Source of the DNA: a virus | Taxonomy: Duplodnaviria; Heunggongvirae; Uroviricota; Caudoviricetes | Reading direction: 5' to 3' (one strand) | Virus record (IMG/VR): IMGVR_UViG_643348551_000008 | Span: 1-44,793 of that record | Length of the DNA: 44,793 bases | Shown: positions 1 to 44,793 of the stretch, one piece after another | How the letters are laid out: the number at the start of each line of letters is the position of its first letter | How positions within the stretch are numbered: the stretch's first letter is position 1 | Position numbers and translations under genes: made by a program | The notes under the pieces: model-generated | The model's input: only the letters and a program-made list of their open reading frames with translations | The model's database searches: none | What the model was told of the DNA's origin: nothing

Positions 1-339
1 TTAACTGCGTGACAGGGCCATTTTAAAAATCACTAAAGATCGCCCAAGAGCACTCGCTTTCTCTAGTGTATTCAATGCGTTAAAAAATAATATCATACGT
101 AATTCGGCAAAGTTCGTATGTGTTACAGTGTCCCAACCATGCCCCAAAATGTCCCAAAACAGACATTTCTGTCCCATACATGTCCCAAACAAATTCCACA
201 ATAGACAAGTAGTTTATTCATAAATTTACACGTAAAATCAATAATGGCTGGAAATCATTCAATACTCGCACTATCGAAAGTTATCCAGCCAACCGCAGCA
301 CGTCCTGCATACGTCGTGTCTGCGGCTTTTCTTTTTCGC

Positions 340-924
340 TTACATTGTGTCTGGTTCTTCCGGCCACTCAATATCAGGTGCAGTTGATGTATCAACACGG
401 TTCAGCAACACCCGATACTTCTTCCAGGCTTCCAGCAATGAGGTCTCTTCCTCCGTTGCGATTTCCAGATCTACAGCATCCTGAAGTGGCGCAATGTGCT
501 CACTGGCTACCTGCATCAGGCTGTTTTTTGTTTCTTCCGCCTCCCGGATCCGGAACAGTTTTTCTGCTTCTGCATCTTTCACCCAGGCTGTGCCGTTCCA
601 CTTCTGAAACTCCCCTTCCGGGGATAACCAGGTAACATTTTCCGGTAACGGACCGAGTTCAGAAATAAATAACGCGTCGCCGGAAGCCACATCATAAACC
701 GTTTTACCCCGATGATCTTCAACGAGATGCCACGATGACTCATCACTGTTGAAAACGGCCACAAAGCCAGCAGGAATATCTGGCGGTGCAATATCGGTAC
801 TGTTTGCTGGCAGACCTGTATGAGGCGGAACATATGCATTACCTTCACCAATAAATTCATTAGTTCCGGCCAGCAGATTATAAATTTTTATGGTCCGTGG
901 TTGTTCACTCATTCTGAATGCCAT
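340..924 (-). CDS. tfa: Tail fibre assembly protein (Tfa-like)
   Basis: 194-aa ORF, N-terminus [20 protein letters not shown] matches recalled lambda Tfa; immediately downstream of the tail fibre gene. Confidence 0.8.
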
Positions 925-3900
925 TATGCAAGCCTCACAATATAGTTAAATGCGATGTTTTTGACGGTGTTTTCCGCGTTACCAGCAGCGTTAACGGTGA
1001 TGGTGTGTCCATGTGAGCCAATCGCAACGGAGTGCGTATGAGCACCAATACCGACAGTATGTGCATGTGCGCCTGCGCTTGCAGCAGTGCCGGACAGCGA
1101 GTGGGTATGAGCACCATCTGATGATGTCTTCCCTGCATTACGAGTCTGGCCACTACCGCTTGTTGTGCTCATAATCCCCGCGCTTAGATTTGAAATCGCG
1201 GTATAACCATTAGGGAAAATGCTCGTGTTCGTGCCACCAAATGCACCGGAACTCTTGTGTTGGTGCGCACCGGCACTATTTGCAGTCCCGCTAACACTAT
1301 GGGTATGCGCCCCAGTGTTATTCGTGGATTTAGTGCCGTAATCAAACGACGATGTGGTTTTCGTACCCAAATCCGTACTGGATGCGCTGGCGCTGTGGGT
1401 GTGCGATTTAATGCCGTCCTGTTCCTGAGACAATACGGCCCGACCACTGGCAGGTTTGCCCTTAATCGTCCAGCCACGCATATCAGGGATCACGCCTGAC
1501 GGATAAGCGGCTGCAAGTTTCGGGTATGCAGATTTGTCAAAAGTCTGCCCCTGCATCAGGACATAACCAGACGGAACGGTATCTGATGGCCACGGGATTG
1601 GTGCACCGACTGGATAAAACTCTGCAGGAGGATGAGCCGAGGTGTAAAGCTGCGCCCACGGCGACCAGTTTGCGTCGGTCGTATCCCGTCGTGAACGAAT
1701 AAATGCCGGAGCATGAGCACCGCTTGTACCACTCCAGCCGATGAGTAACTCACCTTCGCCAACGGCTGTCATCCCTTTCAGGTGAATGATATTTCCATAC
1801 GTTGTTGGATATCCGTTGTTATACACCTCGTATAACTCAAGACCTGCTGCCCCCTGCGTATTGTCTGTCAGCGCGGCTACCCGACCTTTTGAAGCCAGAT
1901 TAACTGATGATACTGCTGTTCCACCTGACGGTAGCGCCCCGATCTCTGATGCCGTTGGCTTATTTCTGGAGTTATAGTCCCTTCGCCAGCCAGGTGAATA
2001 ATCTGTTCCGTGATTAATATAGGTAAACTGGGCGTTGGTTGTTCCGCCACCGCTGGATGTGGTCGGAGTGGTAATGCGGATCGTCATCGCTGACTTTATC
2101 CCCATTACTTCAATGACAGCTCCGGCGAGATGAATATTACCGCAGCCAGTATCAGTAATGATTTTATTATTGCCATAAGACCAGGAACCCTTGCACATCC
2201 AGTATGGATGGTTAAATGCTCCCTGAGAATCCAGCCACTCGATAAACTGTGCAGTCGTCCAGTTTCCTGTTGTTGTGCTTACTGACCCACCGAAGGCACG
2301 GCAGGCACCAATATTTTTCGTAAAGGTGTCTTTGCCAGGGATATCCGCACCGTTCTGATCTTTCTGCAGACGTTTCTCAGCATTGTCATTGGCTGCTTTT
2401 ACTGCCTTTGGCGTTGCCGCCAGCGTTTCAGACGTGCTGTTGGTCGCGCTGCTTAGCTGGATTATCCCTTTCTGTGCTGTCGTTGCATCCTGTGCGGTGT
2501 ATTTCCCGCTAGCCAGGTCATACGCGGCCTTAACGGCTTTTGGTGTTGCCGCCAGTGACTCGGAAGTGCTGTTAGTCGCACTACTGAGCTGTACTATCCC
2601 CTTTTTCGTCGTGCTCGCATCCTCAAGCGCCACGGCGGATGCAATATCCTCTGCCCGTTTTGCCGCTGTCTCAGCGCGCGTTGCTGCAGATTCCGCCGTA
2701 CTTTTGCTCTGAGCTGCTGCCTTCGCACTACCAGCAGCCTCTGTCGCCTTCGTGGATGCCGTCGTGGCGCTGCCCTTCGCTGCTGACGCCTGTCTGGTCG
2801 CCTCATCTTTTGAAGCAGACGCCGATGATGCCGATGACGCCGCCGAACTGGCGGACGATGCCGCTGCCGTTTTTGAGGATTCTGCACGGGTTTCCGACGC
2901 TTTCGCGTTCGTTTCGGATGTCTTCGCTGCGGAAGCTGACCTCGCTGCTGCCGTGGCCTGCTCAGTGGCTTCGCCAGCCTTCGTTGTGGCTGTTGAAGCG
3001 GATGATGCGGCGCTTTCTGCCGATTTTCCGGCGGCGGTGGCACTGGCTGAGGCCTGCCCGGCACTTGTTGACGCGGCACTGGCAGACGACGCAGCCGCTG
3101 TTTTTGAGCCTGCCGCAGCTGAGGCGCTCTGTCCCGCTGCCGTCTCAGAAGACCTGGCGTTCGTCTCGGACGTTTTTGCCGCCTTCGCGGAATTTCCTGC
3201 CGCCGTTGCCGAGGAAGCTGCGCTACTGGCGCTCAAGGATGCGTTCGTTTCTGATGATTTCGCTGCCTCTTTTGAGGCCGCCGCATCCCGGGCTGAGGTG
3301 GCAGCTTCTGACGCTTTCGTGGTCGCGGTGGATGCAGAAGTGGCGGCTGATTGTTCTGACGCTGCGGCATTCGTTTCTGACGTTTTCGCCGCACCGGCAC
3401 TGGTAGCTGCCACGCTTTTTGAGGACTCTGCAGCGGCAGCACTTTTTGAGGCTTCAGTGGCCTTTGTTGATGCCGTTCCTGCGCTGGAAGACGCTGACTG
3501 AGCCGACGAAGCGGCCTGTCCGGCTGACGTGCTGGCTGCACGTGCTGAATCTGCAGCATCAGTCGCATGGGTTGCCGCCTCACGGGCTGATGTGCTGGCA
3601 TCGCTGGCTGACTTCTTCGCGGCTGCCGTGTTCTGTGCCACCGCGGACGCGTTACGCGCCACCTCTTCCACCATCAGTTCAAAACGGCGCAGTGCCTCAG
3701 GACGGGCATCATCCTCCGTCATGGCACCGAGAAAATCATTCAGCGTACCGGGTCGGGAATCTTCATACACGGTGATGGTCCCGGCATGTGACGGCGGGAA
3801 TCCCTCCACCAACAGAATAACGCTGTACTGCCCGTACTCAACGTCCATGCTGTAACGCCCGGCTTCATCCGGATTTTCTGAGGCCAGCGTGTTCACCACC

Positions 3901-4004
3901 ACCGTGGTGCTGTTACGTTTTGCTTTCAGCTGGATTGTGCAGTTCTGTACCGGTTTTCCTGTGCCGTCTTTCAGTACACCTGAAATCTTTACTGCCATAT
4001 TCAC
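924..4004 (-). CDS. stf: Side tail fibre protein (Stf-like), 1026 aa, with long Ala/Ser/Thr-rich repeat region and His-rich C-terminal repeats
   Basis: Long ORF after lom; low-complexity AAS/TSETNA repeats and GAHTHS motifs typical of lambdoid side tail fibres; position J-lom-stf-tfa. Confidence 0.8.
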
Positions 4005-4009
4005 CCCAC

Positions 4010-4035
4010 AAAAAAGCCCGCCTGAACCGGCGGGC
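4010..4035 (-). terminator. Intrinsic terminator downstream of lom
   Basis: GC stem gcccgcc/ggcgggc with 6-nt loop followed by a T-run on the minus strand (plus-strand A6 at 4010-4015). Confidence 0.65.
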
Positions 4036-4062
4036 TGTCATAACACTGTGTTACCTGGCTAA

Positions 4063-4662
4063 TCAGAATTTATAACCGACACCCACGATGAAACCGTCAG
4101 TGCGCCAGTCACCACTGCCGGAGCCTTCATAAGCAATATCAATGGCCACGGATTCGGTCGGGTTAAACTGCACGCCAGCCCCCCACGCCAGAGACGTGTT
4201 GCTGTGGCGACCGTCATCACTTCCGGTCAGCACATCGTGCTTTTTCCCCTTGTTGTCAGTTACGCGAAGATAATCCCCGGAGAAAGTCGACACACGGCTG
4301 TAAGCTACACCCGCCATCGCATACGCGCTGAACCATTCATTCACGCGCACAGACGGCCCCGCCATTACGCTGAACCAGCGGTTACGAACGGAATCTTCAT
4401 GCCAGCGGGTATCGCTGTAACGGGTCAGCTGGCGATTCTTGTCTCCTGCATAGCTGAATGACGTCACCAGCCCCAGTGTGTCCGTAAACTCATAACGGTA
4501 TTTCACGTTAATCCCGTTCAGATCATCGCTGCCGGGGACGTTCGTCGAGGCATGAAGATACCCCGCGCTCAGCGTGGACTGATGTTCAGACGCCCATGCA
4601 GGCGCACCGGATACGGCCAGACAAATGGCTGCGGACAAAATTGCTGCACAAACTTTACGCAT
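4063..4662 (-). CDS. lom: Outer membrane protein Lom (Ail/PagC/Lom family)
   Basis: 199-aa ORF with signal peptide and beta-barrel-like alternating pattern ending GVGYKF; conserved position after J. Confidence 0.85.
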   Translation of the reverse strand: MRKVCAAILSAAICLAVSGAPAWASEHQSTLSAGYLHASTNVPGSDDLNGINVKYRYEFTDTLGLVTSFSYAGDKNRQLTRYSDTRWHEDSVRNRWFSVMAGPSVRVNEWFSAYAMAGVAYSRVSTFSGDYLRVTDNKGKKHDVLTGSDDGRHSNTSLAWGAGVQFNPTESVAIDIAYEGSGSGDWRTDGFIVGVGYKF

Positions 4663-4684
4663 AATTACCTCTCGCTTTTCTGCA

Positions 4685-4717
4685 ATAAAAAAGGCGTCAT
4701 TCCTGACGCCCTTTATT
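4685..4717 (-). terminator. Bidirectional-looking intrinsic terminator between J and lom
   Basis: Stem ggcgtca/tgacgcc (4693-4710) flanked by an A-run on one side and TTTATT on the other. Confidence 0.6.
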
Positions 4718-4732
4718 GGGGTTATAAATATT

Positions 4733-7700
4733 TCAACGAATACTGATGCCGGAAGCGGCTTTTTTGGTCACAATCACCGTACAGTCGGTGATATTGCCTG
4801 CCCCCTGATTGCCTTTCTGGAAAATCTTAAACTCCAGAGTGACGCTTCCCCTGCCACTCGGCATATCAATAACTGCACTGTAACTACCGGGAATGGCCCC
4901 TTTAGTTTCTCTGGATGCGATTAATACGCCGTTTTTGCGAACTTCAAAACCATAACCCGTGTATCGCGTGCCTCCTGGGTTATTTCCGCTCCCCGGATCG
5001 TCATACGCTATACCGTTAAAAATAATGGGCGGAATAATAATCTGGCGGTCAAAGTTATGATCATCGCTGATGGTGACTGTAACCGTACCGTTTGGTGTTT
5101 CCGTGTTACCCCACGTACCGACTTTTTTCGGGAAGGCTTTTGATACAGCTTTAACGAAATCTCCTCTGACCTGGGTCGCCTCCAGCATGCCCTTAATCGT
5201 ACAGTTCTGGTTAATCGTGACATTGTTGAGCGTTCCTGAGTTCGCATTCACACTGCCACTGATATCCGCATTTTTCGCCGTCAGTCTCCCGTCTGATGTC
5301 AGGGAAAATGCCGGAGGATTACCGCCGCTGGTAATGGTGGGGGCCGTCAGGCGTTTCAGGAACACTTCATTCATGAATATCTGATCGCCCTGACCAACAA
5401 ACATCGGCTTTGTGTTGCCATTCGCAGGATTAATCATCGCAATCCTGTCTGCTGCCAGCAGCACCTGACTCTGCATGCCGTCAGGGGTGTTCTCAATACC
5501 GGCACCGATACCCGCAATATAAAGGCGTCCGTCCTGCATCTGCTGCAGCTTCACTGCCCACATGCTGTTCAGGTTATTATTTGTATCAACCTGAACCTTC
5601 TGTATCTGCTGGATCGCTGCACTCTGGTCTTCCAGTTTCTTATTGACGGTCTGTGTTATTTCATTGCTGACATCCGTTATGGACGTCCTGATTTCAGTCA
5701 GGTCAGGCGCAAGCTGACCGTTATCAATCTGCGTCCACAGCTCCTGAGCCAGATGGGTTTTCCCTATCTCGCCTTTGAAAAAATCCAGATAGCCTGATGC
5801 ATCATCACTCGGCTGACCGACAGCCTCCACGAATACCGATTTGCCAACGGTGTTCACACTGCGAACGTAAAAATAATAATCATGGCCCGGTTTGATATTG
5901 ATACTGGCGGCTATCCAGTACAGTGCCGTACCAAGATAACGCGCGCTGGTTTCAACCTGCCTGATATCCGCAATCCGTTTTTCCGAGAACCAGAACTCAA
6001 ACTGTACCGTCGGGTCATAAACCGCAAGATGCGGCGTGGCGGTTATCTGAAAATAGCCCGGTGTCAGCTCAATCCGAGACGGCGCTGCCGGTGCGGCAAT
6101 CCGGAACGATACCGATGCCGGATCGCCCTGCTGTCCCCACGCATTTACCGCCCGGACTGTCAGCCTGTAGTTCCCCAACGCCAGTTGTGTGAAGCGGTAT
6201 GTGGTTTCCGTCGTCCGGACCGTGCTGACCAGCCGCTCACTGCCGTCATCCGCTGTTACGGTCAGACGGAGCAGGAAGCTCACGCCCTTCACCACCTTCG
6301 GCGTGTCCCAGCGGGCCAGTACCTGATACTCCCCGCAGTCTGCAGTGACTTCGGCGGTCAGATGCTGCACTGCTGGCGGCGTGACACCATTCACCGTGCC
6401 GCTCTGGTCACCGTCAAAGTGCGCCCCGTTATCCACGATGGCCTCTTTCTCCGGCACATGCTGCACGGCAGTGATGGCATACGTGCCGTCGTCGTTCTCA
6501 CGGATACTCACGCAGCGGAACAGGCGCTGGCGCAGCGTCGGCAGCTTAAGCCCCCACACGCTGTATTCAGCAACACCGTCAGGAACCCGGCTCACTTTTA
6601 CCTTCACGCCGTCGGTGACGGACTGGACCTCCACGCTGACCGGATTGCCACTTCCGTCAACCAGGCTTATCAGCGTAGTACCGGAGGATGGCAGCGTGAT
6701 TTCACGGTCGAGCGTCAGCGTCCGGGTCTGGCTGTTCACCGCCAGCACGCGCCCGCCGATGCTGATACCGGCATAGTCATCATCGCAGATTTCAATGACA
6801 TCGCCCGGTACATGGCGAAGCCCTTCGGCACCCACGCTGAAGTCCACGGTCTGCGTTTCCAGCAGTTCTGTTTTAATCAGCCACAGCCCGGCGCGATGTG
6901 CCTGCCCCCGGCTGGTACAGCCAAAAGCATCCATCTTCGTGACGTTACGACCATAACGGGCAATGGCCTGCGTATCTTCAACAAGCTCTGTCGCCGTCTC
7001 CCAGCCGTTGTTCGGGTCAATCCAGTTCACCTCAACGGCATTATGGCGGTCCTTCAGGGCGCTGAAGCTGTAGCGGAACGGCGCGCCATTATCCGGCATC
7101 ACCACATTACTGCGGTTATAGGTCCACACCTTATCTGATGGTCGGTCCTGCACGAACGTCAGCGTCTGCCCGTTCCATACCGGCATACAGCGCATCGCCG
7201 AGCAGAAATCACTGAGCACATCCCACGCCTTGCGCTGTGTGGTCAGGTACGCATTACAGGTGATGCGCGGCTCCGTGCCGCCAAAGCCGTCCGGCACTGA
7301 CTGGTCGCAGTACTGGCCGATGACATACAGCACCCATTTGTCCACATCCGCCGCACCAAGACGTTTCCCCATGCCGTAGCGTGGATGGGTCAGCATATCC
7401 CACAGACACCAGGCCATGTTATTGCTGTATGCTGGCTTAAACGTTCCGTCCCAGATACCGCTGTATTGCCGCGTCTGCGGGTTATAGTTCGACGGCACCT
7501 GCAGAATACGCCCGCGCAGATGATAATTACGGCTCACCTGCTGGCTGCCGAACTGCTCCGAATCCACCTGTACGCCGACCAGTGCCGTGTTCGGGTAGCA
7601 CTGTTTCACATCGATGATTTCGGTGTATGACGACCAGAGCGTTTTGTTCTGCAGCTGGTCTGTGGTGCTGTCCGGCGTCATCCTGCGCATCCGTATACTG

Positions 7701-8230
7701 AACGGGCGCGGCGGCAGGTTACCCACCACCACCGAGGCCAGATACTGCGAGGTGGTTTTGCCCTTAATGGTGATGTCTTTTTCCGTCACCCAGCCACCAT
7801 TACGCTGGATCTGAACCAGCAGGCGGACTTCCGACGGATTCCGGTCCCCCTTTGAGGTGGTTTCCACCAGTGCCTGCACGCCGAAGGTAAAGCGCAGACG
7901 GTCGATGTTTGCAGACGTAATGGTGCGGGTGATCGGCGTGTCATATTTCACTTCCGTACCCAGCGCCGTCTCGGAGCCGGAGGATTCAAACCCCTCCGGC
8001 GGTGTCTGCTCCTGCTCACCGGCACGGAACACCACCGTGACACCGGAGATGTTGGTATTCCCCTCAGTGTCCAGCACCGGCGTACTGTTCAGCAGCACGC
8101 TTTTTAATCCATCCACCGGACCTTCAACCGGCCCTTCGCTGATGGCATCGATCACACTCAGCAGCTGCGTGGACTTCAGGTTGTCCTTCGCTTCGCGCGG
8201 GGTATGCCCCTTACTGCTGCCTTTACCCAT
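4733..8230 (-). CDS. J: Tail tip host-specificity protein J (1165 aa); C-terminal ~280 aa diverge from recalled lambda J
   Basis: N-terminal and central sequence matches recalled lambda J; follows I. Confidence 0.9.
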
Positions 8231-8290
8231 TCCTCACGCTCCATAAATGACAAAACCGCCCGCAGGCGGTTTCACATAAAACATTTTGCA

Positions 8291-8962
8291 TCAGCGACCA
8301 ATCACCACAACCTGACCACCGTCCCCTTCGTCTGCCGTGCTGATCTCCTGAGAAACCACGCGTGACCCCACGCGCATTTCCCCGTACAGAACAGGCAGAA
8401 CATTGCCCTGGGCAACCATGTTATCCAGTGAGGAGAAATAGGTGTTCTGCTTACCGTTATCCGTTGTCTGTGTACGGGGAGTTCTGGCTTTCGGTGCCAG
8501 CATCTGCGCCACACCACCGAGCACCATACTGGCACCGAGAGAAAACAGGATGCCGGTCATACCACCGGCCCCAATGGCTGCCCCCCATGCTGCAAGGGTG
8601 GCTCCGGCGGTAAAGAATGATCCGGCAATGGCGGCAGCCCCCAGGACAATCTGGAATACGCCACCTGACTTGGCCCCGGCGACTCTGGGAACAATATGAA
8701 TCACAGCGCCATCAGGCAGAGTCTCATGTAACTGCGCCGTTAACCCGGACGTGCTGACGTCCCGCCCGGCAATCCGTACCTGATACCAGCCGTCGCTCAG
8801 TTTCTGACGAAACGCCGGGAGCTGTGTGGCCAGTGCCCGGATGGCTTCAGCCCCCGTTTTCACACGAAGGTCGATGCGGCGACCAAATCGTTGTAAATCC
8901 CCGTAAAGGCAGATGCGCGCCATGCCCGGTGACGCCAGAGGGAGTGTGTGCGTCGCTGCCAT
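8291..8962 (-). CDS. I: Tail assembly protein I
   Basis: 223-aa ORF, Gly/Ala-rich C-terminal half; overlaps 3' end of K as in lambda. Confidence 0.85.
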   Translation of the reverse strand: MAATHTLPLASPGMARICLYGDLQRFGRRIDLRVKTGAEAIRALATQLPAFRQKLSDGWYQVRIAGRDVSTSGLTAQLHETLPDGAVIHIVPRVAGAKSGGVFQIVLGAAAIAGSFFTAGATLAAWGAAIGAGGMTGILFSLGASMVLGGVAQMLAPKARTPRTQTTDNGKQNTYFSSLDNMVAQGNVLPVLYGEMRVGSRVVSQEISTADEGDGGQVVVIGR

Positions 8963-9459
8963 TTGTCGGTGTACCTCTCTCGTTTGCTCAGTTGTTCAGG
9001 AATATGGTGCAGCAGCTCGCCGTCGCCGCAGTAAATTGCGGCGTGATTCGGCACTGATGAACCAAAACAGCACAGCAGCACATCGCCCGGCTGTGCCGCT
9101 GACAACGGCACCTGATACAGCCCTGTGGCCTCCAGATTATCCAGATAGAGATTCTGGCCGTTACGCCACCAGTCATCCTCACGATGAAAGTCCGGCATCT
9201 CAATCCCCGCCAGATGATAAGCATCCCGGAACAGTGTGTAACAGTCCGTCACACCGTGCTCAAAGCGCCGCCCGGTGAGATACGGCACACAGCGGAACTT
9301 ATGAATCGTCCCCCGGCAGACCAGCCACCACGGCAAATCACTCTGCACCTGCAGCCGCCGGTCGGCCTCACTCAGCCAGGGCAGACCACCGGGGTGGCTG
9401 TGGACCAGCGCCACAATCTCACCCTGCATTTCTGCCTGCAGCCAGTCTTCCGGCGACAT
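8860..9459 (-). CDS. K: Tail assembly protein K (NlpC/P60-like), start set at internal Met (MSPEDWLQ)
   Basis: Track ORF 8860-9612 trimmed to 199 aa; 103-nt overlap with I matches the lambda arrangement. Confidence 0.75.
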   Translation of the reverse strand: MSPEDWLQAEMQGEIVALVHSHPGGLPWLSEADRRLQVQSDLPWWLVCRGTIHKFRCVPYLTGRRFEHGVTDCYTLFRDAYHLAGIEMPDFHREDDWWRNGQNLYLDNLEATGLYQVPLSAAQPGDVLLCCFGSSVPNHAAIYCGDGELLHHIPEQLSKRERYTDKWQRRTHSLWRHRAWRASAFTGIYNDLVAASTFV

Positions 9460-9608
9460 ACGGAAATACGCCTCCGGCTCACCGGAGATATTCACGCAGG
9501 GAAAATATCTTTCCCCCTCCGGTGTTCTCACCACGAAGCCGCACGACTCTGCTGGCGCACATCGCCGGGCGTGCGCCAGAATCGCTGATTCTGTCTCTGT
9601 CATGGGAT

Positions 9609-10307
9609 TCACTGCGAAAGTTTGTTAATGGAAAGGAAGCCGCCAAAGTTGCCGACGTTATTGCGAAACTTACAGCCGCTCAGGCATTTGCTGCATTTAT
9701 CCTTCGTGATATCGGACGTTGGCTGGTCATATTCATCCGCGACAGCCGGACCGCTATAACCGCACTCGTCACCGCGATAGGTCCAGGTGCAGGTGTTGGC
9801 CAGCATGATACGTCCCGGAAAAACAGCGCCATCCGTTTCCGTCGGCGTGGACAGTACAAAGGAGGCACTCACCGCGCTCAGTTCGCTGCACTGCTCAATG
9901 CGCCAGCGGCTGATCACCTCCTGCTCCGGATCGGCGTCACTGTTTCCGTTGACGAAGTTCACCGCATCCAGAAAACGGGCGTAAACCTTACGCCGGACCA
10001 CCGTTCCGCCGACCAGACTCTGTAGATCTTCCGCCATCCCGGTGACCATACCGTACAGGTTAGAAACCATCAGCGTGGGGCGCGTACTGGTGCCTTTGCC
10101 ATTCAGTTCAAAACCACTCCCCTGAATGGGATACGGCTGATACTGTCGCCCCTGCCAGGTGACCGGCTCACCTTTTTCGTTCTGCTCATTACAGAAAAAA
10201 TAACGTTCTCCACCGACCTCTGTCAGATCGATTTCCCAGAGCACCACGCTGGCCGACTGCTCCGCACGGGTGCATTCATTCAGTGTTTCCTGCCGGATAT
10301 CCTGCAT
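9609..10307 (-). CDS. L: Minor tail protein L
   Basis: 232-aa ORF with C-terminal Cys cluster; synteny M-L-K. Confidence 0.85.
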   Translation of the reverse strand: MQDIRQETLNECTRAEQSASVVLWEIDLTEVGGERYFFCNEQNEKGEPVTWQGRQYQPYPIQGSGFELNGKGTSTRPTLMVSNLYGMVTGMAEDLQSLVGGTVVRRKVYARFLDAVNFVNGNSDADPEQEVISRWRIEQCSELSAVSASFVLSTPTETDGAVFPGRIMLANTCTWTYRGDECGYSGPAVADEYDQPTSDITKDKCSKCLSGCKFRNNVGNFGGFLSINKLSQ

Positions 10308-10636
10308 CAGTTCACCACCTGTTCAAACTCTGCGCTGAACTCAACACGCAGCATACTGACCCGCGACGACCATTTTGCGCAGGTCACCTTTATCTGCCGC
10401 CACTCATAAGGCGGCGTCCACAGAAAGGCTTTCCAGCCCCCGTGCTCAGCCAGAAACGACTCCAGCGCCGTGGCCTCCCAACGGGGAACAGAAAGCGTCA
10501 CGCTGTACGTTTTCAGGTCGGCATTCAGCCCGGCAGGCGCTCGCTGGGAATAGCCATCACCAAAGCGCACTTTCCTGACGGAAGGGGCCGAAGCCACATC
10601 CATACCGGGTTTCACTTTCCAGCGGAAGGTCTTCAT
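10307..10636 (-). CDS. M: Minor tail protein M
   Basis: 109-aa ORF, synteny between H and L. Confidence 0.85.
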   Translation of the reverse strand: MKTFRWKVKPGMDVASAPSVRKVRFGDGYSQRAPAGLNADLKTYSVTLSVPRWEATALESFLAEHGGWKAFLWTPPYEWRQIKVTCAKWSSRVSMLRVEFSAEFEQVVN

Positions 10637-13194
10637 CGTCCACCTCCGGAGAACAGACCACCATCGCGCATCTGTGCCTGAATTTCATCACGGGCACCCT
10701 TGCGGGCCATGTCATACACTGCCTTCATCATCTGTGGACCTGGCAGACCATTCGTACCGTCGTTCTGAATCACCACGTGATTGTTCTGATTAAAATTAAT
10801 GCCTTCAGCCCGCCGCATCTGCGCCGGACTTCCGGCACCGCCCACATAACCACCTTCCGCATAGCCCCGCATCAGCCGGTAAAGATTCCCCACGCCAATC
10901 CGGCTGGTTGCCTCCTTCGTGAAGACAAACTCACCACGGTGAACAATCCCCGCTGGCTCATATTTGCCGCCGGTTCCCGTAAATCCTCCGGTTGCAAAAT
11001 GGAATTTCGCCGCAGCGGCCTGAATGGCTGTACCGCCTGACGCGGATGCGCCGCCACCAACAGCCCCGCCAATGGCGCTGCCGATACTCCCGACAATCCC
11101 CACCATTGCCTGCTTAAGCAGAATTTCTGTCATCATGGACAGCACGGAACGGGTGAAGCTGCGCCAGTTCTGCTCACTGCCGGTCAGCATCGCCGCCATA
11201 TTCTGTGCAATACCATCAAAGGTCTGCGTGGCTGCACTTTTAACCTGCGACATACTGTCCGTGGCGCTCTCTTCCCACTCACTCCAGCCGGACTTCAGGC
11301 CTGCCATCCAGCTCCCGCGAAGCTGGTCTTCAGCCGCCCAGGTCTTTTTCTGCTCTGACATGACGTTATTCAGCGCCAGCGGATTATCGCCATACTGTTC
11401 CTTCAGGCGCTGTTCCGTGGCTTCCCGTTCTGCCTGCCGGTCAGTCAGCCCCCGGCTTTTCGCATCAATGGCGGCCCGTTTTGCCCGTTGCTGCTGTGCG
11501 AATTTATCCGCCTGCTGCGCCAGCGCGTTCAGGCGCTCCTGATACGTAACCTTGTCGCCAAGTGCAGCCAGCTGGCGTTTGTACTCCAGCGTCTCATCTT
11601 TATGCGCCAGCAGGGATTTCTCCTGTGCAGACAGCTGGCGACGTTGCGCCGCCTCCTCCAGTACCGCGAACTGACTCTCCGCCTTCCACAAATCCCGGCG
11701 CTGCTGGCTGATTTTCTCATTCGCTCCGGCATGCTTCTCCAGCGTCCGGAGTTCTGCCTGAAGCGTCAGCAGGGCAGCATGAGCACTGTCTTCCTGACGA
11801 TCGCCCGCAGACACCTTCACGCCGGACTGTTTCGGCTTTTTCAGCGTCGCTTCATAATCCTTTTTCGCCGCCGCCATCAGCGTGTTGTAATCCGCCTGCA
11901 GGATTTTCCCGTCTTTCAGTGCCTTGTTCAGTTCTTCCTGACGGGCGGTATATTTCTCCAGCGGCGTCTGCAGCCGTTCGTAAGCCTTCTGCGCCTCTTC
12001 GGTATATTTCAGCCGTGACGCTTCGGTATCGCTCTGCTGCTGCGCATTTTTGTCCTGTTGAGTCTGCTGCTCAGCCTTCTTTCGGGCGGCTTCAAGCGCA
12101 AGACGGGCCTTTTCACGATCATCCCAGTAACGCGCCCGCGCTTCATCGTTAACAAAATAATCATCCTTGCGCAGATTCCAGATGTCGTCTGCTTTCTTAA
12201 ACGCAGCCTCTGCCTTAATCAGCATCTCCTGCGCGGTATCAGGACGACCAATATCCAGCACCGCATCCCACATGGATTTGAATGCCCGCGCTGTCCTGTC
12301 TGCCCAGGTCTCCAGCGTGCCCATGTTCTCTTTCAGGCGGCGGGTCTGGTCATCAAACCCTTTCGTTGCGGCTTCGTTCGCCGCCTGCAATGCCCCGGCT
12401 TCATCGCCGGAACGCTGCAACTGAGCAACATACGCAATCTGCTCCGCCGTCACGTTATGGAACTGGCGCGCCATCGCCGTCAGCCCCGACGTCGGGTCAG
12501 TGGTCAGCTTCCCGAAGGCTTCAGCGACCTTGTCCACCTCCACACCGGATGCAGAAGAGAAACGCGCCACACTCTGGCTGATGGACGCAATCTGAGCCTC
12601 ACCGCTTACCCCCGCCTTAACCAGTGCACTGAGTGACTCACTGGTCTGGTTAAACGTCAGCCCTGCCGCCTGCCCGGCTCTGGACAGGACCAGCATACGA
12701 TCTGCCGTCAGACCCGACTGATTACCGGAAAGGACCAGCGTTTTGTTGAAATCGGACAGGGTTGAGTTACCCTGATACCAGGCATACGCCAGCGCACCGG
12801 TCGCCACCGCCAGCGAGGTGGCCCCGACCATCGGCAGGGTGATCGCACCGGCAAGCCCCCGGAACATGGGGATCATCCCGCCGAAGGAGTCCTTCACCTG
12901 ACCACCCTGTTGCAGCAGGATCAGCCACGGGCTTTGCCCGCCTGCAAGCTGCGTGGCCACGTCGGTGAACTGTGCAGGCAGCATACGCATGGCGGCTTTA
13001 TACTGCCCGACGGAAATCCCCGCTTTCTGTGCAGCCAGCGCCTGTCGGCTCAGCGACTGTTCAACGACTGCCGCTGTTTTTTTCGCATCAGTTTCCGTAC
13101 CGGAAAAATGACGCCTGACTCTGGCCATCTGCTCGTCAAATCTGGCCGCATCCAGACTTAAATCAACGACCAGATCGCCTACCGGTTCAGCCAT
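10633..13194 (-). CDS. H: Tail tape measure protein H
   Basis: 853-aa coiled-coil-rich ORF with Gly-rich C-terminus; follows G/T. Confidence 0.9.
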   Translation of the reverse strand: MAEPVGDLVVDLSLDAARFDEQMARVRRHFSGTETDAKKTAAVVEQSLSRQALAAQKAGISVGQYKAAMRMLPAQFTDVATQLAGGQSPWLILLQQGGQVKDSFGGMIPMFRGLAGAITLPMVGATSLAVATGALAYAWYQGNSTLSDFNKTLVLSGNQSGLTADRMLVLSRAGQAAGLTFNQTSESLSALVKAGVSGEAQIASISQSVARFSSASGVEVDKVAEAFGKLTTDPTSGLTAMARQFHNVTAEQIAYVAQLQRSGDEAGALQAANEAATKGFDDQTRRLKENMGTLETWADRTARAFKSMWDAVLDIGRPDTAQEMLIKAEAAFKKADDIWNLRKDDYFVNDEARARYWDDREKARLALEAARKKAEQQTQQDKNAQQQSDTEASRLKYTEEAQKAYERLQTPLEKYTARQEELNKALKDGKILQADYNTLMAAAKKDYEATLKKPKQSGVKVSAGDRQEDSAHAALLTLQAELRTLEKHAGANEKISQQRRDLWKAESQFAVLEEAAQRRQLSAQEKSLLAHKDETLEYKRQLAALGDKVTYQERLNALAQQADKFAQQQRAKRAAIDAKSRGLTDRQAEREATEQRLKEQYGDNPLALNNVMSEQKKTWAAEDQLRGSWMAGLKSGWSEWEESATDSMSQVKSAATQTFDGIAQNMAAMLTGSEQNWRSFTRSVLSMMTEILLKQAMVGIVGSIGSAIGGAVGGGASASGGTAIQAAAAKFHFATGGFTGTGGKYEPAGIVHRGEFVFTKEATSRIGVGNLYRLMRGYAEGGYVGGAGSPAQMRRAEGINFNQNNHVVIQNDGTNGLPGPQMMKAVYDMARKGARDEIQAQMRDGGLFSGGGR

Positions 13195-13621
13195 ACCGGA
13201 CTCCTCCTGCGATCCCTTCTGATACTGTCATCAGCATTACGTCATCCTCCGTCATGTCCGCCACATCCGGGGAAGCGGGGATAACTTCATTCCCGTCCGG
13301 GCCAAAGCGGACACCTCCGGCAAGCCCTGCCGCTTTCTGCATCAGCACATCATCTTCAGGCTCTTCGTCAGCCTCGCGCCGGTTAAGCAGACTGAAATCC
13401 AGCGGATGCATATCCGGATCGCTGAAAAACAGGCTGAGCACGGTGTACGTCAGCCCGGAAAAGTGCATATCCAGCAGAACATCATGAAAATAATGGGTAC
13501 TGTAAAAGCGGTGCCAGTCGGCATACTCCGTGGATGACATCCCGGCAAGCATGGCACGCCAGTCGGGTCGCCCCATCTCACGCGCCAGTTTCAGGGCAAA
13601 ACTCAGCTCACCGTCGAACAC
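13187..13621 (-). CDS. T: Tail assembly chaperone T frame (expressed as G-T fusion by -1 frameshift)
   Basis: 144-aa ORF overlapping 3' end of G; slippery heptamer GGGAAAG on minus strand at 13620-13626. Confidence 0.8.
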   Translation of the reverse strand: MFDGELSFALKLAREMGRPDWRAMLAGMSSTEYADWHRFYSTHYFHDVLLDMHFSGLTYTVLSLFFSDPDMHPLDFSLLNRREADEEPEDDVLMQKAAGLAGGVRFGPDGNEVIPASPDVADMTEDDVMLMTVSEGIAGGVRYG

Positions 13622-14025
13622 TTTCCCGCAGAAACAGGCTCTGCAGGCCCGGCGTCCTCTGTCTGTTCAGGGGTATTATTCACAACAAACTCATACATAC
13701 CGGACAGCCGGTACACCACGTTTTCAGCATGAGAAATTGCCTCCGTGGGCCAGGTGGTAAGCACTTCCTGCTCAATCTGTTTAACGGCTTCATTCATGGA
13801 CGGCATCTGCGTCTTCTGCGGATGGTTATGCCACAGGGACATCGCCACCAGAAACGCGCCGGTTCTGATGGCGTCTTCCACAGTAAACTTCCGGTTGCTG
13901 TCTGACTCCGCCTGTTCTGCCTGCCGTTTCATCAGGGCGAGATGCTCAATACGCTGCAGGGCTGACAGTTCAGAAAGCGTGACGGTCACACCGTTATGTT
14001 CAAATGATTCGGTTTTCAGGAACAT
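13603..14025 (-). CDS. G: Tail assembly chaperone G
   Basis: 140-aa ORF MFLKTESFEHNGVTVTLSEL matches recalled lambda G. Confidence 0.85.
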   Translation of the reverse strand: MFLKTESFEHNGVTVTLSELSALQRIEHLALMKRQAEQAESDSNRKFTVEDAIRTGAFLVAMSLWHNHPQKTQMPSMNEAVKQIEQEVLTTWPTEAISHAENVVYRLSGMYEFVVNNTPEQTEDAGPAEPVSAGKCSTVS

Positions 14026-14040
14026 CGCTGACTCTCCGGA

Positions 14041-14781
14041 TTAACTGGCGGTGACGGTGATTTCTGCAACCGCAGCAAACTCACCATTACCGGATACAAC
14101 CGGAATGTTGACCTTGCCTGCAGCAACACCTTTCACGGTGATGGTCATACCACTGACCGACACGGTGGCTTTTGTTTTATCCGCAGACACCGCACGGAAG
14201 CTCTTGTCGGTTGCGCCTTCCGGCTGGAATGCCACGGTCAGCGTGGTGCTCTGCCCTTTCACCACCGAAGTGCTGGCAGGCGTCACGGTCATGCCGGTTG
14301 CCGCTGTTACCGTGCTGCGATCTTCTGCCATCGACGGACGTCCCACATTGGTGACTTTCACCGTGCGGGTGATCACTTCCTTCGCCGTCACCGCCTTACC
14401 GATACTGCTGACCCAGCCACGGAACACATCGACCGTGCCGTTCGGGAAGCGGATTTTATAGGCACGGGTATCGCCTTCATTAAACCACGCCAGCAGCGCC
14501 TGCTGCCCCTGCTCTCCGGGCATCCACGCCAGCGTGAAGCTGGTATCTCCGGCAGATTTCTGCCCCTGCCCGGTCGCAGTCCAGTCTGCATCTTCATCAT
14601 CGAGATAGCTGTCGTCATAGGACTCAGCGGTCAGTTCGCCGGGCGTCAGGTCTTTAACTTTTGCCAGACGCGACCAGTCAACGTCTGAAAGCGGATTCGC
14701 ATAAGGGTCACCGCTCCCCTTATAAACCCACAGGGTGGTCCCGGCACCTTTCACCGGCATTGTAGGATTTGGTACAGGCAT
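14041..14781 (-). CDS. V: Major tail protein V (with C-terminal Ig-like domain)
   Basis: Track ORF trimmed to Met at [14 protein letters not shown] (246 aa). Confidence 0.85.
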
Positions 14782-14788
14782 AGCGTCC

Positions 14789-15184
14789 TCACATTTCATA
14801 GGTAATGACATAAGTCAGATCGGCTGAACTCCACAGGCCCGCATCATCGTCGCGCCGGTAGTCATAGCCGCTGGCCACCATACTGGTGATCAAATCTGAC
14901 AGTGCCGGGATATCGCTCATCACCGGATAAATCCGGGACTCCATCCACGCATCCAGCTCTGAATCCGGCACCTGAGCAGGCAGGAAAACTTCGATATGCA
15001 GCTCCGCCTGCCAGGTATCGCTGTCCAGCTCTTCGCCCGTGTATTCAGCGCCGGTGAGATAAACGGCAACTGCCGGAAAATCCGCCTCATCAAAAACAGC
15101 GGGGCGACCATCAAAAAACGTCGCCCCGGTGTCATGCTTCTCCAGTGCATCCAGTACGGCTGCACGGAGTTCAGTATGTTTCAT
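14789..15184 (-). CDS. U: Tail terminator protein U
   Basis: 131-aa ORF, synteny Z-U-V. Confidence 0.85.
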
Positions 15185-15759
15185 CGCTTTATTACCATCC
15201 TCAGTTGATGCTGCAGCGCATAGCCCAGCTCTTTCGGAAGACGTTCACGCCGTATCCGCTCAATATTTTGTTTAAACGCCGTGGTCAGCGGCACCGCCAT
15301 CGGGATTTTCACCACATCAATGGGGTAACGGTTTTTCCCGGCCACACGCTGCATGACATGCCATCGGCCATTTTTCAGTTGCTGAATAAACGCGCCGGGA
15401 ATACGACGGTTACCCACCACAAGCACGCTGCCGCCACCTTTCAGGGATGAACGCTGCCCCTTTTTACGACGCCTGCGGCGCGAAAGGACAACCTGCGCAT
15501 TACCCAGCTTGATTACGGGCAAATCCCCCCGGTTAACTTTGATTCTGGCCTGCGGATTTTTGACCGTGGCCCTTTTCAGCCTGGCCCTTTCCTTTACCAG
15601 TTTCCGGCGTACCTTTGTCTCACGGGCAACCTGTGACGCCGACTGCGATATCGCGGATGAAGCAACGCGGTTAATGGCCATTGCGGCGGCACCAGGCACC
15701 GCCGTTTTGCTGATACGGCTGAGGTTTTCAATGGCCTGCTCAAGACCTTTTATGGCCAT
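15181..15759 (-). CDS. Z: Head-tail connector/tail completion protein Z
   Basis: 192-aa ORF, synteny FII-Z-U. Confidence 0.85.
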   Translation of the reverse strand: MAIKGLEQAIENLSRISKTAVPGAAAMAINRVASSAISQSASQVARETKVRRKLVKERARLKRATVKNPQARIKVNRGDLPVIKLGNAQVVLSRRRRRKKGQRSSLKGGGSVLVVGNRRIPGAFIQQLKNGRWHVMQRVAGKNRYPIDVVKIPMAVPLTTAFKQNIERIRRERLPKELGYALQHQLRMVIKR

Positions 15760-15770
15760 ACATCCCCCTT

Positions 15771-16124
15771 TCAGCGGCGACGGTTAACGGCAGGCGGTAC
15801 GCCCCGCCCAAGCCAGAGATGACAGCTTCCACCATCATCCGGCGAAACCCGGTCTATCCAGAAGTTTTCCTCACCGATGGTCAGCGTGTCTCCACGCCGC
15901 AGCTGCCGCACATCATCAGTCCGGACAAACAGGGACGGGCTGGAGCCTTCAACGCGCACGCCCTGTCCGGCATAGCTGATATTTTCAGGGTCATCAAAAA
16001 CACCACGTATCACAGCACCGGACAGCTCACCGGATGTCATGGTGGCTGACGTTCCCATGTACCCGCGTATCGTTTCATCGGCGCGGGCAATGGCAGCATC
16101 GAACAGGTTATCGGAATCAGCCAC
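15771..16124 (-). CDS. FII: Head-tail joining protein FII
   Basis: 117-aa ORF MADSDNLFDAAIARADETIRGY matches recalled lambda FII. Confidence 0.85.
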   Translation of the reverse strand: MADSDNLFDAAIARADETIRGYMGTSATMTSGELSGAVIRGVFDDPENISYAGQGVRVEGSSPSLFVRTDDVRQLRRGDTLTIGEENFWIDRVSPDDGGSCHLWLGRGVPPAVNRRR

Positions 16125-16135
16125 AGCGCCTCCCG

Positions 16136-16531
16136 TTATTGCATTCTGGCCAGGCCATGTTCTGTCATTTCGGCTGCCACACCGGCAGAGACACGAAACG
16201 CCGTTCCCGGCAGCACAAATGCCACAGGCTCATCCCGCGTGGCGTGAAGTGCATCAGTATGCAGCGTCACCAGTGCCACGACCGTGACCAGAGCAGCCGT
16301 ATCAATCACGGTATCCGGCTGCGCTGATACCACCTCATTTTCATGTCCGGTCAGCGCATTTTCCGGGCTGACAGATGTGTCCTGACCGGCAGCGTCATCC
16401 GTGTCATCAAGCTCCTCTTCCAGCTCTGCCACACGGAGCACCAGTTCTTCTTTCGTCCCCGTCAGGCTGACATCACGGTTCAGTTGCTCACCCAGCACCT
16501 GAAGACGGGCAATCAGTTCATCTTTCGTCAT
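16136..16531 (-). CDS. FI: DNA packaging protein FI
   Basis: Track ORF trimmed to MTKDELIARL (131 aa). Confidence 0.8.
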   Translation of the reverse strand: MTKDELIARLQVLGEQLNRDVSLTGTKEELVLRVAELEEELDDTDDAAGQDTSVSPENALTGHENEVVSAQPDTVIDTAALVTVVALVTLHTDALHATRDEPVAFVLPGTAFRVSAGVAAEMTEHGLARMQ

Positions 16532-16572
16532 GGACTCCTCCACAGAGAGAAAATGGCCCCGAAGGGCCATGA

Positions 16573-17598
16573 TTACGCCAGTTGTACGGACACGAACGCA
16601 TCAGGATCAGCCAGCAGCATCAGCGGTGCTGACTGAATCATGGTGAACTCACGCGCCGGATCGCCGGTGGTCACCCAGTTTTTCGGGTAGCGGGCAGAGG
16701 CGTTAATACCTTCGCGCTGTGCGTCCGCATCCTGAATGCAGCCATAGGTGCGCAGACCGCGTGCCTGAGTGTTCCCCAGCACCATCGTGTTGTCCGGCAG
16801 GAAGTTCTTTTTGACGTCGTTTTCCACGTACTGTCCGGAATACACGACGATCGCCGTATCGCCATACATCCCCTTATAGGACACCGCTTCGCCCAGGTCT
16901 TTTACCGCTGTCTCCAGCTCGGAATGAGAGCCGCGACGGGTATCCAGCTTCTCCTTGACGGCTTTGAAGGAACGGAACAGCGCCCAGCCTTTCGGATCAA
17001 ACACGATGATATTCACCACGCCGCTGGCGTTCAGCGCATAGGCTTCGATATCGTCGGTCGGGTCATACGTGGACTTGTCACGCTTGCTCCACTCCGTACC
17101 ACCGGACTGTGTGATGTTGTTCGCCGCACTGCGGCCCATATCCACCTCAACCGGATCGAAGGCTTCACCGGTCATGGTGTATTTGCCCTTAAGCACAGCA
17201 GAAACTGCCTGCATCTCTTCGACCTGAGCAATGGCCAGCTCTTCGTCTCGCATGTTCTGCATGATGATGCGACGGCGGCGGTAAGCCGGGTCCGCCAGAT
17301 TCTGCGGATCTTCATCCGGCAGGCGACGCAGGGTCATCTGCGGATTCACCTCATGCTTGGGTTTGACATATCCCGGCGTAAATTCAGAGGTGGAGCCGCC
17401 ACGGGAACGGATAACCTCACCGGAAACAATCGGCGAAACGTACAGCGCCATGTTTACCAGTCCCGGAATTTGTGAGAGATAGACTTTCTCCGTGGTGAAG
17501 GGATAGCTCTCACGGAAAAAGAGACGCAGAAACAGCGGATCAAACTTAAATTTCTGCTCATTTGCCGCCAGCAGCTGGGCGGTTGTGTACATCGACAT
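16573..17598 (-). CDS. E: Major capsid protein E
   Basis: Track ORF trimmed to MSMYTTAQLLAANEQKFKFD (341 aa). Confidence 0.9.
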   Translation of the reverse strand: MSMYTTAQLLAANEQKFKFDPLFLRLFFRESYPFTTEKVYLSQIPGLVNMALYVSPIVSGEVIRSRGGSTSEFTPGYVKPKHEVNPQMTLRRLPDEDPQNLADPAYRRRRIIMQNMRDEELAIAQVEEMQAVSAVLKGKYTMTGEAFDPVEVDMGRSAANNITQSGGTEWSKRDKSTYDPTDDIEAYALNASGVVNIIVFDPKGWALFRSFKAVKEKLDTRRGSHSELETAVKDLGEAVSYKGMYGDTAIVVYSGQYVENDVKKNFLPDNTMVLGNTQARGLRTYGCIQDADAQREGINASARYPKNWVTTGDPAREFTMIQSAPLMLLADPDAFVSVQLA

Positions 17599-17653
17599 AA
17601 AAAAATCCCGTAAAAAAAGCCGCACAGGCGGCCTTTAGTGATGAAGGGTAAGG

Positions 17654-17986
17654 TTAAACGATGCTGATTGCCGTTCCGGCAAACGCGGTCCGTTTTTTCG
17701 TCTCGTCGCTGGCAGCCTCCGGCCAGAGCACATCCTCATAACGGAACGTGCCGGACTTGTAGAACGTCAGCGTGGTGCTGGTCTGGTCAGCATCAACCGC
17801 CAGAATGCCAACGGCAGTACCGTCGGTGGTGCCATCCCACGCAACCAGCTTACGGGTGGAGGTGTCCAGCATCAGCGGGGTCATTGCAGGCGCTTTCGCA
17901 CTCAATCCGCCGGGCGCGGTTGCCGTATGTGCCGGGTCACTGTTGCCCAGCGGCTGGTAATGGGTAAAGGTTTCTTTGCTCGTCAT
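17654..17986 (-). CDS. D: Head decoration protein D
   Basis: Track ORF trimmed to [12 protein letters not shown] (110 aa). Confidence 0.9.
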
Positions 17987-17995
17987 AAACATCCC

Positions 17996-19295
17996 TTACA
18001 CTGGTGTGTTCAGCAAATCGTTAACGGCATCAGATGCCGGGTTACCTGCAGCCAGTGGTGCCGGTGCCCCCTGCATCAGACGATCCAGCGCAGTGTCACT
18101 GCGCGCCTGTGCACTCTGTGGTGCAGCTGCCAGAATGCGGCGGGCCGTTTCCACGGTCATACCGGGGGTTTCGGCCAGCACACGTGCCTGTTCTTCGCGT
18201 CCGTGAGCTTCCTCACAGTTGAGGATCCCCATAATGCGGCTGTTTTCTGCCGCAACCGCAGCGGTGATCTGCGCGTTCACGTCCGGCTGCGCCGCGCTGG
18301 CGTTTTCGCCCTCCGTCGCTTGCACCACGTCAGTAACGTCAGCCTGCGAAGCAGTGGCTGAAACAGTTGTTGATTGAGTCTCTTTGGTCATTCGCCCTCC
18401 TGAGAGACGGGATTTACGTGCATCCAGTGCATCACGCATAACGGTGATCGCATCGGTGCTGTTGACAAGTTCATCAGCCAGTCCGGCATCAATGGCCTCC
18501 TGACCGCTGTACACTGCAGCCTCGGTATCCAGCACAGCCTGCACGGACAGGCCGGTATATGCCGACACCTTCTGCGCAAACATCCGGCGGGTTGCATCCA
18601 TCCGGGACTGCAGTGTCTCCCGGACATCACCCGGTAGATGGCTGTAGGGGTTGCCATCCACCTTATGGCTGCCGCTGTAAATCAGCGTGATTTCCACGCC
18701 CTGTTTCTCCAGCGCAGCACCGTAATTACTGTGAGCCATCATGACGCCGATGGAGCCTGTCCGGGCGGTCTGCGTGACCAGACGCCGGGAGGCGGCGCTG
18801 GCAAGCAACTGCCCTGCACTGCAGTTCATGTCATTGGCCAGCGCCCATACCGGCTTTATGTCACGCACACGGGCGATGATGTCAGCGCAGTCAAATGCCC
18901 CTGCCACCATTCCGCCGGGCGTGTCCATATCGAGCAGAATGCCGTCCACCATCGGGTCGCTGGCAGCCTGTTGCAGACGGGCGATAATGCCGTTGTAACC
19001 GGTCATTCCCGAATACGGCTGCAGCGCCCGCGTCCGGCTGACCAGCGTGCCGGACACCGGCAGCACGGCGATGCCGTTCATGACCTGATAACTGCGGGCC
19101 TGTCGTGGTCCGTCATCATCACCGGATAACGCCAGCGTCGCGGGTGCCTCTCCGGCAACCAGGCTGTCACCGGACACCGCATCCGTCAGGCGGCTGATCC
19201 CAAGCTGGCCTGCAAGCGCACAAAAGAAAACCCGCGCATAGGCGGGTTCAAGCATCAGCGGCTCATTAAAGGCCATGCTGGCAATATGCGGGAGA

Positions 19296-19315
<20 letters not shown>
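17996..19315 (-). CDS. C: Head maturation protease/scaffold C (S49-type), GTG start; Nu3 scaffold is expected in-frame within its 3' part
   Basis: Track ORF trimmed to VTAELRNLPHIASMAFNEPLM (439 aa); 20-nt overlap with B. Confidence 0.85.
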
Positions 19316-22996
<3,681 letters not shown>

Positions 22997-23022
<26 letters not shown>

Positions 23023-23542
23023 TCAGCAACCCCGGTATCAGTTCATCCAGCGCGGCTGCTTTGTTCATGGCTTTGATGATATCCCGTTTCAGGAAATCAA
23101 CATGTCGGTTTTCCAGTTCCGGAAAACGCCGCTGCACCGACAGGGGGATCCCGTCGAGAATACTGGCAATTTCACCTGCGATCCGCGACAGCACGAAAGT
23201 ACAGAATGCGGTTTCCACCACTTCAGCGGAGTCTCTGGCATTTTTCAGCTCCTGTGCGTCGGCCTGCGCACGCGTAAGTCGATGGCGTTCGTACTCAATA
23301 GTCCCTGGCTGGAGATCTGTCTCGCTGGCCTGCCGCAGTTCTTCAACTTCCCGGCGCAGCTTTTCGTTCTCAATTTCAGCATCCCTTTCGGCATACCATC
23401 TTATAACGGCGGCAGAGTCATAAAGCACCTCATTACCCTTGCCACCGCCTCGCAGAACGGGCATTCCCTGTTCCTGCCAGTTCTGAATGGTACGGATACT
23501 CGCACCGAAAATGTCAGCCAGCTGCTTTTTGTTGACTTCCAT
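22997..23542 (-). CDS. nu1: Terminase small subunit Nu1
   Basis: 181-aa ORF MEVNKKQLADIFGASIRTIQNWQEQGMPVLRGGGKGNEVLYDSAAVIRWYAERDAE essentially identical to recalled lambda Nu1. Confidence 0.9.
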
Positions 23543-23735
23543 TGTTCATTCCACGGCCAAAAACAGAGAAAGGAAACGACAGAGGCCCAAAAGCTCGTTT
23601 TCAGCACCTGTCGTTTCCTTTCTTTTCAGAGGGTATTTTAAATAAAAACATCAAGTTACGACGAAGAAGAACGGAAACGCCTTAAACCGGAAAATTTTCA
23701 TAAATAGCGAAAACCCGCGCGCCTGCCGCCCCGTG
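23543..23735 (-). other. cos site (cosB/cosQ-like region, with cosN-equivalent 12-mer at 23720-23731)
   Basis: Minus-strand sequence upstream of Nu1 matches the recalled lambda left end almost base for base; the cosN-equivalent reads GGGCGGCAGGCG. Confidence 0.75.
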
Positions 23736-24148
23736 GAAGGCCTCCCCACCGGAAGGACCCACACAAATGAGAGCATTTATCATTAACATTTACAGATAAG
23801 ATGACGTACATCATTGAAACGCCATTCAGCCATATACCGGCAGCATTCGTAGTTGCACTCCGTAACTCTGCGACTAAGGTTAAAAACATGGCCCTCTTTT
23901 GCCACCGGCAAATCTTCAATGGATTTCCCCTGCCGGTTTTTTATTTTCGTCGATGCATAACATTGCATTTACATCAATAGCGGCTATTGTCATTAGTATG
24001 TTGCATCAATGCATGGGTGGTATTGGCGGTCTTCGCCGGCCGCTTCTGTGTAGCTGCTCCCTGTGACCGGTTTTTTATTTCTCACATTACAGCAACCCCT
24101 TAGAGTGAAGGGCTGCTGTAATGCCTGTTACTCAGTAACTACCGCACC

Positions 24149-24343
24149 TTACGGTAATTTCATGAAGGCAAATACCGGACAGTCCGGATGACGAGCATCT
24201 TCTGTTGCTTCCAGCATTGACTCACCAAACCACTCCGTCGTGGCGCGACCGTCAGCTGCTTTGTAGTGGATCAAGTACTGGTTTTCGCCATCCGCATACT
24301 GCGCACGGGCTTTAACCTCACCCCATTCATCACTGATGCGCAT
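24149..24343 (-). pseudogene. Hypothetical protein, apparently split by a frameshift in an A7 tract (strong SD plus ATGATG at 24424-24429 in another frame)
   Basis: 70-aa track ORF has only a TTG/internal ATG start; an SD-preceded ATGATG upstream joins this frame if the A-run 24415-24421 is one base shorter. Confidence 0.4.
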
Positions 24344-24599
24344 CTCCACCAGTTGAGACAACTCAAACTTAAACGGAGCAGCATCAGCACCAATTACAAT
24401 CGGTTTGTTTTCTGTTTTTTTCCATCATCGTCTCCTGATATCGAAGCCCGTCGCCGCACCGGGCACTGATCAACATTTGAGTATTCGCGGCGACAGAAAG
24501 AATTTATTTTATTGAATAGCCACTAACACAGAATTTCATGCTTTCCGGACGCTGGCGCACCCTTCATTTTTCAGCAAAATATTCCGCTATTACAGATGA

Positions 24600-24782
24600 T
24601 CAGTTCTGCAGACACTGCCGAACGCCATCGATAAGCTGGCAGACCTGAGAAGCCGTATCGAAAAGCTGGCGCGCCTTATCCAGGCTGACGCATCCCACCA
24701 ATAAAAAAGGCACCAGTATCGCTACCAGTGCCCATTTCGCCGCCGTTCGCGGCATTCTGTGTGTCCAGTGTTTTCTGCTCAT
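24600..24782 (-). CDS. Small membrane-anchored/lipoprotein-like protein (60 aa) in the spanin position
   Basis: MSRKHW... followed by hydrophobic KWALVAILVPFLLVGC (lipobox-like LVGC) and C-terminal Cys; AGGTG SD 4 nt upstream. Confidence 0.45.
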   Translation of the reverse strand: MSRKHWTHRMPRTAAKWALVAILVPFLLVGCVSLDKARQLFDTASQVCQLIDGVRQCLQN

Positions 24783-24796
24783 AACACACCTGGTTA

Positions 24797-25177
24797 TCAG
24801 CGTTTCAACTGAAAGTGAGGCCCGTCTTTCAGTGTTTTCCAGTCCCCACCCCATTCGATGGCAGTTCCCAGCTCTGCGGCAGCCTGCTTAAATGCCTGCG
24901 CGATTTTCTCGTACAGAGGCCAGTCCCATGACACCTGGCTGCCAATGTAGGCCACAACATCCACCGCATCACCTGTAAGGTGGCGGCTGTTCATGGTCTG
25001 GCTTTTCCCTGCCGCTACCAGCTGTTTCTGGCGATACTTACTGCGCAGACCTTCCGTGATACCAAAATCAACCTCCGTCAGCTCCAGCGCACGGCGAACG
25101 ACAGCAACCAGCTGTGGTTTGACGCCCTCCAGATTTTTTTCACTGCGACGGCTGAATCTGAATTTACCCGGCATCAT
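24797..25177 (-). CDS. Endolysin, peptidase M15 family (L-alanyl-D-glutamate peptidase-like)
   Basis: HxxGxAxD-like SRHLTGDAVDV and WGGDW...H motifs; directly after the holin-like genes. Confidence 0.65.
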   Translation of the reverse strand: MMPGKFRFSRRSEKNLEGVKPQLVAVVRRALELTEVDFGITEGLRSKYRQKQLVAAGKSQTMNSRHLTGDAVDVVAYIGSQVSWDWPLYEKIAQAFKQAAAELGTAIEWGGDWKTLKDGPHFQLKR

Positions 25178-25179
25178 AT

Positions 25180-25455
25180 TCACCTCAACAATGGAAAGAT
25201 TTTTGTGACGTTCCCGCGTGCGCGTATCACCAGCACGCAGAACAGCAGGTTAAAAAACACTTCCAGCCAGCCCGTTGCTAACGGGCGACCACACAGATAG
25301 CTGAGGGGCGCAAAGGCATACAGCAGCATCAGCAGCCAGGCCAGCCATGACATCAGCGGTTTGTGTCTGGAGTCACGACGACGATAAAAAAAGAGCGTCA
25401 GCACGATAACCGTGCATAACGCCACATTCAGCAATCCGGGAAGGTTACTTAACAT
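25180..25455 (-). CDS. Small integral membrane protein (91 aa), putative holin/antiholin component
   Basis: Two to three hydrophobic segments; GGAGG SD before ATG at 25455. Confidence 0.45.
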   Translation of the reverse strand: MLSNLPGLLNVALCTVIVLTLFFYRRRDSRHKPLMSWLAWLLMLLYAFAPLSYLCGRPLATGWLEVFFNLLFCVLVIRARGNVTKIFPLLR

Positions 25456-25837
25456 TGCCGCCTCCTCCACCCCGCAGGCGGGAGAACACACCGGACACCA
25501 GTGATGCAATATCCTGCTGGTGGATGAACGACAGAATCTTCACCGACACCACCGATACCAGCACCGCACACAGCGCATCTGCCGATGTACCGTCATACCC
25601 TGTTGTTGATGCAATCCAGGCTGACAGCACGCGCGCCCCCAGCACGCCGACGATAAACGACACCAAAAAATGCGCCACCACGCGCCAGACTGAAATCTTC
25701 TGCGGCATCGTTGCCACAAATAACGCCCCGGCGAACGCACCAAACACAATCCCGAAATCCGTTCCGGTAAACAGCCCGAATACCGTCGCCCCGCCGAGCG
25801 CCGCAGCCGTGCCGGAACCGGATAAGGGTTCAGACAT
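25445..25837 (-). CDS. Holin-like membrane protein (130 aa)
   Basis: Gly/Ala-rich hydrophobic helices with charged C-terminus; AGGAGA SD before ATG at 25837; upstream of the endolysin. Confidence 0.5.
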   Translation of the reverse strand: MSEPLSGSGTAAALGGATVFGLFTGTDFGIVFGAFAGALFVATMPQKISVWRVVAHFLVSFIVGVLGARVLSAWIASTTGYDGTSADALCAVLVSVVSVKILSFIHQQDIASLVSGVFSRLRGGGGGNVK

Positions 25838-25925
25838 ACTTTTTTCTCCTGTAAATAAAAAAGGGCCACCAGCGGCCCGTAAAAACACCCCGTCAAAGGC
25901 ACCCGCAGATGCCTTTTGTGTGGTG

Positions 25926-26078
25926 TTATTCAGATTTACGCAGTAAAGGCCGGAGCACGACCAGCGCCATCGCCACCAGCACACCATCTGCCAGCACCGA
26001 CATCAGCCGTCCGGTGAAATCCACCGCCACTACCAGAAACAGCAGGATGGCAGCCAGCACAAGGCGCGCACTTTTCAC
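25926..26078 (-). CDS. Small hydrophobic protein (50 aa, GTG start coupled to the upstream stop)
   Basis: VKSARLVLAAILLFLVVAVDF...; GTGA overlap with the stop of the TerB-like gene, GGAG 7 nt upstream. Not in the ORF track because under 60 aa. Confidence 0.3.
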   Translation of the reverse strand: MKSARLVLAAILLFLVVAVDFTGRLMSVLADGVLVAMALVVLRPLLRKSE

Positions 26079-26500
26079 AGGTACTGCTCCAGCGGTAGCT
26101 GAAGCGCCTGCGCAATTTTCTTGAGCTGTGTTTCTTCATCCGGACCAATGCCATCCTGGTCAGCGATATCCAGACACAGGCACAGCACATTAACTGCGTC
26201 ATCAGTACCTGCCACGTCAGCCAGCTGACGAAGGGCTTCAGCATTGGCAGAGCGCGGCGACGCTTCATAACGGGCGCGGATATTTGCACTCATTTGTGCA
26301 ATCTCACCGGAGAACGGCGCAAAGGCAGGAAGTGCTGCAATGGTTTTCTCCAGTACCGCGACTTCTTTCGCGTCACAGGTGTCGTCAGCATATGCAATGG
26401 AATACGCGCCCCAGACGGTCGCCTCCACTGCGTCGCGGTTCTCCATCTTCTTCACTTCGGTAATGGCCTTGCGGGTTTTCTTTTTGAAAATACCAAACAT
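26075..26500 (-). CDS. TerB-like domain protein (tellurite-resistance TerB family), cargo gene
   Basis: 141-aa ORF with the recalled TerB pattern (N-terminal MFGIFKK, ...IAYADD...DIADQDGIGPDEE...). Confidence 0.5.
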   Translation of the reverse strand: MFGIFKKKTRKAITEVKKMENRDAVEATVWGAYSIAYADDTCDAKEVAVLEKTIAALPAFAPFSGEIAQMSANIRARYEASPRSANAEALRQLADVAGTDDAVNVLCLCLDIADQDGIGPDEETQLKKIAQALQLPLEQYL

Positions 26501-26872
26501 CGTGACTTTTCCTTTTAGTGGGTGAGCCTGCGCCCGGGGGTGACCAGCCCACAGAGAAAGTCACACTGACCATCCCGTAAGCTCACCCCTGAAAGGCTCT
26601 GTGGTTTTTGATGTGCGCCGGGCGTGGCGCAAAGAAATGAAATAAGACTTACCTGAAATTAAGGTTAATCTGAGGATTTAAACCATTTTTAAAGCTTAGT
26701 AATATCAACTCGTCTCCTGAAGGAGACAGATACTTATGATTCTTCATGGACTTTGTCCCGCGGCGTTAATCCGACGGCCGCGCTTTTTTTGCGCCATATT
26801 CATCGCTAACTTACATGGCATTGCCACACGGGCATTATCAGTGTCCGTGTTTCTTTTTTTAGGGTTCAGAAT

Positions 26873-26897
26873 AAAAAAAACCGCCCGGTGGAGGCGG
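26873..26897 (-). terminator. Intrinsic terminator downstream of the tRNA genes
   Basis: Stem ccgccc/gggcgg (26881-26897) followed on the minus strand by a U8 run. Confidence 0.65.
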
Positions 26898-27178
26898 TAA
26901 AGGATGTATTTCCAGGTTTTGCTTAGTATATGATTAATCTCAATGTCATTTTTAGCGATGTTTACAACATCGGGATGACACATCACCGACCCTGTCAGGA
27001 AATACAAAATCTCCACCGACAATGCGCCATTCCGATGTTATAAAAAATCAGCACTGATACCGTAATAAATAACATTCATTACAGGACGGGATGTAGTAAG
27101 GAGTCAGGGTAAAACAAAAACATCCCACACATATAATGTGTCAGTGCCTAACACAACCTAGCATCTATTGTCCTCGGC

Positions 27179-27253
<75 letters not shown>

Positions 27254-27256
27254 ATA

Positions 27257-27332
27257 TGGTGCCGACTACCGGAATCGAACTGGCGACCCGGTGATTACAA
27301 GTCAGTTGCTTTGTCTGCTAAGTTAAATCGGC
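27257..27332 (-). tRNA. tRNA-like gene, possibly tRNA-Thr (UGU) with imperfect stems (may be degenerate)
   Basis: Acceptor GCCGATT/AGTCGGC plus CCA and T-loop TTCGATT present; anticodon loop CTTGTAA but only 3 bp pair in the anticodon stem and the D-arm is atypical. Confidence 0.4.
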
Positions 27333-27513
27333 AACGGTTCCTCGGAAAAAATAAAACGACCGATATATGCATTATTTCCCTGTCATCTCCTCGGAACTGA
27401 CTATTGATATTAATGAGGGCAAACACTATTTCAATAAACATAGTGTCAATATTAGTAAATATATGTATAAATTTCTATCACTCGTGATTGATTACAAATA
27501 ATCACACACATAT

Positions 27514-28560
27514 TTAACTATTTTCTTTTATTTCGCTTACAGTCTGGTTAAATCTCTCTTCTTCCTGCTCCACACCTATTGCATGCCGTCCCAGCGATAA
27601 TGCTGCTTTTATTGTTGATCCCGACCCCATAAAAAAATCAGCAACCAAATCTCCCGGATGGCTGCTGGCGGTAATTATCTGACGCAACATATCCGCCGGT
27701 TTCTCACAGGGATGTTTGCCGGGGTAATACTGCACAGGCTTGTGCGTCCAGACATCCGTATACGGAACAGCTGCCGATACGGAAAAATAACGCCGCAGGG
27801 ATTTGTACTCTTCCAGCAGGCTGGCATATTGCCGGTTCAGTTCACTGTATGTGCTGACCAGCTGGTGGTGCGGCTTTTCCAGTTCACCGCGTTGATGTTT
27901 TTCTGCTGCAACACGCGCAAACAACGCCTGTAATTTCAGATAATCGCCTTCGTTCGGCAACTGCCACTGACTGATACCAAACCAGTGCGAAGCCATGTTT
28001 TTCTTTCCGGTGACTTCCGCTATCTGTTTTGACGTTATACCCAGTGATTCACGCGCATCACGAAAGTAAGAAATCAGCGGAGCCATCACGTGCTGCTTAA
28101 GCTCGCGCCCCTTTGCCGCATAGCCGTCATTTTTTGGCTGATATGGCCCCTGATAATGTTCAGCAAACAGAATGCGTTCTGTTGCCGGAAAATACGCCCG
28201 CAGGCTTTCCTTGTTGCACCCGTTCCAGCGCCCGGACGGCTTCGCCCAGATAATATGGTTCAGCACATTAAAGCGCTCACGCATCATGATTTCGATATCA
28301 GATGCCAGGCGATGACCACAGAACAGGTAGAGACTTCCGGCAGGTTTCAGTACCCGCCAGAATTGCGCCAGACACTGATCCAGCCATTTCAGGTAATCAT
28401 CGTCGCCCTTCCACTGGTTATCCCAGCCCTCGGGCTTCACTTTAAAGTATGGCGGGTCTGTGACTATCAGATCGACAGAGTTTTCCGGTAAGGTCTGGAT
28501 AAATTCCAGGCAATCAGCGTTGATTAACTCACAACTGGATATTTTTACAGTATTAGCCAT
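27514..28560 (-). CDS. DNA methyltransferase (N6-adenine/N4-cytosine class, orphan)
   Basis: DPPY motif near the N-terminus and FxGSGST near the C-terminus; no adjacent restriction endonuclease. Confidence 0.8.
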   Translation of the reverse strand: MANTVKISSCELINADCLEFIQTLPENSVDLIVTDPPYFKVKPEGWDNQWKGDDDYLKWLDQCLAQFWRVLKPAGSLYLFCGHRLASDIEIMMRERFNVLNHIIWAKPSGRWNGCNKESLRAYFPATERILFAEHYQGPYQPKNDGYAAKGRELKQHVMAPLISYFRDARESLGITSKQIAEVTGKKNMASHWFGISQWQLPNEGDYLKLQALFARVAAEKHQRGELEKPHHQLVSTYSELNRQYASLLEEYKSLRRYFSVSAAVPYTDVWTHKPVQYYPGKHPCEKPADMLRQIITASSHPGDLVADFFMGSGSTIKAALSLGRHAIGVEQEEERFNQTVSEIKENS

Positions 28561-28700
28561 AGATCAATAAGCACTTCTCTGATAGGCTCATACCGCTTTT
28601 GCGCAAAGCAGATGGGCCTGAGGTTTGCTTGTGACCCCAACGCATGAGCAGATGGCTGGCAGGTGCCGCTAACACCCACCAGCCGCCCATTACCACAAAT

Positions 28701-28724
28701 TAAAAAGCCTTCACTGCGGAAGGC
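28701..28724 (-). terminator. Intrinsic terminator at the 3' end of the 65-aa gene
   Basis: Stem gccttc/gaaggc (28707-28724) followed on the minus strand by TTTTTA. Confidence 0.55.
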
Positions 28725-28908
28725 GTCTGTAACAACCGAACTGATAATCTGCCAGACCCGCCATAACAAGCTGAGTCAGTATTAACTGGCAGCGTTCGCG
28801 TGAAAGGTAAGTATTCTGCGCAATTTCCCCGACGGTCGCTGGTTCGGTGACACTTAATTCATTAAATACCACTCTGGCGGTTTCGGTCATATCCTGCTGT
28901 TTTAGCAT
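28711..28908 (-). CDS. Small putative DNA-binding protein (winged-helix-like), 65 aa
   Basis: ORF bracketed by terminator-like hairpins; pattern EPATVGEIAQNTYLSRERCQLIL resembles an HTH. Confidence 0.4.
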   Translation of the reverse strand: MLKQQDMTETARVVFNELSVTEPATVGEIAQNTYLSRERCQLILTQLVMAGLADYQFGCYRRLPQ

Positions 28909-29030
28909 GTCTTTTTCCTTTTCTGGTTAACGTGACATACCAATAACTCTTGTCTAAAAAGCCAGCAAGCTGAAAGACCGGTATTCGCAACCACCAGCGC
29001 ATTTAACGTCCTGTACCGCTTTTCGGGCAC

Positions 29031-29056
29031 AAAAAAAACCGCTCATCGGCGGGTTT
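29031..29056 (-). terminator. Weak intrinsic terminator (possible tR'-like)
   Basis: Short GC stem ccgc/gcgg followed by a U8 run on the minus strand. Confidence 0.4.
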
Positions 29057-29165
29057 AAGCTGTGTGACGTAGTAATCACTCTTAACATCATATTTAAATT
29101 TTTACGTACGTAAACCTGTACGTATAACTTTATATTATAAAAATGCAACAACTATAATATTTTAG

Positions 29166-30360
<1,195 letters not shown>

Positions 30361-30361
30361 T

Positions 30362-30514
30362 TAGATATTTTAGATATTTTAGATATTTTAGATATTTTAG
30401 ATATTTTAGATATTTTAGATATTTTAGATATTTTAGATATTTTAGATGTTTTAGATGTTTTAGATGTTTTAGATGTTTTAGATGTTTTAGATATTTTAGA
30501 TATTTTAGATAAAT
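30362..30514. repeat. 9-bp tandem repeat array (about 16.5 units: 9x TAGATATTT, 5x TAGATGTTT, 2x TAGATATTT)
   Basis: Directly visible; abuts the IS5 right end and lies about 175 bp upstream of the porin start codon. Confidence 0.95.
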
Positions 30515-30689
30515 ACTGCATTGAAAATTATCACCAATATTTAACACCACACATAAATGTGATATTGATCACACTATAAACCCTTAAATAAACCCCATAT
30601 CTTGAAATAACAGTACCGATTAGATGTATATTTAAGTTGCAGCGACATCATTTTTTAATAATAGTTCCCAAAAGGACTAAGGATTCATA

Positions 30690-31772
30690 ATGAAAAAATT
30701 AACAGTGGCAATCTCTGCTGTAGCAGCATCAGTATTGATAGCTATGTCCGCTCAGGCAGCTGAGATTTATAACAAAGACAGCAATAAATTAGATCTGTAC
30801 GGAAAAGTTAATGCCGGGCACTACTTCTCCTCTAACGATAAACACGATGGTGACAAAACTTATGCTCGTCTGGGATTCAAAGGTGAAACCCAAATCAACG
30901 ATAAACTGACTGGTTTCGGTCAGTGGGAATATGAATTCAAAGGCAACCATGCTGAATCTCAAGGTTCCTCCGCAGACAAAACCCGTCTTGCGTTTGCTGG
31001 TCTGAAATTCGGCGACTACGGCTCCATCGATTATGGTCGTAACTACGGTGTAGCATACGATATCGGTGCATGGACTAACGTTCTGCCAGAATTCGGTGGC
31101 GATACCTGGACTCAAACAGATGTATTCATGACTGATCGCACCACAGGTGTTGCAACTTATCGTAACAACGACTTATTTGGTCTGGTTGATGGTCTGAACT
31201 TTGCTGCTCAGTATCAGGGTAAAAATGACCGCACTGACGTAACTCAAGCTAATGGTGATGGTTTCGGTTTCTCCACTACTTATGAGTATGAAGGATTCGG
31301 CGTAGGTGCAACCTATGCTAAATCTGACCGCACTAATAATCAGGTTATCTACGGTAACAACAGCCTGAATGCATCTGGTCAAAATGCTGAAGTATGGGCA
31401 GCTGGTCTGAAATATGATGCGAGCAACATCTATCTGGCTACTACCTATTCTGAAACCCAAAACATGACTGTTTTTGGTAAAAACCATATTGCCAACAAAG
31501 CACAAAACTTCGAAGTAGTTGCACAATATCAGTTCGACTTCGGTCTGCGTCCGTCCGTTGCTTACCTGCAATCTAAAGGTAAAGACCTTGGCGTTTTTGG
31601 TGACCAAGATTTAGTCAAATATGTTGATGTAGGTGCAACCTATTATTTCAACAAAAATATGTCAACTTTTGTTGATTACAAAATCAACCTACTTGACAAA
31701 AATGATTTCACCAGAAATCTTGATATAAACGCCGACGATATTGTTGCTGTCGGTATGGTTTACCAGTTCTAA
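30690..31772 (+). CDS. nmpC: Outer membrane general porin, NmpC/Lc (OmpC/OmpF) family
   Basis: 360-aa ORF with signal peptide [23 protein letters not shown] and C-terminal ...VGMVYQF; resembles recalled DLP12 NmpC; located next to Q. Confidence 0.8.
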
Positions 31773-31910
31773 TTTTTTTATTAACAAGATATGTTGTGAG
31801 GAGATATTTATCTTCCACAACATGTAGGTGATGCCCTCACATCACTGCATTCAGAAAGACATTTTTGTCTTTTCTTTTTAACCTTCTGTTATTTATTACC
31901 CTAAACTCTT

Positions 31911-31935
31911 GGGGCGTTTTTGCGCCCCTTTTTTA
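31911..31935 (+). terminator. Intrinsic terminator downstream of the porin gene
   Basis: Stem ggggcg/cgcccc followed by TTTTTTATT on the plus strand. Confidence 0.65.
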
Positions 31936-31959
31936 TTCAATTTTGCCAGCAAACGTTAG

Positions 31960-32343
31960 TCAATAACACCTAACAACTTCGCGATCCATCTCGAGACGAA
32001 CATCCAATGCCATCAACATTCCTTCGACTATTCCTTCAGCCTTCTGAAGTTTTTTTCCTATATATCCATCAGAACAATGATGCTTACAGGCCAGTGCCAT
32101 GAACGTCATACCAACCACATAATAATCTATCAGCAAATCATGCAAATCACTGTTGTTCTTTTTCAGACGAGCCATGCAACCACAGATAACCATTGCGTCA
32201 TCATCACAACATTGCGGGCGTGACTTAACCTTTGACGGAATCAGTCCTTTGAATCCCGCAGCAATCGGTGACCAGGTAACATCCTCGTGGTTATTTGCCA
32301 CCCATGCCCCCCAACGCTCAAGAACCATCTGGATATCACGCAT
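31960..32343 (-). CDS. Late-gene antiterminator Q (phage 82/DLP12 QuuD-like)
   Basis: 127-aa [27 protein letters not shown]... resembles recalled QuuD; lies after the replication genes. Confidence 0.75.
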
Positions 32344-32600
32344 CAGCGCAGTACCTCCTGCACCAGCTTTTCAAACTTCCCAACCTTGGTTTCCAGCTCT
32401 GCCACACAGTCCACCAGCTCATCCACTGCTTTTTGTGCGCGATGTTTTGCTTGCATCAGTTCCCTGAGCGCTGGCACCATATCCCGACGAATGGCATCTT
32501 TTGTTACACCTGTTTTTTCCAGTTGTTCCGCCTGTCGCAACATTTCCTGTGCCTGTTTACGTAATTGTTCAGGGGTAAAAGTCATTGTCTGGTTGTTCAA
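32343..32600 (-). CDS. Hypothetical coiled-coil protein (85 aa)
   Basis: ORF only; position between helicase and Q. Confidence 0.4.
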
Positions 32601-33988
32601 AAGAAACGCTCCATCTTACTGCTGTCAGTTCGTTTGTTGCTGTATCTGCGCGGCTGAGGCTGCTGCATTGGGGTGGAAAGAATCTGTGCGCTTTCCTGAT
32701 CCACAGGCAGAAAATGTCCGTTATAAAAACGCCGATAAATCGTCCCCAGAGAACCGTTACGTTGTTTCGTGATATTGATTTCTGCGATGCCCCTGGCCTG
32801 CGTATCCGGGTTGTACACTTCATCCCTGTAAAGCATCAGAATGATGTCTGCATCCGCCTCTATTTCTCCGGAATTTTTCAGGTCTGAGTTCATGGGGCGT
32901 TTATTGGGTCTGGACTCCACACCGCGGGAGAGCTGGCTCAGCGCAATCAACGGAAAACCACCGGATTTTGCCAGGCCTTTAAGCCCCTTTGAGATTTCAC
33001 CCACGGCAAGGTCATGACGCCCCGTGGTTCGGGTTTTTATCAGTCCGAGATAATCAACCACCACCAGCGCCGTTTCCGGATGTTTAATCAGGTGGTGTTT
33101 CGTTGTTGCGCATATCTCGTCAATGGTCAGGTTCGCCTGGTCCACCATCCAGATATTGCGCCCGGTCATCCGCCCCACTCCTTGTGAGAAACGTGCCCAG
33201 TCTTCGTCTTCAAAGTGAGTGACAGATTTCAGGCGTGATACCGGCATTCCTCCAGCCGCAGATACCATGCGTTCACCAATCTGGATGTTCGCCATTTCCA
33301 TTGTGAACAGAAGAACACCATGCCCCTGCTCAGTCACCTTGTCGATGATATCCAGCGCCAGTTCGGTTTTGCCCATCGAAGGACGTGCAGCAATAAATAC
33401 CAGGTCGCCAGGCTCCATGCCGCCCGTTTTTGCGTCCAGTTCATCAATACCGGTCATCAACGTTCTGGATTTTTCCAGTCCCTGATTCCGGCATTCAACA
33501 CGCTCAACCACTTCCGGAAGCACATCATCAATATGTACCGGCTGAATAACGCCCTTTTCCGTCGACAATGAGGCCATCATGTTCTGCGCATCCTTCAGGG
33601 CATCTTCAGCTGCTTCACAGGTATGCGCATCACGTAATTTCTGCAGCGCCTCATTCAGTGTTTTTTCTGCATCGCGCAATGCGGCATTGCGTCGCAACGC
33701 TGCAACATAGTGCTCCAGTGAAGACTTCACCCAAGTTTTACGCCCAGTATCAGTAATCACCGGAGCAAGTTCCGGCATCTCATTGCACAGCAGCACAGGA
33801 TCAATCACACCTGAAACACGAGCCTGTCTGCAGATGCCTGTGTAGATATCCCTATACGCTCGTACAGAAAAAACGTCCGCAGGTAGTGTGGCCAGAATAT
33901 CCATCACTTCAGGATCTGCCCCACGCAGAAAGAACGCGCCAATGACAGCGCCTTCCAGGTCATCGTTACGCCAGACTGGGGTTGTCAT
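32597..33988 (-). CDS. Replicative DNA helicase (DnaB-like)
   Basis: Track ORF trimmed to MTTPVWRNDDLEG; Walker A-like GKTELALDI and RecA-like C-terminal domain. Confidence 0.8.
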   Translation of the reverse strand: MTTPVWRNDDLEGAVIGAFFLRGADPEVMDILATLPADVFSVRAYRDIYTGICRQARVSGVIDPVLLCNEMPELAPVITDTGRKTWVKSSLEHYVAALRRNAALRDAEKTLNEALQKLRDAHTCEAAEDALKDAQNMMASLSTEKGVIQPVHIDDVLPEVVERVECRNQGLEKSRTLMTGIDELDAKTGGMEPGDLVFIAARPSMGKTELALDIIDKVTEQGHGVLLFTMEMANIQIGERMVSAAGGMPVSRLKSVTHFEDEDWARFSQGVGRMTGRNIWMVDQANLTIDEICATTKHHLIKHPETALVVVDYLGLIKTRTTGRHDLAVGEISKGLKGLAKSGGFPLIALSQLSRGVESRPNKRPMNSDLKNSGEIEADADIILMLYRDEVYNPDTQARGIAEINITKQRNGSLGTIYRRFYNGHFLPVDQESAQILSTPMQQPQPRRYSNKRTDSSKMERFF

Positions 33989-34872
33989 GCAGCCACACCT
34001 CTGATACGAGAACGGTAGCTGGGCCAGTTGAACGACAACCAGTTGCGCCCCCCGTCTGTGATCCTGTCGGCAATGCGGGGGCTGATGAACACCCACAACT
34101 CTTCCGGTGAAAGGTTGCTGATCAGAATGGTGGGCAGGATACTTTCGTACCGGGCATTGATAATTTCCTGCAAAATAGCCATTTCAGCCGCGCTGCCAAA
34201 CTGAACACCAACTTCGTCGATGATCAGCAAATCCATTGACGCATAATGCTCAATAACTTCATCCGCTGTTTTTTCGCTGTCATTCCGCCAGCAGTTTTTC
34301 ACAGCACGGGTAAGGCGCATCACGTCGGTGATCTCCACACTGGCCAGATAGTTACGGATGATGTGTTTTGCCATTGATACCGCCAGATGATTTTTCCCGG
34401 TTCCGCAACTACCAGTCATAACAAGACTGGTACCGTTCTCCAGCATATCTGGCCAGTTCTCCGCATAGCGGCGACAGGCCGCAAGATTTCTGGCTGCGTC
34501 AGGATTAACCTCCAGATAATTATCAAACTCGCAGTCCCGAAAACGCAGGGCAATTCCGGCGTTATCAGTCAGCTCTTCCGCCTTGAGGGACGACAGCTCC
34601 ATGGTCAAATCGTTGGCCTCAGCGATCAAGCAGTCAGGGCAGCATGAAATTTTTTCTCTGTCCTCGCCATTACGATCGCTCCACACCAGTATATGCGTAC
34701 TGTATTTACCGTGTTTTTCGCAATATCCGCGGCCTTCACGCATCAGGCAGGAACGATAAGGCCATGGCTTTTCGCCCTTCTGAGCAAATGCAATCTCTGC
34801 CCGTAACTCATCCATTCGCGCCTGTAGTCTTTTTTGTTGTTCACGCAGGTTAAACGTCATCATCGCTGTCAC
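33985..34872 (-). CDS. DnaC/IstB-like AAA+ helicase loader with N-terminal Cys-rich region
   Basis: Walker A GSCGTGKNHLA and Walker B LLIIDEVG; immediately precedes the helicase. Confidence 0.75.
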   Translation of the reverse strand: MTAMMTFNLREQQKRLQARMDELRAEIAFAQKGEKPWPYRSCLMREGRGYCEKHGKYSTHILVWSDRNGEDREKISCCPDCLIAEANDLTMELSSLKAEELTDNAGIALRFRDCEFDNYLEVNPDAARNLAACRRYAENWPDMLENGTSLVMTGSCGTGKNHLAVSMAKHIIRNYLASVEITDVMRLTRAVKNCWRNDSEKTADEVIEHYASMDLLIIDEVGVQFGSAAEMAILQEIINARYESILPTILISNLSPEELWVFISPRIADRITDGGRNWLSFNWPSYRSRIRGVAA

Positions 34873-34873
34873 C

Positions 34874-35698
34874 TCAGAATGTCAGTTTGTCACTGGATTT
34901 ACCGAATTTGTCAGACATGGCTCCCAGGCCAGCCAGGACATCGACCTGTCGCTGTCGCCCACCTCCGGGAGCGGCTGGCTGTTGCCAGAATTCTTCGAAG
35001 TGACGATCGGGTCCAAAGAACGTCGCGGCCTGCTTCACGAACTGTGTGCCGGTATTTCCTGTAGCACGTACCCAGGCGGCATAACGTCTCACACCATCAA
35101 GCATGGTCTCCGGTTTTATTCCCTCCCTGATACGGGCTTTCCAGGCTTTGAAGGCTGCTGACTTGGAATTGCCACCAGCACGTTTGGGATATTCCTGCCA
35201 GGCCTGTTCAAATTCCGGTGAATATTCCTGTCGGGCAGAGCGCGCTGGTGCAGACGCGTCAGCGGGTGCGCCAATTGTTGGTTCATTGACTGGTTCTTTG
35301 ACTGGTTCAAAAGAGTGACTGGTTCTGGGTGAATCTCCTGCACTACCCCCTGGTGCAACTCCTGCACCACCTGGTGAATTTGCTGCACTAGGTAGTGAAT
35401 TATTTGCACTACCCCCTGGTGAATCTTTTGCACCATCAAGACGAAGAAGATAAATATTGCTCGAGTTCCCTTTTTCACCTTTCCGGGAAACTTTTTTTAC
35501 CAGTCCGGATTCACAAAGAGCCGTAATATGATTCATCACAGAACGTTTGCTAATCTCGCACTGATCAGCAATATGCTGATAGCTGGGCCAGCACTCGCCC
35601 TGATCGCTGGCATTATCAGCCAGCTTAATCAGAACCAGTTTTCGCAACGGATTTCCCACGCGAATTTTCATCGCTTTCACCATCAGCTCCATGCTCAT
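34874..35698 (-). CDS. Replication initiator/replisome organiser (O-like), N-terminal HTH with Pro/Gly-rich linker
   Basis: 274-aa ORF; N-terminal HTH-like region; iteron repeats embedded in the coding sequence. Confidence 0.65.
   Translation of the reverse strand: MSMELMVKAMKIRVGNPLRKLVLIKLADNASDQGECWPSYQHIADQCEISKRSVMNHITALCESGLVKKVSRKGEKGNSSNIYLLRLDGAKDSPGGSANNSLPSAANSPGGAGVAPGGSAGDSPRTSHSFEPVKEPVNEPTIGAPADASAPARSARQEYSPEFEQAWQEYPKRAGGNSKSAAFKAWKARIREGIKPETMLDGVRRYAAWVRATGNTGTQFVKQAATFFGPDRHFEEFWQQPAAPGGGRQRQVDVLAGLGAMSDKFGKSSDKLTF
35287..35421. repeat. Putative replication origin iterons: 3x TGACTGGTTC and 4x TGCAC(TACCCC/CAC/TAGGTA)CTGGTG with ~21-24 bp spacing
   Basis: Directly visible direct repeats inside the O-like gene. 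Confidence 0.6.
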
Positions 35699-35919
35699 AA
35701 CACACCTCCCAGGCGTTTAAACATTTTTCCGGACTGAAACGCCATCAACGGATAGCTAATGGTGTAGTTACGCCCCAGTAATTCACACACGACTTTCTGG
35801 CTTTCGGTGCTGACCAGGCAAACCCGCAGAACGTGACCGTTGCTGGTGGCGAACCACTGCCCCACACGGGGGCAACGGTTGTATCGGTGATACAGGGAAT
35901 TAACGATGCGGCGAATCAT
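35695..35919 (-). CDS. Hypothetical protein (74 aa)
   Basis: ORF only; in the early-right operon between the 77-aa ORF and the O-like gene. Confidence 0.35.
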   Translation of the reverse strand: MIRRIVNSLYHRYNRCPRVGQWFATSNGHVLRVCLVSTESQKVVCELLGRNYTISYPLMAFQSGKMFKRLGGVL

Positions 35920-36149
35920 GGATGTACCTCCTGCACATCAGCCATGAGCATTTTACTGGCTGTTTCCAGCGCCTGGTCGGCGCTAATTTGCATGACAGCC
36001 AGTGAATGAGGAACGAAAGTCCCGGCATATTCTGTTTCACTGGTGGCGTGCTTATGCGCCCTGTCTGCAATAACAGAGATGTCAATAAGCGCATCCATCA
36101 GAGTTTTAATTACCGTAACAGTGGTATCTGAATAATGGTTATTACACAT
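35916..36149 (-). CDS. Hypothetical protein (77 aa)
   Basis: ORF only; overlapping-stop arrangement with neighbours. Confidence 0.35.
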   Translation of the reverse strand: MCNNHYSDTTVTVIKTLMDALIDISVIADRAHKHATSETEYAGTFVPHSLAVMQISADQALETASKMLMADVQEVHP

Positions 36150-36807
36150 GACGCGCCTCCCGTTGATTACAGCGGAAAGCAGTGTGAGTCAGGCTGGTTT
36201 CGGCCTCATGAAATGCTTCAATACAGCTCTCGTAGTACCGCATTGTGCGCAGACTTAACCCAAGCTGAAGCATCATCAGACCATCAAGGGTGATGTAATA
36301 ACCACGCAGGGAATCGCCATACACGTGGTAAGTACCCGGAATGAAATTACGGGAGAAGAATTCACGTGAGCAGTTCAGATACTCGATTTTGTCGACGATG
36401 TTCTGGTGCATGCGCTTAAAGTGGCAGGCAACATGCAGGGAGAAAATAACAGCTTTGCCGTTGACGACTTCGATTTTCAGGTATGGGGAAGTTGGGACTG
36501 TAGCCATGATGGCAGCCTCCGTATGCAATGGATAACTTCCACCACCGGAGGTTCCAATCTCACTGGTGGTGAACTGGACAGGGTTGGAACTACCGGCGCA
36601 TACGGAAACCGGCGAGCCTTTCGGCTCCCCTGCCCAGCCCACCATAATTCTGGCGTGCGTGAGCGCGGACGATAAAAAAGACGCTGGCGCGTCATATATC
36701 GCCGTATGCAATTCCGGGGTTCCAATCCCGACACCCGCTTTATAAGGTGCCAGAACAGTGTAACGTCCCGAAATTGCAGAATCAATATTTAGGCTTGAAA
36801 CATTCAT
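36142..36807 (-). CDS. Hypothetical protein (221 aa)
   Basis: Long ORF in the early-right operon; no family recognised; start uncertain. Confidence 0.4.
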   Translation of the reverse strand: MNVSSLNIDSAISGRYTVLAPYKAGVGIGTPELHTAIYDAPASFLSSALTHARIMVGWAGEPKGSPVSVCAGSSNPVQFTTSEIGTSGGGSYPLHTEAAIMATVPTSPYLKIEVVNGKAVIFSLHVACHFKRMHQNIVDKIEYLNCSREFFSRNFIPGTYHVYGDSLRGYYITLDGLMMLQLGLSLRTMRYYESCIEAFHEAETSLTHTAFRCNQREARHV

Positions 36808-36920
36808 ATGCTTACTGGTATTTTTACTAACGCAAATGTTCTTGGATGTTACTGGCTTACTTCTTTTGTGAAGTTGCCTTTACTAACGTTGAGCGAGCCG
36901 GGTCACTACCCGGCTTTTTT

Positions 36921-37634
36921 TCACCGCTGCCAACCAATAACCTGAAATAACCCCATTTTCGGGTGATACCAGCGAGTCCCTCGCGGTTCTGCTTCCTCCA
37001 TAACCCGATAAAAAGCAGCCATAAACGGTTCCACAGCAACAATTGCGCGACGTGACAACAATCCGTCCGGCGTCATGAACTCATGGGTGTCTGTAGGAAT
37101 TTGATAGGCATTCACCAGATTGCGGCATTTATCATCTGACAAACCGGTTTTTGCTTTCAGTTGGCGATATCCGGCATAGCCCTCACGAATGGTACCCCTT
37201 TTGATTTGCTCAACTGTTTCGGCAACATGGCTGACTTTTTCTTCCACCTGAGTGATCCGTTTCTGCTGACGAACGGCTTCAAGAGCCATCGCAGCAACCA
37301 TTTCAATTTCGCTCATTGGCTTACGGATCTGTTCTTCCAGTTCACGCCAGCGATCTACCAGGCGAGCAGTGAATTCAGGGCAGAGCTGTGCGACGACAAT
37401 GATGCTGTCGCGCTTACCTTGTTCTCCTTCAAACAGGTAATGCTCATATTGAACTTTAAAACCTAAGTTATTGATTTTCTCGGAAACAGCCATTGGCGGT
37501 TTCCGGATGATGTTTTTAGCAACCAGGCGTTCGATACTACGTTTAACATCTGAGTGCTGACTACCCACCAGCTCTGCGATCTCAACGCTGGTCATGGATG
37601 CTTTGTCGTTAAAAATTGCGGTGTTCACTGCCAT
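36921..37634 (-). CDS. Rha-family phage regulatory protein (antirepressor-like)
   Basis: N-terminal MTSVEIAELVGSQHSDVKRSIERL pattern typical of Rha; start trimmed to the AAGGAG-preceded Met. Confidence 0.6.
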   Translation of the reverse strand: MAVNTAIFNDKASMTSVEIAELVGSQHSDVKRSIERLVAKNIIRKPPMAVSEKINNLGFKVQYEHYLFEGEQGKRDSIIVVAQLCPEFTARLVDRWRELEEQIRKPMSEIEMVAAMALEAVRQQKRITQVEEKVSHVAETVEQIKRGTIREGYAGYRQLKAKTGLSDDKCRNLVNAYQIPTDTHEFMTPDGLLSRRAIVAVEPFMAAFYRVMEEAEPRGTRWYHPKMGLFQVIGWQR

Positions 37635-37747
37635 CTCCTTACGGATAAATTCTTTTAAGATTCCGCACATTCGTACTTATTGGTGCCGAACCTTCCTTCA
37701 GTTATCCTTTTGATCCCTATAAACAAAAGAACCAAAGGAGGTTCGAC

Positions 37748-38041
37748 ATGAAAGTTCAGGCCGTTGGTTTATTCTGGTTTCGCGATGCGATTCAGTATCA
37801 TGAGCTCAAAAATATTTTTACTGATGCTGATGTGCTCTCCGACAGTTACACCGAGTGGAAACACGACGCTGAAAAATTGATTAAGCGTGTCGAAAGAAGC
37901 GGGCAACGAGTTATTAAAGTTGAAGCGGATACAGCCGAGTTCATCACCTGGTGTACAAGCGAAGGCATTGGAATCAATGCCGAAGGTAGAATGCAGTTCG
38001 CATCCTTTAAGGCTTACCAACAACTTCTCAGCGAACGCTAA
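37748..38041 (+). CDS. Hypothetical protein (97 aa) on the opposite strand to the early-right operon
   Basis: Strong SD AGGAGG 6 nt before ATG; followed by its own terminator hairpin. Confidence 0.55.
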   Translation: MKVQAVGLFWFRDAIQYHELKNIFTDADVLSDSYTEWKHDAEKLIKRVERSGQRVIKVEADTAEFITWCTSEGIGINAEGRMQFASFKAYQQLLSER

Positions 38042-38048
38042 TGTGATT

Positions 38049-38095
38049 GGGGCAATCGAAATGGTTGCCCCATCGTATTTAATAGTTATTTTTTC
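38049..38095 (+). terminator. Intrinsic terminator after the 97-aa gene
   Basis: Stem ggggcaa/ttgcccc (38049-38071) followed by a T-rich tract on the plus strand. Confidence 0.55.
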
Positions 38096-38111
38096 GCTCA
38101 TATCACCACCA

Positions 38112-38321
38112 TCACTTCTCCTCCCCCGTGTGCGCTAAGCTTGGGTGTGTATATGGAATGTTCGGATCCAGATGGCAGAGAATGGCAACATCCTCCGGAA
38201 CGCCCCGCGTTTTCCACTTTCCAACTCCCTGACTACCACGAGGCTTTCCTTTCTTTGGAAACCTACGGCCAATAGCGGCATTGGTTTTAAATTGAGTTTT
38301 TAATATTTCATAAAGGGTCAT
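38112..38321 (-). CDS. Cro-like repressor
   Basis: 69-aa ORF divergent from the cI-like gene; ...GKWKTRGVPEDVAILCHLDPNI resembles recalled P22-type Cro. Confidence 0.6.
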   Translation of the reverse strand: MTLYEILKTQFKTNAAIGRRFPKKGKPRGSQGVGKWKTRGVPEDVAILCHLDPNIPYTHPSLAHTGEEK

Positions 38322-38432
38322 TCTTTAGCCTCACACCGGATACTCTGTTATCCAAGAATGTTAAACGCGAGAATCCAAAGTATCAAGAAATTCTGTTACT
38401 TTAGTATCAACAGCCATGAAAGGAGAAGAAAA
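38322..38432. promoter_or_regulatory. Immunity-region operator/promoter cluster (OR/PR/PRM-like)
   Basis: Divergent cro/cI intergenic region containing repeated GTATCA half-sites and a GGATAC..TATCC palindrome. Confidence 0.5.
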
Positions 38433-39089
38433 ATGAAGTCTTTAGGTGAACGCCTCATCAACGCACGACAAAAAGCTGGGTTAACGCAAGATGCGTTGGC
38501 TAAAAAAGCAGGGGTCACCAGAGTTGCAATCAGTAAAGCCGAGCAAGGCCTTACAAAAAGTTTCAACGGTGACACCCTTTTTAAAGTCGCAGCTGCACTG
38601 CAGTGTTCACCGCAGTGGCTTCAGAACGGAGATGAAAAAGATAAGCATTGGGAAAATAATGTTAAGAGCTGCCCACAGAGAGACACAGCACACTCTTACC
38701 CTGTAATTAACTGGGTTCAGGCAGGATTATTCGCAACTGCTGGTGATGACTACAACATGTATGATCAGGATAACTGGAGGCATTCTGTAAAATACGCTGG
38801 TGAGAGGGGGTTCTGGCTGGAAGTGCACGGAGACTCAATGACTTCGCCCGTAGGAATAACATTTCCTGAAGGAATGTCGATCCTTGTCAACCCAGATAAA
38901 GAAGTTTTTTCAGGGTGTTACGTCATCGCCAGAAAAAAATCCACCAATGAAGCAACATTCAAAAAATATATTTCTGAAATGGGAAAGGCGTTTCTAAAGC
39001 CCCTTAATCCACAATATCCAATCATAGAAATGGACAATGATTGCGAAATAGTAGGTGTTGTAGTTGATGCCAGGTGGGATATTTTCTGA
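38433..39089 (+). CDS. CI-like repressor (N-terminal HTH_XRE, C-terminal S24/LexA-like peptidase domain)
   Basis: MKSLGERLINARQKAGLTQDALAKKAGV HTH, and C-terminal ...GDSM...CYVIARKK region typical of self-cleaving repressors; AGGAG SD. Confidence 0.8.
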   Translation: MKSLGERLINARQKAGLTQDALAKKAGVTRVAISKAEQGLTKSFNGDTLFKVAAALQCSPQWLQNGDEKDKHWENNVKSCPQRDTAHSYPVINWVQAGLFATAGDDYNMYDQDNWRHSVKYAGERGFWLEVHGDSMTSPVGITFPEGMSILVNPDKEVFSGCYVIARKKSTNEATFKKYISEMGKAFLKPLNPQYPIIEMDNDCEIVGVVVDARWDIF

Positions 39090-39192
39090 CCAGACTCAAA
39101 ACACAAAAAGAAACCAAAGTATCAGAAATCACTTGCCACACCTTGATACCTTAGTTACCATAAAACAAAGTTCGTAACTGAGGTATCATCTC
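39090..39192. promoter_or_regulatory. Putative OL/PL-like operator region
   Basis: Same GTATCA/TGATAC motifs as the cro-cI intergenic region (AAGTATCAG ... TTGATAC). Confidence 0.4.
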
Positions 39193-39696
39193 ATGATCAA
39201 TAAAGCTACAACTCTTGACTGTCTTGAAGAACTGAAAAACCTCGGCAGTCTCATTACACTAATAGCCAAAGCAACGCCAGATGCTACGCTCTCTGGCGAT
39301 ATCGAGTCATGCGCAGGACTGGCATGGGATATGACAAATAGCATATCCAGAAAGCTATCGTCAGCAATGCTTTTACAGAACAAAAATTCTGCAATCAACA
39401 ACCGTCTTCGCACCCAACGCGAAGCCTGCGGTTTAACAACCGCCGAACTCGCCAGGCTGCTCGATCTCGATGAAGAAATTATCATCCAGTGGGAGAGCGG
39501 AGAGTATGAACCAACCATCAGTATGCTTATCCCACTGGCAAATGTTCTTGGCTGTGATCCGATGCGGCTGTTAACTGGCGAGGTTACTCCTCCGGAGCAA
39601 CCAAAAAGTGAGGAGCAGCAACACCATGACGCATCTCAACAAGTTTGCTCCTTATCTCGCGAAGCTCTTCTACGGAAGAACCAATACCAATGGTGA
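39193..39696 (+). CDS. Hypothetical protein with C-terminal HTH_XRE-like motif (167 aa)
   Basis: C-terminal half LRTQREACGLTTAELARLLDLDEEIIIQWESGE is HTH-like; first gene after the putative PL. Confidence 0.5.
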   Translation: MINKATTLDCLEELKNLGSLITLIAKATPDATLSGDIESCAGLAWDMTNSISRKLSSAMLLQNKNSAINNRLRTQREACGLTTAELARLLDLDEEIIIQWESGEYEPTISMLIPLANVLGCDPMRLLTGEVTPPEQPKSEEQQHHDASQQVCSLSREALLRKNQYQW

Positions 39697-39824
39697 CATA
39701 ATCGCCGCTTCGCCCCTCAAGGTACATGCGAACATTTTTATCAATCATTGCGGAAACAGTCTCAATATGAAAACACTTCTGAGACTCGCTATATAGCAGA
39801 ACATATAAGTCAGCTGAGGAAGCC

Positions 39825-40190
39825 ATGAAAAAGTTCGAAAACATAACTGTTCTCCATGTTGATGACTTTGATTATACAAACCCGGAACTTCTCCCGGAGG
39901 TTGTAAAGGCAATAGATGTTGCCGATATAGTGATTAGAGGAAAGAGAATTGTCAAAAACAGGCTCGCATGCACTTCAGGAGCAATGACAGAAACAACCTC
40001 ACAACAAGATGATTATGAAGGCATTTGTCTGGAGCCGGACTCATTTGCGGTAAATGTTTATCATTTATTGCATGCAACACAGGTATTACATATGTCCAGT
40101 AATCACGAAACAAAAACACTTGGCAGCGAAATTCTGAATTTTGCATGTGAATATGCAAAATCTGCTGCCGAAAAAGAATTAGCGCAATAA
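39825..40190 (+). CDS. Hypothetical protein (121 aa)
   Basis: SD GAGGAAG before ATG; no family recognised. Confidence 0.5.
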   Translation: MKKFENITVLHVDDFDYTNPELLPEVVKAIDVADIVIRGKRIVKNRLACTSGAMTETTSQQDDYEGICLEPDSFAVNVYHLLHATQVLHMSSNHETKTLGSEILNFACEYAKSAAEKELAQ

Positions 40191-40386
40191 CAATAAATAT
40201 TCCCTGAATGTTTATTACGGTTTTATCGCCGGGGATTGTTGCAACCTTTATTCGCAGGAGATTATGTTATGACCTTCCTGAAACATAAGGCATCGTATAA
40301 AACTGCCTGCCTCATTGCACAACATGAAGATTCTTATCTTCATATAGCCAACCTGTATTTGCGCAAAGCATATGGGAGATAAATAA

Positions 40387-40575
40387 ATGAAAGGAAAACA
40401 ACAGAACATAACACATAAAAAAGTAAGAGTGTTGCTAACCATTGAAAATGGTGAAGTAATTTACTCAAAACATCTGTTGGATAATGAATTCGTTGGCTGC
40501 ATGGATACATTTCTGTGGATGGCAAAAAGAGCGGGTTACACGATTATTCCACCGGCAAAGGAGCAAACATTATGA
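40387..40575 (+). CDS. Hypothetical protein (62 aa)
   Basis: SD GGGAGA before ATG; stop overlaps the start of the next gene. Confidence 0.45.
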   Translation: MKGKQQNITHKKVRVLLTIENGEVIYSKHLLDNEFVGCMDTFLWMAKRAGYTIIPPAKEQTL

Positions 40576-41153
40576 ATCATTCAGAGTTCCGACCAGAAGT
40601 TACGCCACATGGCATAAAAATTGGCAATACAACCATTGATTATGTTGAGGCCGTACAGCGGCTTAATGATGGTGAATACGATTATCCAAATTCTCACGGT
40701 TTAAGAATTATGCAATGTATTGCTGAAGCCGATGATGCCGGATTACTGGGACGATTTTCAGTCGATATGAAGATTGCTCAATGGCGATGGCTGTATGTGA
40801 CGACGTTTATAAATGAAGAAGAAGGCAAGAACGGCACCATTGATATCCCTAACGATAACGGAACTACAGATCGCGCTGTTATTTATAAGGGGAAGCATGG
40901 TTGCATGAGTATATACCCAGGACCACTTCGCATTGCCCTGCAAAACCATGTCGAATGGGGATTTATTGAAAAATATGGCGAAGCTGAAGGCATGGGGCGA
41001 GTTCTGTTTCTCTATCAAAATATGCTCATCGCAGATCCTGATAATGGTTTCATTGTTTCTGCTATGGGGCGCGAAGGGCTTGAACTCCTTCTGGATGAAA
41101 TGATTAACGACCTGAATACTCATGGTATGCCAGAAGCGCCAGTGACACATTAA
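40572..41153 (+). CDS. Hypothetical protein (193 aa)
   Basis: Track ORF trimmed to the SD-preceded MNHSEFRPEV start. Confidence 0.5.
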   Translation: MNHSEFRPEVTPHGIKIGNTTIDYVEAVQRLNDGEYDYPNSHGLRIMQCIAEADDAGLLGRFSVDMKIAQWRWLYVTTFINEEEGKNGTIDIPNDNGTTDRAVIYKGKHGCMSIYPGPLRIALQNHVEWGFIEKYGEAEGMGRVLFLYQNMLIADPDNGFIVSAMGREGLELLLDEMINDLNTHGMPEAPVTH

Positions 41154-41160
41154 ATATTAA

Positions 41161-41186
41161 GAAGAAAATAATTCTTCCAGTTTTTT
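41161..41186 (+). terminator. AT-rich intrinsic terminator after the 193-aa gene
   Basis: Stem gaagaa/ttcttc with 5-nt loop followed by T6. Confidence 0.4.
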
Positions 41187-41330
41187 ACTAACCGTTTGTA
41201 TGAAAAGCAACCGTGAATTAAACAGAGTAAAACTGATTTTAATCCTTGCCACAGTACTGACACTAACTGAAATCATTATTCTCTTTATTGTGCTGTCAGT
41301 CGGTTAAAAATATCGGGATACCACAGACCA

Positions 41331-41519
41331 ATGAGACTGTATTTCACAATAGTAATTTTACTGGCAATTATCGCATGTATTTACGGATTACTTGTTCCGT
41401 TCCTTATATCCATGAAGGATACGATAGCAGTTATTTCTGGCTTTGCACTGGCGTTTCTGACCCCGCCCTGCATTTATGCCATTTACAAGGGTCTTTCTTT
41501 CACTAAGGATAAAAGATGA
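41331..41519 (+). CDS. Small two-helix membrane protein (62 aa)
   Basis: Hydrophobic segments ILLAIIACIYGLLVPFL and ISGFALAFL; ATGA overlap with the next gene. Confidence 0.5.
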   Translation: MRLYFTIVILLAIIACIYGLLVPFLISMKDTIAVISGFALAFLTPPCIYAIYKGLSFTKDKR

Positions 41520-42343
41520 AAAAAATTATTTTTGCTTTAGCCATTGTTCTGCCGACTATTGGCCTTGTCGGTTGCGATCGCGTTGAACCAGGTAATGTTG
41601 GCATCAAGGTAAATAAACTGGGCGACGACAAAGGCGTCGGTGAGGTGGTCGGTGTTGGTCGCTACTGGACTGGCTGGAATACTGAAGTTTACATCTTCCC
41701 CACCTTCAAGCAAATGAAGACCTACGATGAACCGTTCAGTTTCCAGATGAGTGACGGTACAACCATCGGCTATCACATTGGCGTGGCCTACAAAGTTGAT
41801 CCATCCAAAGTTACCACGGTGTTTCAGACCTACCGCAAAGGCGTGGATGACATTACCGACACTGACCTGCGCCAGAAGATCGCCGACGCACTCAACCGAC
41901 TGGCCAGCAAAATGACCACTGACAAATTTATCGACGGCGGCAAGTCTGAGCTGCTGGATGCAGCCCTTAAAGACATTCAGGCAGAAATGACGCCCATCGG
42001 TATTCAGGTAATGAGTCTCTCATATGTGGGTAAGCCGGAGTACCCGCCAACCGTTATCGACAGCATTAATGCCAAAGTCACGGCAAACCAGAAGACCCTG
42101 CAACGCGAACAGGAAGTAAAACAGCGCGAAGCGGAAGCCAACATGTTGCGCGCGGAAGCTGCCGGACAGGCTGACGCCATTCGCACAAAAGCCCAGGCCG
42201 AAGCCGATGCTATTCGTTTACGCGGTGAAGCTCTGCGCCAGAACCCTGGTGTTATGGAACTGGAAGCCATTAATAAATGGAACGGCACACTGCCGCAATA
42301 CATGACCAGCGGTGCCAGTACACCATTTATCCAGGTTAAATAA
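41516..42343 (+). CDS. SPFH/Band-7 (stomatin/prohibitin/HflKC-like) domain lipoprotein
   Basis: Lipobox LVGC after an N-terminal signal, SPFH-like core, C-terminal coiled coil ending ...ALRQNPGVMELEAINKWNGTLPQYM. Confidence 0.6.
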   Translation: MKKIIFALAIVLPTIGLVGCDRVEPGNVGIKVNKLGDDKGVGEVVGVGRYWTGWNTEVYIFPTFKQMKTYDEPFSFQMSDGTTIGYHIGVAYKVDPSKVTTVFQTYRKGVDDITDTDLRQKIADALNRLASKMTTDKFIDGGKSELLDAALKDIQAEMTPIGIQVMSLSYVGKPEYPPTVIDSINAKVTANQKTLQREQEVKQREAEANMLRAEAAGQADAIRTKAQAEADAIRLRGEALRQNPGVMELEAINKWNGTLPQYMTSGASTPFIQVK

Positions 42344-42383
42344 CTTATACGCCCGGCAGACCGCCGGGCTAAGGGAAAAGCAG

Positions 42384-42755
42384 ATGAACACCCATAATGC
42401 CCAACCGCAAATAATGAACTATGACCCGAATCTGACGTCATGCGGACGTATGGCAAAACAAACCGTTCGATTAACTTTCGGGTTATGGGAATACCGCGAA
42501 ACATTCGAAGTTACTGTCGGCGGCAATCTGACCGGACTGGATGTTATCAGTTGCGCTATTGAAAGCCTGTACGCAACACTGCCTTATGAAGAAGTCGAGG
42601 ATGAGCGCACAGGGGGAACAGATATCATGGCCACCATTAATATTGGCGAACTGATATGTCAGGATGAAGACCTGTCCGGAGAACTCTGGCTTGCCGGGAT
42701 GCTTATCTCAGCAGAAATTATCAGTATTGAACCCGCTACAAACATACGGCTCTGA
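42384..42755 (+). CDS. Hypothetical protein (123 aa)
   Basis: Track ORF trimmed to the SD-preceded MNTHNAQPQI start. Confidence 0.45.
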   Translation: MNTHNAQPQIMNYDPNLTSCGRMAKQTVRLTFGLWEYRETFEVTVGGNLTGLDVISCAIESLYATLPYEEVEDERTGGTDIMATINIGELICQDEDLSGELWLAGMLISAEIISIEPATNIRL

Positions 42756-42786
42756 AGTTCTCACTATTCAGAGAGCAGGAGAAAAA

Positions 42787-43029
42787 ATGTTCGCTTTGAT
42801 TAATCAGGGACAACTGTATACCGACAGTGCCGGTTACCCGGTAAAAATTATTCGCTGCATAAATAACACTGTGTTGTACAGAAGAATGGATGGGCGAACA
42901 CAGTCGGTAAAAATAAACGATTTTAATGAACTGTTTGAACGGCTCGATCACCAGAAATACCGACAAATTCTGGCAGAAACAGAACAGGAAACTCATCTGA
43001 AAAAATTACGGGTCATGAAAAGGAAATAA
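42787..43029 (+). CDS. Hypothetical protein (80 aa)
   Basis: Track ORF trimmed to the GGAGA-preceded MFALINQG start. Confidence 0.45.
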   Translation: MFALINQGQLYTDSAGYPVKIIRCINNTVLYRRMDGRTQSVKINDFNELFERLDHQKYRQILAETEQETHLKKLRVMKRK

Positions 43030-43032
43030 AGA

Positions 43033-43179
43033 ATGAATAAAGCGTTTGAGCTATGGGTACGCCAGCGTTACGGCAATCGCTATGACCTGACGCGAGATGT
43101 TGACGGTTTCTACAGCCGTGAAATTGTGAAACGAATGTTTGAAGTGTGGTGCCACTGCCGTGGGCTGAGTGTTGTGTGA
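43033..43179 (+). CDS. Hypothetical small protein (48 aa)
   Basis: ATG 4 nt after the previous stop; ends immediately before the xis-like SD. Not in the ORF track. Confidence 0.3.
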   Translation: MNKAFELWVRQRYGNRYDLTRDVDGFYSREIVKRMFEVWCHCRGLSVV

Positions 43180-43187
43180 GGTAATGC

Positions 43188-43424
43188 ATGGGCAATGTGA
43201 TTCAACTGGCTCCCAATGAATGGGTTTGTGAAAGCGTTCTTATCGCAATTACCGGGCTCAAACCAGGCACAATTCTCCGGGCCCGGAAAGAATGCTGGAT
43301 GGTAGGAAGAGAGTATATTCACGTATCACCAGACGGTAATCCAAAGCCATCCAGCGAATGTATGTATAACAGAAAAGCAATAGATGCCTGGGTCGCTTCA
43401 ATGAAAAACAAACAACCTGGGTGA
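43188..43424 (+). CDS. Excisionase-like protein
   Basis: 78-aa ORF immediately upstream of the integrase; resembles recalled prophage excisionase-like proteins. Confidence 0.5.
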   Translation: MGNVIQLAPNEWVCESVLIAITGLKPGTILRARKECWMVGREYIHVSPDGNPKPSSECMYNRKAIDAWVASMKNKQPG

Positions 43425-43479
43425 TTTAATGCCATGAAGTATGTAAGCTCGTATCGCTCTTGGGCGTCTGGAGGTATCA

Positions 43480-44793
43480 ATGGATAAAGTCAAATATCCA
43501 ACAGGCGTCGAAAACCACGGTGGCACATTACGCATCTGGTTTAATTTTAAAGGTAAACGTGTCAGGGAAAATCTTGGTGTCCCTGACACTGCCAAGAACA
43601 GGAAGATCGCCGGAGAGCTGCGGACATCTGTATGTTTTGCTATTCGTACAGGAAACTTTGATTACGCTGCGCAGTTCCCTGACTCTCCTAACCTCAAGGC
43701 TTTTGGGGTAAATAAAAAAGAAATTACGGTGAAGGAACTTGAAGAAAAGTGGCTGGATCTGAAACGAATGGAAATCTCTGCAAATGCATTCAATCGCTAT
43801 GAATCCGTTGCAAGAACGATGGTTCCGAAAATTGGAGGCAGCAGACTGGTGTCATCGGTAACTAAAGAGGAATTGCTGTATATCAGGAAAGATTTGCTGA
43901 CCGGGTATCAGAATTCAACGAAAAACAAAGCAGCAGCAAAAGGACGGAGCGTCGTTACTGTAAATTATTACATGACGACAATCGCTGGAATGTTTCAGTT
44001 TGCTGCAGATCACGGTTACTTAGAAGCAAATCCCTTCCAGGGAATTAAGCCTCTTAAAAGAGCCAGGGCAGAGCCAGATCCGCTAACTCGTGACGAATTT
44101 ATTCGCCTGATAGATGCTTGCCGACATCAGCAGACGAAAAACCTGTGGTCATTGGCTGTGTACACAGGAATGCGTCACGGTGAACTGGTCTCCCTGGCCT
44201 GGGAAGATATCGATCTGAAAGCAGGAACTATTACTATCAGGCGCAATTATACGAAACTCGGTGAGTTCACTCTACCTAAAACTGAAGCAAGTACAAACAG
44301 GGTTGTGCATCTTATCCAGCCTGCTATCAGTGTCCTGAAAAATCAGGCTGAAATGACAAGACTGGGTAAGCAGCACCACATCAAGGTTCAACTACGTGAA
44401 TATGGGCGTTCAGTGAATCATGAATGTACTTTCGTATTTAACCCCCAGGTGGTTAGAAAAAGCAAACAGGTCGGTTTTATCTACAAGGTAGATTCCATTG
44501 GCGACTCATGGGAAACAGCCATTAAGCGTGCGGGCATCAGGCACCGGAAAGCATACCAGTCACGACACACTTATGCGTGCTGGTCATTATCTGCCGGAGC
44601 AAACCCAAGCTTCATTGCCAGCCAGATGGGCCATGCAAGTGCCCAGATGGTGTTCAATGTATACGGAGCATGGATGACTGACAGTAATGCAGAACAGATC
44701 GCAATGCTGAATCAGAAGCTGGCAGATTATGTCCCAATGATGTCCCATGGTCACCAAAGTGACACAAGAGACTTATTAAAATCAGTGGGTTAG
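43480..44793 (+). CDS. int: Tyrosine-type phage integrase
   Basis: 437-aa ORF; C-terminal catalytic-domain pattern (R...HxxR...Y region ...RHTYACWSLSAGANPSFIASQMGHASAQMVFNVY); stop at the window edge. Confidence 0.8.
   Translation: MDKVKYPTGVENHGGTLRIWFNFKGKRVRENLGVPDTAKNRKIAGELRTSVCFAIRTGNFDYAAQFPDSPNLKAFGVNKKEITVKELEEKWLDLKRMEISANAFNRYESVARTMVPKIGGSRLVSSVTKEELLYIRKDLLTGYQNSTKNKAAAKGRSVVTVNYYMTTIAGMFQFAADHGYLEANPFQGIKPLKRARAEPDPLTRDEFIRLIDACRHQQTKNLWSLAVYTGMRHGELVSLAWEDIDLKAGTITIRRNYTKLGEFTLPKTEASTNRVVHLIQPAISVLKNQAEMTRLGKQHHIKVQLREYGRSVNHECTFVFNPQVVRKSKQVGFIYKVDSIGDSWETAIKRAGIRHRKAYQSRHTYACWSLSAGANPSFIASQMGHASAQMVFNVYGAWMTDSNAEQIAMLNQKLADYVPMMSHGHQSDTRDLLKSVG

Follow-up and report, generated by a model that had tools for sequence, protein, structure and literature searches.

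A one-base insertion in an A-run probably inactivates the conserved gene beside cos in prophage PP_SE11-5 of Escherichia coli SE11

Introduction

Why does the last open reading frame (ORF) before cos in a lambda-like prophage lie in two pieces? The window analyzed here is a stretch of 44,793 nucleotides (IMG/VR record IMGVR_UViG_643348551_000008, whole length). On its minus strand a Shine-Dalgarno (SD)-like sequence and two adjoining start codons open a frame of 14 codons, and a 70-aa ORF follows in another frame. An earlier sequence-only reading of the window had offered three explanations: a sequencing error, a pseudogene, or programmed or phase-variable expression. The second was favored by the present analysis. 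The +1 A frameshift in the A-run is very probably a real inactivating mutation, which would make this a null or strongly reduced allele and a young pseudogene. A sequencing error was found to be unlikely, and programmed or phase-variable expression was unsupported.

Prophage PP_SE11-5 and Its Late Region

The window was identified as prophage PP_SE11-5 of E. coli SE11. The SE11 locus matched window positions 22649-25861 at 100% and window base 1 is genome position 2,122,554, where PP_SE11-5 begins. The A7 tract, at 24415-24421 in the window, is at 2,146,968-2,146,974 in AP009240.1. PP_SE11-5 is a lambda-like prophage of 44.8 kb integrated at yecE, and it has a 23-kb almost identical segment in common with PP_SE11-1 (Oshima et al. 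2008, PMC2608844). E. coli SE11 (AP009240.1) was the only recorded source of the exact 70-aa product, and no second site with this product was reported.

The late region is encoded on the minus strand. It comprises, in order, a TerB-family gene, two holins, an M15 endolysin (24797-25183), the split gene, cos, Nu1 (TerS, 22997-23542) and gpA (TerL, 21097-23022). The split gene is the last ORF before cos, and the sequence-only reading was right to place the two side by side, with a lambda-like cos region 418 nt downstream of the stop codon. This region contains the 12-mer GGGCGGCAGGCG (23720..23731, minus strand), which is, from its likeness to lambda cos, the putative equivalent of cosN. The lambda 12-mer is GGGCGGCGACCT, and an exact copy of it was absent from the whole window. 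The cosB-like sequence beside the 12-mer, and Nu1 and gpA, were approximately 98-99% lambda-like. Two non-coding A6 runs lie between the gene and cos on the minus strand (24071-24076 and 23937-23942). Each is within a repeated AAATAAAAAACCGG motif which is followed by hairpin-like sequence. No sigma-70-like promoter was found in a scan of 23500-25300, so the scan gave no support for an independently transcribed moron. Terminator-like matches in the same scan were no more frequent than in shuffled sequence.

A number of other features were observed in the window. An ORF of 84 aa (24600-24854, minus strand) overlaps the 3' end of the M15 endolysin gene. In its product a hydrophobic stretch precedes a lipobox-like LLVGC, and the sequence matched phrog_7528, a family of unknown function. 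It may be a spanin-like lipoprotein. Rfam matches on the minus strand were IS009 (383-581), C4 antisense RNA (36562-36649) and isrK (36674-36750). Rfam also gave two tRNA-like genes at 27182-27332 on the minus strand, and ARAGORN predicted only a tRNA-Gly(TCC) at 27179-27253.

Structure of the Split Gene

The minus strand was read directly. The SD-like sequence CAGGAGACG is located at 24429..24437 and was unchanged in five aligned relatives. It is followed by ATGATG, the start codons of the ancestral gene, of which the second ATG is the PGAP start in in-frame relatives. A single G (24422) separates ATGATG from the A7 run (24415..24421, plus-strand T7), which the tract states in relatives mark as the site of the +1 A insertion. 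The sequence-only reading had described an SD and ATGATG opening a frame that ends after 14 codons, and a T7 at 24415-24421. Both were seen as described, and only the position given for ATGATG (24424-24429) was off by one, the correct position being 24428..24423. The residual 14-codon frame, MMEKNRKQTDCNWC, occupies 24384..24428 and ends with TGA at 24386..24384. Only its first 4 residues are ancestral.

The body of the gene (24149..24424, minus strand) is in the +1 frame relative to ATGATG, as evidenced by the sequence, the alignment and the phrog_1935 profile. This frame is open from just past the TGA embedded in ATGATGG and encodes the conserved phrog_1935 core from PFKFEL on. The earliest canonical start in this frame is a TTG at 24361, located 22 nt downstream of the stop of the 14-codon ORF. 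It gives a 70-aa ORF (24361..24149) ending in TAA. No usable start was found in the body frame before the invariant residues F19 and F21. On direct reading no SD was visible before the TTG, or before the ATT codon at which a related allele has been annotated to start.

Removal of one A in silico gave a continuous ORF of 92 aa. The two frames are therefore fused by the loss of one A, as had been proposed, and the product is longer than the 88 aa or so which had been estimated. The repaired N-terminus, MMEKTENKPIVIGADAAPFKFEL, was the same as that of the in-frame orthologues, and TENKPIVIGADAAPFK is a peptide of the full-length 92-aa protein. For the repaired product the match to phrog_1935 spanned profile positions 1-91 of 116 (E value 8.1e-55). 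The unrepaired 70-aa ORF matched positions 22-91 only, with an E value of 9.9e-44. As the repaired protein has the N-terminus of its orthologues and fits positions 1-91 of the profile, the split layout is not a chance arrangement. The 70-aa ORF is without profile positions 1-21, F19 and F21 included, and the frameshift thus removes needed sequence.

Two further changes were found in the window copy. A GAC codon (24182..24184, minus strand) puts D82 where the nearly invariant HPGCP motif has its glycine, and this was seen in the window copy only. G82 was nearly invariant, being present in at least 90% of aligned sequences. G82D was also the only SNP in 806 nt between the window and its nearest relative, L063. 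The second change is the TAA stop (24149..24151, minus strand), which the alignment places where most orthologues have GAA (E93). With this stop at codon 93 the protein loses G94, which is conserved, together with its C-terminal tail or domain. The stop is common to the window, the A5 copy L002 and the in-frame copy L056, and it is therefore older than the frameshift. The window copy shows apparent decay, with D82 at a nearly invariant glycine and closest relatives that are out of frame (A5) too.

Relationship to Phage phiP27 L33

The split gene is, by sequence and position, the orthologue of L33 of the Stx2e phage phiP27 (phrog_1935, unknown function). The gene DNA was 96% identical to phiP27 ORF L33 (CAC83551.1). 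L33 occupies the same place as the window gene, past a cassette of holin, holin and M15 endolysin and before cos and the terminase. The two differ at the tract, which is AAACAA and in frame in L33 and A7 and frameshifted in the window. L33 is 99 aa long from ATGATG, although its annotation begins at an ATG further upstream and gives 115 aa. The window copy ends at codon 92 and carries G82D. The position between the lysis cassette and cos or the small terminase is kept in phiP27 and E. coli prophages, and it holds with lambda-type Nu1 and with DUF1441-type small terminases.

The gene was present in about 150-215 RefSeq E. coli records and was always labelled "hypothetical protein." Homologues ranged in size from 83 to 131 aa and were found in prophages of Escherichia, Shigella, Salmonella, Yersinia, Enterobacter, Klebsiella, and Edwardsiella. 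In an alignment of 27 sequences the conserved core begins PFKFELSQLV, and F19 and F21 were invariant. The dN/dS between in-frame alleles was 0.12-0.37, which indicates that the full reading frame is under purifying selection. Judged from these comparisons, phrog_1935 / phiP27 L33 is a real, constrained protein-coding gene.

A number of C-terminal length forms were observed (131/132, 116, 99, and 92 aa). The 99-aa form is without the 96 bp encoding the second beta domain. The existence of several length forms indicates that this second, C-terminal domain is dispensable and often lost. The 116-aa and 99-aa forms were seen in L010, L004 and others, and L024 is a truncated copy of 38 aa.

The AlphaFold2 model had a pLDDT of 81, and the predicted fold of the core is an SH3-like beta-barrel. 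A Pfam search with the protein gave no domain match and a PDB profile search gave nothing at E <= 10. Foldseek against BFVD returned only uncharacterized small beta proteins with E > 0.001. The likeness to HspQ/YccV-like proteins and to other SH3/Tudor/KOW-like beta-barrels is one of fold alone, with no tie to phrog_1935 at the sequence level. No function can be transferred from this likeness as the fold is very common. The window gene is best described as encoding an accessory protein, small and conserved, that belongs to lambdoid and P27-like prophages.

The A-Run in Related Prophages

The scan pattern for relatives accepted any tract length. Among 68 IMG/VR loci the tract was A6 in 51, AAACAA in 14, A7 in two, and A5 in one. 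Nine metagenome contigs carried A6 (eight) or AAACAA (one), with no A7 or A5. An in-frame tract of 6 nt, either A6 or AAACAA, was present in 74 of these 77 IMG/VR and metagenome copies. No match to the tract-tolerant pattern was found in the contigs of species-representative genomes.

RefSeq tract lengths were taken from alignment spans and not from short BLAST queries (DUST masking of A7 was expected). Complete E. coli genomes in RefSeq contained 137 copies with at least 80% coverage, of which five were A7, at least three were A5 and approximately 129 were in frame. A 161-nt query centered on the tract gave exact A7 matches in five RefSeq records, and at least 55 were otherwise identical and one base shorter. 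Three RefSeq records were two bases shorter, corresponding to A5, and one of these was read directly. Overall approximately 94-96% of copies were in frame and 4-6% were out of frame.

The ancestral tract is, judging from these relatives, A6 at codons 3-5 (GAA AAA ACA). The orthologues have a single unbroken ORF with a 6-nt tract, which bears out the earlier proposal of one gene split by a +1 insertion in a homopolymer. The opposite arrangement, in which orthologues would conserve the 14-codon ORF and an independent downstream start, was looked for and was absent. The A-run itself is not conserved, as indicated by AAACAA, which interrupts it in approximately 20% of copies with the frame kept, by AAAAGAAA variants and by unrelated N-termini in other genera. 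The MEKKEDK variants have AAAAGAAA / GAAAAGAAAGAA at the tract. Salmonella and Yersinia homologues have other N-termini, and those of Yersinia begin directly before the FKFE motif.

Out-of-frame alleles recurred. A7 on the 131-aa background was found in five RefSeq genomes and in L025 and L031. L031 differed from the A6 copy L032 by the tract and 1 SNP over 2.1 kb, and over 1.6 kb around the gene it was identical to the A6 copies L013 and L032 apart from the tract. The further A7 copy L025 was 3 SNPs away. The A5 allele was identical in L002 (RefSeq EC21Z-048) and L063 (IMG/VR), and the alignment span of two more RefSeq genomes was 419 bases, as it was for L002, and this implies A5. The nearest relatives of the window are these A5 copies, and L063 is separated from it by 1 SNP in 806 nt. 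The 92-aa background comprised A5, the A7 of the window and one in-frame AAACAA copy (L056). The exact allele of the window (A7, 92-aa background, D82) was found in one record only. At least three independent changes in tract length would be needed to give these alleles: A7 on the 131-aa background, and A5 and A7 on the 92-aa background.

The tract had changed in length in 5 of 65 copies, compared to 0 of 34 and 0 of 39 for the two nearby non-coding A6 runs, these being small and phylogenetically dependent samples. The two non-coding runs are 340-480 nt downstream of the tract. A T6 run showed no length change in 21 relatives. A second length-variable A-run was observed at 25840-25845 on the minus strand (ACAGGAGAAAAAAGTATG), within the stretch that separates the first holin gene's SD from its ATG. 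It is A6 in the window, and in relatives it was A5 in 16, A6 in eight and A7 in one. This run alters the spacing from SD to start and affects no reading frame.

Origin and Effect of the Frameshift

One ancestral gene is located between the lysis cassette and cos. Replication slippage is the most likely origin of the extra A, and in PP_SE11-5 it would have added one A to the A6 at codons 3-5. Ribosomes starting from the SD and ATGATG would read 14 codons and then stop. The conserved body, in the +1 frame and without an SD-preceded start, would be left as a null or strongly reduced allele. The A7 allele would have lost both its expression and its function. The event is an ordinary one of a well-known kind. 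The tract is a recurrent indel site, and indels are tolerated in this dispensable gene. The recurrence would follow from a homopolymer within a gene which the phage can do without, and would reflect neither a recoding signal nor a contingency switch.

Alternative Explanations

The first alternative is that the A-run is a contingency switch between A5, A6 and A7, or that the A7 allele is leaky through a +1 slip of tRNA-Lys or the loss of one A in transcription. This is very unlikely. Codons 3-5 are a typical place for phase-variable runs, but the run is interrupted in approximately 20% of copies and in other family variants with the frame kept, and it forms no conserved device. The near-identical prophages L031 and L032 differ at the tract, the window is two tract units from its nearest relatives (A7 and A5), and the sampled relatives imply that the length changed independently at least three times. 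However, 94-96% of copies are in frame, and A5 and A7 have been inherited unchanged across several strains, which argues for slow and not fast switching. The two neighboring non-coding A6 runs never vary, and the excess of change at the tract over these runs could point to something beyond neutral decay.

If tRNA-Lys slipped +1 on AAA_A, the wild-type MMEKTENKP would be restored exactly, and a low level of leaky expression of the A7 allele may occur in this way. Against this, no rare or stop codon is present in the A site beside the Lys codon and the predicted downstream structure was unremarkable. The predicted RNA fold of 116 nt around the site had a z score of -1.76, and 12 of 200 shuffles folded as well. 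The site in the zero frame is A_AAA_AAC, which has the form of a -1 heptamer, and the body needs +1. A -1 shift at this site leads to TAA after 7 codons. As regards transcription, E. coli RNA polymerase shows no detectable slippage below 7 T or 8 A, which places A7 under the measured threshold, and deletion-type rescue was unseen on every poly(A) run tested (Koscielniak et al. 2018, PMC6260861). A7 is also shorter than the runs of approximately 9 nt from which selection against slippery sequence is visible in many bacterial genomes (Baranov et al. 2005, PMC1088944).

Comparison with known systems gave partial likenesses. In the "authentic frameshift" genes with 9A/9T, whose ORFs are regained through slippage during transcription, for example in IS elements (Baranov et al. 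2005, PMC1088944), the A-run is likewise exactly at the change of frame, and an mRNA losing one A would restore the window ORF too. The window run differs from these in being only 7 nt long and not conserved in orthologues. E. coli dnaX has A_AAA_AAG (-1) and the A_AAA_AAC of the window is of the same slippery form, but the window gene needs +1, nothing stood out as a stimulatory element in the fold prediction and the orthologues are in frame. Phase-variable genes resemble the window gene in having an A-run near the 5' end, and in the case of the window gene the population contains A5, A6 and A7. Compared to these the window tract is short, often interrupted and stably inherited, with off alleles at approximately 4-6%.

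Three specific mechanisms were unsupported. Programmed ribosomal frameshifting was unsupported on the grounds that the two-ORF layout is not conserved, with a single ORF in 74 of 77 copies and in approximately 94% of RefSeq copies, and that the motif runs in the wrong direction (a -1 motif where +1 is needed). Recoding by transcriptional slippage was unsupported as A7 is shorter than the runs on which E. coli RNA polymerase slips (8 A or 7 T at the least, and typically 9) and the run is not conserved. A phase-variable contingency locus was unsupported as approximately 20% of tracts are interrupted and out-of-frame copies make up only 4-6%, although A5, A6 and A7 were all present and the tract is thus polymorphic from strain to strain. 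A related reading is that the A-run is a low-rate reversible switch or a leaky +1 tRNA-Lys site and that A5 and A7 reflect selection on lysogens to silence the gene. This is highly unlikely. If true, the recurrence of A5 and A7 would be selected silencing of a conserved accessory gene and not neutral decay.

It is highly improbable that the true SE11 tract is A6, with the gene intact at 92 aa and an error in the record. The exact allele of the window is in one record only and A6 in frame is by far the commonest state elsewhere. However, out-of-frame alleles at this tract were repeated in independent genomes, which makes a real one here unsurprising. The window copy carries the damaging-looking G82D, and its nearest relatives (A5) have lost the frame too. 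Sanger chemistry is not known to be weak at runs of seven bases. The SE11 genome was finished by Sanger sequencing on the ABI 3730xl at 8x, with the use of Phred/Phrap/Consed, and its stated error rate was low (PMC2608844).

The last alternative, that there are two genes, a 14-codon leader peptide and a downstream ORF reinitiated at TTG 24361 or at ATT to give a shortened functional protein, is extremely unlikely, since the orthologues have one ORF, neither codon is preceded by an SD and the TTG product is without the invariant F19 and F21. In E. coli, initiation at ATT is very weak. For the A7 allele of ETEC E400634 (L003 2621-2989, NZ_CM128600.1) the PGAP annotation is a 122-aa protein that begins at ATT (WP_032303084.1) and not a pseudogene, but this start is an annotation device and is not evidence of initiation. 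Two points fit reinitiation: the Yersinia homologues start directly before FKFE, which makes the first 16 or so residues dispensable in principle, and the stop of the 14-codon ORF is 22 nt upstream of the TTG.

Conclusion

An inactivating +1 A mutation remains the favored explanation of the split gene. Its relevance goes little beyond annotation. The 70-aa ORF of SE11, like the 122-aa model that PGAP starts at ATT in some ETEC genomes, would be a remnant of a frameshifted gene of 92-131 aa. The family to which they belong, phrog_1935 / phiP27 L33, is constrained, has a predicted SH3-like fold and is widespread in enterobacterial prophages beside cos. Its A6 run is a modest natural case of an indel hotspot at which changes have recurred in a dispensable prophage gene.

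Follow-up and report, generated by a model that had tools for sequence, protein, structure and literature searches.

The lysis cassette of a lambdoid prophage within the 44,793-nt stretch of DNA analysed here (the window) closes with a gene for a 60-aa lipoprotein precursor, and we propose, with a probability of roughly 0.45, that this single-component, lipid-anchored helical lipoprotein serves as a functional analogue of the Rz/Rz1 spanin complex in the phiP27-type late cassette. All five ORFs described for the region are carried by the prophage on the minus strand, along which a Phage_holin_8 protein is followed by a Phage_holin_3_7 protein, a signal-less M15 endolysin and, after 15 nt, the lipoprotein. 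The features are as follows:

24600..24782, minus strand: 60-aa outer-membrane lipoprotein precursor (PHROG 7528, E 3e-37, unknown function)
24708..24733, minus strand: terminator-like hairpin then U6, inside the signal-peptide codons of the lipoprotein gene
24797..25183, minus strand: M15 endolysin, 128 aa (Peptidase_M15_4 PF13539, E 1.6e-12; PHROG 465 endolysin, E 3e-75)
25180..25455, minus strand: holin family protein, 91 aa (Phage_holin_3_7 PF05449, E 6e-22; PHROG 217 holin)
25445..25837, minus strand: putative holin, 130 aa (Phage_holin_8 PF16931, E 3e-23; PHROG 198 holin)
25863..25878, minus strand: terminator-like hairpin and T-run, just upstream of the first holin gene
25926..26078, minus strand: DUF3927 / TciB-like two-TMD protein, 50 aa (PF13064; PHROG 1470)
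26075..26500, minus strand: TerB / TciA-like protein, 141 aa (PF05099; PHROG 632), upstream of the cassette

The initial annotation had described a non-lambda cassette with an M15 endolysin, without Rz/Rz1 and with a small lipoprotein alone downstream, and this description proved correct. Phage phiP27 (NC_003356) has the same holin pair (L28/L29), M15 endolysin (L30) and lipoprotein, and judged by about 93% nucleotide identity the cassette is of this known type, its lipoprotein having already been catalogued as the phiP27 o-spanin. The phiP27 lipoprotein, unannotated in the record, shares 90% protein identity with that of the window. The two loci differ in that phiP27 has stx2e where the window has tciA/tciB-like genes, and in an insert of roughly 460 bp that separates endolysin from lipoprotein in phiP27 and is missing from the window.

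The inner-membrane and murein steps can be assigned from family membership. Both holin-family proteins scored above their Pfam gathering thresholds (130 aa, 82.5 bits against a cut-off of 26.4; 91 aa, 77.9 bits against 25.4), and both are small, upstream of the endolysin and multi-TMD, the former with three to four hydrophobic segments and the latter with three predicted TMDs in the TMD profile. Their membership indicates that they would permeabilise the inner membrane. Deletion and complementation of a homolog of the 130-aa protein (MSEPLSG... holin) showed that it is needed for SOS-induced Stx2e release (PMC12571312). M15 membership of the endolysin was assessed by the Pfam threshold together with zinc-ligand motifs (H-x6-D and a distal H) shared with solved relatives; it scored 48.2 bits against PF13539 (cut-off 25), its relatives in the PDB are ChiX (5opz, E 1.5e-43) and the T5 endolysin (2mxz, E 3e-23), and SRHLTGxAVD (here SRHLTGDAVD) and GPHFQL are conserved between it and ChiX. 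By family membership it is thus a predicted cytoplasmic M15 L-alanyl-D-glutamate endopeptidase. Its hydrophobicity profile contained no hydrophobic segment and no signal or SAR sequence, and the enzyme should therefore depend on the holins, passing through the holin lesion to degrade the murein.

The gene at the end of the cassette is, by its pattern of substitution and conservation, a real and selected one, and much more than an ORF arisen by chance. Its pN/pS was 0.20 across 54 distinct coding sequences, with values of about 0.20 in each of three segments and 0.19 in the mature part; the ORF was intact in 87 of the 87 loci examined; and the lipobox, C31, C48 and C57 were invariant even in members with 58% identity, the lipobox and the two cysteines being constant across 21 clusters at 50% identity. 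PGAP also calls it as a gene, and an AGGTG Shine-Dalgarno sequence lies upstream of the ATG at 24782. A chance ORF, or conservation due solely to the embedded terminator-like RNA element, has very little to recommend it as an explanation: the hairpin and U-tract at 24708-24733 are indeed conserved at the nucleotide level down to 58%-identical homologs, only 1.45% of synonymous recodings fold equally well, the hairpin segment has the lowest synonymous divergence and several phage records leave the ORF unannotated, but the constraint on the mature part lies outside the hairpin, and neither the intact ORFs, the invariant residues nor the PGAP call fit such an origin.

Checking the 60-aa ORF for TM and lipoprotein signals, as had been suggested, revealed a textbook lipoprotein signal with a basic n-region, a hydrophobic core and the lipobox L-V-G-C31. 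With Val at +2 (no Lol-avoidance Asp) and a start 15 nt past the endolysin, the protein has the features of an o-spanin-type lipoprotein. The predicted mature peptide of 30 aa (CVSLDKARQLFDTASQVCQLIDGVRQCLQN) is amphipathic, with a hydrophobic moment of 0.5-0.65 and a net charge of 0, and has no TMD (mean hydrophobicity, -0.07); the AF2 model consists of one long helix (pLDDT, 69.5). Cys48 and Cys57 did not vary among 24 aligned sequences or in distant members, giving the protein the periplasmic cysteines that serve intermolecular disulfides in two-component spanins, a feature near-universal in that class and not strictly defining. Searches against Pfam, NCBIfam, PADLOC and PDB profiles gave no match and PHROG only the family of unknown function, while an exhaustive profile search recovered 21 clusters, every one of the same family, with no remote homology. 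A Cellvibrionaceae match (L009) was confined to the signal peptide and was set aside.

No partner for this lipoprotein was found in the window. On both strands of 23400-27600, every start variant of every ORF of at least 35 aa was checked for a lipobox or an N-terminal TMD. This region contained no ORF combining an N-terminal TMD with a periplasmic tail, save weak alternative-frame ORFs within the TerB and holin genes, and no second lipobox ORF. The alternative-frame ORF in the TerB gene was rejected as a spanin, its TMD being weak and not hydrophobic in a related locus (L004). A lipobox scan of the whole window likewise gave nothing phage-related besides the lipoprotein ORF in the prophage part. 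The E. coli EC71 prophage, whose lysis region is 99.8% identical to that of the window, has no Rz or Rz1 in its PGAP annotation. The cassette thus encodes no i-spanin beside or around the lipoprotein gene, the expected product being an inner-membrane protein whose N-terminal TMD leads into a periplasmic domain, usually a coiled coil, and the earlier observation that no full-length i-spanin with an embedded o-spanin is visible held for the cassette and for the rest of the window in ORF and lipobox scans; the embedded lipoprotein ORF or Rz/Rz1 pair in another frame that might have overturned it was not found in 23400-27600. The same annotation had left open whether the spanin function is truncated, unimolecular or absent. 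Truncation was contradicted by the lack of any i-spanin remnant in the window or in any lipoprotein-bearing locus examined, by the frequent direct abutment of the lipoprotein on the endolysin and by its conserved 60-aa length. A unimolecular spanin of the T1 gp11 type does not fit either: the lipobox is present, and the mature peptide lacks the C-terminal TMD that defines a u-spanin.

One published assignment bears directly on these results. Kongari et al. (2018) classed the spanin of PhiP27 as two-component and "separated", listing 64 aa for its i-spanin and 51 aa for its o-spanin (PMC6139136, supplementary file 5). Our lipoprotein is 90% identical to this o-spanin (NC_003356 20706-20861) and so belongs to its singleton family, defined by at least 40% identity over at least 40% of length. 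The possibility that the 60-aa ORF matches a known o-spanin family was therefore borne out as far as the match itself goes; the catalogue entry, however, is a bioinformatic call only, and its i-spanin looks spurious. The phiP27 insert holds L31 and a conserved reverse-strand 90-aa gene (PHROG 36812), and the called i-spanin has a TTG start, lies antisense within the latter and matches no family. It is interrupted in a related locus (L038) whose reverse gene stays at 46% identity, and it occurs only in a few phiP27-type loci with the roughly 460-bp insert, not in the window or in most relatives. We accordingly rejected it as a partner of the lipoprotein, as we did the small membrane ORFs tm44, c60-like and tmcc60, none of which occurs in the window, has a periplasmic domain or is universal.

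These observations make it improbable that the lipoprotein belongs to a genuine two-component spanin, acting as its o-spanin with a partner that is non-canonical or undetected, be it a very short TMD protein, a holin-family protein or a host protein. The catalogue entry speaks for such a pair, as do the two invariant periplasmic cysteines, which resemble those of disulfide-linked o-spanins, and the tiny single-TMD ORFs found just upstream in some relatives (tm44, PHROG 4906; c60-like, PHROG 1115). However, beyond the defects of the phiP27 i-spanin, tm44 and c60-like are practically devoid of a periplasmic domain and are missing from the commonest architecture as well, c60-like also precedes a canonical Rz in GER2, and no membrane protein besides a holin is common to all loci.

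The distribution of the lipoprotein is in keeping with a role in lysis. Of 5,426 complete E. coli genomes, 313 carry the lipoprotein region, and Stx2e, Stx2k and LT-II converting prophages are among those that have it. In a census of 253 loci, 239 carried the lipoprotein only, 3 a canonical two-component spanin only and none both, an exclusivity that refers to closely related loci with three spanin-bearing counter-examples and one pseudogenisation event. Rz, DUF2570 or L247-type i-spanins gave no match in the 239 lipoprotein loci. Two of the counter-examples (L247 and L251) have the same Phage_holin_8, Phage_holin_3_7 and GH108 modules as lipoprotein loci, with an overlapped i-/o-spanin pair directly after them, while the third (L254) has an M15 endolysin with a lambda-like Rz/Rz1 pair further downstream; phage P88 has a DUF2570 i-spanin and, overlapped with it, a proline-rich o-spanin after a homologous M15 endolysin. 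Conversely, the GER2 / O104:H4 Stx2a prophage lineage bears Rz and keeps only a decayed lipoprotein gene with three in-frame stops. All 79 loci retrieved via the M15 endolysin carried the lipoprotein, which follows M15 or GH108 endolysins accompanied by either Phage_holin_8 and 3_7 or Phage_holin_3_1 holins, whereas terminase and tail modules vary among these loci; judged by this linkage, the lipoprotein is tied to the lysis module and not to the virion module. An outright absence of spanin function, the last of the earlier proposals, is disfavoured by the purifying selection on the lipoprotein, by its never lying beside an intact canonical spanin and by the two-component spanins that relatives have downstream of homologous endolysins.

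We consider a related scenario rather unlikely: the cassette may have no dedicated outer-membrane disruptor, the lipoprotein being an accessory or moron product acting in superinfection exclusion, receptor masking or envelope modification. Small phage lipoproteins with exclusion, masking or envelope roles are known (Cor, Llp and Bor), and lysis by lambda still proceeds in Rz/Rz1 mutants when no divalent cations are added, so that the cassette could simply be without an outer-membrane function. The DNA from the lysis genes to cos is known as a hot spot for morons. In keeping with an accessory role, the same interval hosts LT-II toxin, Ais-like phosphatase, KilA-N and other inserts, small ORFs or morons part the lipoprotein from the endolysin in about 60% of distinct sequences, a downstream 70-aa gene (PHROG 1935) often travels with the lipoprotein at a fixed +420 nt, and the decay of the GER2 copy could be ordinary moron loss. 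Yet the lipoprotein is oriented as late genes are, is separated from the endolysin stop by 0-25 nt in 57 of 149 distinct sequences and overlaps the endolysin in some, has no promoter-like site upstream in the window, and stands beside no intact canonical spanin in the 239 loci; its linkage to the endolysin across unrelated virion modules also differs from what would be expected of exclusion lipoproteins, which usually accompany receptor-binding genes.

If the lipoprotein acts alone, the outer-membrane step would proceed without a phage-encoded inner-membrane partner. The precursor would be exported by Sec and lipidated at Cys31, displaying a 29-residue amphipathic helix whose invariant cysteines (C-x8-C) would probably form an intra- or intermolecular disulfide, and once the murein is gone the lipoprotein could destabilise the outer membrane or fuse it to the inner membrane. 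Several observations weigh against this model. A 30-residue helix of about 4.5 nm cannot span the periplasm and therefore could not act as a classical spanin bridge; the net charge of 0 is unlike that of cationic disruptins; a terminator-like hairpin lies within the gene; and the interval from endolysin to lipoprotein, in the moron hot spot, is often interrupted.

As in the two-component spanins of lambda (Rz/Rz1) and P2 (LysB/LysC), the last cassette gene encodes an outer-membrane lipoprotein precursor of roughly 60 aa with conserved periplasmic cysteines, which are typical of o-spanins (PMC6139136). The cassette differs in having no i-spanin, and the mature peptide, too short at about 30 residues to bridge the periplasm, is helical and free of proline, in contrast to Rz1 with 10 Pro in 40 residues. 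T1 gp11 is likewise a single gene at the end of a lysis cassette with an N-terminal outer-membrane lipoprotein signal, but it has a C-terminal TMD and a beta-rich periplasmic domain with no periplasmic cysteine (PMC6139136), whereas our lipoprotein is helical, with two invariant cysteines and no such TMD. The nearest precedent for the proposed mechanism, single-peptide outer-membrane disruption, is the phiKT gp28 disruptin, a short cationic amphipathic helical peptide that replaces spanin function alone and is described without a lipoprotein signal (10.1101/515445). Our lipoprotein differs from it in its neutral charge and predicted lipid anchor, and the two share no sequence similarity.

Outer-membrane disruption is, to our knowledge, the least understood step of phage lysis, and we know of no outer-membrane disruptors described other than two-component and unimolecular spanins and a single disruptin. 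A search of the literature available to us for solo o-spanins returned no relevant report. Tentatively, the lipoprotein could represent a third class of outer-membrane disruptor, a solo lipid-anchored C-x8-C helix of about 30 residues that works with no partner, the phiP27 i-spanin call being spurious. If so, a lone 30-residue lipopeptide would offer a minimal and genetically tractable model of membrane disruption from the periplasmic side, with a bearing on toxin release from Stx2e, Stx2k and LT-II converting prophages. The results also argue for correcting the catalogue entry for the phiP27 i-spanin, and they show that spanin searches demanding an i/o pair can mislabel such cassettes.

Of the two to three small membrane proteins counted in the original description of the cassette, those of 130 and 91 aa were retained as members of holin families, whereas the 50-aa protein was reassigned as a moron product. 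The TerB-like gene upstream shares about 80% nucleotide identity with P1 tciA, and a TerB-domain protein followed by a small DUF3927 membrane protein constitutes a TciA/TciB-like module. Since this module occurs in only a subset of related loci, the 50-aa DUF3927 protein is, on sequence grounds, no lysis protein but a moron product paired with the TerB-like gene. In the lysogen, the hairpin at 25863-25878 probably keeps the lysis genes apart from the moron, and it may be read through by Q-modified polymerase.

The endolysin also links the cassette to the Serratia ChiWXYZ (type 10 secretion) system, being a close homolog of ChiX, which sits with ChiW, ChiY and ChiZ in a chromosomal secretion locus (PMC4259817); the gene in the window instead belongs to a complete prophage late operon and is followed by the lone lipoprotein. 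PGAP places the start of this endolysin at 25174, giving a product of 125 aa.

A lambdoid prophage lies in the window, read from the minus strand; its lysis cassette ends in a gene for a small lipoprotein. The genes of this region were as follows.

26075-26500, minus strand: TerB-like protein (PHROG 632, 'tellurite resistance'), 141 aa
25926-26078, minus strand: DUF3927 protein (PHROG 1470, 'TciB-like'), 50 aa
25445-25837, minus strand: Phage_holin_8 holin, 130 aa
25180-25455, minus strand: Phage_holin_3_7 holin, 91 aa
24797-25183, minus strand: endolysin (Peptidase_M15_4; PHROG 465), 128 aa
24600-24782, minus strand: lipoprotein (PHROG 7528, unknown function; no Pfam or NCBIfam match), 60 aa
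22997-23542: Nu1-like small terminase subunit, downstream of the lysis region
21097-23022: lambda-type large terminase, downstream of the lysis region

Every ORF named in the initial annotation was recovered in our ORF listing. A 2.5-kb lysis-region query was 99.8% identical to a prophage of E. coli EC71, in which an integrase, the Q antiterminator, tRNAs, the TerB-like gene, DUF3927 and two holins precede the M15 peptidase, a 60-aa 'hypothetical protein' and the packaging, head and tail genes. Family membership indicated that the cassette encodes holins and an M15 endopeptidase with no predicted export signal. Among L-Ala-D-Glu endopeptidases of known structure, the endolysin is closely related to ChiX (5opz; E 1.5e-43) and to T5 Lys (2mxz), and it keeps their zinc-site motifs. 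Lacking a hydrophobic segment, it is holin-dependent. A homolog of the 130-aa holin is required for SOS-induced Stx2e release and was complemented in trans (PMC12571312). The TerB and DUF3927 pair, similar to P1 tciA/tciB, occurred in only some related loci, and phage phiP27 has stx2e at that position, so the pair was regarded as a moron. Thus, the 50-aa protein previously counted in the cassette does exist, but it belongs to this moron and is no part of the lysis machinery.

The earlier claim that the cassette has no recognisable Rz/Rz1 spanins (i-spanin with embedded o-spanin) was borne out. In 23400-27600, all start variants of all ORFs reaching 35 aa were screened on both strands for a lipobox or for a single N-terminal transmembrane domain (TMD) followed by 25 aa or more; besides the lipoprotein, the screen returned only ORFs in other frames of the TerB and holin genes and known genes shortened at their N-termini. 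A lipobox scan of the whole window revealed no further phage lipoprotein. Using lambda Rz and Rz1 as tblastn queries, no match was found in the window locus or its relatives except the spanin-bearing loci, and the DUF2570 i-spanin of the P2-like phage P88 and the spanins of three related loci (L247, L251, and L254) likewise gave no match outside such loci. The absence of Rz/Rz1 from the cassette was therefore confirmed.

The lone lipoprotein-like ORF noted downstream of the endolysin withstood scrutiny. Its sequence is MSRKHWTHRMPRTAAKWALVAILVPFLLVG before and CVSLDKARQLFDTASQVCQLIDGVRQCLQN after the predicted cleavage site, and in an alignment of 24 homologs the lipobox, C31, C48, and C57 were invariant. 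The ORF was intact in 87/87 loci, and its pN/pS, computed from 54 distinct coding sequences, was 0.20 (0.19-0.23 when three segments were taken separately), compared with 0.27-0.33 for the two holins and 0.10 for the endolysin. Upstream of ATG 24782 lies an AGGTG Shine-Dalgarno sequence; the second ATG (51-aa form) lacks one. These signatures mark the 60-aa ORF as a genuine lipoprotein gene under selection, leaving a non-gene as very improbable. Residue +2 was V, A, or T and in no homolog Asp, including the distant branch, which predicts outer-membrane sorting. The mature peptide has a net charge of 0 and is amphipathic, and an AF2 model gave a helix at modest confidence. The family is narrow: 158 matches were found, with at least 70% identity among the best 120 of them, and an exhaustive profile search (1.8 billion representatives) yielded 21 clusters, the distant branch keeping the same plan of lipobox, helix, and C-x8-C. 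All matches with a named source organism were from Enterobacterales. The lipoprotein region is common: of 5,426 complete E. coli genomes, 313 had it, some more than once (7 matches at most), and it was also seen in toxin-converting prophages.

The cassette is already known from the Stx2e phage phiP27 (NC_003356; 93% identity), and its lipoprotein is catalogued as an o-spanin. Kongari et al. 2018 (PMC6139136) entered phiP27 among the two-component spanins of the 'separated' kind, its periplasmic span of 62 residues being the shortest of their survey; the pair is composed of an i-spanin at 20348-20542 (64 aa) and an o-spanin at 20706-20861 (51 aa). The latter is a homolog of our lipoprotein. The former (4377-4571 in our phiP27 locus, L001) is a TTG-initiated ORF lying antisense within a conserved 90-aa reverse-strand ORF, which matches PHROG 36812 over its full length and is unannotated in the RefSeq record. 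The 'i-spanin' itself matched no family, and in one relative (L038) the reverse gene is retained at 46% identity and the forward frame is broken; on these grounds it was rejected as a real partner. Very few loci had the ~460-bp insert carrying both ORFs, and the window lacks it. The catalogued i-spanin is thus very probably an artefact, and probably a false positive of the spanin database, and we concluded that in the phiP27-type cassette the o-spanin-like lipoprotein stands unpaired. In an independent survey of Stx phages, 277 of the genomes were assigned the Rz pham, and the metallopeptidase endolysin was confined to a small separate cluster (PMC8136144). Another record with this E. coli-type cassette (93% nucleotide identity), PP818812.1 ('Actinobacillus phage vB_Apl-pPE4'), is attributed to Actinobacillus pleuropneumoniae, a host assignment that looks doubtful.

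Three routes, starting from the lipoprotein and from the M15 and GH108 endolysins, gave approximately 250 related loci. The lipoprotein was always downstream of an endolysin (M15_4 or GH108 + PG_binding_3) in the same orientation, with Phage_holin_8 and 3_7 or a single Phage_holin_3_1, and was present in 79/79 loci retrieved via the M15 endolysin; terminase and tail modules varied from locus to locus. The endolysin-lipoprotein gap was 0-25 nt, as in the window, in 57 of 149 distinct intervening sequences, the remainder having inserts of 250-1250 bp with small tail-anchored or single-TMD ORFs (PHROG 1115, 4906), KilA-N genes, or the phiP27 insert. No membrane protein with a periplasmic domain was common to these loci, which weighs against the improbable reading of a two-component system whose partner is unconventional or supplied by the host.

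When 253 loci were scored, 239 had the endolysin and lipoprotein without a canonical spanin, 3 had the endolysin and a canonical two-component spanin without the lipoprotein, 4 had the lipoprotein without an endolysin match, and none had lipoprotein and canonical spanin together. The remaining 7 had an endolysin with neither, several with LT-II toxin genes after it. A rather unlikely alternative is that the ORF, placed at a moron hot spot, encodes an accessory lipoprotein with no part in lysis and that spanin function is simply absent. In L247 and L251, the same Phage_holin_8, Phage_holin_3_7, and GH108 modules are followed at offset 0 by a spanin pair (i-spanin, 89-92 aa; overlapped lipoprotein, 69-71 aa), L254 has an M15 endolysin, two small ORFs, and a lambda-like Rz/Rz1 pair, and in P88 a homologous M15 endolysin precedes the DUF2570 i-spanin and an overlapped proline-rich o-spanin. 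A lipoprotein copy meets canonical Rz only in the lineage of phage GER2 and the O104:H4 Stx2a prophage (L256, L257), where a 933W-like Stx2a phage has, between Rz and its terminase genes, a decayed, unannotated copy with three in-frame stop codons (L256 2989-3180); 43 complete E. coli genomes share this dead allele in identical form. This pattern suggests that the lipoprotein and the two-component spanin fill the same functional slot as alternatives, in a sample of closely related loci with only three spanin-bearing cases and a pseudogene representing a single event. The new elements are the family-wide lack of a partner, the apparently spurious published phiP27 partner, and the alternation with canonical spanins.

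Our preferred, tentative explanation (probability about 0.45) is disruption of the outer membrane by the lipoprotein alone: after murein degradation, its amphipathic, probably disulfide-bearing helix would destabilise the outer membrane or fuse it with the inner membrane, acting without a phage-encoded inner-membrane partner. The cassette is not a two-component spanin because it has no i-spanin, and the unimolecular spanin suggested initially falls away because the lipoprotein has no C-terminal TMD. It fits the disruptin class only loosely. In function, the closest precedent is the disruptin gp28 of phiKT, an amphipathic peptide of 56 aa complementing a lambda spanin defect (10.1101/515445); however, gp28 is cationic and not described there as a lipoprotein, whereas our lipoprotein has net charge 0.

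Several minor features were also observed. A small tail-anchored ORF of ~37-60 aa (PHROG 1115; e.g., MKGIEVETPASLDLTRAAAFAIRLVAVAVLIWAVRWW, L256 1630-1782), absent from the window, recurs directly upstream of a lone lipoprotein (many loci, e.g., L144, L081, and L075) or of canonical Rz and may be an unrecognised lysis accessory. Within the signal-peptide codons of the lipoprotein, a terminator-like hairpin (24708-24733, minus strand), GGGCACTGGTAGCGATACTGGTGCC then TTTTTTATT (U6 tract), is kept at the nucleotide level in homologs down to 58% protein identity (L008, L003). Equally stable folding arose in only 1.45% of 2000 synonymous recodings, and this segment has the lowest synonymous divergence in the gene (pS 0.145). 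The hairpin may act as an attenuator or terminator overlaid on coding sequence. Further terminator-like hairpins on the minus strand, immediately before the start codon of the first holin gene (25863-25878) and upstream of the TerB-like gene (26880-26898), fit a Q-antiterminated late operon with the moron inserted between tR' and holin. Between Q and the holins, the tRNA/moron region differs greatly from phage to phage, with one tRNA-Gly (TCC) upstream of the cassette in the window (27179-27253, minus strand), three tRNAs (Arg, Thr, and Gly) in the EC71 prophage, and Ile and Arg in phiP27. Downstream of the lipoprotein (24149-24476, minus strand), a PHROG 1935 gene, one 115-aa ORF (L33) in phiP27, is seemingly split in the window into 30-aa and 70-aa ORFs, through a frameshift or because its start differs; in many loci it accompanies the lipoprotein at a constant distance of +420 nt.

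Follow-up and report, generated by a model that had tools for sequence, protein, structure and literature searches.

A tciAB-like gene pair encoding a TerB-family protein and a DUF3927 peptide in the stx2e-equivalent slot of a lambdoid prophage

In a lambdoid prophage, the late operon carries, at the position that is taken by the Shiga toxin 2e genes in phage phiP27, two overlapping genes that resemble tciA and tciB of phage P1. We analyzed the whole stretch of 44,793 nucleotides of the caudoviricete record IMGVR_UViG_643348551_000008 (hereafter, the window), and the features discussed below are summarized in Table 1. Taking the evidence as a whole, we consider with moderate confidence that the locus is a P1-type tciAB cassette that would be expressed late through the antiterminator Q and would have a membrane-associated role in the lytic phase. 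The first-pass annotation of the same DNA had described a TerB-like cargo gene in an stx-equivalent slot of the late operon, coupled to a small hydrophobic ORF, and this core reading was upheld.

Table 1. Features of the tciAB-like locus and its surroundings (window coordinates unless another locus is named).
Feature	Position	Strand	Remarks
M15 endolysin	24797..25183	-	Pfam/PHROG
Phage_holin_3_7 holin	25180..25509	-	Pfam/PHROG
Phage_holin_8 holin	25445..25837	-	Pfam/PHROG
Lysis cassette	24797..25837	-	~92% identity to phiP27 lysis genes
Intrinsic-terminator-like hairpin GGGCCGCTGGTGGCCC + T-run	25863..25878	-	between tciB stop and holin Shine-Dalgarno
tciB-like gene	25926..26078	-	50-aa DUF3927 peptide, GTG start
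tciA-like gene	26075..26500	-	141-aa TerB-family protein
Conserved cassette leader	26501..26642	-	G+C-rich (56%), conserved like the coding region
Leader hairpin GCGCCACGCCCGGCGC	26630-26615	-	followed by a long imperfect hairpin, then AAGGA Shine-Dalgarno
Small-RNA-like unit	26677..26790	+	hexamers, hairpins, terminator; z = -3.5
Promoter-like hexamers	TTTAAA 26677-26682, 17 nt, TAATAT 26700-26705	+
Inverted repeat GTCTCCTGAAGGAGAC	26712..26727	+	6-bp stem, non-palindromic 4-nt spacer/loop
Invariant GGAC/GTCC hairpin	26748-26758	+
Terminator	26759-26790	+	CGCGGC..GCCGCG then T7
Second terminator	26826-26860	+	convergent with the - strand terminator
Strong intrinsic terminator	26880..26898	-	ACCGCC..GGCGGT then T8; ends tRNA unit upstream of the cassette
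tRNA-Gly	27179..27253	-	ARAGORN
Second tRNA-like gene	27260..27332	-	Rfam only, 43.7 bits
N6/N4 DNA methyltransferase	27514..28560	-	homologous to phiP27 L24
IS5-type DDE transposase	29312..30292	-	between Q and methylase
OmpC/Lc-type porin gene	30690..31772	+	between Q and methylase
Antiterminator Q	31960..32343	-	presumed driver of late transcription through terminators
Decayed tciB 3' fragment	L002 (phiP27) 6810-6990		matches window 25842-26020
Small-RNA-like unit in relatives	L103 1440-1620; L104 2480-2700; L004 6440-6660

The 141-aa ORF reported as TerB-like is present, and the HMM search against the TerB family that had been proposed as a check gave a match: the Pfam profile PF05099 scored 28.1 bits, above its gathering threshold of 24.4. 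This match is partial, covering only aa 11–57 of the protein (TciA) on profile positions 60–106; PHROG 632, "tellurite resistance," which is placed in the category "moron, auxiliary metabolic gene and host takeover," matches TciA over its full length (E = 2.7e-63). All 1.84 billion cluster representatives were scanned with HMMER, and only 151 relatives of TciA were returned, most of them 140–150 aa long and 28–40% identical, and a scan of the GTDB genomes with the single protein returned only 10 loci. A family alignment and profile were built on 43 of the 151 relatives. PF05099 (best E = 1.6e-19) and PHROG 632 were each matched by all 43 sequences, and the five genomic contexts inspected were phage-like. 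The family profile matched the solved structure of Klebsiella pneumoniae TerB (2JXU) with E = 1.5e-24, aligning profile positions 9–142 with chain residues 15–149. The single TciA sequence, used without the family profile, gave no match to the solved TerB structure, and in a pairwise comparison TciA and canonical TerB were 19% identical (E = 0.07).

An all-helical TerB-like fold was found for TciA, and two A-D-G-x5-E acidic motifs are repeated across the alignment of the 43 relatives, in which D39, E46, G117, and E122 are conserved. Residue 40 (26381–26383) is Asp in the window (ADDTCDAKE) versus Gly in at least 90% of the family; the DNA encoding this Asp is identical in at least one other Escherichia coli genome. 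The first 22 residues are basic (pI 10.7; MFGIFKKKTRK...), and residues 23–141 make up an acidic helical bundle (pI 4.1). TciA is a divergent stand-alone TerB-family protein with a basic N-terminus and an acidic seven-helix bundle. A dN/dS ratio of 0.04–0.09 indicates purifying selection, and NCBIfam contained no model that matched either TciA or TciB.

The second gene, tciB, corresponds to the hydrophobic 50-aa ORF that had been noted downstream of the TerB-like gene and described as coupled to it. Its GTG start overlaps the TGA stop of tciA by 4 nt (GTGA), a GGAG lies 8–9 nt upstream of the start, and the peptide matches Pfam DUF3927 (E = 2.4e-14) and PHROG 1470, "TciB-like" (E = 2.5e-24). 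The hydropathy profile contains two hydrophobic helices, and two Asp residues are retained even in relatives with only 35% TciA identity. Judged by these features, TciB is a translationally coupled, predicted two-helix membrane peptide with two conserved Asp residues. The tciB gene lies directly 3' of tciA in 88 related loci, and the TerB–DUF3927 pair is kept in other phage contexts where TciA is 56% and 35% identical. One candidate for a natural TciA–TciB fusion (P0053) was rejected, as it looks like a frameshifted P1-type pair. Downstream of tciAB, the next gene encodes a phiP27-type holin in 71 loci and a different, Stx-phage-type holin in 13. No tciC was found here: between tciB and the holin there is no ORF, only two hairpins.

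The neighboring genes place the pair where the first-pass annotation had put it, between the tRNA genes and the lysis genes, the latter consisting of two holins and an M15 endolysin. ARAGORN found one tRNA only, tRNA-Gly. The second tRNA-like gene is annotated as tRNA-Thr in some relatives and is unannotated in the closest one; because it was seen by Rfam and not by ARAGORN, and because its annotation is uneven, it may be degenerate. The gene order of the window (methylase, tRNAs, tciA/tciB, holin, holin, endolysin) was then compared with that of phiP27 (Q, L22, L23, methylase, tRNA-Ile, tRNA-Arg, stxA2e, stxB2e, holin, holin, endolysin), to which the methylase is 91% and the lysis genes are 92% identical. 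Because the methylase and lysis genes are homologous in phiP27, tciAB occupies the stx2e slot, and the stx-equivalent position claimed earlier is thus borne out by synteny, with stxA2e and stxB2e lying between the tRNAs and the homologous holins. The Stx proteins are unrelated to TciA and TciB, but late antiterminated expression is expected for both cargoes. More generally, lambdoid phages carry toxin genes or other cargo in this slot between Q and the lysis genes.

The homology with phiP27 extends to window position 26020, i.e., into the 3' ~95 nt of tciB. Directly after stxB2e, phiP27 therefore retains a remnant of tciB, which is decayed by an in-frame stop and a 1-nt deletion that shifts the frame, and it has no other part of the pair. 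The downstream terminator of the cassette is also kept in phiP27, after the remnant and before the holin. The remnant next to stxB2e suggests that one cargo replaced the other, with stx2e taking the place of most of a tciAB cassette or vice versa.

Among 80 related IMG/VR loci, the homology to the window starts at 26642 or 26630 in most, and it ends at ~25971, 25936, or 25850 or continues through the lysis genes. In the SerU-LTIIb phage and the E. coli M6 prophage, the flanks are preserved but exactly 26609..25936 is missing, and these cassette-less relatives keep the same lysis genes. Imperfect direct repeats, AAAAACCACAG and AATAACACCACAC, flank the filled site at the junctions 26609 and 25936, as seen by comparison with the empty sites. 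The presence of repeats at the junctions suggests that tciAB was gained or lost by short-homology recombination. At least six different upstream contexts of the cassette were found. These alignments show tciAB as a discrete two-gene cargo insertion among the late genes of a lambdoid prophage, and two features of morons were found: the presence or absence of the block between homologous phages and a downstream terminator.

Of 5426 complete E. coli genomes, 164 (~3%) had 80% or more of the cassette on the chromosome, and a form with 80% identity was detected on ~170 P1-like plasmids (~3%). The products are named "tellurite resistance TerB family protein" and "DUF3927 family protein" by PGAP. In the relatives, Q is co-oriented with tciA and lies ~3.4 kb upstream of it, in late operons, and one TciA relative is located downstream of NinG and Q. 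The tciAB–holin–endolysin segment was also found at 93% identity in PP818812.1, registered as "Actinobacillus phage vB_Apl-pPE4"; this host name is unexpected for an enterobacterial lambdoid module.

We next considered how the pair might be expressed. The leader of the cassette has a predicted fold of -54.7 kcal/mol (z = -2.1), and its segment GGGGTGAGC has two possible pairing partners, TCACCCC and GCTCACCC. Its helices vary little between loci, a lone compensatory change being confined to one of them (L090), and the sequences are too similar for covariation. No Rfam family was found over the leader, and a 62-aa overlapping ORF in it was rejected because its frame is broken by indels. The terminator that ends the tRNA unit is conserved in the related loci; in most other contexts, the cassette has its own terminator hairpin and T-run immediately upstream, and the stem covaries between loci. 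A simple consensus scan, which weak or non-sigma-70 promoters escape, found no sigma-70-like site on the minus strand at 26500–27230. Promoter-like matches on this strand occurred at 27265..27238, inside the tRNA genes, and at 27434..27407, upstream of the tRNAs; the latter could allow low read-through into tciAB in lysogens. Given the bracketing terminators and the lack of a promoter-like site, Q antitermination after induction is the expected route of expression. We infer that it is the likeliest route, and it is consistent with the anatomy of the locus. The pair, apparently having no promoter of its own, would be silent in the lysogen, and after induction RNA polymerase modified by Q would read through from the late promoter into tciAB. 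In Stx phages, stx2 is likewise expressed by late antitermination after induction. In P1, the parallel is the location of tciABC inside the C1-repressed ban operon. The porin gene and the IS5-type insertion between Q and the methylase might disturb late transcription in the window. In a 99.6%-identical relative from an APEC strain, the segment with the porin and transposase genes (29312–31772) is replaced by three other plus-strand genes.

Upstream of tciA, the first-pass annotation had reported a 16-bp perfect palindrome at 26712–26727. The sequence GTCTCCTGAAGGAGAC is indeed located there, but it is not a perfect palindrome, as its reverse complement is GTCTCCTTCAGGAGAC. The window contains 28 perfect hairpins with a 6-bp stem and a 4-nt loop, versus 11.8 ± 2.8 in shuffled sequences, so this repeat alone is unremarkable. 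We regard it as very improbable that the repeat is an operator or regulatory site for tciA. It does lie upstream of tciA, and its hairpin potential is conserved in the relatives that share the spacer, with changes in the loop and compensatory or wobble changes in the stem. However, it is not palindromic, it lies 212 nt before the start of tciA, beyond the boundary of the conserved cassette, it does not precede tciA in most contexts, and it is present in phages without tciAB. It also coincides with the predicted beginning of a unit on the opposite strand that has its own promoter-like hexamers and terminator, the hairpin beginning ~7 nt downstream of TAATAT. The repeat is probably the 5' hairpin of this small-RNA-like unit on the plus strand.

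The unit forms a separate conserved module (~26609–26796), which in the SerU-LTIIb phage and the M6 prophage adjoins the holin on its upstream side and is not accompanied by tciAB. In an RNAalifold analysis of 11 variants, all three hairpins were kept, and 4 of 17 pairs had compensatory changes. A 46-nt paralogue was found in 5353 of 5426 E. coli genomes at ~90% identity; the one match inspected, in K-12, lies between yodB and the tRNA-Ser gene serU, and the promoter-like hexamers and the terminator are also conserved in the K-12 alignment. Neither the hairpin unit nor the K-12 paralogue is covered by an Rfam family, and no mention of a yodB–serU sRNA was found in the literature. A CyaR-like Rfam match at 26874..26943 was treated as chance (23.6 bits versus a gathering score of 47), and the small ORFs at 26649..26747 (-) and 26736..26900 (+) were rejected because of start-codon loss, 1-nt indels, and internal terminators. 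The unit is most simply read as an undescribed small-RNA-like unit and not as a regulator of tciA; a relation to the Pas sRNAs, which adjoin holin operons, is possible.

The closest known system is the tci region of P1. TciA is 85% identical to its P1 counterpart as a protein, and the two genes are ~80% identical in DNA sequence. In a megablast comparison with phage records, the match covers exactly the coding region, and the matches over the tciA coding region are to P1 and P1-like phage-plasmids. In P1, as in the window, tciA is followed by an overlapping DUF3927 peptide gene (~52% identity, counted by eye), and the pair lies downstream of a DNA methyltransferase gene (dmt in P1) and tRNA genes; expression during lytic development is expected in both phages. 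In contrast, P1 carries a 35-aa tciC that the window lacks, the 5' leader and flanks of its genes are unrelated to those of the window cassette, and its tci genes belong to the C1-controlled ban operon, whereas the window cassette lies upstream of the lysis genes in the late operon. By these comparisons, the cassette belongs to the P1 TciA/TciB kind (PHROG 632/1470), which is known and already annotated. The names tciA, tciB, and tciC were given in the P1 annotation by homology only. Previous studies have reported that tciABC is non-essential for P1 by CRISPRi (PMC10695390), that P1 virion preparations contain TciA peptides (PMC9024508), that tciABC is transcribed during lytic growth in P1vir infection (bioRxiv 10.64898/2025.12.28.696737), and that the tci region of P1 varies and has been lost from roughly half of the members of one P1-like subgroup (PMC9603915).

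We also compared TciA with the TerB of the ter operons (terZABCDE(F) of R478, the O157 islands, and K. pneumoniae). The two share the Pfam family, the helical fold, a similar size, and the A-D-G...E motifs, but they are only 19% identical, and the relatives of TciA are phage-borne. Moreover, TerB of the ter operon occurs with TerC, TerD, TerE, and TerZ partners, whereas TciA stands alone, paired with a 50-aa peptide; none of these four partners was found among the flanking ORFs, and none is annotated by PGAP in the 99.6%-identical region. A TerB-like domain is also contained in Shango and other TerB-domain defense systems. Unlike the systems of this kind in PADLOC, TciA and TciB have no associated ATPase or helicase, and neither matched any PADLOC-DB defense model, including the Shango TerB-domain models, at E ≤ 0.1.

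As for function, we tentatively suggest that a TerB-like module anchored by TciB may act on membrane or cation homeostasis late in the lytic phase. TciB would hold TciA at the cytoplasmic side of the inner membrane, in the way that TerC holds TerB, and the pair would act on the membrane or on cation homeostasis. It could, for instance, protect the membrane potential when holins trigger too early or when the cell meets abortive-infection pores, colicins, or superinfecting phages. This physiological role is a best guess, extrapolated from ter operon phenotypes. A narrower version, in which a TerB-like cation-binding protein and a tethering peptide with intramembrane Asp residues would be turned on together with the late genes and would hold the membrane potential or ion balance until lysis, appears more doubtful. 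A further candidate for membrane-associated cargo is an SPFH/Band-7 domain protein encoded at 41516–42343 (+) in the early-left region, near the excisionase and integrase genes.

It is unlikely, in our view, that tciAB is instead a moron with its own promoter that is expressed in the lysogen and confers superinfection exclusion or protection from pore-forming colicins, like the Phi and PacB phenotypes of ter. The PHROG category, the discrete indel with a downstream terminator, and the possible read-through from the promoter-like site at the tRNAs agree with this explanation, as do reports that associate the ter operon with the inhibition of phages and with resistance to colicins (PMC7371120, PMC9603915). 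However, the scan found no promoter-like site in the stretch from the upstream terminator to tciA, a terminator immediately precedes most copies, no PADLOC model matched, and the P1 genes are in a C1-repressed operon. The location directly upstream of holins (the 71 phiP27-type and 13 Stx-phage-type loci), the two-helix membrane peptide, and the co-transcription with the lysis genes expected from the anatomy raise the alternative that TciB with TciA adjusts lysis timing as an antiholin or another regulator of the neighboring holins. We rate this slightly lower still, since in P1 and in the 56%-identity relative (L098) the pair is away from the lysis genes, the slot also hosts the unrelated stx2e, and the cassette-less relatives keep the same lysis genes.

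That a small hydrophobic peptide is tightly coupled to a soluble partner might also point to a toxin–antidote-like pair, with TciB as the toxic peptide and TciA as its control, and the P1 annotation contains the wording "inhibition of cell division." Such a pair is quite improbable: the P1 name derives from homology only, gene order and translational coupling would make the putative toxin lie downstream of TciA and depend on it, and no toxin–antitoxin family in Pfam, NCBIfam, or PADLOC was matched. Least credible among these functional alternatives is a prophage-borne tellurite-resistance determinant, which the family name, the Pfam and PHROG labels, and the PGAP product name would imply. The minimal tellurite-resistance unit is reported to be terBCDE(F), in which TerB forms a complex with the membrane protein TerC (PMC11003894), and solitary phage TerB genes without Ter partners have been judged inactive for resistance (PMC8421299). 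With no TerC, TerD, TerE, or TerZ nearby, and with so low an identity to canonical TerB, tellurite resistance is unlikely here.

The established picture is not changed by these results; what is modestly new is the exact allelism with stx2e seen in the phiP27 remnant, the apparently promoter-less architecture fenced by terminators, and the strict pairing of TerB with DUF3927. Solitary phage TerB-like genes are repeatedly labeled "tellurite resistance," and the TciA clade, among the relatives sampled, is phage-specific and travels with a DUF3927 membrane peptide. The cassette appears to behave as a promoter-less unit in an exchangeable late-operon slot that also carries Shiga toxin 2e, and its anatomy points to expression in the lytic phase rather than to lysogenic conversion. 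If the narrower, more doubtful membrane reading is correct, the TciA–TciB module would blunt abortive-infection pores, colicins, or superinfection, and it would represent an exchangeable alternative to toxin cargo, displaced by stx2e in the phiP27 lineage. The tciAB locus may thus offer a concrete and cheap experimental handle on the role of the TerB domain.

Follow-up and report, generated by a model that had tools for sequence, protein, structure and literature searches.

How can a prophage carry a DNA methyltransferase (MTase) that harms its host, and which element of the locus keeps the gene silent? M.EcoGII and M.EcoGI, from E. coli O104:H4 prophages, methylate adenine in DNA at N6 without sequence specificity; both are silent in the lysogen and deleterious if expressed (PMC5778455). 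The question is raised again by a stretch of viral DNA of 44,793 nt (the window), in which a gene for a 348-aa beta-class MTase and an open reading frame of 65 aa (ORF65) both lie on the minus strand. This pair had been observed in an earlier note, which took the small protein for a possible controller of the MTase, and the pair itself is confirmed here. The explanation favoured below, with a probability of roughly 0.6, is that the cassette is a DNA-protection unit heading the late operon of a lambdoid prophage, locked both by transcription and by a structured leader RNA, with ORF65 as an accessory.

The Methyltransferase

The MTase carries DPPY at residues 34–37 and FMGSG near residue 310, that is, the beta-class order DPPY ... 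TRD ... FxGxG, and Pfam N6_N4_Mtase matches residues 29–340 (E=3.9e-45). It is identical to M.EcoGII at 295 of 347 positions (85%) over the full length, including the TRD, the reference being machine-read supplementary text with a few obvious OCR errors; the identity to the engineered ancestor SUPREM/Anc284, likewise taken from OCR text, is 72%, and that to the L24 protein of phiP27 is 92.5%. Therefore, the enzyme itself is already known, and the motif-based target prediction suggested in the earlier note should return "any A". A PDB sequence search found only generic beta-class cores (RsrI, MboIIA, CcrM) and no match for the TRD. The resemblance to M.EcoGII and M.EcoGI extends to motif order, size (348 vs 349 aa), prophage location and orphan status. 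No endonuclease was found among the window neighbours or in 27 related loci, and PADLOC on the window returned MTase models only, with no nuclease or other defence-system match among the neighbours. The MTase is thus a prophage-encoded orphan without a cognate endonuclease, as in the M.EcoGII family and as the earlier note had stated.

M.EcoGII also methylates adenines in RNA (PMC5778455; PMC11551740). All the reconstructed ancestors tested methylated DNA and RNA, and the two assayed for an RNA motif, Anc291 and SUPREM, showed none (PMC11551740). Judged from these homologues and ancestors, the window MTase is expected to methylate adenine in any context. It is accepted that enzymes of this family protect against host restriction (PMC5778455), one of the roles that had been proposed for the MTase. 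Murray et al. (2018) name phage 1720a-02, whose locus aligns with the window; an upstream ORF, a late-operon position and a leader RNA are not described in that paper, in the text of which the word "upstream" has 0 occurrences (PMC5778455).

Prophage Setting and Late Transcription

The prophage is of the lambdoid type, and the MTase/ORF65 pair is located downstream of Q and of a candidate late-promoter/terminator unit (Table 1). The gene order, Q, (moron), P1/T1, ORF65, MTase, tRNAs, (stx or other moron) and lysis genes, recurs in ETEC1749, phiP27, Stx2a phages and 1720a-02. In the window, the cassette is surrounded by IS5, a porin gene, tRNAs, a TerB-like moron and holins, and the lysis and head genes come after it. 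The Q homologue in ETEC1749 is 100% identical to that of the window and is annotated "antiterminator Q family protein"; a search against NCBIfam assigned no family to Q or ORF65. On the downstream side, ARAGORN placed a tRNA-Gly at 27179–27253, and the Rfam tRNA matches are 27182–27253 at 65.6 bits and 27260–27332 at 43.7 bits. The IS5 copy sits 52 bp upstream of the -35 hexamer of promoter-like site P1, and ETEC1749 has no IS5 at this site; the insertion is outside the cassette proper, yet it changes the surroundings of the cassette.

Table 1. Features of the methyltransferase cassette and its surroundings in the window.
Feature	Position	Strand	Basis or remark
tRNA-Gly(UCC) and adjacent degenerate tRNA-like sequence	27179..27332	-	ARAGORN, Rfam; downstream, same predicted late transcript
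M.EcoGII-family beta-class N6-adenine DNA MTase, 348 aa	27514..28560	-	Pfam N6_N4_Mtase; identity to M.EcoGII
Structured leader RNA of the MTase, ~135 nt	28558..28693	-	Covariance model, covariation, minimum free energy (MFE)
MTase AUG	28558–28560	-	
Leader helix P5	28567–28591	-	
Leader helix P4	28593–28611	-	
Leader helix P3	28624–28652	-	
Leader helix P2	28654–28684	-	
Leader helix P1	28685–28689/28613–28617	-	
T2/P0 hairpin, ORF65 stop codon in loop, then U-rich tract	28697..28724	-	Terminator-like scan match: GCCUUCCGCAGUGAAGGC + UUUUUAAUUU
ORF65, 65-aa winged-helix protein	28711..28908	-	PHROG 331 (unknown function), E=1.4e-37
Conserved block CTTGCTG-N16/17-AGAGTTAT..GTCAC	28932..28969	-	Upstream of ORF65
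T1 hairpin + U8, candidate tR'	29031..29056	-	AAACCCGCCGAUGAGCGGUUUUUUUU
Promoter-like site P1 (TTTACG-16-TATGAT), candidate late promoter pR'	29087..29114	-	Consensus scan, 9/12 matches
IS5 copy, 1195 bp	29166..30360	.	Terminal repeats GGAAGGTGCGAA.../...TTCGCACCTTCC, flanking TTAG duplication
Q-like late antiterminator gene, 127 aa	31960..32343	-	PHROG 79 "anti-termination protein Q-like", E=1.6e-52

The layout is that of a Q operon: Q lies upstream, the promoter is followed closely by a terminator-like hairpin, and the late genes come after, the promoter and terminator calls being consensus-level. The homology between phages begins just downstream of P1. In a qualitative comparison across loci, the sequence type of the P1 region changes with the type of Q: ...GTTAAGAGTGGTyAC... 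is common to loci whose Q is of the MRDIQ type, and TTGCAAAATGCAACAAAATAAGCCATATTT... to those in which Q is of another type. The 65-aa ORF is bracketed by terminator-like hairpins, as had been proposed, although T1 is weak in the window, where its 4-bp stem (-5.8 kcal/mol) is no better than shuffles; the relatives have 5 bp, and their stems vary with compensation while the U-tract is retained. T2 is predicted at -8.9 kcal/mol and its stem covaries; a hairpin is retained at this position even in loci without ORF65, and the U-tract is poor in many relatives. The CTTGCTG...GTCAC block precedes every ORF65-type gene in the lambdoid and HK97-like loci, and the consensus scan made no sigma-70 promoter call in it. 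A hairpin within this block was considered as a general feature and rejected, because only the HK97-like loci show one.

At the level of transcription, the cassette would thus be locked behind a Q-dependent P1–T1 unit and a second terminator-like hairpin, T2. From this arrangement, the full-length mRNA should need Q-modified polymerase, and the position downstream of Q and of the late-promoter/terminator unit would account for the silence of such genes in the lysogen.

The Small Winged-Helix Protein

The conservation of the 65-aa ORF, on which the earlier reading depended, is borne out by purifying selection, with a median pairwise dN/dS of 0.098 (134 pairs). Its AlphaFold (AF2) model has a pLDDT of 93.5 and consists of H1–H2–H3 followed by a beta-hairpin wing (helices 9–16, 26–33 and 37–49; strands 53–56 and 59–62). 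ORF65 is therefore regarded as a real gene, whose product is confidently modelled as a minimal winged-helix fold. That is to say, the description "HTH-like" stands as far as a genuine, conserved winged-helix-type protein is meant, and fails as to an Xre-type HTH. A profile search, also recommended beforehand, assigned the protein to PHROG 331 and remained below the Pfam cutoffs (TrmB 18.0 bits vs 25.6; MarR_2 14.7 vs 27), with no HTH_3 match. The name TrmB/MarR is given to ORF65 by the NCBI annotation, and the Pfam thresholds for both are missed. Foldseek of the model returned only generic winged-helix matches (MarR, IclR, the winged helix of O-MTases) with E of about 1e-3, the best query-normalised TM-score being 0.80 with OhrR, and gave no functional lead.

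In 23 of 24 genome loci, the MTase comes next after the winged-helix gene, usually 147–154 nt on. The exceptions in distance are 137 nt (L023) and a 4-nt overlap in a locus where the stop is read through (L021), and in another locus (L022), which has decayed, a truncated ORF65 and the leader remain and the MTase is missing. In the loci examined, the ORF65 family was never found away from the cassette of an M.EcoGII-family MTase. PHROG 331 also includes the gp51-type protein of N15-like phages, which adjoins the same MTase cassette. Among 109 loci with enough upstream sequence, ORF65 is detectable in 64 and absent or undetectable in 45 (~40%); moreover, in N15-like and Vibrio phages the ORF65-type gene lies upstream, not downstream, of the promoter/terminator. 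Both facts make an obligatory regulatory role unlikely. By inspection, no covariation was seen between the recognition helix of ORF65 and any RNA or DNA element. ORF65 is most likely an accessory protein that would tune the lock through the leader or the leader DNA and that is not needed by all cassettes.

The Leader RNA

The earlier note treated the spacer between ORF65 and the MTase as empty. This gap of about 150 nt (147–154 nt in 26 of 28 sequences, namely the window and 27 loci) holds instead the most conserved element of the locus, and it is conserved more strongly than ORF65. The element is a structured leader RNA composed of a three-way junction and two hairpins with invariant junction nucleotides. 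In the window, the covariance model R1 matches the leader alone, at 124 bits (E=1e-29), and the predicted MFE is -61.5 kcal/mol (z=-4.2). In the covariation analysis, 83% of cells are paired, vs 26–39% with slid partners, 35 of 39 pairs have changes on both sides, and 0 of 500 shuffles scored as high; the covariation was replicated on a second sequence set. Alignments derived from the covariance model are biased towards the structure that was modelled. The G-U pairs of helices P2 and P3 occur on the sense strand alone, a sign that selection acts on the RNA.

The linkage to the MTase is close. With the covariance model, each MTase locus shows a single leader, in every case on the coding strand and immediately upstream, and in a scan that started from the motif, an M.EcoGII-family MTase followed in 120 of 120 loci, its start being within 50 nt in 119. 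The leader occurs in lambdoid, HK97-like, N15-like and Vibrio/Aeromonas phages. Of the complete E. coli genomes, 53% carry it, some as many as 8 times; it is absent at phiO18P (P2-like) and at an MTase of 29% identity (L122). Rfam 15 gave no match at E<=1 over the leader of the window and of ten diverse loci, and literature searches for an RNA motif upstream of M.EcoGII-family MTases found none. The known prophage sRNAs AgvB, AsxR, Pas and StxS were considered as the identity of the leader and rejected, their literature positions being elsewhere. In summary, the leader is a structured RNA that is new relative to Rfam and the constant companion of the M.EcoGII-family MTase, and it is a better candidate for the actual "controller" than ORF65.

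Two Folds and a Predicted Translational Lock

In Enterobacterales, two mutually exclusive folds of the leader are both conserved in an alignment fitted to neither, with three-column covariation at alignment columns 83/106/131. In the second fold (fold ii), GCUU..UGAUC at positions -1 to -11 pairs with GGUCA.AAGC, 95% of cells being paired; in the window, its helix C joins GGUCA (28632–28636) to UGAUC (28562–28566). Fold ii has the lowest predicted free energy for the window leader and is predicted in 59 of 77 leaders, not including the N15-like ones, for which an open start region is predicted. For the 12 nt before the MTase AUG, pairing is predicted with a probability of 0.69, vs 0.50 in controls. 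An exclusive pairing of the 5′ anchor AUGGGC with GCUCAU, as suggested by RNAalifold, had to be revised, because P1 with GCCCA and P3 covary family-wide; both pairings of the anchor are retained in Enterobacterales.

The second level of the lock would then be post-transcriptional: the MTase has no Shine-Dalgarno sequence, the leader appears bistable, and one fold would pair the bases 5′ of the AUG. By analogy, the leader is read as a post-transcriptional lock similar to that of Mu com-mom. Since an enzyme of this kind harms the host, the lysogen appears to keep the cassette locked at these two levels; once released, the enzyme would methylate adenines on replicating phage DNA ahead of packaging, and the progeny would be shielded from many host restriction systems. 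A broader reading is offered tentatively, as possible and still rather doubtful: the leader may be an undescribed class of bistable RNA, riboswitch-like or else responsive to a protein or the ribosome, gating translation of a host-toxic, non-specific adenine MTase, with PHROG 331 winged-helix proteins and Com zinc ribbons as interchangeable or additive partners, and may be among the most widespread unannotated cis-RNAs of enterobacterial prophages.

Alternative Explanations

The role first proposed for ORF65, a C-protein-like transcriptional controller, would have a dimer of the protein bind the DNA palindrome GCTTTGCGCAAAAGC (in relatives GCTTTAGCGCTAAAGC) in the spacer and switch transcription of the MTase on or off. 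The winged-helix fold and the tight linkage of the two genes agree with it, as does the P4 region, a near-perfect DNA palindrome with a self-complementary centre (GCGC, TGCA, ATCGAT) in several divergent groups. However, P4 is retained in cassettes without ORF65, identical P4 sequences occur alongside recognition helices with differing N-termini, the consensus scan found no promoter-like site in the spacer, and the sense-strand G-U pairs of P2 and P3 point to RNA; since the protein is a winged helix rather than an Xre-type HTH, is found in only 64 of 109 loci and has no endonuclease to control, such a controller is quite improbable. That the spacer instead codes for a small protein or acts as a site at the DNA level is hardly credible. 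ORFs of 45–74 aa can be drawn across it in the window, and Yersinia phage P840 even has an annotated ORF61 there; in most relatives, however, +1/-1 indels disrupt the frame and a stop ends it after 7 codons, the substitutions are non-synonymous in frame and preserve base pairs, and the covariation statistics strongly favour RNA helices. The coding reading, whether of the longer ORFs or of the 7-codon uORF, was rejected on account of these indels and of the substitutions that preserve pairing.

Two further explanations are each regarded as unlikely. In one of them, ORF65 is irrelevant and the leader works alone or with another partner, in a riboswitch-like or autoregulatory way (for example by sensing SAM/SAH, through binding or methylation by the MTase, or through unfolding by ribosomes that start at the invariant AUG of the 5′ anchor, at 28688–28690 in the window). 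It draws on the linkage of RNA and MTase in 120 of 120 loci vs a winged-helix gene in only about 60% of cassettes, on the junction with its invariant nucleotides and two conserved exclusive folds, on the RNA adenine methylation by M.EcoGII mentioned above, and on an invariant AUG/GUG that begins a uORF of variable length; nevertheless, neither a ligand nor a protein partner can be read from the sequence, the peptide of the uORF lacks conservation, and the leader resembles no Rfam riboswitch class. In the other, ORF65 is an independent moron with its own promoter (CTTGCTG...GTCAC) and terminator T2, expressed in the lysogen and serving another function, such as the reading or protection of m6A-DNA or action on genes of the host or competing phages. 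The order of promoter-like block, gene and terminator is a classical moron layout, the cassettes work without ORF65, and some prokaryotic winged-helix domains are reported to sense adenine methylation (PMC11037411; bioRxiv 10.1101/2023.06.07.544091). Against this, the block has no canonical -10 hexamer, and the family never occurs apart from the MTase cassette, which argues for a cassette-tied function. The two-level lock with ORF65 as an accessory remains the preferred reading.

Comparison with Known Systems

The C proteins of restriction-modification (R-M) systems are Xre-type HTH proteins, which bind C-boxes and time the expression of the endonuclease. ORF65 is alike in being a small DNA-binding-type protein just upstream of a modification gene, but it differs in its winged helix, the missing endonuclease partner and its dispensability in about 40% of cassettes. 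The D12-methyl RNA motif is a candidate structured RNA of unknown function upstream of Dam-type phage methyltransferase genes. Like the leader, it is a conserved RNA tied to phage DNA methyltransferase genes, but the MTase class is another (D12/alpha), and the leader has no match to it if the motif is in Rfam.

A further parallel lies in Mu com-mom and the com-MTase operons, in which, as predicted for the window, a promiscuous DNA-modification gene that harms the host is kept off until the phage programme nears its end. Mu com-mom also has an extra post-transcriptional lock in the 5′ leader, and the predicted pairing before the AUG in the window would resemble the translation-inhibiting stem of Mu mom; the window leader is a much larger three-way-junction RNA. 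In addition, the transcriptional switch of Mu is the C activator with Dam/OxyR, whereas Q antitermination is predicted for the window. In Mu-like prophages, com is coupled to non-specific adenine MTases, which stand in the place of mom (FluMu hin1523, Pnme1 nma1821) (Drozdz et al. 2012, PMC3299994); those MTases are alpha-class, whereas that of the window is beta-class. No com gene is present in the window; Vibrio/Aeromonas relatives have a Com-type zinc-ribbon ORF between leader and MTase (Pfam Zn_ribbon_Com 26.2 bits vs cutoff 22.9). As for the pR'-tR' transcripts, lambda 6S RNA and StxS, they occupy the same niche as the cassette, directly after Q, with a constitutive late promoter, an intrinsic terminator and, past these, cargo that is toxic or late. 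StxS, an Hfq-binding sRNA of 74 nt, arises by processing of a terminated transcript of 258 nt (Sy et al. 2020, PMC7547250); the window leader, instead, lies downstream of the terminator-like hairpins as a cis leader of the MTase. Compared with the phage sRNAs in Rfam, AgvB and AsxR included, the leader has no match.

Biological Significance

M.EcoGII is sold as a reagent and is used to map chromatin and RNA, and how phages silence this host-damaging enzyme has so far been guesswork ("switched off in the lysogen"). The locus gives a concrete architecture for a predicted lock, made up of antitermination by Q, a pair of terminator-like hairpins and a conserved structured leader outside Rfam. The same cassette lies directly upstream of the stx genes in many Shiga-toxin phages (phiP27 and Stx2a, Stx2c and Stx2d phages); therefore, its terminators and leader belong to the transcript that delivers the toxin. 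With its strong covariation, its clear link to a single gene and its >5,000 copies among sequenced E. coli, the leader is well suited to studies of riboregulation. Finally, annotations of the kind "orphan methylase + small HTH" can conceal a real regulatory element in the spacer.

Methyltransferase and its position in the late operon

The methyltransferase (MTase) has DPPY near its N-terminus and FMGSG near its C-terminus, matches Pfam N6_N4_Mtase (E = 3.9e-45), and is identical at 85% of positions over its whole length to M.EcoGII (reference sequence machine-read from the PMC11551740 supplement, with a few evident errors) and at 72% to the reconstructed ancestor SUPREM/Anc284. The enzyme itself is, with high confidence, an already known one of the M.EcoGII family. 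For M.EcoGII and the paralogue M.EcoGI (95% identical), adenine methylation is independent of sequence context in DNA and RNA alike; both genes are carried by prophages and silent in the lysogen, and host growth is slowed when they are expressed (PMC5778455). The same work names phage 1720a-02 as carrier of a very similar gene, and the 1720a-02 locus aligns with the window. In the work of Ochiai et al. (PMC11551740), every reconstructed ancestor of the clade that was tested methylated both DNA and RNA, and the two that were also tested for an RNA sequence motif, Anc291 and SUPREM, showed none. Since the copy in the window is full-length with intact motifs, non-specific m6A activity is expected of it.

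The earlier note had described an orphan MTase preceded by a 65-aa gene (ORF65) between terminator-like hairpins. Both ORFs are present on the minus strand where it placed them, no nuclease or defence-system protein is found in the MTase neighbourhood that could be a partner endonuclease, and hairpins do bracket ORF65. As worded, that finding is a known enzyme family member with an uncharacterised neighbour, which is ordinary to mildly interesting.

The window, a lambdoid prophage, is read on the minus strand; its features are listed below in gene order.

Features of the prophage cassette and its surroundings, in the order in which they are read
Feature	Position	Strand	Remarks
CI-like and replication genes			ahead of Q
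Q-like antiterminator	31960-32343		PHROG 79
OmpC/NmpC-like porin moron	30690-31772	+	convergent with Q
9-bp tandem repeat array	30361-30512		about 17 copies, unit TTAGATATT, five TTAGATGTT variants; upstream of porin gene
IS5, complete	29166-30360		1195 bp; 4-bp TTAG target duplication at 29162-29165 and 30361-30364
Promoter-like site P1	29087-29114	-	
T1, hairpin and U8	29031-29056	-	120 nt upstream of ORF65 start
Conserved block	28932-28969	-	CTTGCTG-N16/17-AGAGTTAyhTGTrTGTCAC
ORF65	28711-28908	-	65 aa, winged helix
T2, hairpin and U-tract	28697-28724	-	overlaps ORF65 stop codon
AUG of leader 5' anchor	28688-28690	-	
Leader RNA	28558-28693	-	covariance model R1, 124 bits
MTase	27514-28560	-	348 aa
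Degenerate tRNA-like sequence	27260-27332	-	Rfam tRNA, 43.7 bits; anticodon loop UGU, Thr-like
tRNA-Gly(UCC)			downstream of MTase
TerB-like 141-aa protein	26075-26500	-	PHROG 632, 'tellurite resistance' moron; between tRNAs and holin genes
Holins and endolysin, then terminase and head genes			after TerB-like moron

Being convergent with Q, the porin moron is located between Q and the late promoter; in other phages its slot holds a GIY-YIG nuclease (phiP27 L22) or two hypothetical genes. IS5 separates the porin moron from the region of the late promoter; it lies 52 bp from the P1 -35 hexamer, on the upstream side, and at the edge of, or within, the repeat array. It is missing from the otherwise near-identical ETEC1749 prophage. 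The tRNA-like sequence, with several mismatched stem pairs and no ARAGORN call, may be a decaying tRNA beside tRNA-Gly(UCC). The TerB-like moron occupies the position of stx in Stx phages.

The order Q, optional moron, about 200 nt of conserved leader, 65-aa ORF, MTase, tRNAs, and stx or lysis genes recurs in E. coli ETEC1749, the Stx2e phage phiP27 (L23/L24), Stx2a, Stx2c and Stx2d phages, and phage 1720a-02. Between phages with differing Q (45–49% identity), homology starts just downstream of site P1, and the sequence type of the P1 region qualitatively tracks the Q type, as would follow from P1 being the Q-loaded late promoter pR' and T1 being tR'; we infer these roles from sequence. The placement in the late operon, like the identity of the enzyme, carries high confidence. 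The T1 of the window reads GCGGU versus GCGGG in relatives; its stem is thereby reduced to 4 bp, with a folding energy (-5.8 kcal/mol) no lower than that of shuffles, and this candidate tR' may be leakier as a result. Every ORF65-type gene in lambdoid and HK97-like loci is preceded by the conserved block. It resembles a -35 element and lacks a canonical -10; candidate identities are a moron promoter, a pause or Q element, or an RNA signal.

Leader RNA between ORF65 and the methyltransferase

The 150-nt spacer between the two genes is better conserved than ORF65, and its length is kept at 147–154 nt. As coding sequence it was rejected: compensated +1/-1 indels, or a stop that follows the seventh codon, interrupt every frame. 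Its substitutions keep base pairs, including G-U pairs that are possible on the sense strand only. The spacer is a structured RNA.

In the fold supported across the family (fold i), helix P1 (UGGGC/GCCCA) closes a three-way junction whose other arms are P2, a long hairpin of variable sequence, and P3; a near-palindromic hairpin (P4) and a hairpin ending 6 nt before the MTase AUG (P5) follow. In alignments fitted to the covariance model, 83% of cells are paired versus 26–39% with slid partners, 35 of 39 pairs have changes on both sides, and none of 500 shuffles reached the observed value; helix P1 is 99.5–100% paired, and P2 shows up to four pair types per position. The covariation was replicated on an independent set, and the structure also holds on a plain MAFFT alignment. 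The AUG in the 5' anchor is invariant at the equivalent place in related loci, with GUG in some phages. The uORF that it opens varies in length, from 7 codons (MGGWWVL*) in most Enterobacteriaceae to 45 in the window, and is annotated as ORF61 in Yersinia phage P840; its peptide is not conserved.

An alternative (fold ii) is both the RNAalifold result for the enterobacterial alignment and the MFE structure of the window copy (-61.5 kcal/mol, z = -4.2). It pairs AUGGGC with GCUCAU, while the 11 nt directly ahead of the AUG, GCUU..UGAUC, are paired with GGUCA.AAGC, the 3' strand of P3. An enterobacterial alignment not fitted to either fold has 93.5% and 88% of its cells paired in the two, with compensatory changes in each. 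Column 106, paired with column 131 under fold i and with column 83 under fold ii, has changed together with both in the window's group (C/G/C to U/A/U), and column 7 shows a like pattern with columns 48 and 80 in L027, a related locus; these three-column patterns support functional alternative pairings. The MTase lacks a Shine-Dalgarno sequence. Across 77 distinct leaders, the predicted thermodynamic pairing probability of positions -12 to -1 is 0.69 versus 0.50 with shuffled upstream sequence, with partners in the P3 region in 59 of them, though not in the N15-like ones. These predictions fit a leader able to hide or expose the MTase start site, and we put the probability of a cis-regulatory role for the leader at about 0.7.

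Model R1, built from enterobacterial copies, has exactly one match in the window. Each distant MTase locus tested likewise has one match, in coding orientation and a short way ahead of the MTase; these loci are from Hafnia, Yersinia, Vibrio and Aeromonas, from HK97-like phages (Providencia, Morganella) and from N15-like phages (Klebsiella, Enterobacter, E. coli), the E. coli one being matched by the second model (R2) alone. Among about 200 further viral contigs with 50–60%-identical MTases, taken as one set of 100 per model, the leader is at the same position in 52 of 100 (R1) and 58 of the 100 others (R2). When only the three single-stranded anchors (AATGGGCG...AAGGCCCA...GAGCCTA) were scanned, with a rough chance expectation of about 1 match, at least 120 loci matched, and an M.EcoGII-family MTase was directly downstream in all 120 listed. 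Of 5,426 complete E. coli genomes, 2,883 carry the segment, with as many as 8 copies each, and it is annotated in none of them; Rfam 15 has no match to the window copy or to those of ten diverse loci, and no description of the motif was found in the literature searched. In Aeromonas phage phiO18P (P2-like), a 50%-identical MTase lies between holin and endolysin genes with neither leader RNA nor winged-helix gene; therefore, the MTase family is not always under leader control.

ORF65 and its possible role

The HTH-like character that the earlier note gave ORF65 holds insofar as it is a real winged-helix gene: a profile search gave TrmB, MarR_2 and DprA_WH, all sub-threshold, and the AlphaFold model is a confident minimal winged helix (pLDDT 93.5). 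Foldseek returned generic winged-helix domains alone (OhrR/MarR, IclR, O-methyltransferase N-terminal domains and the RNA-binding domain of SelB). The gene is conserved, differences among enterobacterial homologues being mostly synonymous (median dN/dS 0.098). With 61 representatives at 50% clustering, the family is a small one; it is confined to Enterobacterales and their relatives and is equivalent to PHROG 331 ('unknown function'), which includes the gp51-type protein of N15-like phages.

ORF65 is not a controller of restriction-modification type: both the defining Xre-type HTH of C proteins and the endonuclease partner are missing. The winged-helix gene is detectable in just 64 of the 109 cassettes found through the RNA motif with at least 500 nt of upstream sequence. 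In the others, Q or a moron and T1 are followed directly by the hairpin and leader, and in N15-like and Vibrio phages the winged-helix gene is upstream, not downstream, of the promoter/terminator unit. Starting from the protein, 23 of 24 genome loci have an M.EcoGII-like MTase next in order, with a spacer of 147–154 nt in 21 of these 23, 137 nt in one (L023) and a 4-nt gene overlap in another (L021). The exception (L022, 5001-5302) is a decayed remnant with truncated ORF65, intact leader and deleted MTase. A further decayed cassette (L334) has a frame-shifted ORF65; thus the module erodes in some genomes. This one-way linkage and variable placement argue that ORF65 is an accessory that makes sense only next to an M.EcoGII-like MTase, and it cannot be an obligatory activator. 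A regulatory role of some kind is plausible, at somewhat less than even odds; ORF65 is very unlikely to be a classical transcriptional controller that works through the P4 palindrome.

Proposed mechanism and parallel with phage Mu

In the lysogen, T1 would halt transcripts from the constitutive late promoter, T2 would halt leak-through, and the residual mRNA would be folded with the MTase start poorly accessible. After induction, Q-modified polymerase would read through, so that leader-MTase mRNA would be abundant and translated; phage DNA would be methylated at most adenines before packaging, and the progeny would thereby evade many restriction systems. ORF65 would be produced on this same mRNA, or perhaps through a promoter of its own within the conserved block, and would most likely modulate the lock on the MTase.

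Translation of mom, a modification gene of phage Mu that harms the host, is activated by Com, and Mu-like prophages of Haemophilus and Neisseria combine com with non-specific adenine MTases instead of mom (PMC3299994). Vibrio and Aeromonas members of the present group have a Com-type zinc-ribbon ORF of 36–62 aa between leader and MTase (L114 2358-2468, L116 2329-2517, L119 2332-2448, and about 11 IMG/VR loci, e.g., MTLLKELRCPHCNKLLCRHSGSVEIKCSRCKNIVKR), one of them above the Pfam Zn_ribbon_Com threshold; one such ORF is annotated 'RNA polymerase subunit P'. As in Mu, transcriptional timing (by C in Mu, by Q here) would be combined with a post-transcriptional lock in the leader. The cassette has the look of an independent answer to the problem that com-mom solves. 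The unexpected part of the finding is the spacer RNA, apparently undescribed, which is widespread, strongly covarying, and obligatorily coupled to non-specific adenine methyltransferases across several lineages of temperate phages.

Follow-up and report, generated by a model that had tools for sequence, protein, structure and literature searches.

A probable Q-dependent late promoter and terminator unit separated from its Q gene by a porin gene and IS5 in a lambdoid prophage

Introduction

The late promoter PR' is located immediately downstream of the antiterminator gene Q in phages lambda, 21 and 82. In the lambda unit (PR'-qut-6S RNA-tR') a constitutive promoter has a Q site close by, polymerase pauses near the promoter, and a short terminated RNA precedes the late genes; this RNA has about 194 nt, compared with about 49 nt in the unit described here. 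The logic would be the same in both, but the Q family of lambda is unrelated according to the literature, and the positions of the Q-binding element (QBE) and of the pause relative to the start are different; in lambda the pause element is at +1 to +6 and pausing occurs at +16/17.

Phage 21 has a Q protein of the same Pfam family (PF06530) as the locus studied here (Yin et al. 2019; OL657228). Its pR'21, which our module parallels in layout, holds -35, QBE, -10, start, pause element (SDPE) and terminator in about 85 bp and gives an RNA of about 50 nt. There is no DNA similarity between pR'21 and the module described below, and the Q proteins show only a weak, distant match (E=1e-8, 38 bits, against the Q21 structures 6P18/6JNX). 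QBE21 lies between -35 and -10 and has two 8-bp direct repeats in tandem, whereas our module carries an 8-11-bp palindrome which overlaps the -35, with an A-tract after it. The phage 21 pause element is at +2 to +7, and our candidate is at -3 to +3.

For prophage Sp5 of Sakai, Sy et al. gave a distance of 258 nt from the dRNA-seq start of PR' to the Term-seq end of tR' (NC_002695.1 coordinates), and the small RNA StxS is produced from this PR'. A published survey of Stx pR' regions included several without the reference pR' site.

We analysed a stretch of 44,793 nt of a virus of Caudoviricetes (IMG/VR record IMGVR_UViG_643348551_000008), here called the window. An original prediction, made from its letters alone, had proposed a layout resembling PR'-pause-tR' on the minus strand at 29031-29140, located after the oppositely oriented porin gene and beside IS5. 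Our results indicate, with a probability of roughly 0.85, that a lambdoid prophage has its Q-dependent late promoter and terminator unit (the equivalent of PR'-qut-tR') at minus-strand positions 29116..29031. The original prediction was thus right in substance and wrong in anatomy. It correctly located the unit past the porin gene and IS5 and not beside Q, and every feature that it listed is present in the sequence, but the promoter element which it chose and the role which it gave to the TACGTA motifs are not supported.

Results and Discussion

A conserved module upstream of the late genes

The late genes of the window are read on the minus strand. In this direction the order begins with a DnaB-like helicase gene, Q, the porin gene on the opposite strand, a 9-bp repeat array, IS5 and the module, and continues on the minus strand with a 65-aa ORF, a DNA methyltransferase gene, tRNAs, TerB, two holins, endolysin, terminase and portal (Table 1). 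Between the end of IS5 and the first late ORF (about 28900-29165), the sole stretch resembling prophage DLP12 of K-12 is 29116..29033, which showed 88% identity over 84 bp with 3694..3777 of our K-12 locus (L126), just upstream of essD. The DLP12 region between nmpC and the lysis genes had been suggested for comparison in the original prediction, and the same module is indeed found there.

Table 1. Coordinates of the module and of neighbouring features in the window.
Feature	Coordinates	Strand	Basis or remark
Late regulatory module (box, promoter, leader, terminator)	29116..29031	minus	conserved in about 130 loci
TATAAT	29139-29134	minus	exact string in sequence
TACGTAC	29124-29118	minus	exact string
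14-bp palindrome TTTACGTACGTAAA, with A-tract to 29099	29101..29114	minus	candidate Q-binding element
8-bp core ACGTACGT	29111-29104	minus	exact string; core of the 14-bp palindrome
-35 hexamer TTTACG	29109..29114	minus	promoter scan match TTTACG-16-TATGAT at 29114..29087
-10 hexamer TATGAT	29087..29092	minus	promoter scan and conservation
AAGAGT, -10-like, -3..+3	29078..29083	minus	candidate sigma-dependent pause element
Predicted start (A, 7 nt past the -10)	29080	minus	homology to mapped base of K-12
Leader 5' stem-loop, +2..+6 with +13..+17	29064..29079	minus	97% of cells paired
TACG (TTCG in most relatives), TNYG match, +10..+13	29068..29071	minus	predicted pause near +12
tR'-type intrinsic terminator, AAACCCGCCGATGAGCGG then T8 (hairpin + U8), +25..+50, weak allele	29031..29056	minus	homologous to terminators with 8-9-bp stems in relatives
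65-aa ORF	28908-28711	minus	first ORF that the module would serve
DNA methyltransferase	28560-27514	minus	second gene that the module would serve
IS5 copy, 1195 bp	29166..30360	minus	94.6% identical to K-12 IS5B
Porin gene (ompC/nmpC-like)	30690..31772	plus	PF00267, 499 bits
Q antiterminator gene, 127 aa, QuuD/Q933 type	31960..32343	minus	PF06530, 182.5 bits (cut-off 26)

About 130 copies of the module were collected by pattern scans, two of them independent searches of viral contigs and the third a search of species-representative genomes; the genome-wide scan gave many chance matches outside Enterobacterales, and only matches with the CTTAA continuation of the leader were retained. The copies are found in prophages of E. 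coli and Shigella, in Stx phages, and in Trabulsiella, Kosakonia, Erwinia, Yersinia, Pantoea, Atlantibacter, Enterobacter and Citrobacter. Four parts can be recognised: a short palindrome and then an A-tract; about ten variable bases with TAnnnT at their end; the near-invariant GTTAAGAGTGGTTACTTCG, which is continued by CCACACAGCTTAAA in most members; and a G+C hairpin with a U tract. The Rfam scan of 26000-33000 (E<=1) gave nothing at the module, and the motif strings had zero matches in the paper texts searched.

DLP12 of K-12 (quuD - nmpC::IS5 - essD) shares with the window the Q clade, the box TTTACGTACGTAAA, the leader, the terminator and a porin gene between Q and the module. It is different in three respects. 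IS5 breaks the 3' end of nmpC in K-12, whereas in the window it lies upstream of an intact porin gene, in the 9-bp repeat array. The module of K-12 leads directly to the lysis genes, whereas in the window the 65-aa ORF, the methyltransferase and the tRNAs come first. The K-12 terminator is also stronger than that of the window.

The Sp5/933W PR' can be aligned base for base with our module in the box, the -35, the -10, the AAGAGTGGTTAC leader, the 5' stem-loop and the first terminator; the Sp5 sequence reads TTTACGATCGTAAAAA, then TATCAT, GATAAGAGTGGTTAC and the terminator. The module of the window is thus a close relative of the 933W-type PR', the promoter which drives Shiga toxin in such phages, together with the first ~51 nt of the StxS precursor. 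The similarity to Sp5 is limited to this part, and the window has no counterpart of the functional 74-nt 3' part of StxS or of the second Sp5 terminator at +258. The Sp5 module abuts Q, being located at the stop codon of Q933 (144 aa, PF06530) with the TAA inside the box, whereas that of the window is 2.9 kb off. The box cores also differ (ACGATCGT in Sp5 and ACGTACGT in the window), and the recognition loops of the two Q proteins differ to match. From the predicted Sp5 start (1846 of the Sp5 locus, L005) to the U tract of the following terminator (about 2103) there are 258 nt, which agrees with the distance of Sy et al., with the limit that the 142-bp coordinate offset for Sakai (NC_002695.1 to.2) was inferred from the 258-nt fit itself.

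Two minor observations concern the same prophage. The Q933 reading frame of Sp5 ends inside the palindromic box (L005 1812-1824). Past the second terminator (L005 2105-2225) there is a C-terminal remnant resembling a methyltransferase, and by eye Sp5 looks like a deletion derivative of the 65-aa ORF and methyltransferase arrangement of the window.

Linkage of the module to Q genes

The linkage to PF06530 Q genes is obligatory in our set. Such a gene was found upstream and on the same strand in 88 of 105 viral loci, which are all those with enough upstream DNA, and the set enlarged after the second scan contained 108 loci of this kind. The Q protein of the window is 82% identical to Q933 of Sakai Sp5. 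The distance from the Q stop codon to the module varied from 40 to 3049 bp. It is short at uninterrupted loci (40 bp in Stx2_95, 65-66 bp in Trabulsiella, 57-72 bp in Yersinia, Erwinia and Pantoea). At other loci genes are inserted: phiP27 has a GIY-YIG nuclease gene there, WGPS2 has two genes on the opposite strand, and DLP12, UMNF18 and the window have a porin gene. The module heads stx2 in phiP27, WGPS2 and Stx2_95, essD-rrrD in K-12 and the late genes in the window. The insertions after Q are varied, and the module therefore keeps to the late genes; it is probably what Q acts on, and not simply the end of the Q gene. Because Q acts as a diffusible protein, control should survive the porin gene and IS5 which separate it from its target.

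With a Q gene upstream in the same orientation, a sigma-70 promoter, an intrinsic terminator, and lysis and morphogenesis genes downstream, the cassette is an ordinary but well-defined member of the textbook class of Q-dependent late cassettes.

Promoter and predicted transcription start

The hexamer before GTTAAGAG was compared in 53 unique upstream sequences. T-12 was present in 49 of them and A-11 in all 53, positions -10 to -8 were free to vary, and T-7 was also present in all 53, where the invariance is partly ascertainment as this base was set by the first search pattern; among matches to the second anchor, only one locus (L133) deviates from T-7. Fixed T-12, A-11 and T-7 around variable inner positions are the signature of a sigma-70 -10 element. 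Hexamers resembling -35 elements (TTTACG, TTTACA, TTGCGG, TTGTGT) are located 16-18 bp upstream of the -10, and the promoter scan scored the same -35/-10 arrangement in Sakai Sp5. They are weaker in other classes, and the poor -35 of some classes counts against reading the module as a late cassette.

The K-12 base homologous to 29080 is L126 3730, which is NC_000913.3 577229. It coincides with a plus-strand start of the Cappable-seq data at U00096.2 576452 (relative read score 1.7, which is weak; enrichment 4.8), with an assumed offset of 777 bp between U00096.2 and.3 (a 776-bp IS1 plus 1 bp) that was checked only against gene coordinates. The Cappable-seq entries used are apparently from the plus strand only. 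From the homology with this mapped K-12 base, transcription of the window would start at 29080. The E. coli 3'-end table of Adams 2021 had nothing near essD among the entries listed.

Terminator

The original prediction read the hairpin and U8 tract as a terminator, and this reading is correct, though the allele of the window is weak. Its hairpin has 4 G-C pairs (-5.7 kcal/mol), whereas the relatives have 8-9 pairs (-10.8 to -15.6 kcal/mol). The whole RNA of the relatives reaches -18 to -22 kcal/mol, and the whole 50-nt RNA of the window had z = -1.66. The terminator scan did not score 29056-29031. We consider the hairpin as real because relatives have canonical terminators with 8-9-bp stems at this position, to which it is homologous. 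At 29031-29042 the window has GCGG-T8 where most relatives have GCGGG-T6/7, and half of the stem is lost; one further locus (L127) has this allele too. Other weakened terminator alleles (GAGCTGG) are common among DLP12-like copies.

Consensus folding of the ungapped alignment recovered the 5' stem-loop alone, and the terminator pairs were counted on a specified structure: in 27 distinct sequences, 93.7% of cells were paired, against 41-58% with the partners slid. Covariation in the terminator is modest since the sequence is so conserved. In several members this place is taken by an unrelated terminator of the hairpin-plus-U type, an argument that the element is functional.

The transcripts of the Sp5 lysogen extend to +258, which means that the first terminator, even in its strong version, is not fully efficient. 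No second terminator like that at +258 of Sp5 was found in the window, where the 5' UTR (28909-29030) gave z = 0.05. The weak allele predicts leaky, Q-independent late expression in this strain.

Leader RNA

The conservation of the leader goes far beyond the needs of a promoter-proximal region, and the leader RNA has a shape like that of small RNAs: a 5' stem-loop, the conserved single-stranded ACACAGCUUAAA and a terminator with U tail. One pair of the 5' stem covaries (GC in 16, GU in 6 and AU in 3 sequences; A-U in the window). Together with the precedent of StxS from the homologous PR' of Sp5, these features could mean that the module is mainly a small-RNA gene with a constitutive, trans-acting product of ~49 nt, and that Q control is secondary. 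We consider this unlikely, although it survives better than the other alternatives. No Rfam family matched the leader, StxS acts through its 3' 74 nt, a part without homology to the module, and a small RNA is in any case compatible with a Q switch. A separate function of the leader RNA, beside its place in a Q-dependent unit, is possible from its conservation and predicted structure.

The inverted repeat of the leader, GTGAT-N6-GTCAC, was also considered as a CRP site. It was rejected, with half-sites of GTGA-N8-TCACA at a spacing of 8 against 6 in the consensus, and most relatives carry GTGG/CCAC.

The palindrome as candidate Q site

The box TTTACGTACGTAAA is a perfect palindrome with one exact copy in the window, and it is kept in all cassettes tied to QuuD-type Q proteins. 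When the Q proteins were clustered and the palindromes tabulated, box type and Q recognition segment corresponded one-to-one in 108 loci, at least 10 classes and several genera (Table 2). The variable segment is residues 76-99, the sole unconserved block of the Q alignment, and the equivalent part of Q21 is said to contact its QBE.

Table 2. Pairing between the variable segment of Q and the box of the module.
Q segment	Box
...KH(H/C)CSDGYIGK(K/R)LQ (window, K-12, Trabulsiella)	ACGTACGT
...KHGCSDTCIGKRL(Q/H) (Q933 among them)	ACGATCGT
...SDCWVGRLLQ	ACAATCGT
...KCSDGTIRKELQ	GCGTACGC
...K(D/S)EK(L/A)IRIE(I/M)Q	GCGGTCCGC
...SDEKRVRIVIQ	GCGGGCCGC
...ISHTQILKRLQ	GGAATTCC
...ISLNQVVIRLQ	GTTATAAC
...ISHNHVSVRLQ	GTAATTAC
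...KCSEGKVR..LM	TTCGTTACGAA

Within one Q clade the box is constant and the DNA on either side is scrambled: two box classes occur in 10-13 different upstream contexts, and identical downstream sequence classes are found with several box classes. Genes are inserted between Q and box, yet the pairing was never broken. A constant box amid scrambled flanks is explained by recognition through Q, and not easily by linkage alone. So we suppose that the palindrome is somewhat more probably than otherwise the Q-binding element, as judged from its co-variation with Q.

Alternatively, the palindrome might serve a different regulator as operator, form a structural hairpin, or be a target for methylation or restriction tied to the adjacent methyltransferase. 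Q21 binds tandem direct repeats and not palindromes, the boxes look like restriction sites (TACGTA, CGATCG, CGGTCCG, GAATTC), and a methyltransferase gene is located downstream in the window. But the box is shared by K-12 and Sp5, both of which are without an intact methyltransferase gene downstream of it, the box class tracks the recognition segment of Q and not the class of the downstream gene, and the pairing stays intact despite insertions between the partners. These facts make such a role improbable, even a little more so than that of a gene mainly for a small RNA.

A second, partial copy of the box (TTATACGTAC) is located at 29118-29124, 12 bp upstream of the main palindrome. It occurs only in the window and in its near-identical relative UMNF18, and may be an auxiliary site or a recombination scar.

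Candidate pause element and proposed mechanism

AAGAGT is near-invariant also with an independent search anchor, and its positions 2 and 6 are A and T. TACG/TTCG is the 3' edge of the most conserved core. The spacing of these elements was compared with the described systems. The starts of QBE and SDPE are 28 bp apart in phage 21, the QBE being upstream; 28 bp back from AAGAGT (29083-29078) is 29111, the first base of ACGTACGT, so that QBEu would be 29111-29104 and the next 8-mer is the A-tract. Under these assignments the distance from the start of the Q site to the -10-like element is the same in both phages. In lambda the TNYG pause consensus starts 13 nt after the start of the pause element, and in the window TACG starts 12 nt after the start of AAGAGT. 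A coherent though unproven model would thus have the Q site at -31 to -16, the pause element at -3 to +3 and the pause at about +12. The assignment of AAGAGT as pause element is tentative, and its overlap with the start site, unlike the elements of lambda, 21 and 82, counts against the cassette reading.

AAGAGT was also tried as the -10 itself, with two upstream 8-mers as a QBE like that of phage 21. This was rejected, as the -35 would be CG(T/C)AAA; there is no purine at the expected start, and the mapped K-12 start suits TAnnnT as -10.

In the mechanism that we propose for the Q-dependent unit, sigma-70 RNA polymerase of the host would start at about 29080 from TTTACG-16-TATGAT. Without Q it would produce an RNA of ~49 nt, ending at the hairpin/U8 terminator. 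Q would recognise the clade-specific palindrome ACGTACGT with the flanking A-tract, overlapping the -35, and would be loaded onto polymerase held at a promoter-proximal pause that may depend on the invariant -10-like AAGAGT and on the TNYG site near +12. The polymerase modified by Q could then read past the terminator and transcribe the methyltransferase, tRNA, lysis and morphogenesis genes.

The wider proposal is that the palindrome overlapping the -35 is the QBE of a large QuuD/Q933 branch with at least 10 orthogonal Q-site pairs, that loading proceeds via the -10-like element overlapping the start with a pause at about +12, and that the 49-nt leader may have its own RNA function in lysogens. 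As a whole we give it an even chance. A palindromic code of Q sites with an early pause is possibly novel; no description of the palindrome-Q pairing was found in the literature searched, two papers on the DLP12 Q being outside that search.

The probable late start is hereby located for the prophage of the window, and also for DLP12-type and many Stx prophages with genes inserted after Q. Its location decides what Q controls: the porin gene is outside the unit, and the methyltransferase, the tRNAs and, in relatives, stx are inside. The pairing of Q type and palindrome would allow prediction, from sequence only, of which Q activates which late promoter in strains with multiple prophages, and this bears on the output of Shiga toxin. 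The Q-palindrome pairs may also offer a set of orthogonal antitermination switches.

Other promoter-like sites around the module

The original prediction took TATAAT at 29139-29134 as the promoter and the TACGTA motifs as pause or qut signals inside the transcript. A perfect TATAAT does exist there, and it could serve as a minor additional promoter in this AT-rich DNA. TATAAT was counted 7 times in the window against 12.25 expected from shuffles, so this copy is no more than chance; it is not conserved, the promoter scan found no -35 partner for it, and it sits in sequence outside the conserved stretch, missing from K-12 DLP12, from other relatives and from the other cassette classes. The mapped K-12 start equates to 29080 and not to ~29127, and the true -10 is TATGAT, 47 bp downstream. 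The TACGTA palindrome is found upstream of the start, overlapping the -35, instead of within the transcript. We therefore regard this anatomy as very unlikely.

The same low standing is given to distal upstream control of the divergent porin gene. On the plus strand, a promoter-like TTTATA-18-TATAAT (10 of 12) at 29129-29158 faces IS5 and the porin gene, and 29117 to 29165 is DNA specific to this porin-type prophage. Such control covers 29117-29165 only and not the conserved module, which recurs in phages without any porin gene. Before the insertion of IS5, ~340 bp separated the site from the porin ATG, and 30558-30660 offers a promoter region that is nearer, together with a consensus CRP site.

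Least probable of all is a late promoter immediately downstream of Q (31773-31960), with 29031-29140 as merely a downstream terminator or relic. PR' does have its textbook place there in lambda, 21 and 82. In the window, however, the promoter scan found no minus-strand promoter-like site in this interval, which contains the terminator of the porin gene (31911-31928, plus strand), and neither box nor leader recurs elsewhere in the window. The K-12 Cappable-seq data have no plus-strand start within 340 bp after quuD among the entries listed, and in relatives without insertion the module itself is 40 bp past Q.

Besides the porin terminator, the interval between the porin stop and the Q stop (31773-31960) has a sub-threshold Rfam match to suhB/mmgR at 31873-31943. 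We take this interval to equate to the place encoding the IpeX RNA of DLP12.

IS5 and the porin gene region

The IS5 copy of the window is a diverged IS5 variant. It was inserted in TTAG of the 9-bp repeat array, with target duplications at 29162-29165 and 30361-30364. Its end is at a distance of 52 bp from the -35, on the upstream side, and of 55 bp from the box core, so that the module is untouched, and the insertion adds 1.2 kb between Q and its target. UMNF18 has the same prophage type and the same porin layout without IS5.

The array itself, at 30361-30511 upstream of the porin gene, has 16.8 copies of the 9-bp tandem repeat TTAGATATT with 98% matches, against ~3 copies in UMNF18, and it may be a repeat of variable number with an effect on porin expression. 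A perfect CRP consensus (TGTGATCAATATCACA) at 30558-30573, ~125 bp upstream of the porin ATG and on the same side of IS5 as the porin gene, suggests a cAMP-CRP-dependent porin gene. The Cappable-seq data of K-12 also contain a strong plus-strand start in the late direction at U00096.2 576081 (L126 3359, score 90), beside the start codon of nmpC. The sequence around it (TATTATTAAAAAATGATG) is kept in the window at ~30651 on the minus strand; transcripts from there would head toward the late module and, in the window, into IS5.

Downstream of the module, a second tRNA was detected by Rfam at 27260-27332 (43.7 bits) which ARAGORN missed, and UMNF18 annotates tRNA-Thr and tRNA-Gly at this place.

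Follow-up and report, generated by a model that had tools for sequence, protein, structure and literature searches.

A length-variable 9-bp tandem repeat upstream of a prophage porin gene of Escherichia coli SE11 carries an IS5 insertion

A 9-bp tandem array lies upstream of a porin gene in a prophage of E. coli SE11, and its copy number varies from 2 to 16 full units among loci with the same flanks, including loci whose flanks are identical over 2.4 kb. We consider it probable that the array is a slippage-driven minisatellite, presumably close to neutral for porin expression, and that it also forms a dense landing site for IS5. The array belongs with the known variable-number tandem repeats (VNTRs), and it does not occupy the position of a promoter contingency switch. 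The DNA analyzed, here called the window, is the whole stretch of 44,793 nucleotides. It is the E. coli SE11 locus, and a 7-kb locus of AP009240.1 is an exact substring of it.

Results

Location and structure of the array

The array is situated in a lambdoid, phiP27-like prophage, between the antiterminator Q and the late genes. From right to left the order is Q, the porin gene on the opposite strand, the array together with IS5, a module comprising a tR'-like terminator, a 65-aa ORF, a methyltransferase and tRNA genes, and then the lysis genes (Table 1). One of the tRNA genes was called by ARAGORN as tRNA-Gly(tcc) and the second was identified by Rfam only; the homologous locus of strain UMNF18 is annotated with tRNA-Gly and tRNA-Thr.

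Table 1 Features of the prophage porin locus, in window coordinates.
Feature	Position	Strand	Basis or remark
Two tRNA genes, late region, downstream of the methyltransferase	27179-27253, 27260-27332	-	ARAGORN, Rfam
Phage DNA methyltransferase	27514..28560	-	PF01555
65-aa ORF (WP_000917767 family), first gene of the conserved late-side module	28711..28908	-	
tR'-like intrinsic terminator	29030..29055	-	stem CCCGCCGATGAGCGG, then T8; compensatory stem changes
Leftward promoter-like site, TTTACG-16-TATGAT	29087..29114	-	overlaps palindrome
Perfect 14-bp palindrome TTTACGTACGTAAA	29101-29114		
Rightward promoter-like site, TTTATA-18-TATAAT	29129-29158		lies to the left of the array and is directed into it
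Original left edge of the repeat, ATATT + TTAG (ATATTTTAG)	29157..29165	.	cut off from the rest by IS5
Target site duplication, copy 1, TTAG	29162-29165	.	left of IS5; preceding sequence ends in CTATAATATT
IS5 (ISKpn26-like), 1195 bp	29166..30360	-	terminal inverted repeats GGAAGGTGCGAATAAG / CTTGTTCGCACCTTCC; RefSeq annotation of homologues
IS5 transposase, 326 aa	29312-30292	-	NCBIfam NF033581, IS5-family transposase, 367 bits
77-aa gene of the SE11 annotation (MFAPS-LDILDILD...)	30346-30579	+	runs across the array
Target site duplication, copy 2, TTAG (Py-T-A-Pu)	30361..30364	.	first four bases of the array
9-bp VNTR, 16 full units plus partial unit TTAGATAaa	30361..30513	.	TRF and unit-by-unit reading
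CRP-like site TGTGATATTGATCACA	30558..30573	.	near-consensus; center about -73.5 from the predicted start
Predicted porin promoter, -35 TTGAAA (30602-07), -10 TATATT (30627-32), 19-bp spacer	30602..30639	+	sequence only
Putative porin start G	30639	+	sequence and analogy with K-12 nmpC
OmpC-family general porin gene, 360 aa, prophage-borne	30690..31772	+	NCBIfam NF007841 (OmpC subfamily), 517 bits against a cutoff of 484
Terminator-like hairpin and T-run after the porin gene	31911..31928	+	between the porin stop and the Q stop
Antiterminator Q, 127 aa	31960..32343	-	PF06530

Analysis with TRF placed a repeat of period 9 at 30361-30511 (16.8 copies, 98% matches, score 267); no other repeat in the 44.8-kb window was nearly as strong. 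When the units were read one by one from 30361, nine copies of TTAGATATT were followed by five of TTAGATGTT, hereafter the G-variant, two further copies of TTAGATATT, and the partial unit. These data confirm the 9-bp tandem array with an internal block of five variants that had been described in an earlier note on this DNA, whose register, TAGATATTT at 30362-30514, is the same array shifted by one base. The distance to the porin start, put there at about 175 bp, was measured as 176 bp from the end of the array to the ATG at 30690. The note was also correct in stating that the array is not a CRISPR, since the units are only 9 bp long and abut one another with no spacers between them.

The motif TTAGATRTT has 16 matches in the window, and all 16 of these are inside the array, leaving no other copy in 44.8 kb. 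Dinucleotide-preserving shuffles gave an expectation of 0.29 +/- 0.52 matches, and none of 100 shuffles reached 16; short copies are thus arranged head to tail beyond chance, as in VNTRs and minisatellites. The five adjacent G-variant units record at least one point mutation followed by local amplification in SE11. A search of Rfam with the array found no match. Folded as single-stranded DNA rather than as RNA, the array had no meaningful structure (-0.5 kcal/mol, z = -0.38), which suggests that slippage would proceed by simple misalignment and not by hairpin formation.

Copy number differs between prophages with identical flanks

The earlier note had proposed that the array can vary by slipped-strand mispairing, and comparison across relatives bore this out, the counts being far from identical. 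Independent assemblies with the same flanks were found to carry 2 full units (UMNF18, locus L001; L070), 3 units (L081, L087), 5 units (L066), 6 units (L080, in which unit 1 is the G-variant), 8 units (L062, L086), 9 units (L083), 11 units (L064, and L065, in which unit 9 is TTAGATACT) and 16 units (SE11, with the G-variant five times). Further carriers were recovered through contigs encoding exactly the porin, the Q or the 65-aa protein of the window. The extreme counts, 2 in UMNF18 and 16 in SE11, come from finished genomes, while those from 5 to 11 come from short-read drafts, in which perfect repeats can be miscounted, although arrays of 57-111 bp are still within read length.

The left junction, CTATAATATT, is common to all array carriers, and the right junction is the same in all of them with the exception of a one-base variant, TTAGACAAATACTGCATTG, in L066. 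Variant units differ in position by strain, as seen in SE11, L080 and L065. The locus therefore shows differing copy number between conserved unique flanks, as is characteristic of a VNTR. [quoted passage not shown] Loci L062, L064 and L083 had 0 mismatches over these 2,400 bp, yet carried 8, 11, and 9 units, respectively; similarly, L065 and L066 had 0 mismatches over the same length, yet carried 11 versus 5 units. Identical flanks with differing counts indicate that changes in copy number greatly outpace point substitution, as expected of slipped-strand mispairing, of which unit-number differences between identical flanks are the signature. We infer that the array is a hypermutable VNTR with slippage as the mechanism. 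An apparent progression in steps of three units (2, 5, 8, 11) was dropped once wider sampling yielded loci having 3, 6, and 9.

The array is rare in the collections searched. A locus having both flanks was present in 13 of 5,426 complete E. coli genomes, and in none of the 13 was the array expanded. Only UMNF18 among them has the repeat-type allele, with its two full units, the others having unrelated sequence at this position, so that the array was found in 1 of the 5,426 complete genomes besides SE11. Exact scans for the right junction ATTTTAGATAAATACTGCATTG gave 0 matches in metagenome contigs and 0 in a collection with one genome per species, and in IMG/VR a single match, which was the short UMNF18-type form. 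Scans for four consecutive units returned matches only in unrelated organisms, such as Helicobacter cetorum, Psychromonas, and Paenibacillus. In such unrelated genomes and metagenome contigs TTAGATRTT forms arrays of 4-11 units (H. cetorum L009, 2985-3083; L010, L011, L013 and others), and as these have no flank homology to the prophage locus, the 9-mer has formed arrays independently elsewhere. A full-text literature search with the two-unit 18-mer found no paper containing the sequence. Other alleles of the porin cassette were also checked for upstream tandem repeats, and none comparable was found.

IS5 is inserted in the first unit of the SE11 array

A 1195-bp IS5, missed in the earlier note, directly adjoins the left edge of the array with its right end. 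When IS5 and one TTAG were removed from the SE11 sequence, the result was the exact sequence of the IS-free relatives, in which CTATAATATT runs straight into TTAGATATT without interruption. The insertion site of IS5 was thus the first TTAG of the repeat. The published target rule for IS5 is Py-T-A-Pu with a 4-bp duplication (PMC5493358, PMC11677980), and the element prefers such targets where the surrounding DNA is AT-rich and readily melted by superhelical stress, or SIDD (PMC5493358). Both features are found in SE11: the target is Py-T-A-Pu with a 4-bp direct duplication, and it lies in AT-rich DNA that is easily melted, as judged by nearest-neighbor stability used as a proxy for SIDD.

The physical properties of the array are in keeping with this. 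Its A+T content is 85.6%, and the lowest-stability 60-bp window of the 44.8 kb falls within it (-0.934 versus a mean of -1.443 kcal/mol per step, a qualitative comparison). Py-T-A-Pu (YTAR) sites number 17 in the array, or 111/kb, versus 5.7/kb in the window. The target preference of IS5 would account for this insertion, and one event taken together with the published target rules suggests that the array may act as a hot spot, or at least a landing site, for the element.

Among approximately 12 array-carrying assemblies, an IS within the array was found only in SE11, in addition to L098, which is probably a resequencing of SE11; a search of these assemblies for recurrent independent insertions therefore found none beyond the one event. 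The Logan contig L098 has the left junction of SE11 and joins a fimbrial locus on its other side, probably an assembly path through another copy of IS5. Expansion of the array does not need IS5, because IS-free loci reach 11 units and the IS is present only in SE11; the element was accordingly ruled out as the cause of expansion. Other Py-T-A-Pu targets in prophage porin loci have repeatedly received IS5-like elements. E. coli AF14 has one (L091, 1505-2699) in a TTAA at codon 4 of the porin gene, and others are found near or in Q (L092, L093, L002).

The end of IS5 bearing the ins5A promoter faces the array and the porin gene. In the sequence we saw no sign of porin activation by IS5. A fusion promoter of the fucAO type is unlikely, as the CRP-like site lies about 240 bp from the ins5A start and not at 61.5.

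The array lies upstream of the predicted porin promoter

The predicted porin promoter has an unusual 19-bp spacer between its -35 and -10 hexamers, and the block consisting of TTGAAA, TATATT and the putative start G is kept across divergent porin alleles. The mapped start of nmpC in K-12 is likewise a G, and the nmpC promoter, for which the region from -199 to -1 of the ATG was taken, is activated by Crp and repressed by OmpR, IHF, and MprA (PMC11677980). Between the array and the predicted promoter of the SE11 porin is the CRP-like site, the right half of which is kept in divergent porin alleles; by analogy, this site is consistent with the Crp activation reported for K-12 nmpC (PMC11677980). 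After the porin gene, the hairpin at 31911-31928 is GC-rich and lacks a T-run on the late-sense strand, and it is predicted to terminate the porin transcript.

With these predicted positions, the array extends from about -126 to -278 relative to the porin start, upstream of the CRP-like site. The earlier note had suggested that changes in copy number alter promoter spacing or curvature, and neither idea was upheld. The array is not between the -35 and -10 elements, and thus it cannot act as a classic spacing switch. With regard to curvature, a wedge model predicted an end-to-end to contour ratio of 0.943 for the array, indistinguishable from 0.921 +/- 0.049 for shuffles, and hence no net curvature (a qualitative result). 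The absence of net curvature follows from the 9-bp period being out of helical phase, and in a control calculation the same unit spaced at 10/11 bp became strongly curved in the model (0.05-0.63). Intrinsically curved upstream DNA was therefore rejected as a description of the array, phased A-tracts being absent by the same qualitative model. One 9-bp unit makes a turn of 306.5 degrees, so that each unit rotates the upstream DNA by about 51 degrees.

Signals between the array and the late genes

To the left of the array and IS5, the leftward promoter-like site overlaps a perfect palindrome (Table 1), and it is a candidate promoter for the late genes or for the 65-aa ORF. Comparison with phiP27 and with prophages having other Q types showed that homology stops at the -10 region of this site, phiP27 having different hexamers in the same register. 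The tR'-like terminator, a strong one, which the 65-aa ORF follows, is kept with compensatory changes behind several different types of Q. From these sequence features, the leftward site and the terminator possibly constitute a pR'/tR' arrangement.

The interval from Q to the 65-aa ORF (28909-31959) was seen to be a hot spot for cargo (loci L071-L079, L090, L095-L109). Depending on the prophage, it holds a porin, a GIY-YIG/T5orf172 nuclease, a TfpB-like gene, an AAA_15 protein, GmrSD/HEPN genes or a three-gene cassette.

Discussion

Origin of the array and of the IS5 insertion

The above results are best accounted for by an array that would have grown by slipped-strand mispairing from a seed of 2-3 units, situated in the very AT-rich spacer between the prophage porin promoter and the phage late-gene module. 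Gain and loss of units would far outpace point substitution. As a default in the interpretation of sequence data, the length of the array is most likely near-neutral for porin expression. Any effect on expression would be indirect, either through a longer, easily melted AT tract of the H-NS type or through an altered distance and helical phase, by about 51 degrees per unit, of the porin promoter relative to upstream DNA. Each unit also adds one TTAG, a Py-T-A-Pu target of the type preferred by IS5, in the least stable duplex of the prophage, and in SE11 the element has entered the first of these with a clean 4-bp duplication.

The array resembles the VNTRs and minisatellites employed in MLVA-type strain typing. 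The units are short and arranged head to tail, the flanks are conserved, the count varies by strain, variant units serve as markers, and slippage is the presumed mechanism. The SE11 array is unlike them in being on a mobile prophage cassette and in one allele lineage only.

The IS5 insertion may be compared with those upstream of glpFK, bglGFB, flhDC, and fucAO (PMC5493358, PMC11894529), with which it shares a Py-T-A-Pu target, a 4-bp duplication and easily melted AT-rich DNA, as well as a position upstream of a promoter of the CRP-dependent type, here a predicted one. Unlike those sites, the SE11 array has been seen with a single insertion event. At glpFK, the curved, IHF-binding 3' end of IS5 has been implicated, whereas it is the ins5A-promoter end that faces the SE11 porin. 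In the fucAO fusion promoter, CRP is at -61.5 (PMC11894529), in contrast to the separation of some 240 bp from the ins5A start in SE11.

The porin cassette itself is of the nmpC/Lc/OmpD type known from DLP12 of K-12 and from PA-2. These cassettes likewise have an OmpC-family porin gene between Q and the late genes with the opposite direction of transcription, a CRP-type site upstream, and IS5 insertions recurring at the locus. However, the other cassette alleles, including the DLP12-like one, are without the upstream tandem array, and in K-12 nmpC the IS5 is in the 3' end of the gene rather than upstream.

Alternative roles for the array

Surface porins belong to a class of genes that is often phase-variable in other bacteria. 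Promoter contingency loci such as the TA repeats of Haemophilus hif and the homopolymers of Neisseria porA and opc are located between the -35 and -10 elements, and tracts within a core promoter or a reading frame act as on/off switches of expression. The SE11 array is similar to simple-sequence contingency loci in being a hypermutable repeat beside a surface-protein gene with a count that varies between isolates. It differs in its 9-bp unit and in its location, which is neither between the -35 and -10 elements nor in a reading frame but 126-278 bp upstream of the predicted start, the promoter position being a sequence prediction. The TAAA tract of Neisseria meningitidis nadA and the 7-bp repeats of Haemophilus hmw1A/hmw2A are distal upstream modulators, for which regulator sites or promoters have been mapped and dependence on copy number has been measured. 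The resemblance to these is in position only: the repeats are outside -35/-10, where their number could grade expression but not switch it. Where a distal modulator would be expected to have its regulator sites, the CRP-like site is downstream of the SE11 array, and to the left are the rightward and leftward promoter-like sites and the palindrome, all of them sequence predictions.

It is nevertheless conceivable, though in our judgment unlikely, that the array serves as a tuning or contingency element whose copy number shifts porin expression heritably and reversibly through the architecture of DNA far upstream. The route could be the length of an AT tract bound by H-NS, contacts that RNA polymerase and CRP make upstream, or the distance and phase relative to an operator farther upstream or to the leftward, divergent promoter. 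The hypervariability of the array between near-identical prophages would fit such a role, as would its location in the regulatory intergenic DNA of a gene for a surface-exposed porin, its extreme AT-richness and the rotation of upstream DNA by about 51 degrees with each unit. The array also begins at the upstream edge of the equivalent of the approximately 200-bp K-12 nmpC promoter bound by Crp, OmpR, IHF, and MprA (PMC11677980). On the other hand, the core promoter and the only recognizable CRP-like site both lie downstream of the array, and we identified no binding site to its left that would need phasing. In addition, the repeat is absent from most alleles of the porin cassette and therefore is not required for regulation. 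A bolder version of this idea, in which the array would be a phage-borne rheostat, heritable and reversible, with gain or loss of 9 bp resetting the level of porin and/or its coupling to the divergent leftward, possibly late, promoter, appears more doubtful still.

Transcription from the rightward promoter-like site might run through the array in IS-free strains, and we gave a small probability to the array being a variable 5' leader. The distal promoter at 29129-29158 would start transcription at the first unit, with the array read as (UUAGAUAUU)n and its length modulating mRNA yield in the manner of the Haemophilus hmw1A/hmw2A repeats; in SE11 the insertion of IS5 would have disconnected this promoter. 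The site is a 10/12 match with a perfect TATAAT, the end of which is 7 bp from the point of IS5 insertion and the first unit. Yet promoter-like matches are not enriched in this AT-rich region, with 3 found versus 6.7 +/- 2.5 expected from shuffles, and the hexamers are only partly kept in other alleles. A proximal promoter that is conserved and has a G start exists, and the repeat is without predicted structure, as far as folding of single-stranded DNA indicates.

That the array is a set of iteron- or operator-like binding sites for a phage or host DNA-binding protein is suggested by its sixteen identical or near-identical 9-mers and by a putative partial resemblance of the unit to the AT-rich motifs of nucleoid proteins, but we regard this as highly improbable. 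Iterons and operators are fixed in number, have sites of about 17-22 bp, keep helical phase and adjoin a replication or regulator gene. The present array has 2 to 16 copies in otherwise identical prophages, its 9-bp spacing puts successive sites on different faces of the helix, its motif is nowhere else in the 44.8-kb window, and most cassette alleles lack it.

Finally, a coding repeat was ruled out, even though four of the six frames are open through the array and a 77-aa gene with Leu-Asp-Ile repeats is called in the SE11 record: its start is inside the IS5 end, and so the ORF exists only through the insertion, the IS-free loci have short open stretches through the array with no ATG in the Leu-Asp-Ile frame, the length of a product from this or another open frame would change with each slippage event, and no homologue or family was found. 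The 77-aa gene is almost certainly an artifact of annotation composed of the IS5 end plus the repeat.

Implications

A slippage-driven minisatellite that is probably near-neutral for the porin remains our preferred reading. To our knowledge, E. coli is not noted for repeat-driven contingency loci, and few such loci are known in the species. A length-variable repeat in otherwise identical prophages, beside a surface porin, makes a cheap and well-defined test case for whether slippage can tune prophage cargo. Even if neutral, the repeat is a high-resolution strain marker for this family of prophages. In nature the array also exemplifies how a repeat can multiply IS5 targets in the most easily melted DNA of the element carrying it, and the IS5 literature predicts that such target-rich DNA should attract insertions.

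Were copy number to act as a rheostat after all, it would reset the level of a porin that helps determine phage receptor availability, permeability, and antigenicity. Lysogens of E. coli would then have population heterogeneity of the contingency type, which is otherwise rare in the species, and the IS5 insertion in SE11 would carry this tinkering with regulation one step further.

Follow-up and report, generated by a model that had tools for sequence, protein, structure and literature searches.

The segment at positions 35279-35433 of the DNA analysed here, a stretch of 44,793 nucleotides that we call the window, is probably the replication origin of a lambdoid prophage, and it would lie inside the gene of the very protein that recognises it. 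This origin very probably consists of five specificity iterons and a box that is invariant in the initiator family. Judged by sequence comparison, the locus appears to be an ori-within-initiator module that would work like that of lambda, although its initiator is not a member of the Phage_rep_O family.

What kind of protein would recognise such an origin? The predicted replication initiator gene (34874..35698, minus strand) encodes 274 amino acids and was identified from its open reading frame, the Pfam family HTH_36, PHROG 270/8540 and AF2 modelling. Its N-terminal domain matches HTH_36 (PF13730) with 43.6 bits (cutoff 25), and the protein matches PHROG 270 at 3.7e-89 and PHROG 8540 at 2.5e-61, with the label 'replication initiation protein / O-like'. 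It has more than 5,500 relatives, every one of which carries PF13730. DnaD_N (PF21984) scores 24.3 bits in the initiator, below its Pfam cutoff of 27, and Pfam RepA_N does not match it. The layout is a winged helix at amino acids 1-88, a disordered linker at 89-156, and then a helical C-terminal domain with a tail. The winged-helix DNA-binding domain is encoded by 35435..35698 (minus strand), as placed by HTH_36 and an alignment-based AF2 model, and the C-terminal domain and tail are encoded by 34877..35275 (minus strand), recognised as a swappable module by mosaic matches to other genes. In the alignment-based model, a winged helix is predicted with confidence for amino acids 1-90 (pLDDT 72-89), amino acids 93-156 are without secondary structure at a pLDDT of about 30, and helices extend across amino acids 161-262, with moderate quality in the C-terminal domain; a single-sequence AlphaFold model was discarded (pLDDT 40.8), and the alignment-based model that was used instead is good for the N-terminal domain only. 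The recognition helix is formed by amino acids 51-64, and the variable residues 50-56 (SKRSVMN) likely set specificity, the invariant N-domain positions of the family alignment falling outside amino acids 49-56 and the wing. The part of the linker that encodes the repeats is rich in Gly, Pro, Ser and Ala, and is hypervariable in length and sequence among relatives.

The gene had been called O-like from its sequence, which holds for its function and mosaic context but not for its family: it is an HTH_36 protein without similarity to lambda O. Pfam finds no Phage_rep_O (PF04492) match in the window protein, whereas lambda O itself matches at 5.7e-36, and pairwise BLASTP of the initiator against lambda O gave spurious short matches only. 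No PDB relatives of the initiator were found by sequence, and Foldseek returned generic winged-helix matches only (E ≥ 0.006), so that no closer structural family can be assigned to it. An identical copy of the gene is carried by a prophage of E. coli C311, and the window's copy is marked as a pseudogene in RefSeq. The database label for this type of initiator is merely 'helix-turn-helix domain-containing protein'.

The gene lies in the early-right operon of a lambdoid prophage, whose order is cI/cro side, Rha/Ash, initiator, DnaC-like, DnaB-like and Q, and by family and by position in this operon it is a predicted initiator. Directly downstream of it, a gene for a DnaC/IstB-like AAA+ helicase loader (33985..34872, minus strand) matches Pfam IstB_IS21 at 5e-15, PHROG 50 (DnaC-like helicase loader) and NCBIfam DnaC at 9.5e-38, the last under the curated cutoff. 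It is followed by a gene for a DnaB-family replicative helicase (32597..33988, minus strand) that matches Pfam DnaB_C at 1e-72, PHROG 19 and TIGR00665 at 8e-93, a call that is supported by the RefSeq annotation of an identical locus. On its upstream side the initiator gene is preceded by two small ORFs, by genes of the Ash and Rha families, and by a divergently oriented repressor of the LexA/cI type. An RNA or promoter explanation of the repeats was rejected, both strands of 34800-36300 lacking a sigma-70-like promoter and no Rfam family matching the locus at E ≤ 1.

The iteron array (35329..35433, minus strand), identified by a motif scan of the window and by the arrays of homologues, consists of five dyad-symmetric 15-bp sites at 35419-35433, 35395-35409, 35374-35388, 35353-35367 and 35329-35343, with the consensus GTGCA-N5-T(T/G)CAC on the coding (minus) strand. 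The motif has five matches in the 44.8-kb window, all of them at the array, where 0.6 would be expected, and none of 100 shuffles reaches this count. A G5 tract stands just before the last iteron. The original prediction had described four copies of a GCAC...CTGGTG motif, but these units prove to be the four junctions between neighbouring iterons of a five-membered array, and the end coordinate given for it, 35421, clips the iteron nearest the gene start. Its repeat spacing of about 21-24 bp agrees with the measured centre-to-centre distances of 24/21/21/24 bp, and its placement of the repeats in a Pro/Gly-rich linker is borne out: iterons and box together occupy codons 89-141 of the 274-codon frame, within the stretch of pLDDT about 30 between the winged helix and the helical C-terminal domain. 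Tandem Repeats Finder reports the 12-mer box alone and misses the iterons owing to their dissimilar centres and spacers.

Comparison with homologues links the iterons to the N-terminal domain. Homologues of this domain with 54-72% identity occur in phages of Escherichia, Salmonella, Pectobacterium, Klebsiella, Vibrio and Stenotrophomonas, and protein-based retrieval found N-domain homologues in 80 bacterial species. Nearly all carry dyad arrays at the same position of the gene, mostly of three to five copies and with differing sequences; a few carry merely one or two dyad repeats. At least 25 N-domain clusters have iterons of their own sequence at this position, and 39 motif classes of the recognition helix have a matching half-site, the half-site tracking the first half of the helix. 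Thus SKRSVMN is paired with GTGCA or GTGAA, SKSAVR(N/D/A/S) with (T/C)(A/G)TGCC…GGCA, DRSTVR(K/R) with GTAGGCC, (G/S)RSTVK with GGGGCAG…CTGCCCC, SERSVQN with GGTGCAAATGCTGCACC, and SRKTAIG or TRTTAIN with GTGTA…TACAC, while DKRTAMR and SKRSVMR, two different helices that both end in R, are paired with GTGAC…GTCAC. Such covariation would be expected of a winged helix that reads its iterons. The earlier proposal that distinct repeats imply a distinct initiator specificity is supported for the iterons, whose sequences covary with the recognition helix, the TGACTGGTTC copies being the exception.

Those copies belong instead to a conserved post-iteron box (35279..35326, minus strand; family-shared part 35292-35326), defined by repeat counts and codon conservation, that is unchanged across all specificity classes of the family. 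On the coding strand the box reads AGAACCAGTCAC-TCTTTT-GAACCAGTCA-AA-GAACCAGTCA-AT-GAACCA; the family form is AGAACCAGTCAC-(TCTTTT)-GAACCAGTCA-nn-GAACC, to which the window adds one and a half further 12-mers. It starts 2 nt past the last iteron in the window and 1-2 nt past it across the family. The TGACTGGTTC copies are the complement of the box on the coding strand, and the three that had been predicted are present at 35287, 35299 and 35316, exactly three in the 44.8-kb window, with 0.05 expected and no shuffle out of 100 reaching three. The third copy lies 17 nt from the second and encodes RTSH rather than EPV, so that the 10-mer is read in two frames within the initiator gene. With at most four mismatches, the box is present in 72 of the 80 loci retrieved by protein, and hosts of the initiator family include Escherichia, Klebsiella, Pseudomonas, Vibrio, Shewanella, Aeromonas, Stenotrophomonas and others.

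The box encodes a conserved peptide, RTSHSFEPVxEP, and its codons are almost fixed. In the loci of 70 species that have the box peptide motif, AGA is used in 67/67 cases, ACC in 40/40, AGT in 69/69, CAC in 58/58, TCT in 67/67, GAA in 68/68, CCA in 54/57 and GTC in 65/67, whereas the invariant KLVLIKLADNA and CWPS residues in the N-terminal domain of those genes are encoded by 2-6 codons each. These statistics were restricted to the protein-retrieved set because our first family survey had used the box itself as the retrieval pattern and was biased towards box conservation; many of the compared loci may also share ancestry through recent transfer, for which the codon contrast with the N-terminal domain of the same loci serves as the control. 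In the mean of 70 loci, the A+T maximum within ±400 bp is the box (61% vs 48%), and in the window the opposite flank of the iterons, which encodes the wing (35420-35500), is richer in A+T at 60-68%. Inspection by eye gave no convincing match to a DnaA box or IHF site in the box. A programmed frameshift at the box was dropped as an explanation: the alternative frame is open for 120 codons in the window, and a frameshift signal would leave the frozen codons unexplained.

The gene is a mosaic, with one joint just past the box (~35275) and another near 34981, at the start of the last ~36 amino acids. SfV-type genes match positions 109-825 of the query only, sharing the window gene except for the last ~36 codons, and other genes match positions 1-405 only; three alternative C-terminal tails occur among the relatives. 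Other E. coli prophages share the C-terminal domain, the tail and the DnaC-like and DnaB-like genes with the window and have an unrelated N-module, joined immediately past the position of the box. Such N-modules bring repeats of their own, in one case TTCAGAWTCTGAA dyads followed by CATGAACC repeats, in another GGGAAAC repeats followed by four ACAGAGATTACA 12-mers. Conversely, at least ten types of C-terminal domain are found on the same module of N-terminal domain, iterons and box. One family member has a lambda-O C-terminal domain (E = 7e-34), and its next gene is Phage_lambda_P. The C-terminal domain changes with the partner genes: the lambda-O type goes with P, the tail of the window with DnaC-like and DnaB-like genes, the ZF40 and BUCT708 types with a DnaB-like gene, and the SfV type with none. 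The N-terminal domain, iterons and box move as one unit, so that iterons and box are to be assigned to the N-terminal domain, and the C-terminal domain, which covaries with the helicase-delivery partner, to that partner. This is the division of labour of lambda O.

The layout invites comparison with the lambda ori, where four 18-bp dyad iterons, spaced by 20/24/23 bp, lie in the middle of O and are followed by an A+T-rich tract (PMC7466680). As in lambda, and also in the Stx phages 933W and P27, there are four to six dyad iterons about 20-24 bp apart in the middle of the initiator gene; the order is N-terminal domain, iterons, second element and C-terminal domain; and the helicase-delivery gene or genes come next. 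The proposed ori-within-O organisation with distinct repeats therefore appears sound in its geometry, gene position and order. Unlike lambda O, the window protein has an HTH_36 N-terminal domain, and the five 15-bp iterons are of another sequence. The segment after them is a sequence-specific repeated box of ~58-61% A+T, far under the lambda unwinding tract, which is long and highly A+T-rich, and in place of P acting with host DnaB, the phage encodes a DnaC-like loader and a DnaB-like helicase of its own as partners.

Gene 18 of P22 and of phage L are likewise lambdoid initiator genes with their own distinct repeats, which have been interpreted as ori, with specificity tied to the initiator and a DnaB-type helicase gene downstream (PMC8022706). 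They resemble the window in having distinct iterons inside a lambdoid initiator gene, but differ in repeat sequence and length, phage L having six 11-bp repeats. Plasmids of the RepA_N type also have the origin inside the rep gene. In the RepA_N initiators of pSK41 and pTZ2162, a winged-helix N-terminal domain binds semi-palindromic iterons and the C-terminal domain is host- or partner-specific (PMC7145576). RepA_N plasmid initiators are an organisational and structural analogue of the window initiator, whose weak generic winged-helix matches in Foldseek include 2v79, 4pql, 4pt7 and 5kbj (E = 0.016-0.04). Unlike the RepA_N systems, the window initiator is found in a phage of gammaproteobacterial hosts. 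For TrfA of RK2 and RepE of F, the iterons are described as being followed by 12/13-mers in the opening region, where Rep contacts one strand of these repeats (PMC4081077, PMC10602881). An iteron array followed by short repeats is also what the window has, and by analogy these origins provide a possible model for the GAACCAGTCA box, although they are intergenic and clearly A+T-rich. We found no description of an origin of the window type or of its box, and no binding, unwinding or replication results for the family, in the literature searched, the coverage of which was incomplete, so that an earlier description is possible.

Might the repeats nevertheless be something other than an origin? They could be a by-product of a low-complexity Gly/Pro/Ser linker, arising from peptide repeat coding or replication slippage and having no function as DNA. 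The five units of the window do share one reading frame and encode a loose (A/G)xxSPGGS repeat, which means that any argument from frame must rest on the homologues, the linker is disordered, and copy number varies as slippage would give. Yet every unit has inverted-repeat symmetry, which would not be required of a repeated peptide, and homologue arrays such as those of Klebsiella phage RothC (23/22/24 bp) and mEp554 (45/23 bp) are read in different frames, spacings of 22 and 23 bp putting the same DNA unit in different frames. The window gene and SfV orf39, with 87% nucleotide identity, differ by 19 synonymous and 3 nonsynonymous changes in codons 1-87, in the N-terminal domain, but by 0 synonymous and 6 nonsynonymous changes in codons 88-141, in the repeats, all six of them in inter-iteron spacers or a dyad centre. 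Across 33 unique relatives of the same specificity, half-site bases vary least, at 7 of 50 positions (11 minor-allele counts) against 19 of 43 positions in the inter-iteron linkers (121 minor-allele counts), and the repeat sequence changes with the recognition helix. Genes for otherwise nearly identical proteins contain anywhere from about 2 to 9 iterons, and their number of 12-mers varies too, which also fits the expectation for tandem DNA sites. The dyads, the homologue frames, the substitution pattern against SfV orf39 and the half-site conservation together indicate that the iterons are DNA sites and not protein-level repeat coding, and make a by-product scarcely credible. The original prediction had set against itself repeats explained purely by protein-level coding and absent from homologous initiator genes; the comparison was made, and it found the repeats in those genes and constrained as DNA. 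With an origin inside the inter-domain linker, the needs of the DNA would override protein conservation there.

Another explanation accepts that the initiator binds the iterons but assigns them to autoregulation or copy control, by a transcriptional roadblock or handcuffing, with replication starting elsewhere in the prophage. Plasmid iterons serve initiation as well as control, and such a dual role, together with the lack of a strongly A+T-rich tract next to the array, speaks for it. Against it, the 44.8-kb window has no dyad motif outside the array and so no second candidate site for the initiator, the layout copies the experimentally defined lambda ori (PMC7466680), and an adjacent DNA-constrained box would be hard to explain for a mere roadblock; we consider it very unlikely. 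The box itself might be no DNA element of an origin at all, but rather a partner-docking peptide, RTSHSFEPVxEP, or a homologous 'linker' for module exchange (AGAACCAGTCAC...GAACCAGTCA at the DNA level). The peptide is indeed conserved, the mosaic joints fall right past the box, and its A+T content is modest. However, its synonymous sites stay frozen even where the host is a high-GC Pseudomonas, and the variants that exist are nonsynonymous (ACC to ATC, CAC to AAC, CCA to TCA), the opposite of protein-level selection. The 6-nt spacer stays pyrimidine-rich throughout while the encoded residues change (SF, PS, FS, LS, SL), the 10-mer is used in two frames of one gene, and, from their translations, the Shewanella and mEp554 variants appear to retain the DNA motif with a changed frame or spacing. 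As for module exchange, the joints to unrelated N-modules occur without any common box. A peptide or exchange linker is rather unlikely on this evidence, and the peptide may have a protein role besides a DNA role of the box.

The preferred reading, an origin composed of iterons and box, suggests how initiation might proceed. Dimers of the N-terminal winged helix would bind the five dyad iterons, with amino acids 50-56 of the recognition helix (SKRSVMN) reading the GTGCA/GTGAA half-sites, as the covariation suggests. On the model of the lambda O-some, the five dimers, bound about two helical turns apart, would form a higher-order complex that acts on the adjacent box (AGAACCAGTCAC-Y6-GAACCAGTCA...), which would be the likeliest place for strand opening or helicase entry. 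An invariant part of the initiator may contact the box, as plasmid Rep proteins contact the repeats of unwinding elements, and might read it as single-stranded DNA during opening. Since the box is invariant across hosts and differs in unrelated initiator families of the same host, it might be read by an invariant part of the initiator and not by a host factor. The mosaic covariation suggests that the C-terminal domain and tail would recruit the phage's DnaC-like loader and DnaB-like helicase, and early rightward transcription, on the minus strand here, would cross the origin, as it does in lambda. More tentatively, the ~35-bp box, AGAACCAGTCAC-Y6-GAACCAGTCA-NN-GAACC, could be an undescribed sequence-specific core origin element of a very large initiator family. 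Selection on the DNA would then keep the box constant within a coding region, with free diversification of the iterons beside it and of the recognition helix, and the box would serve as a fixed 'opening/loading' site to which exchangeable 'address' sites, the iterons, are coupled.

That an initiator gene can contain its own origin and consist of modular N- and C-terminal halves is textbook lambda biology, so that the finding extends a known pattern and overturns nothing. The one feature that may be new is the codon-frozen box, a clean example of a DNA element overriding coding constraints and a candidate opening or loading site. The initiator type is present in 1229 of 5426 complete E. coli genomes, about a quarter, and includes SfV orf39, ST64B sb42, cdtI, mEp460 and many Stx2 phages. 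The natural pairs of recognition helix and half-site are a ready dataset for a winged-helix recognition code. Placement of the origin permits rational mini-replicons and the incompatibility or specificity typing of such prophages, among them toxin-converting phages in which toxin output is driven by replication.

The probable origin region within the initiator gene keeps a fixed geometry, and its repeat number is variable. In nearly every specificity class a run of five G or five C residues lies ahead of the last iteron, at 35344-35352 in the window and at homologous positions in the compared loci L001-L290, as in …CAGGGGGTAGTGCA…, …CACCCCCTATGCC… and …CAGGGGGTGGGGCAG…, and in the window and the same loci the gap between the last iteron and the conserved box is always 1-2 nt. 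Among otherwise near-identical initiators, exemplified by the homologous proteins P0020, P0022-P0024, P0004 and P0044 and the loci L048, L053 and L109, iteron counts lie between about 2 and about 9 per gene, and EPVx 12-mer counts between 1 and 4. Arrays of just one or two iterons occur in Salmonella phage SF6 and in some Pseudomonas prophages.

What is the status of the initiator gene itself? An identical copy of the window gene (34874-35698, minus strand) is found in E. coli C311 (NZ_CP062204.1, 1231470-1232294; locus L003, 20001-20825), where RefSeq/PGAP annotates only 20079-20825, as a pseudogene described as "incomplete; missing C-terminus". In the window the reading frame is uninterrupted, and many full-length proteins (a 141-member cluster and a Klebsiella group) have the same alternative C-terminal tail; the pseudogene label appears to be an artefact caused by this mosaic tail. 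A 120-codon ORF in an alternative frame of the minus strand (35116-35478) overlaps the repeat region and is most likely a by-product of stop-poor repeat sequence. The initiator ORFs of Pseudomonas bharatica (L221) and Erwinia tracheiphila (L263) stop prematurely, at the box, reading PEPVTLLNQ*, apparently through a frameshift within the repeat region, and these are probably decaying prophage copies. Elsewhere in the window, a minus-strand tRNA-Gly gene (anticodon TCC; 27179-27253), in the late/lysis-proximal region of the prophage, lies about 700 bp from the position expected from the C311 locus map, and the window is therefore not collinear with C311 throughout.

The gene neighborhood of the initiator differs in phages of the SfV/SfII type, represented by SfV orf40 (L001, 2411-2899) and SfII (L294, 2873-3358), in which the genes after the initiator encode a small PerC-like/MarR-like protein and Dam rather than a helicase loader or helicase; presumably host DnaB/DnaC is recruited via a different C-terminal tail. 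In two E. coli prophages (L291, 2501-3427; L292, 2501-3409), two unrelated N-terminal modules are joined to one and the same C-domain, and the DnaC-like and DnaB-like genes that accompany it are likewise shared. Both N-modules bring mid-gene repeats of their own and, after these, a distinct set of short 12-mer-like repeats (CATGAACC, two copies; ACAGAGATTACA, four copies). Such an order, iterons first and short direct repeats next, may be a general plan for origins of this kind. In an IMG/VR contig (L193), an initiator of this family with the same type of N-domain, iterons of the form GTGAA…TTCAC and the box has a lambda-O C-terminal domain (E = 7e-34; gene end at 5569), and the ORF after it, from 5551, is a Phage_lambda_P gene (5e-63). 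L193 is a natural hybrid that ties the HTH_36 initiator family to the lambda O/P system.
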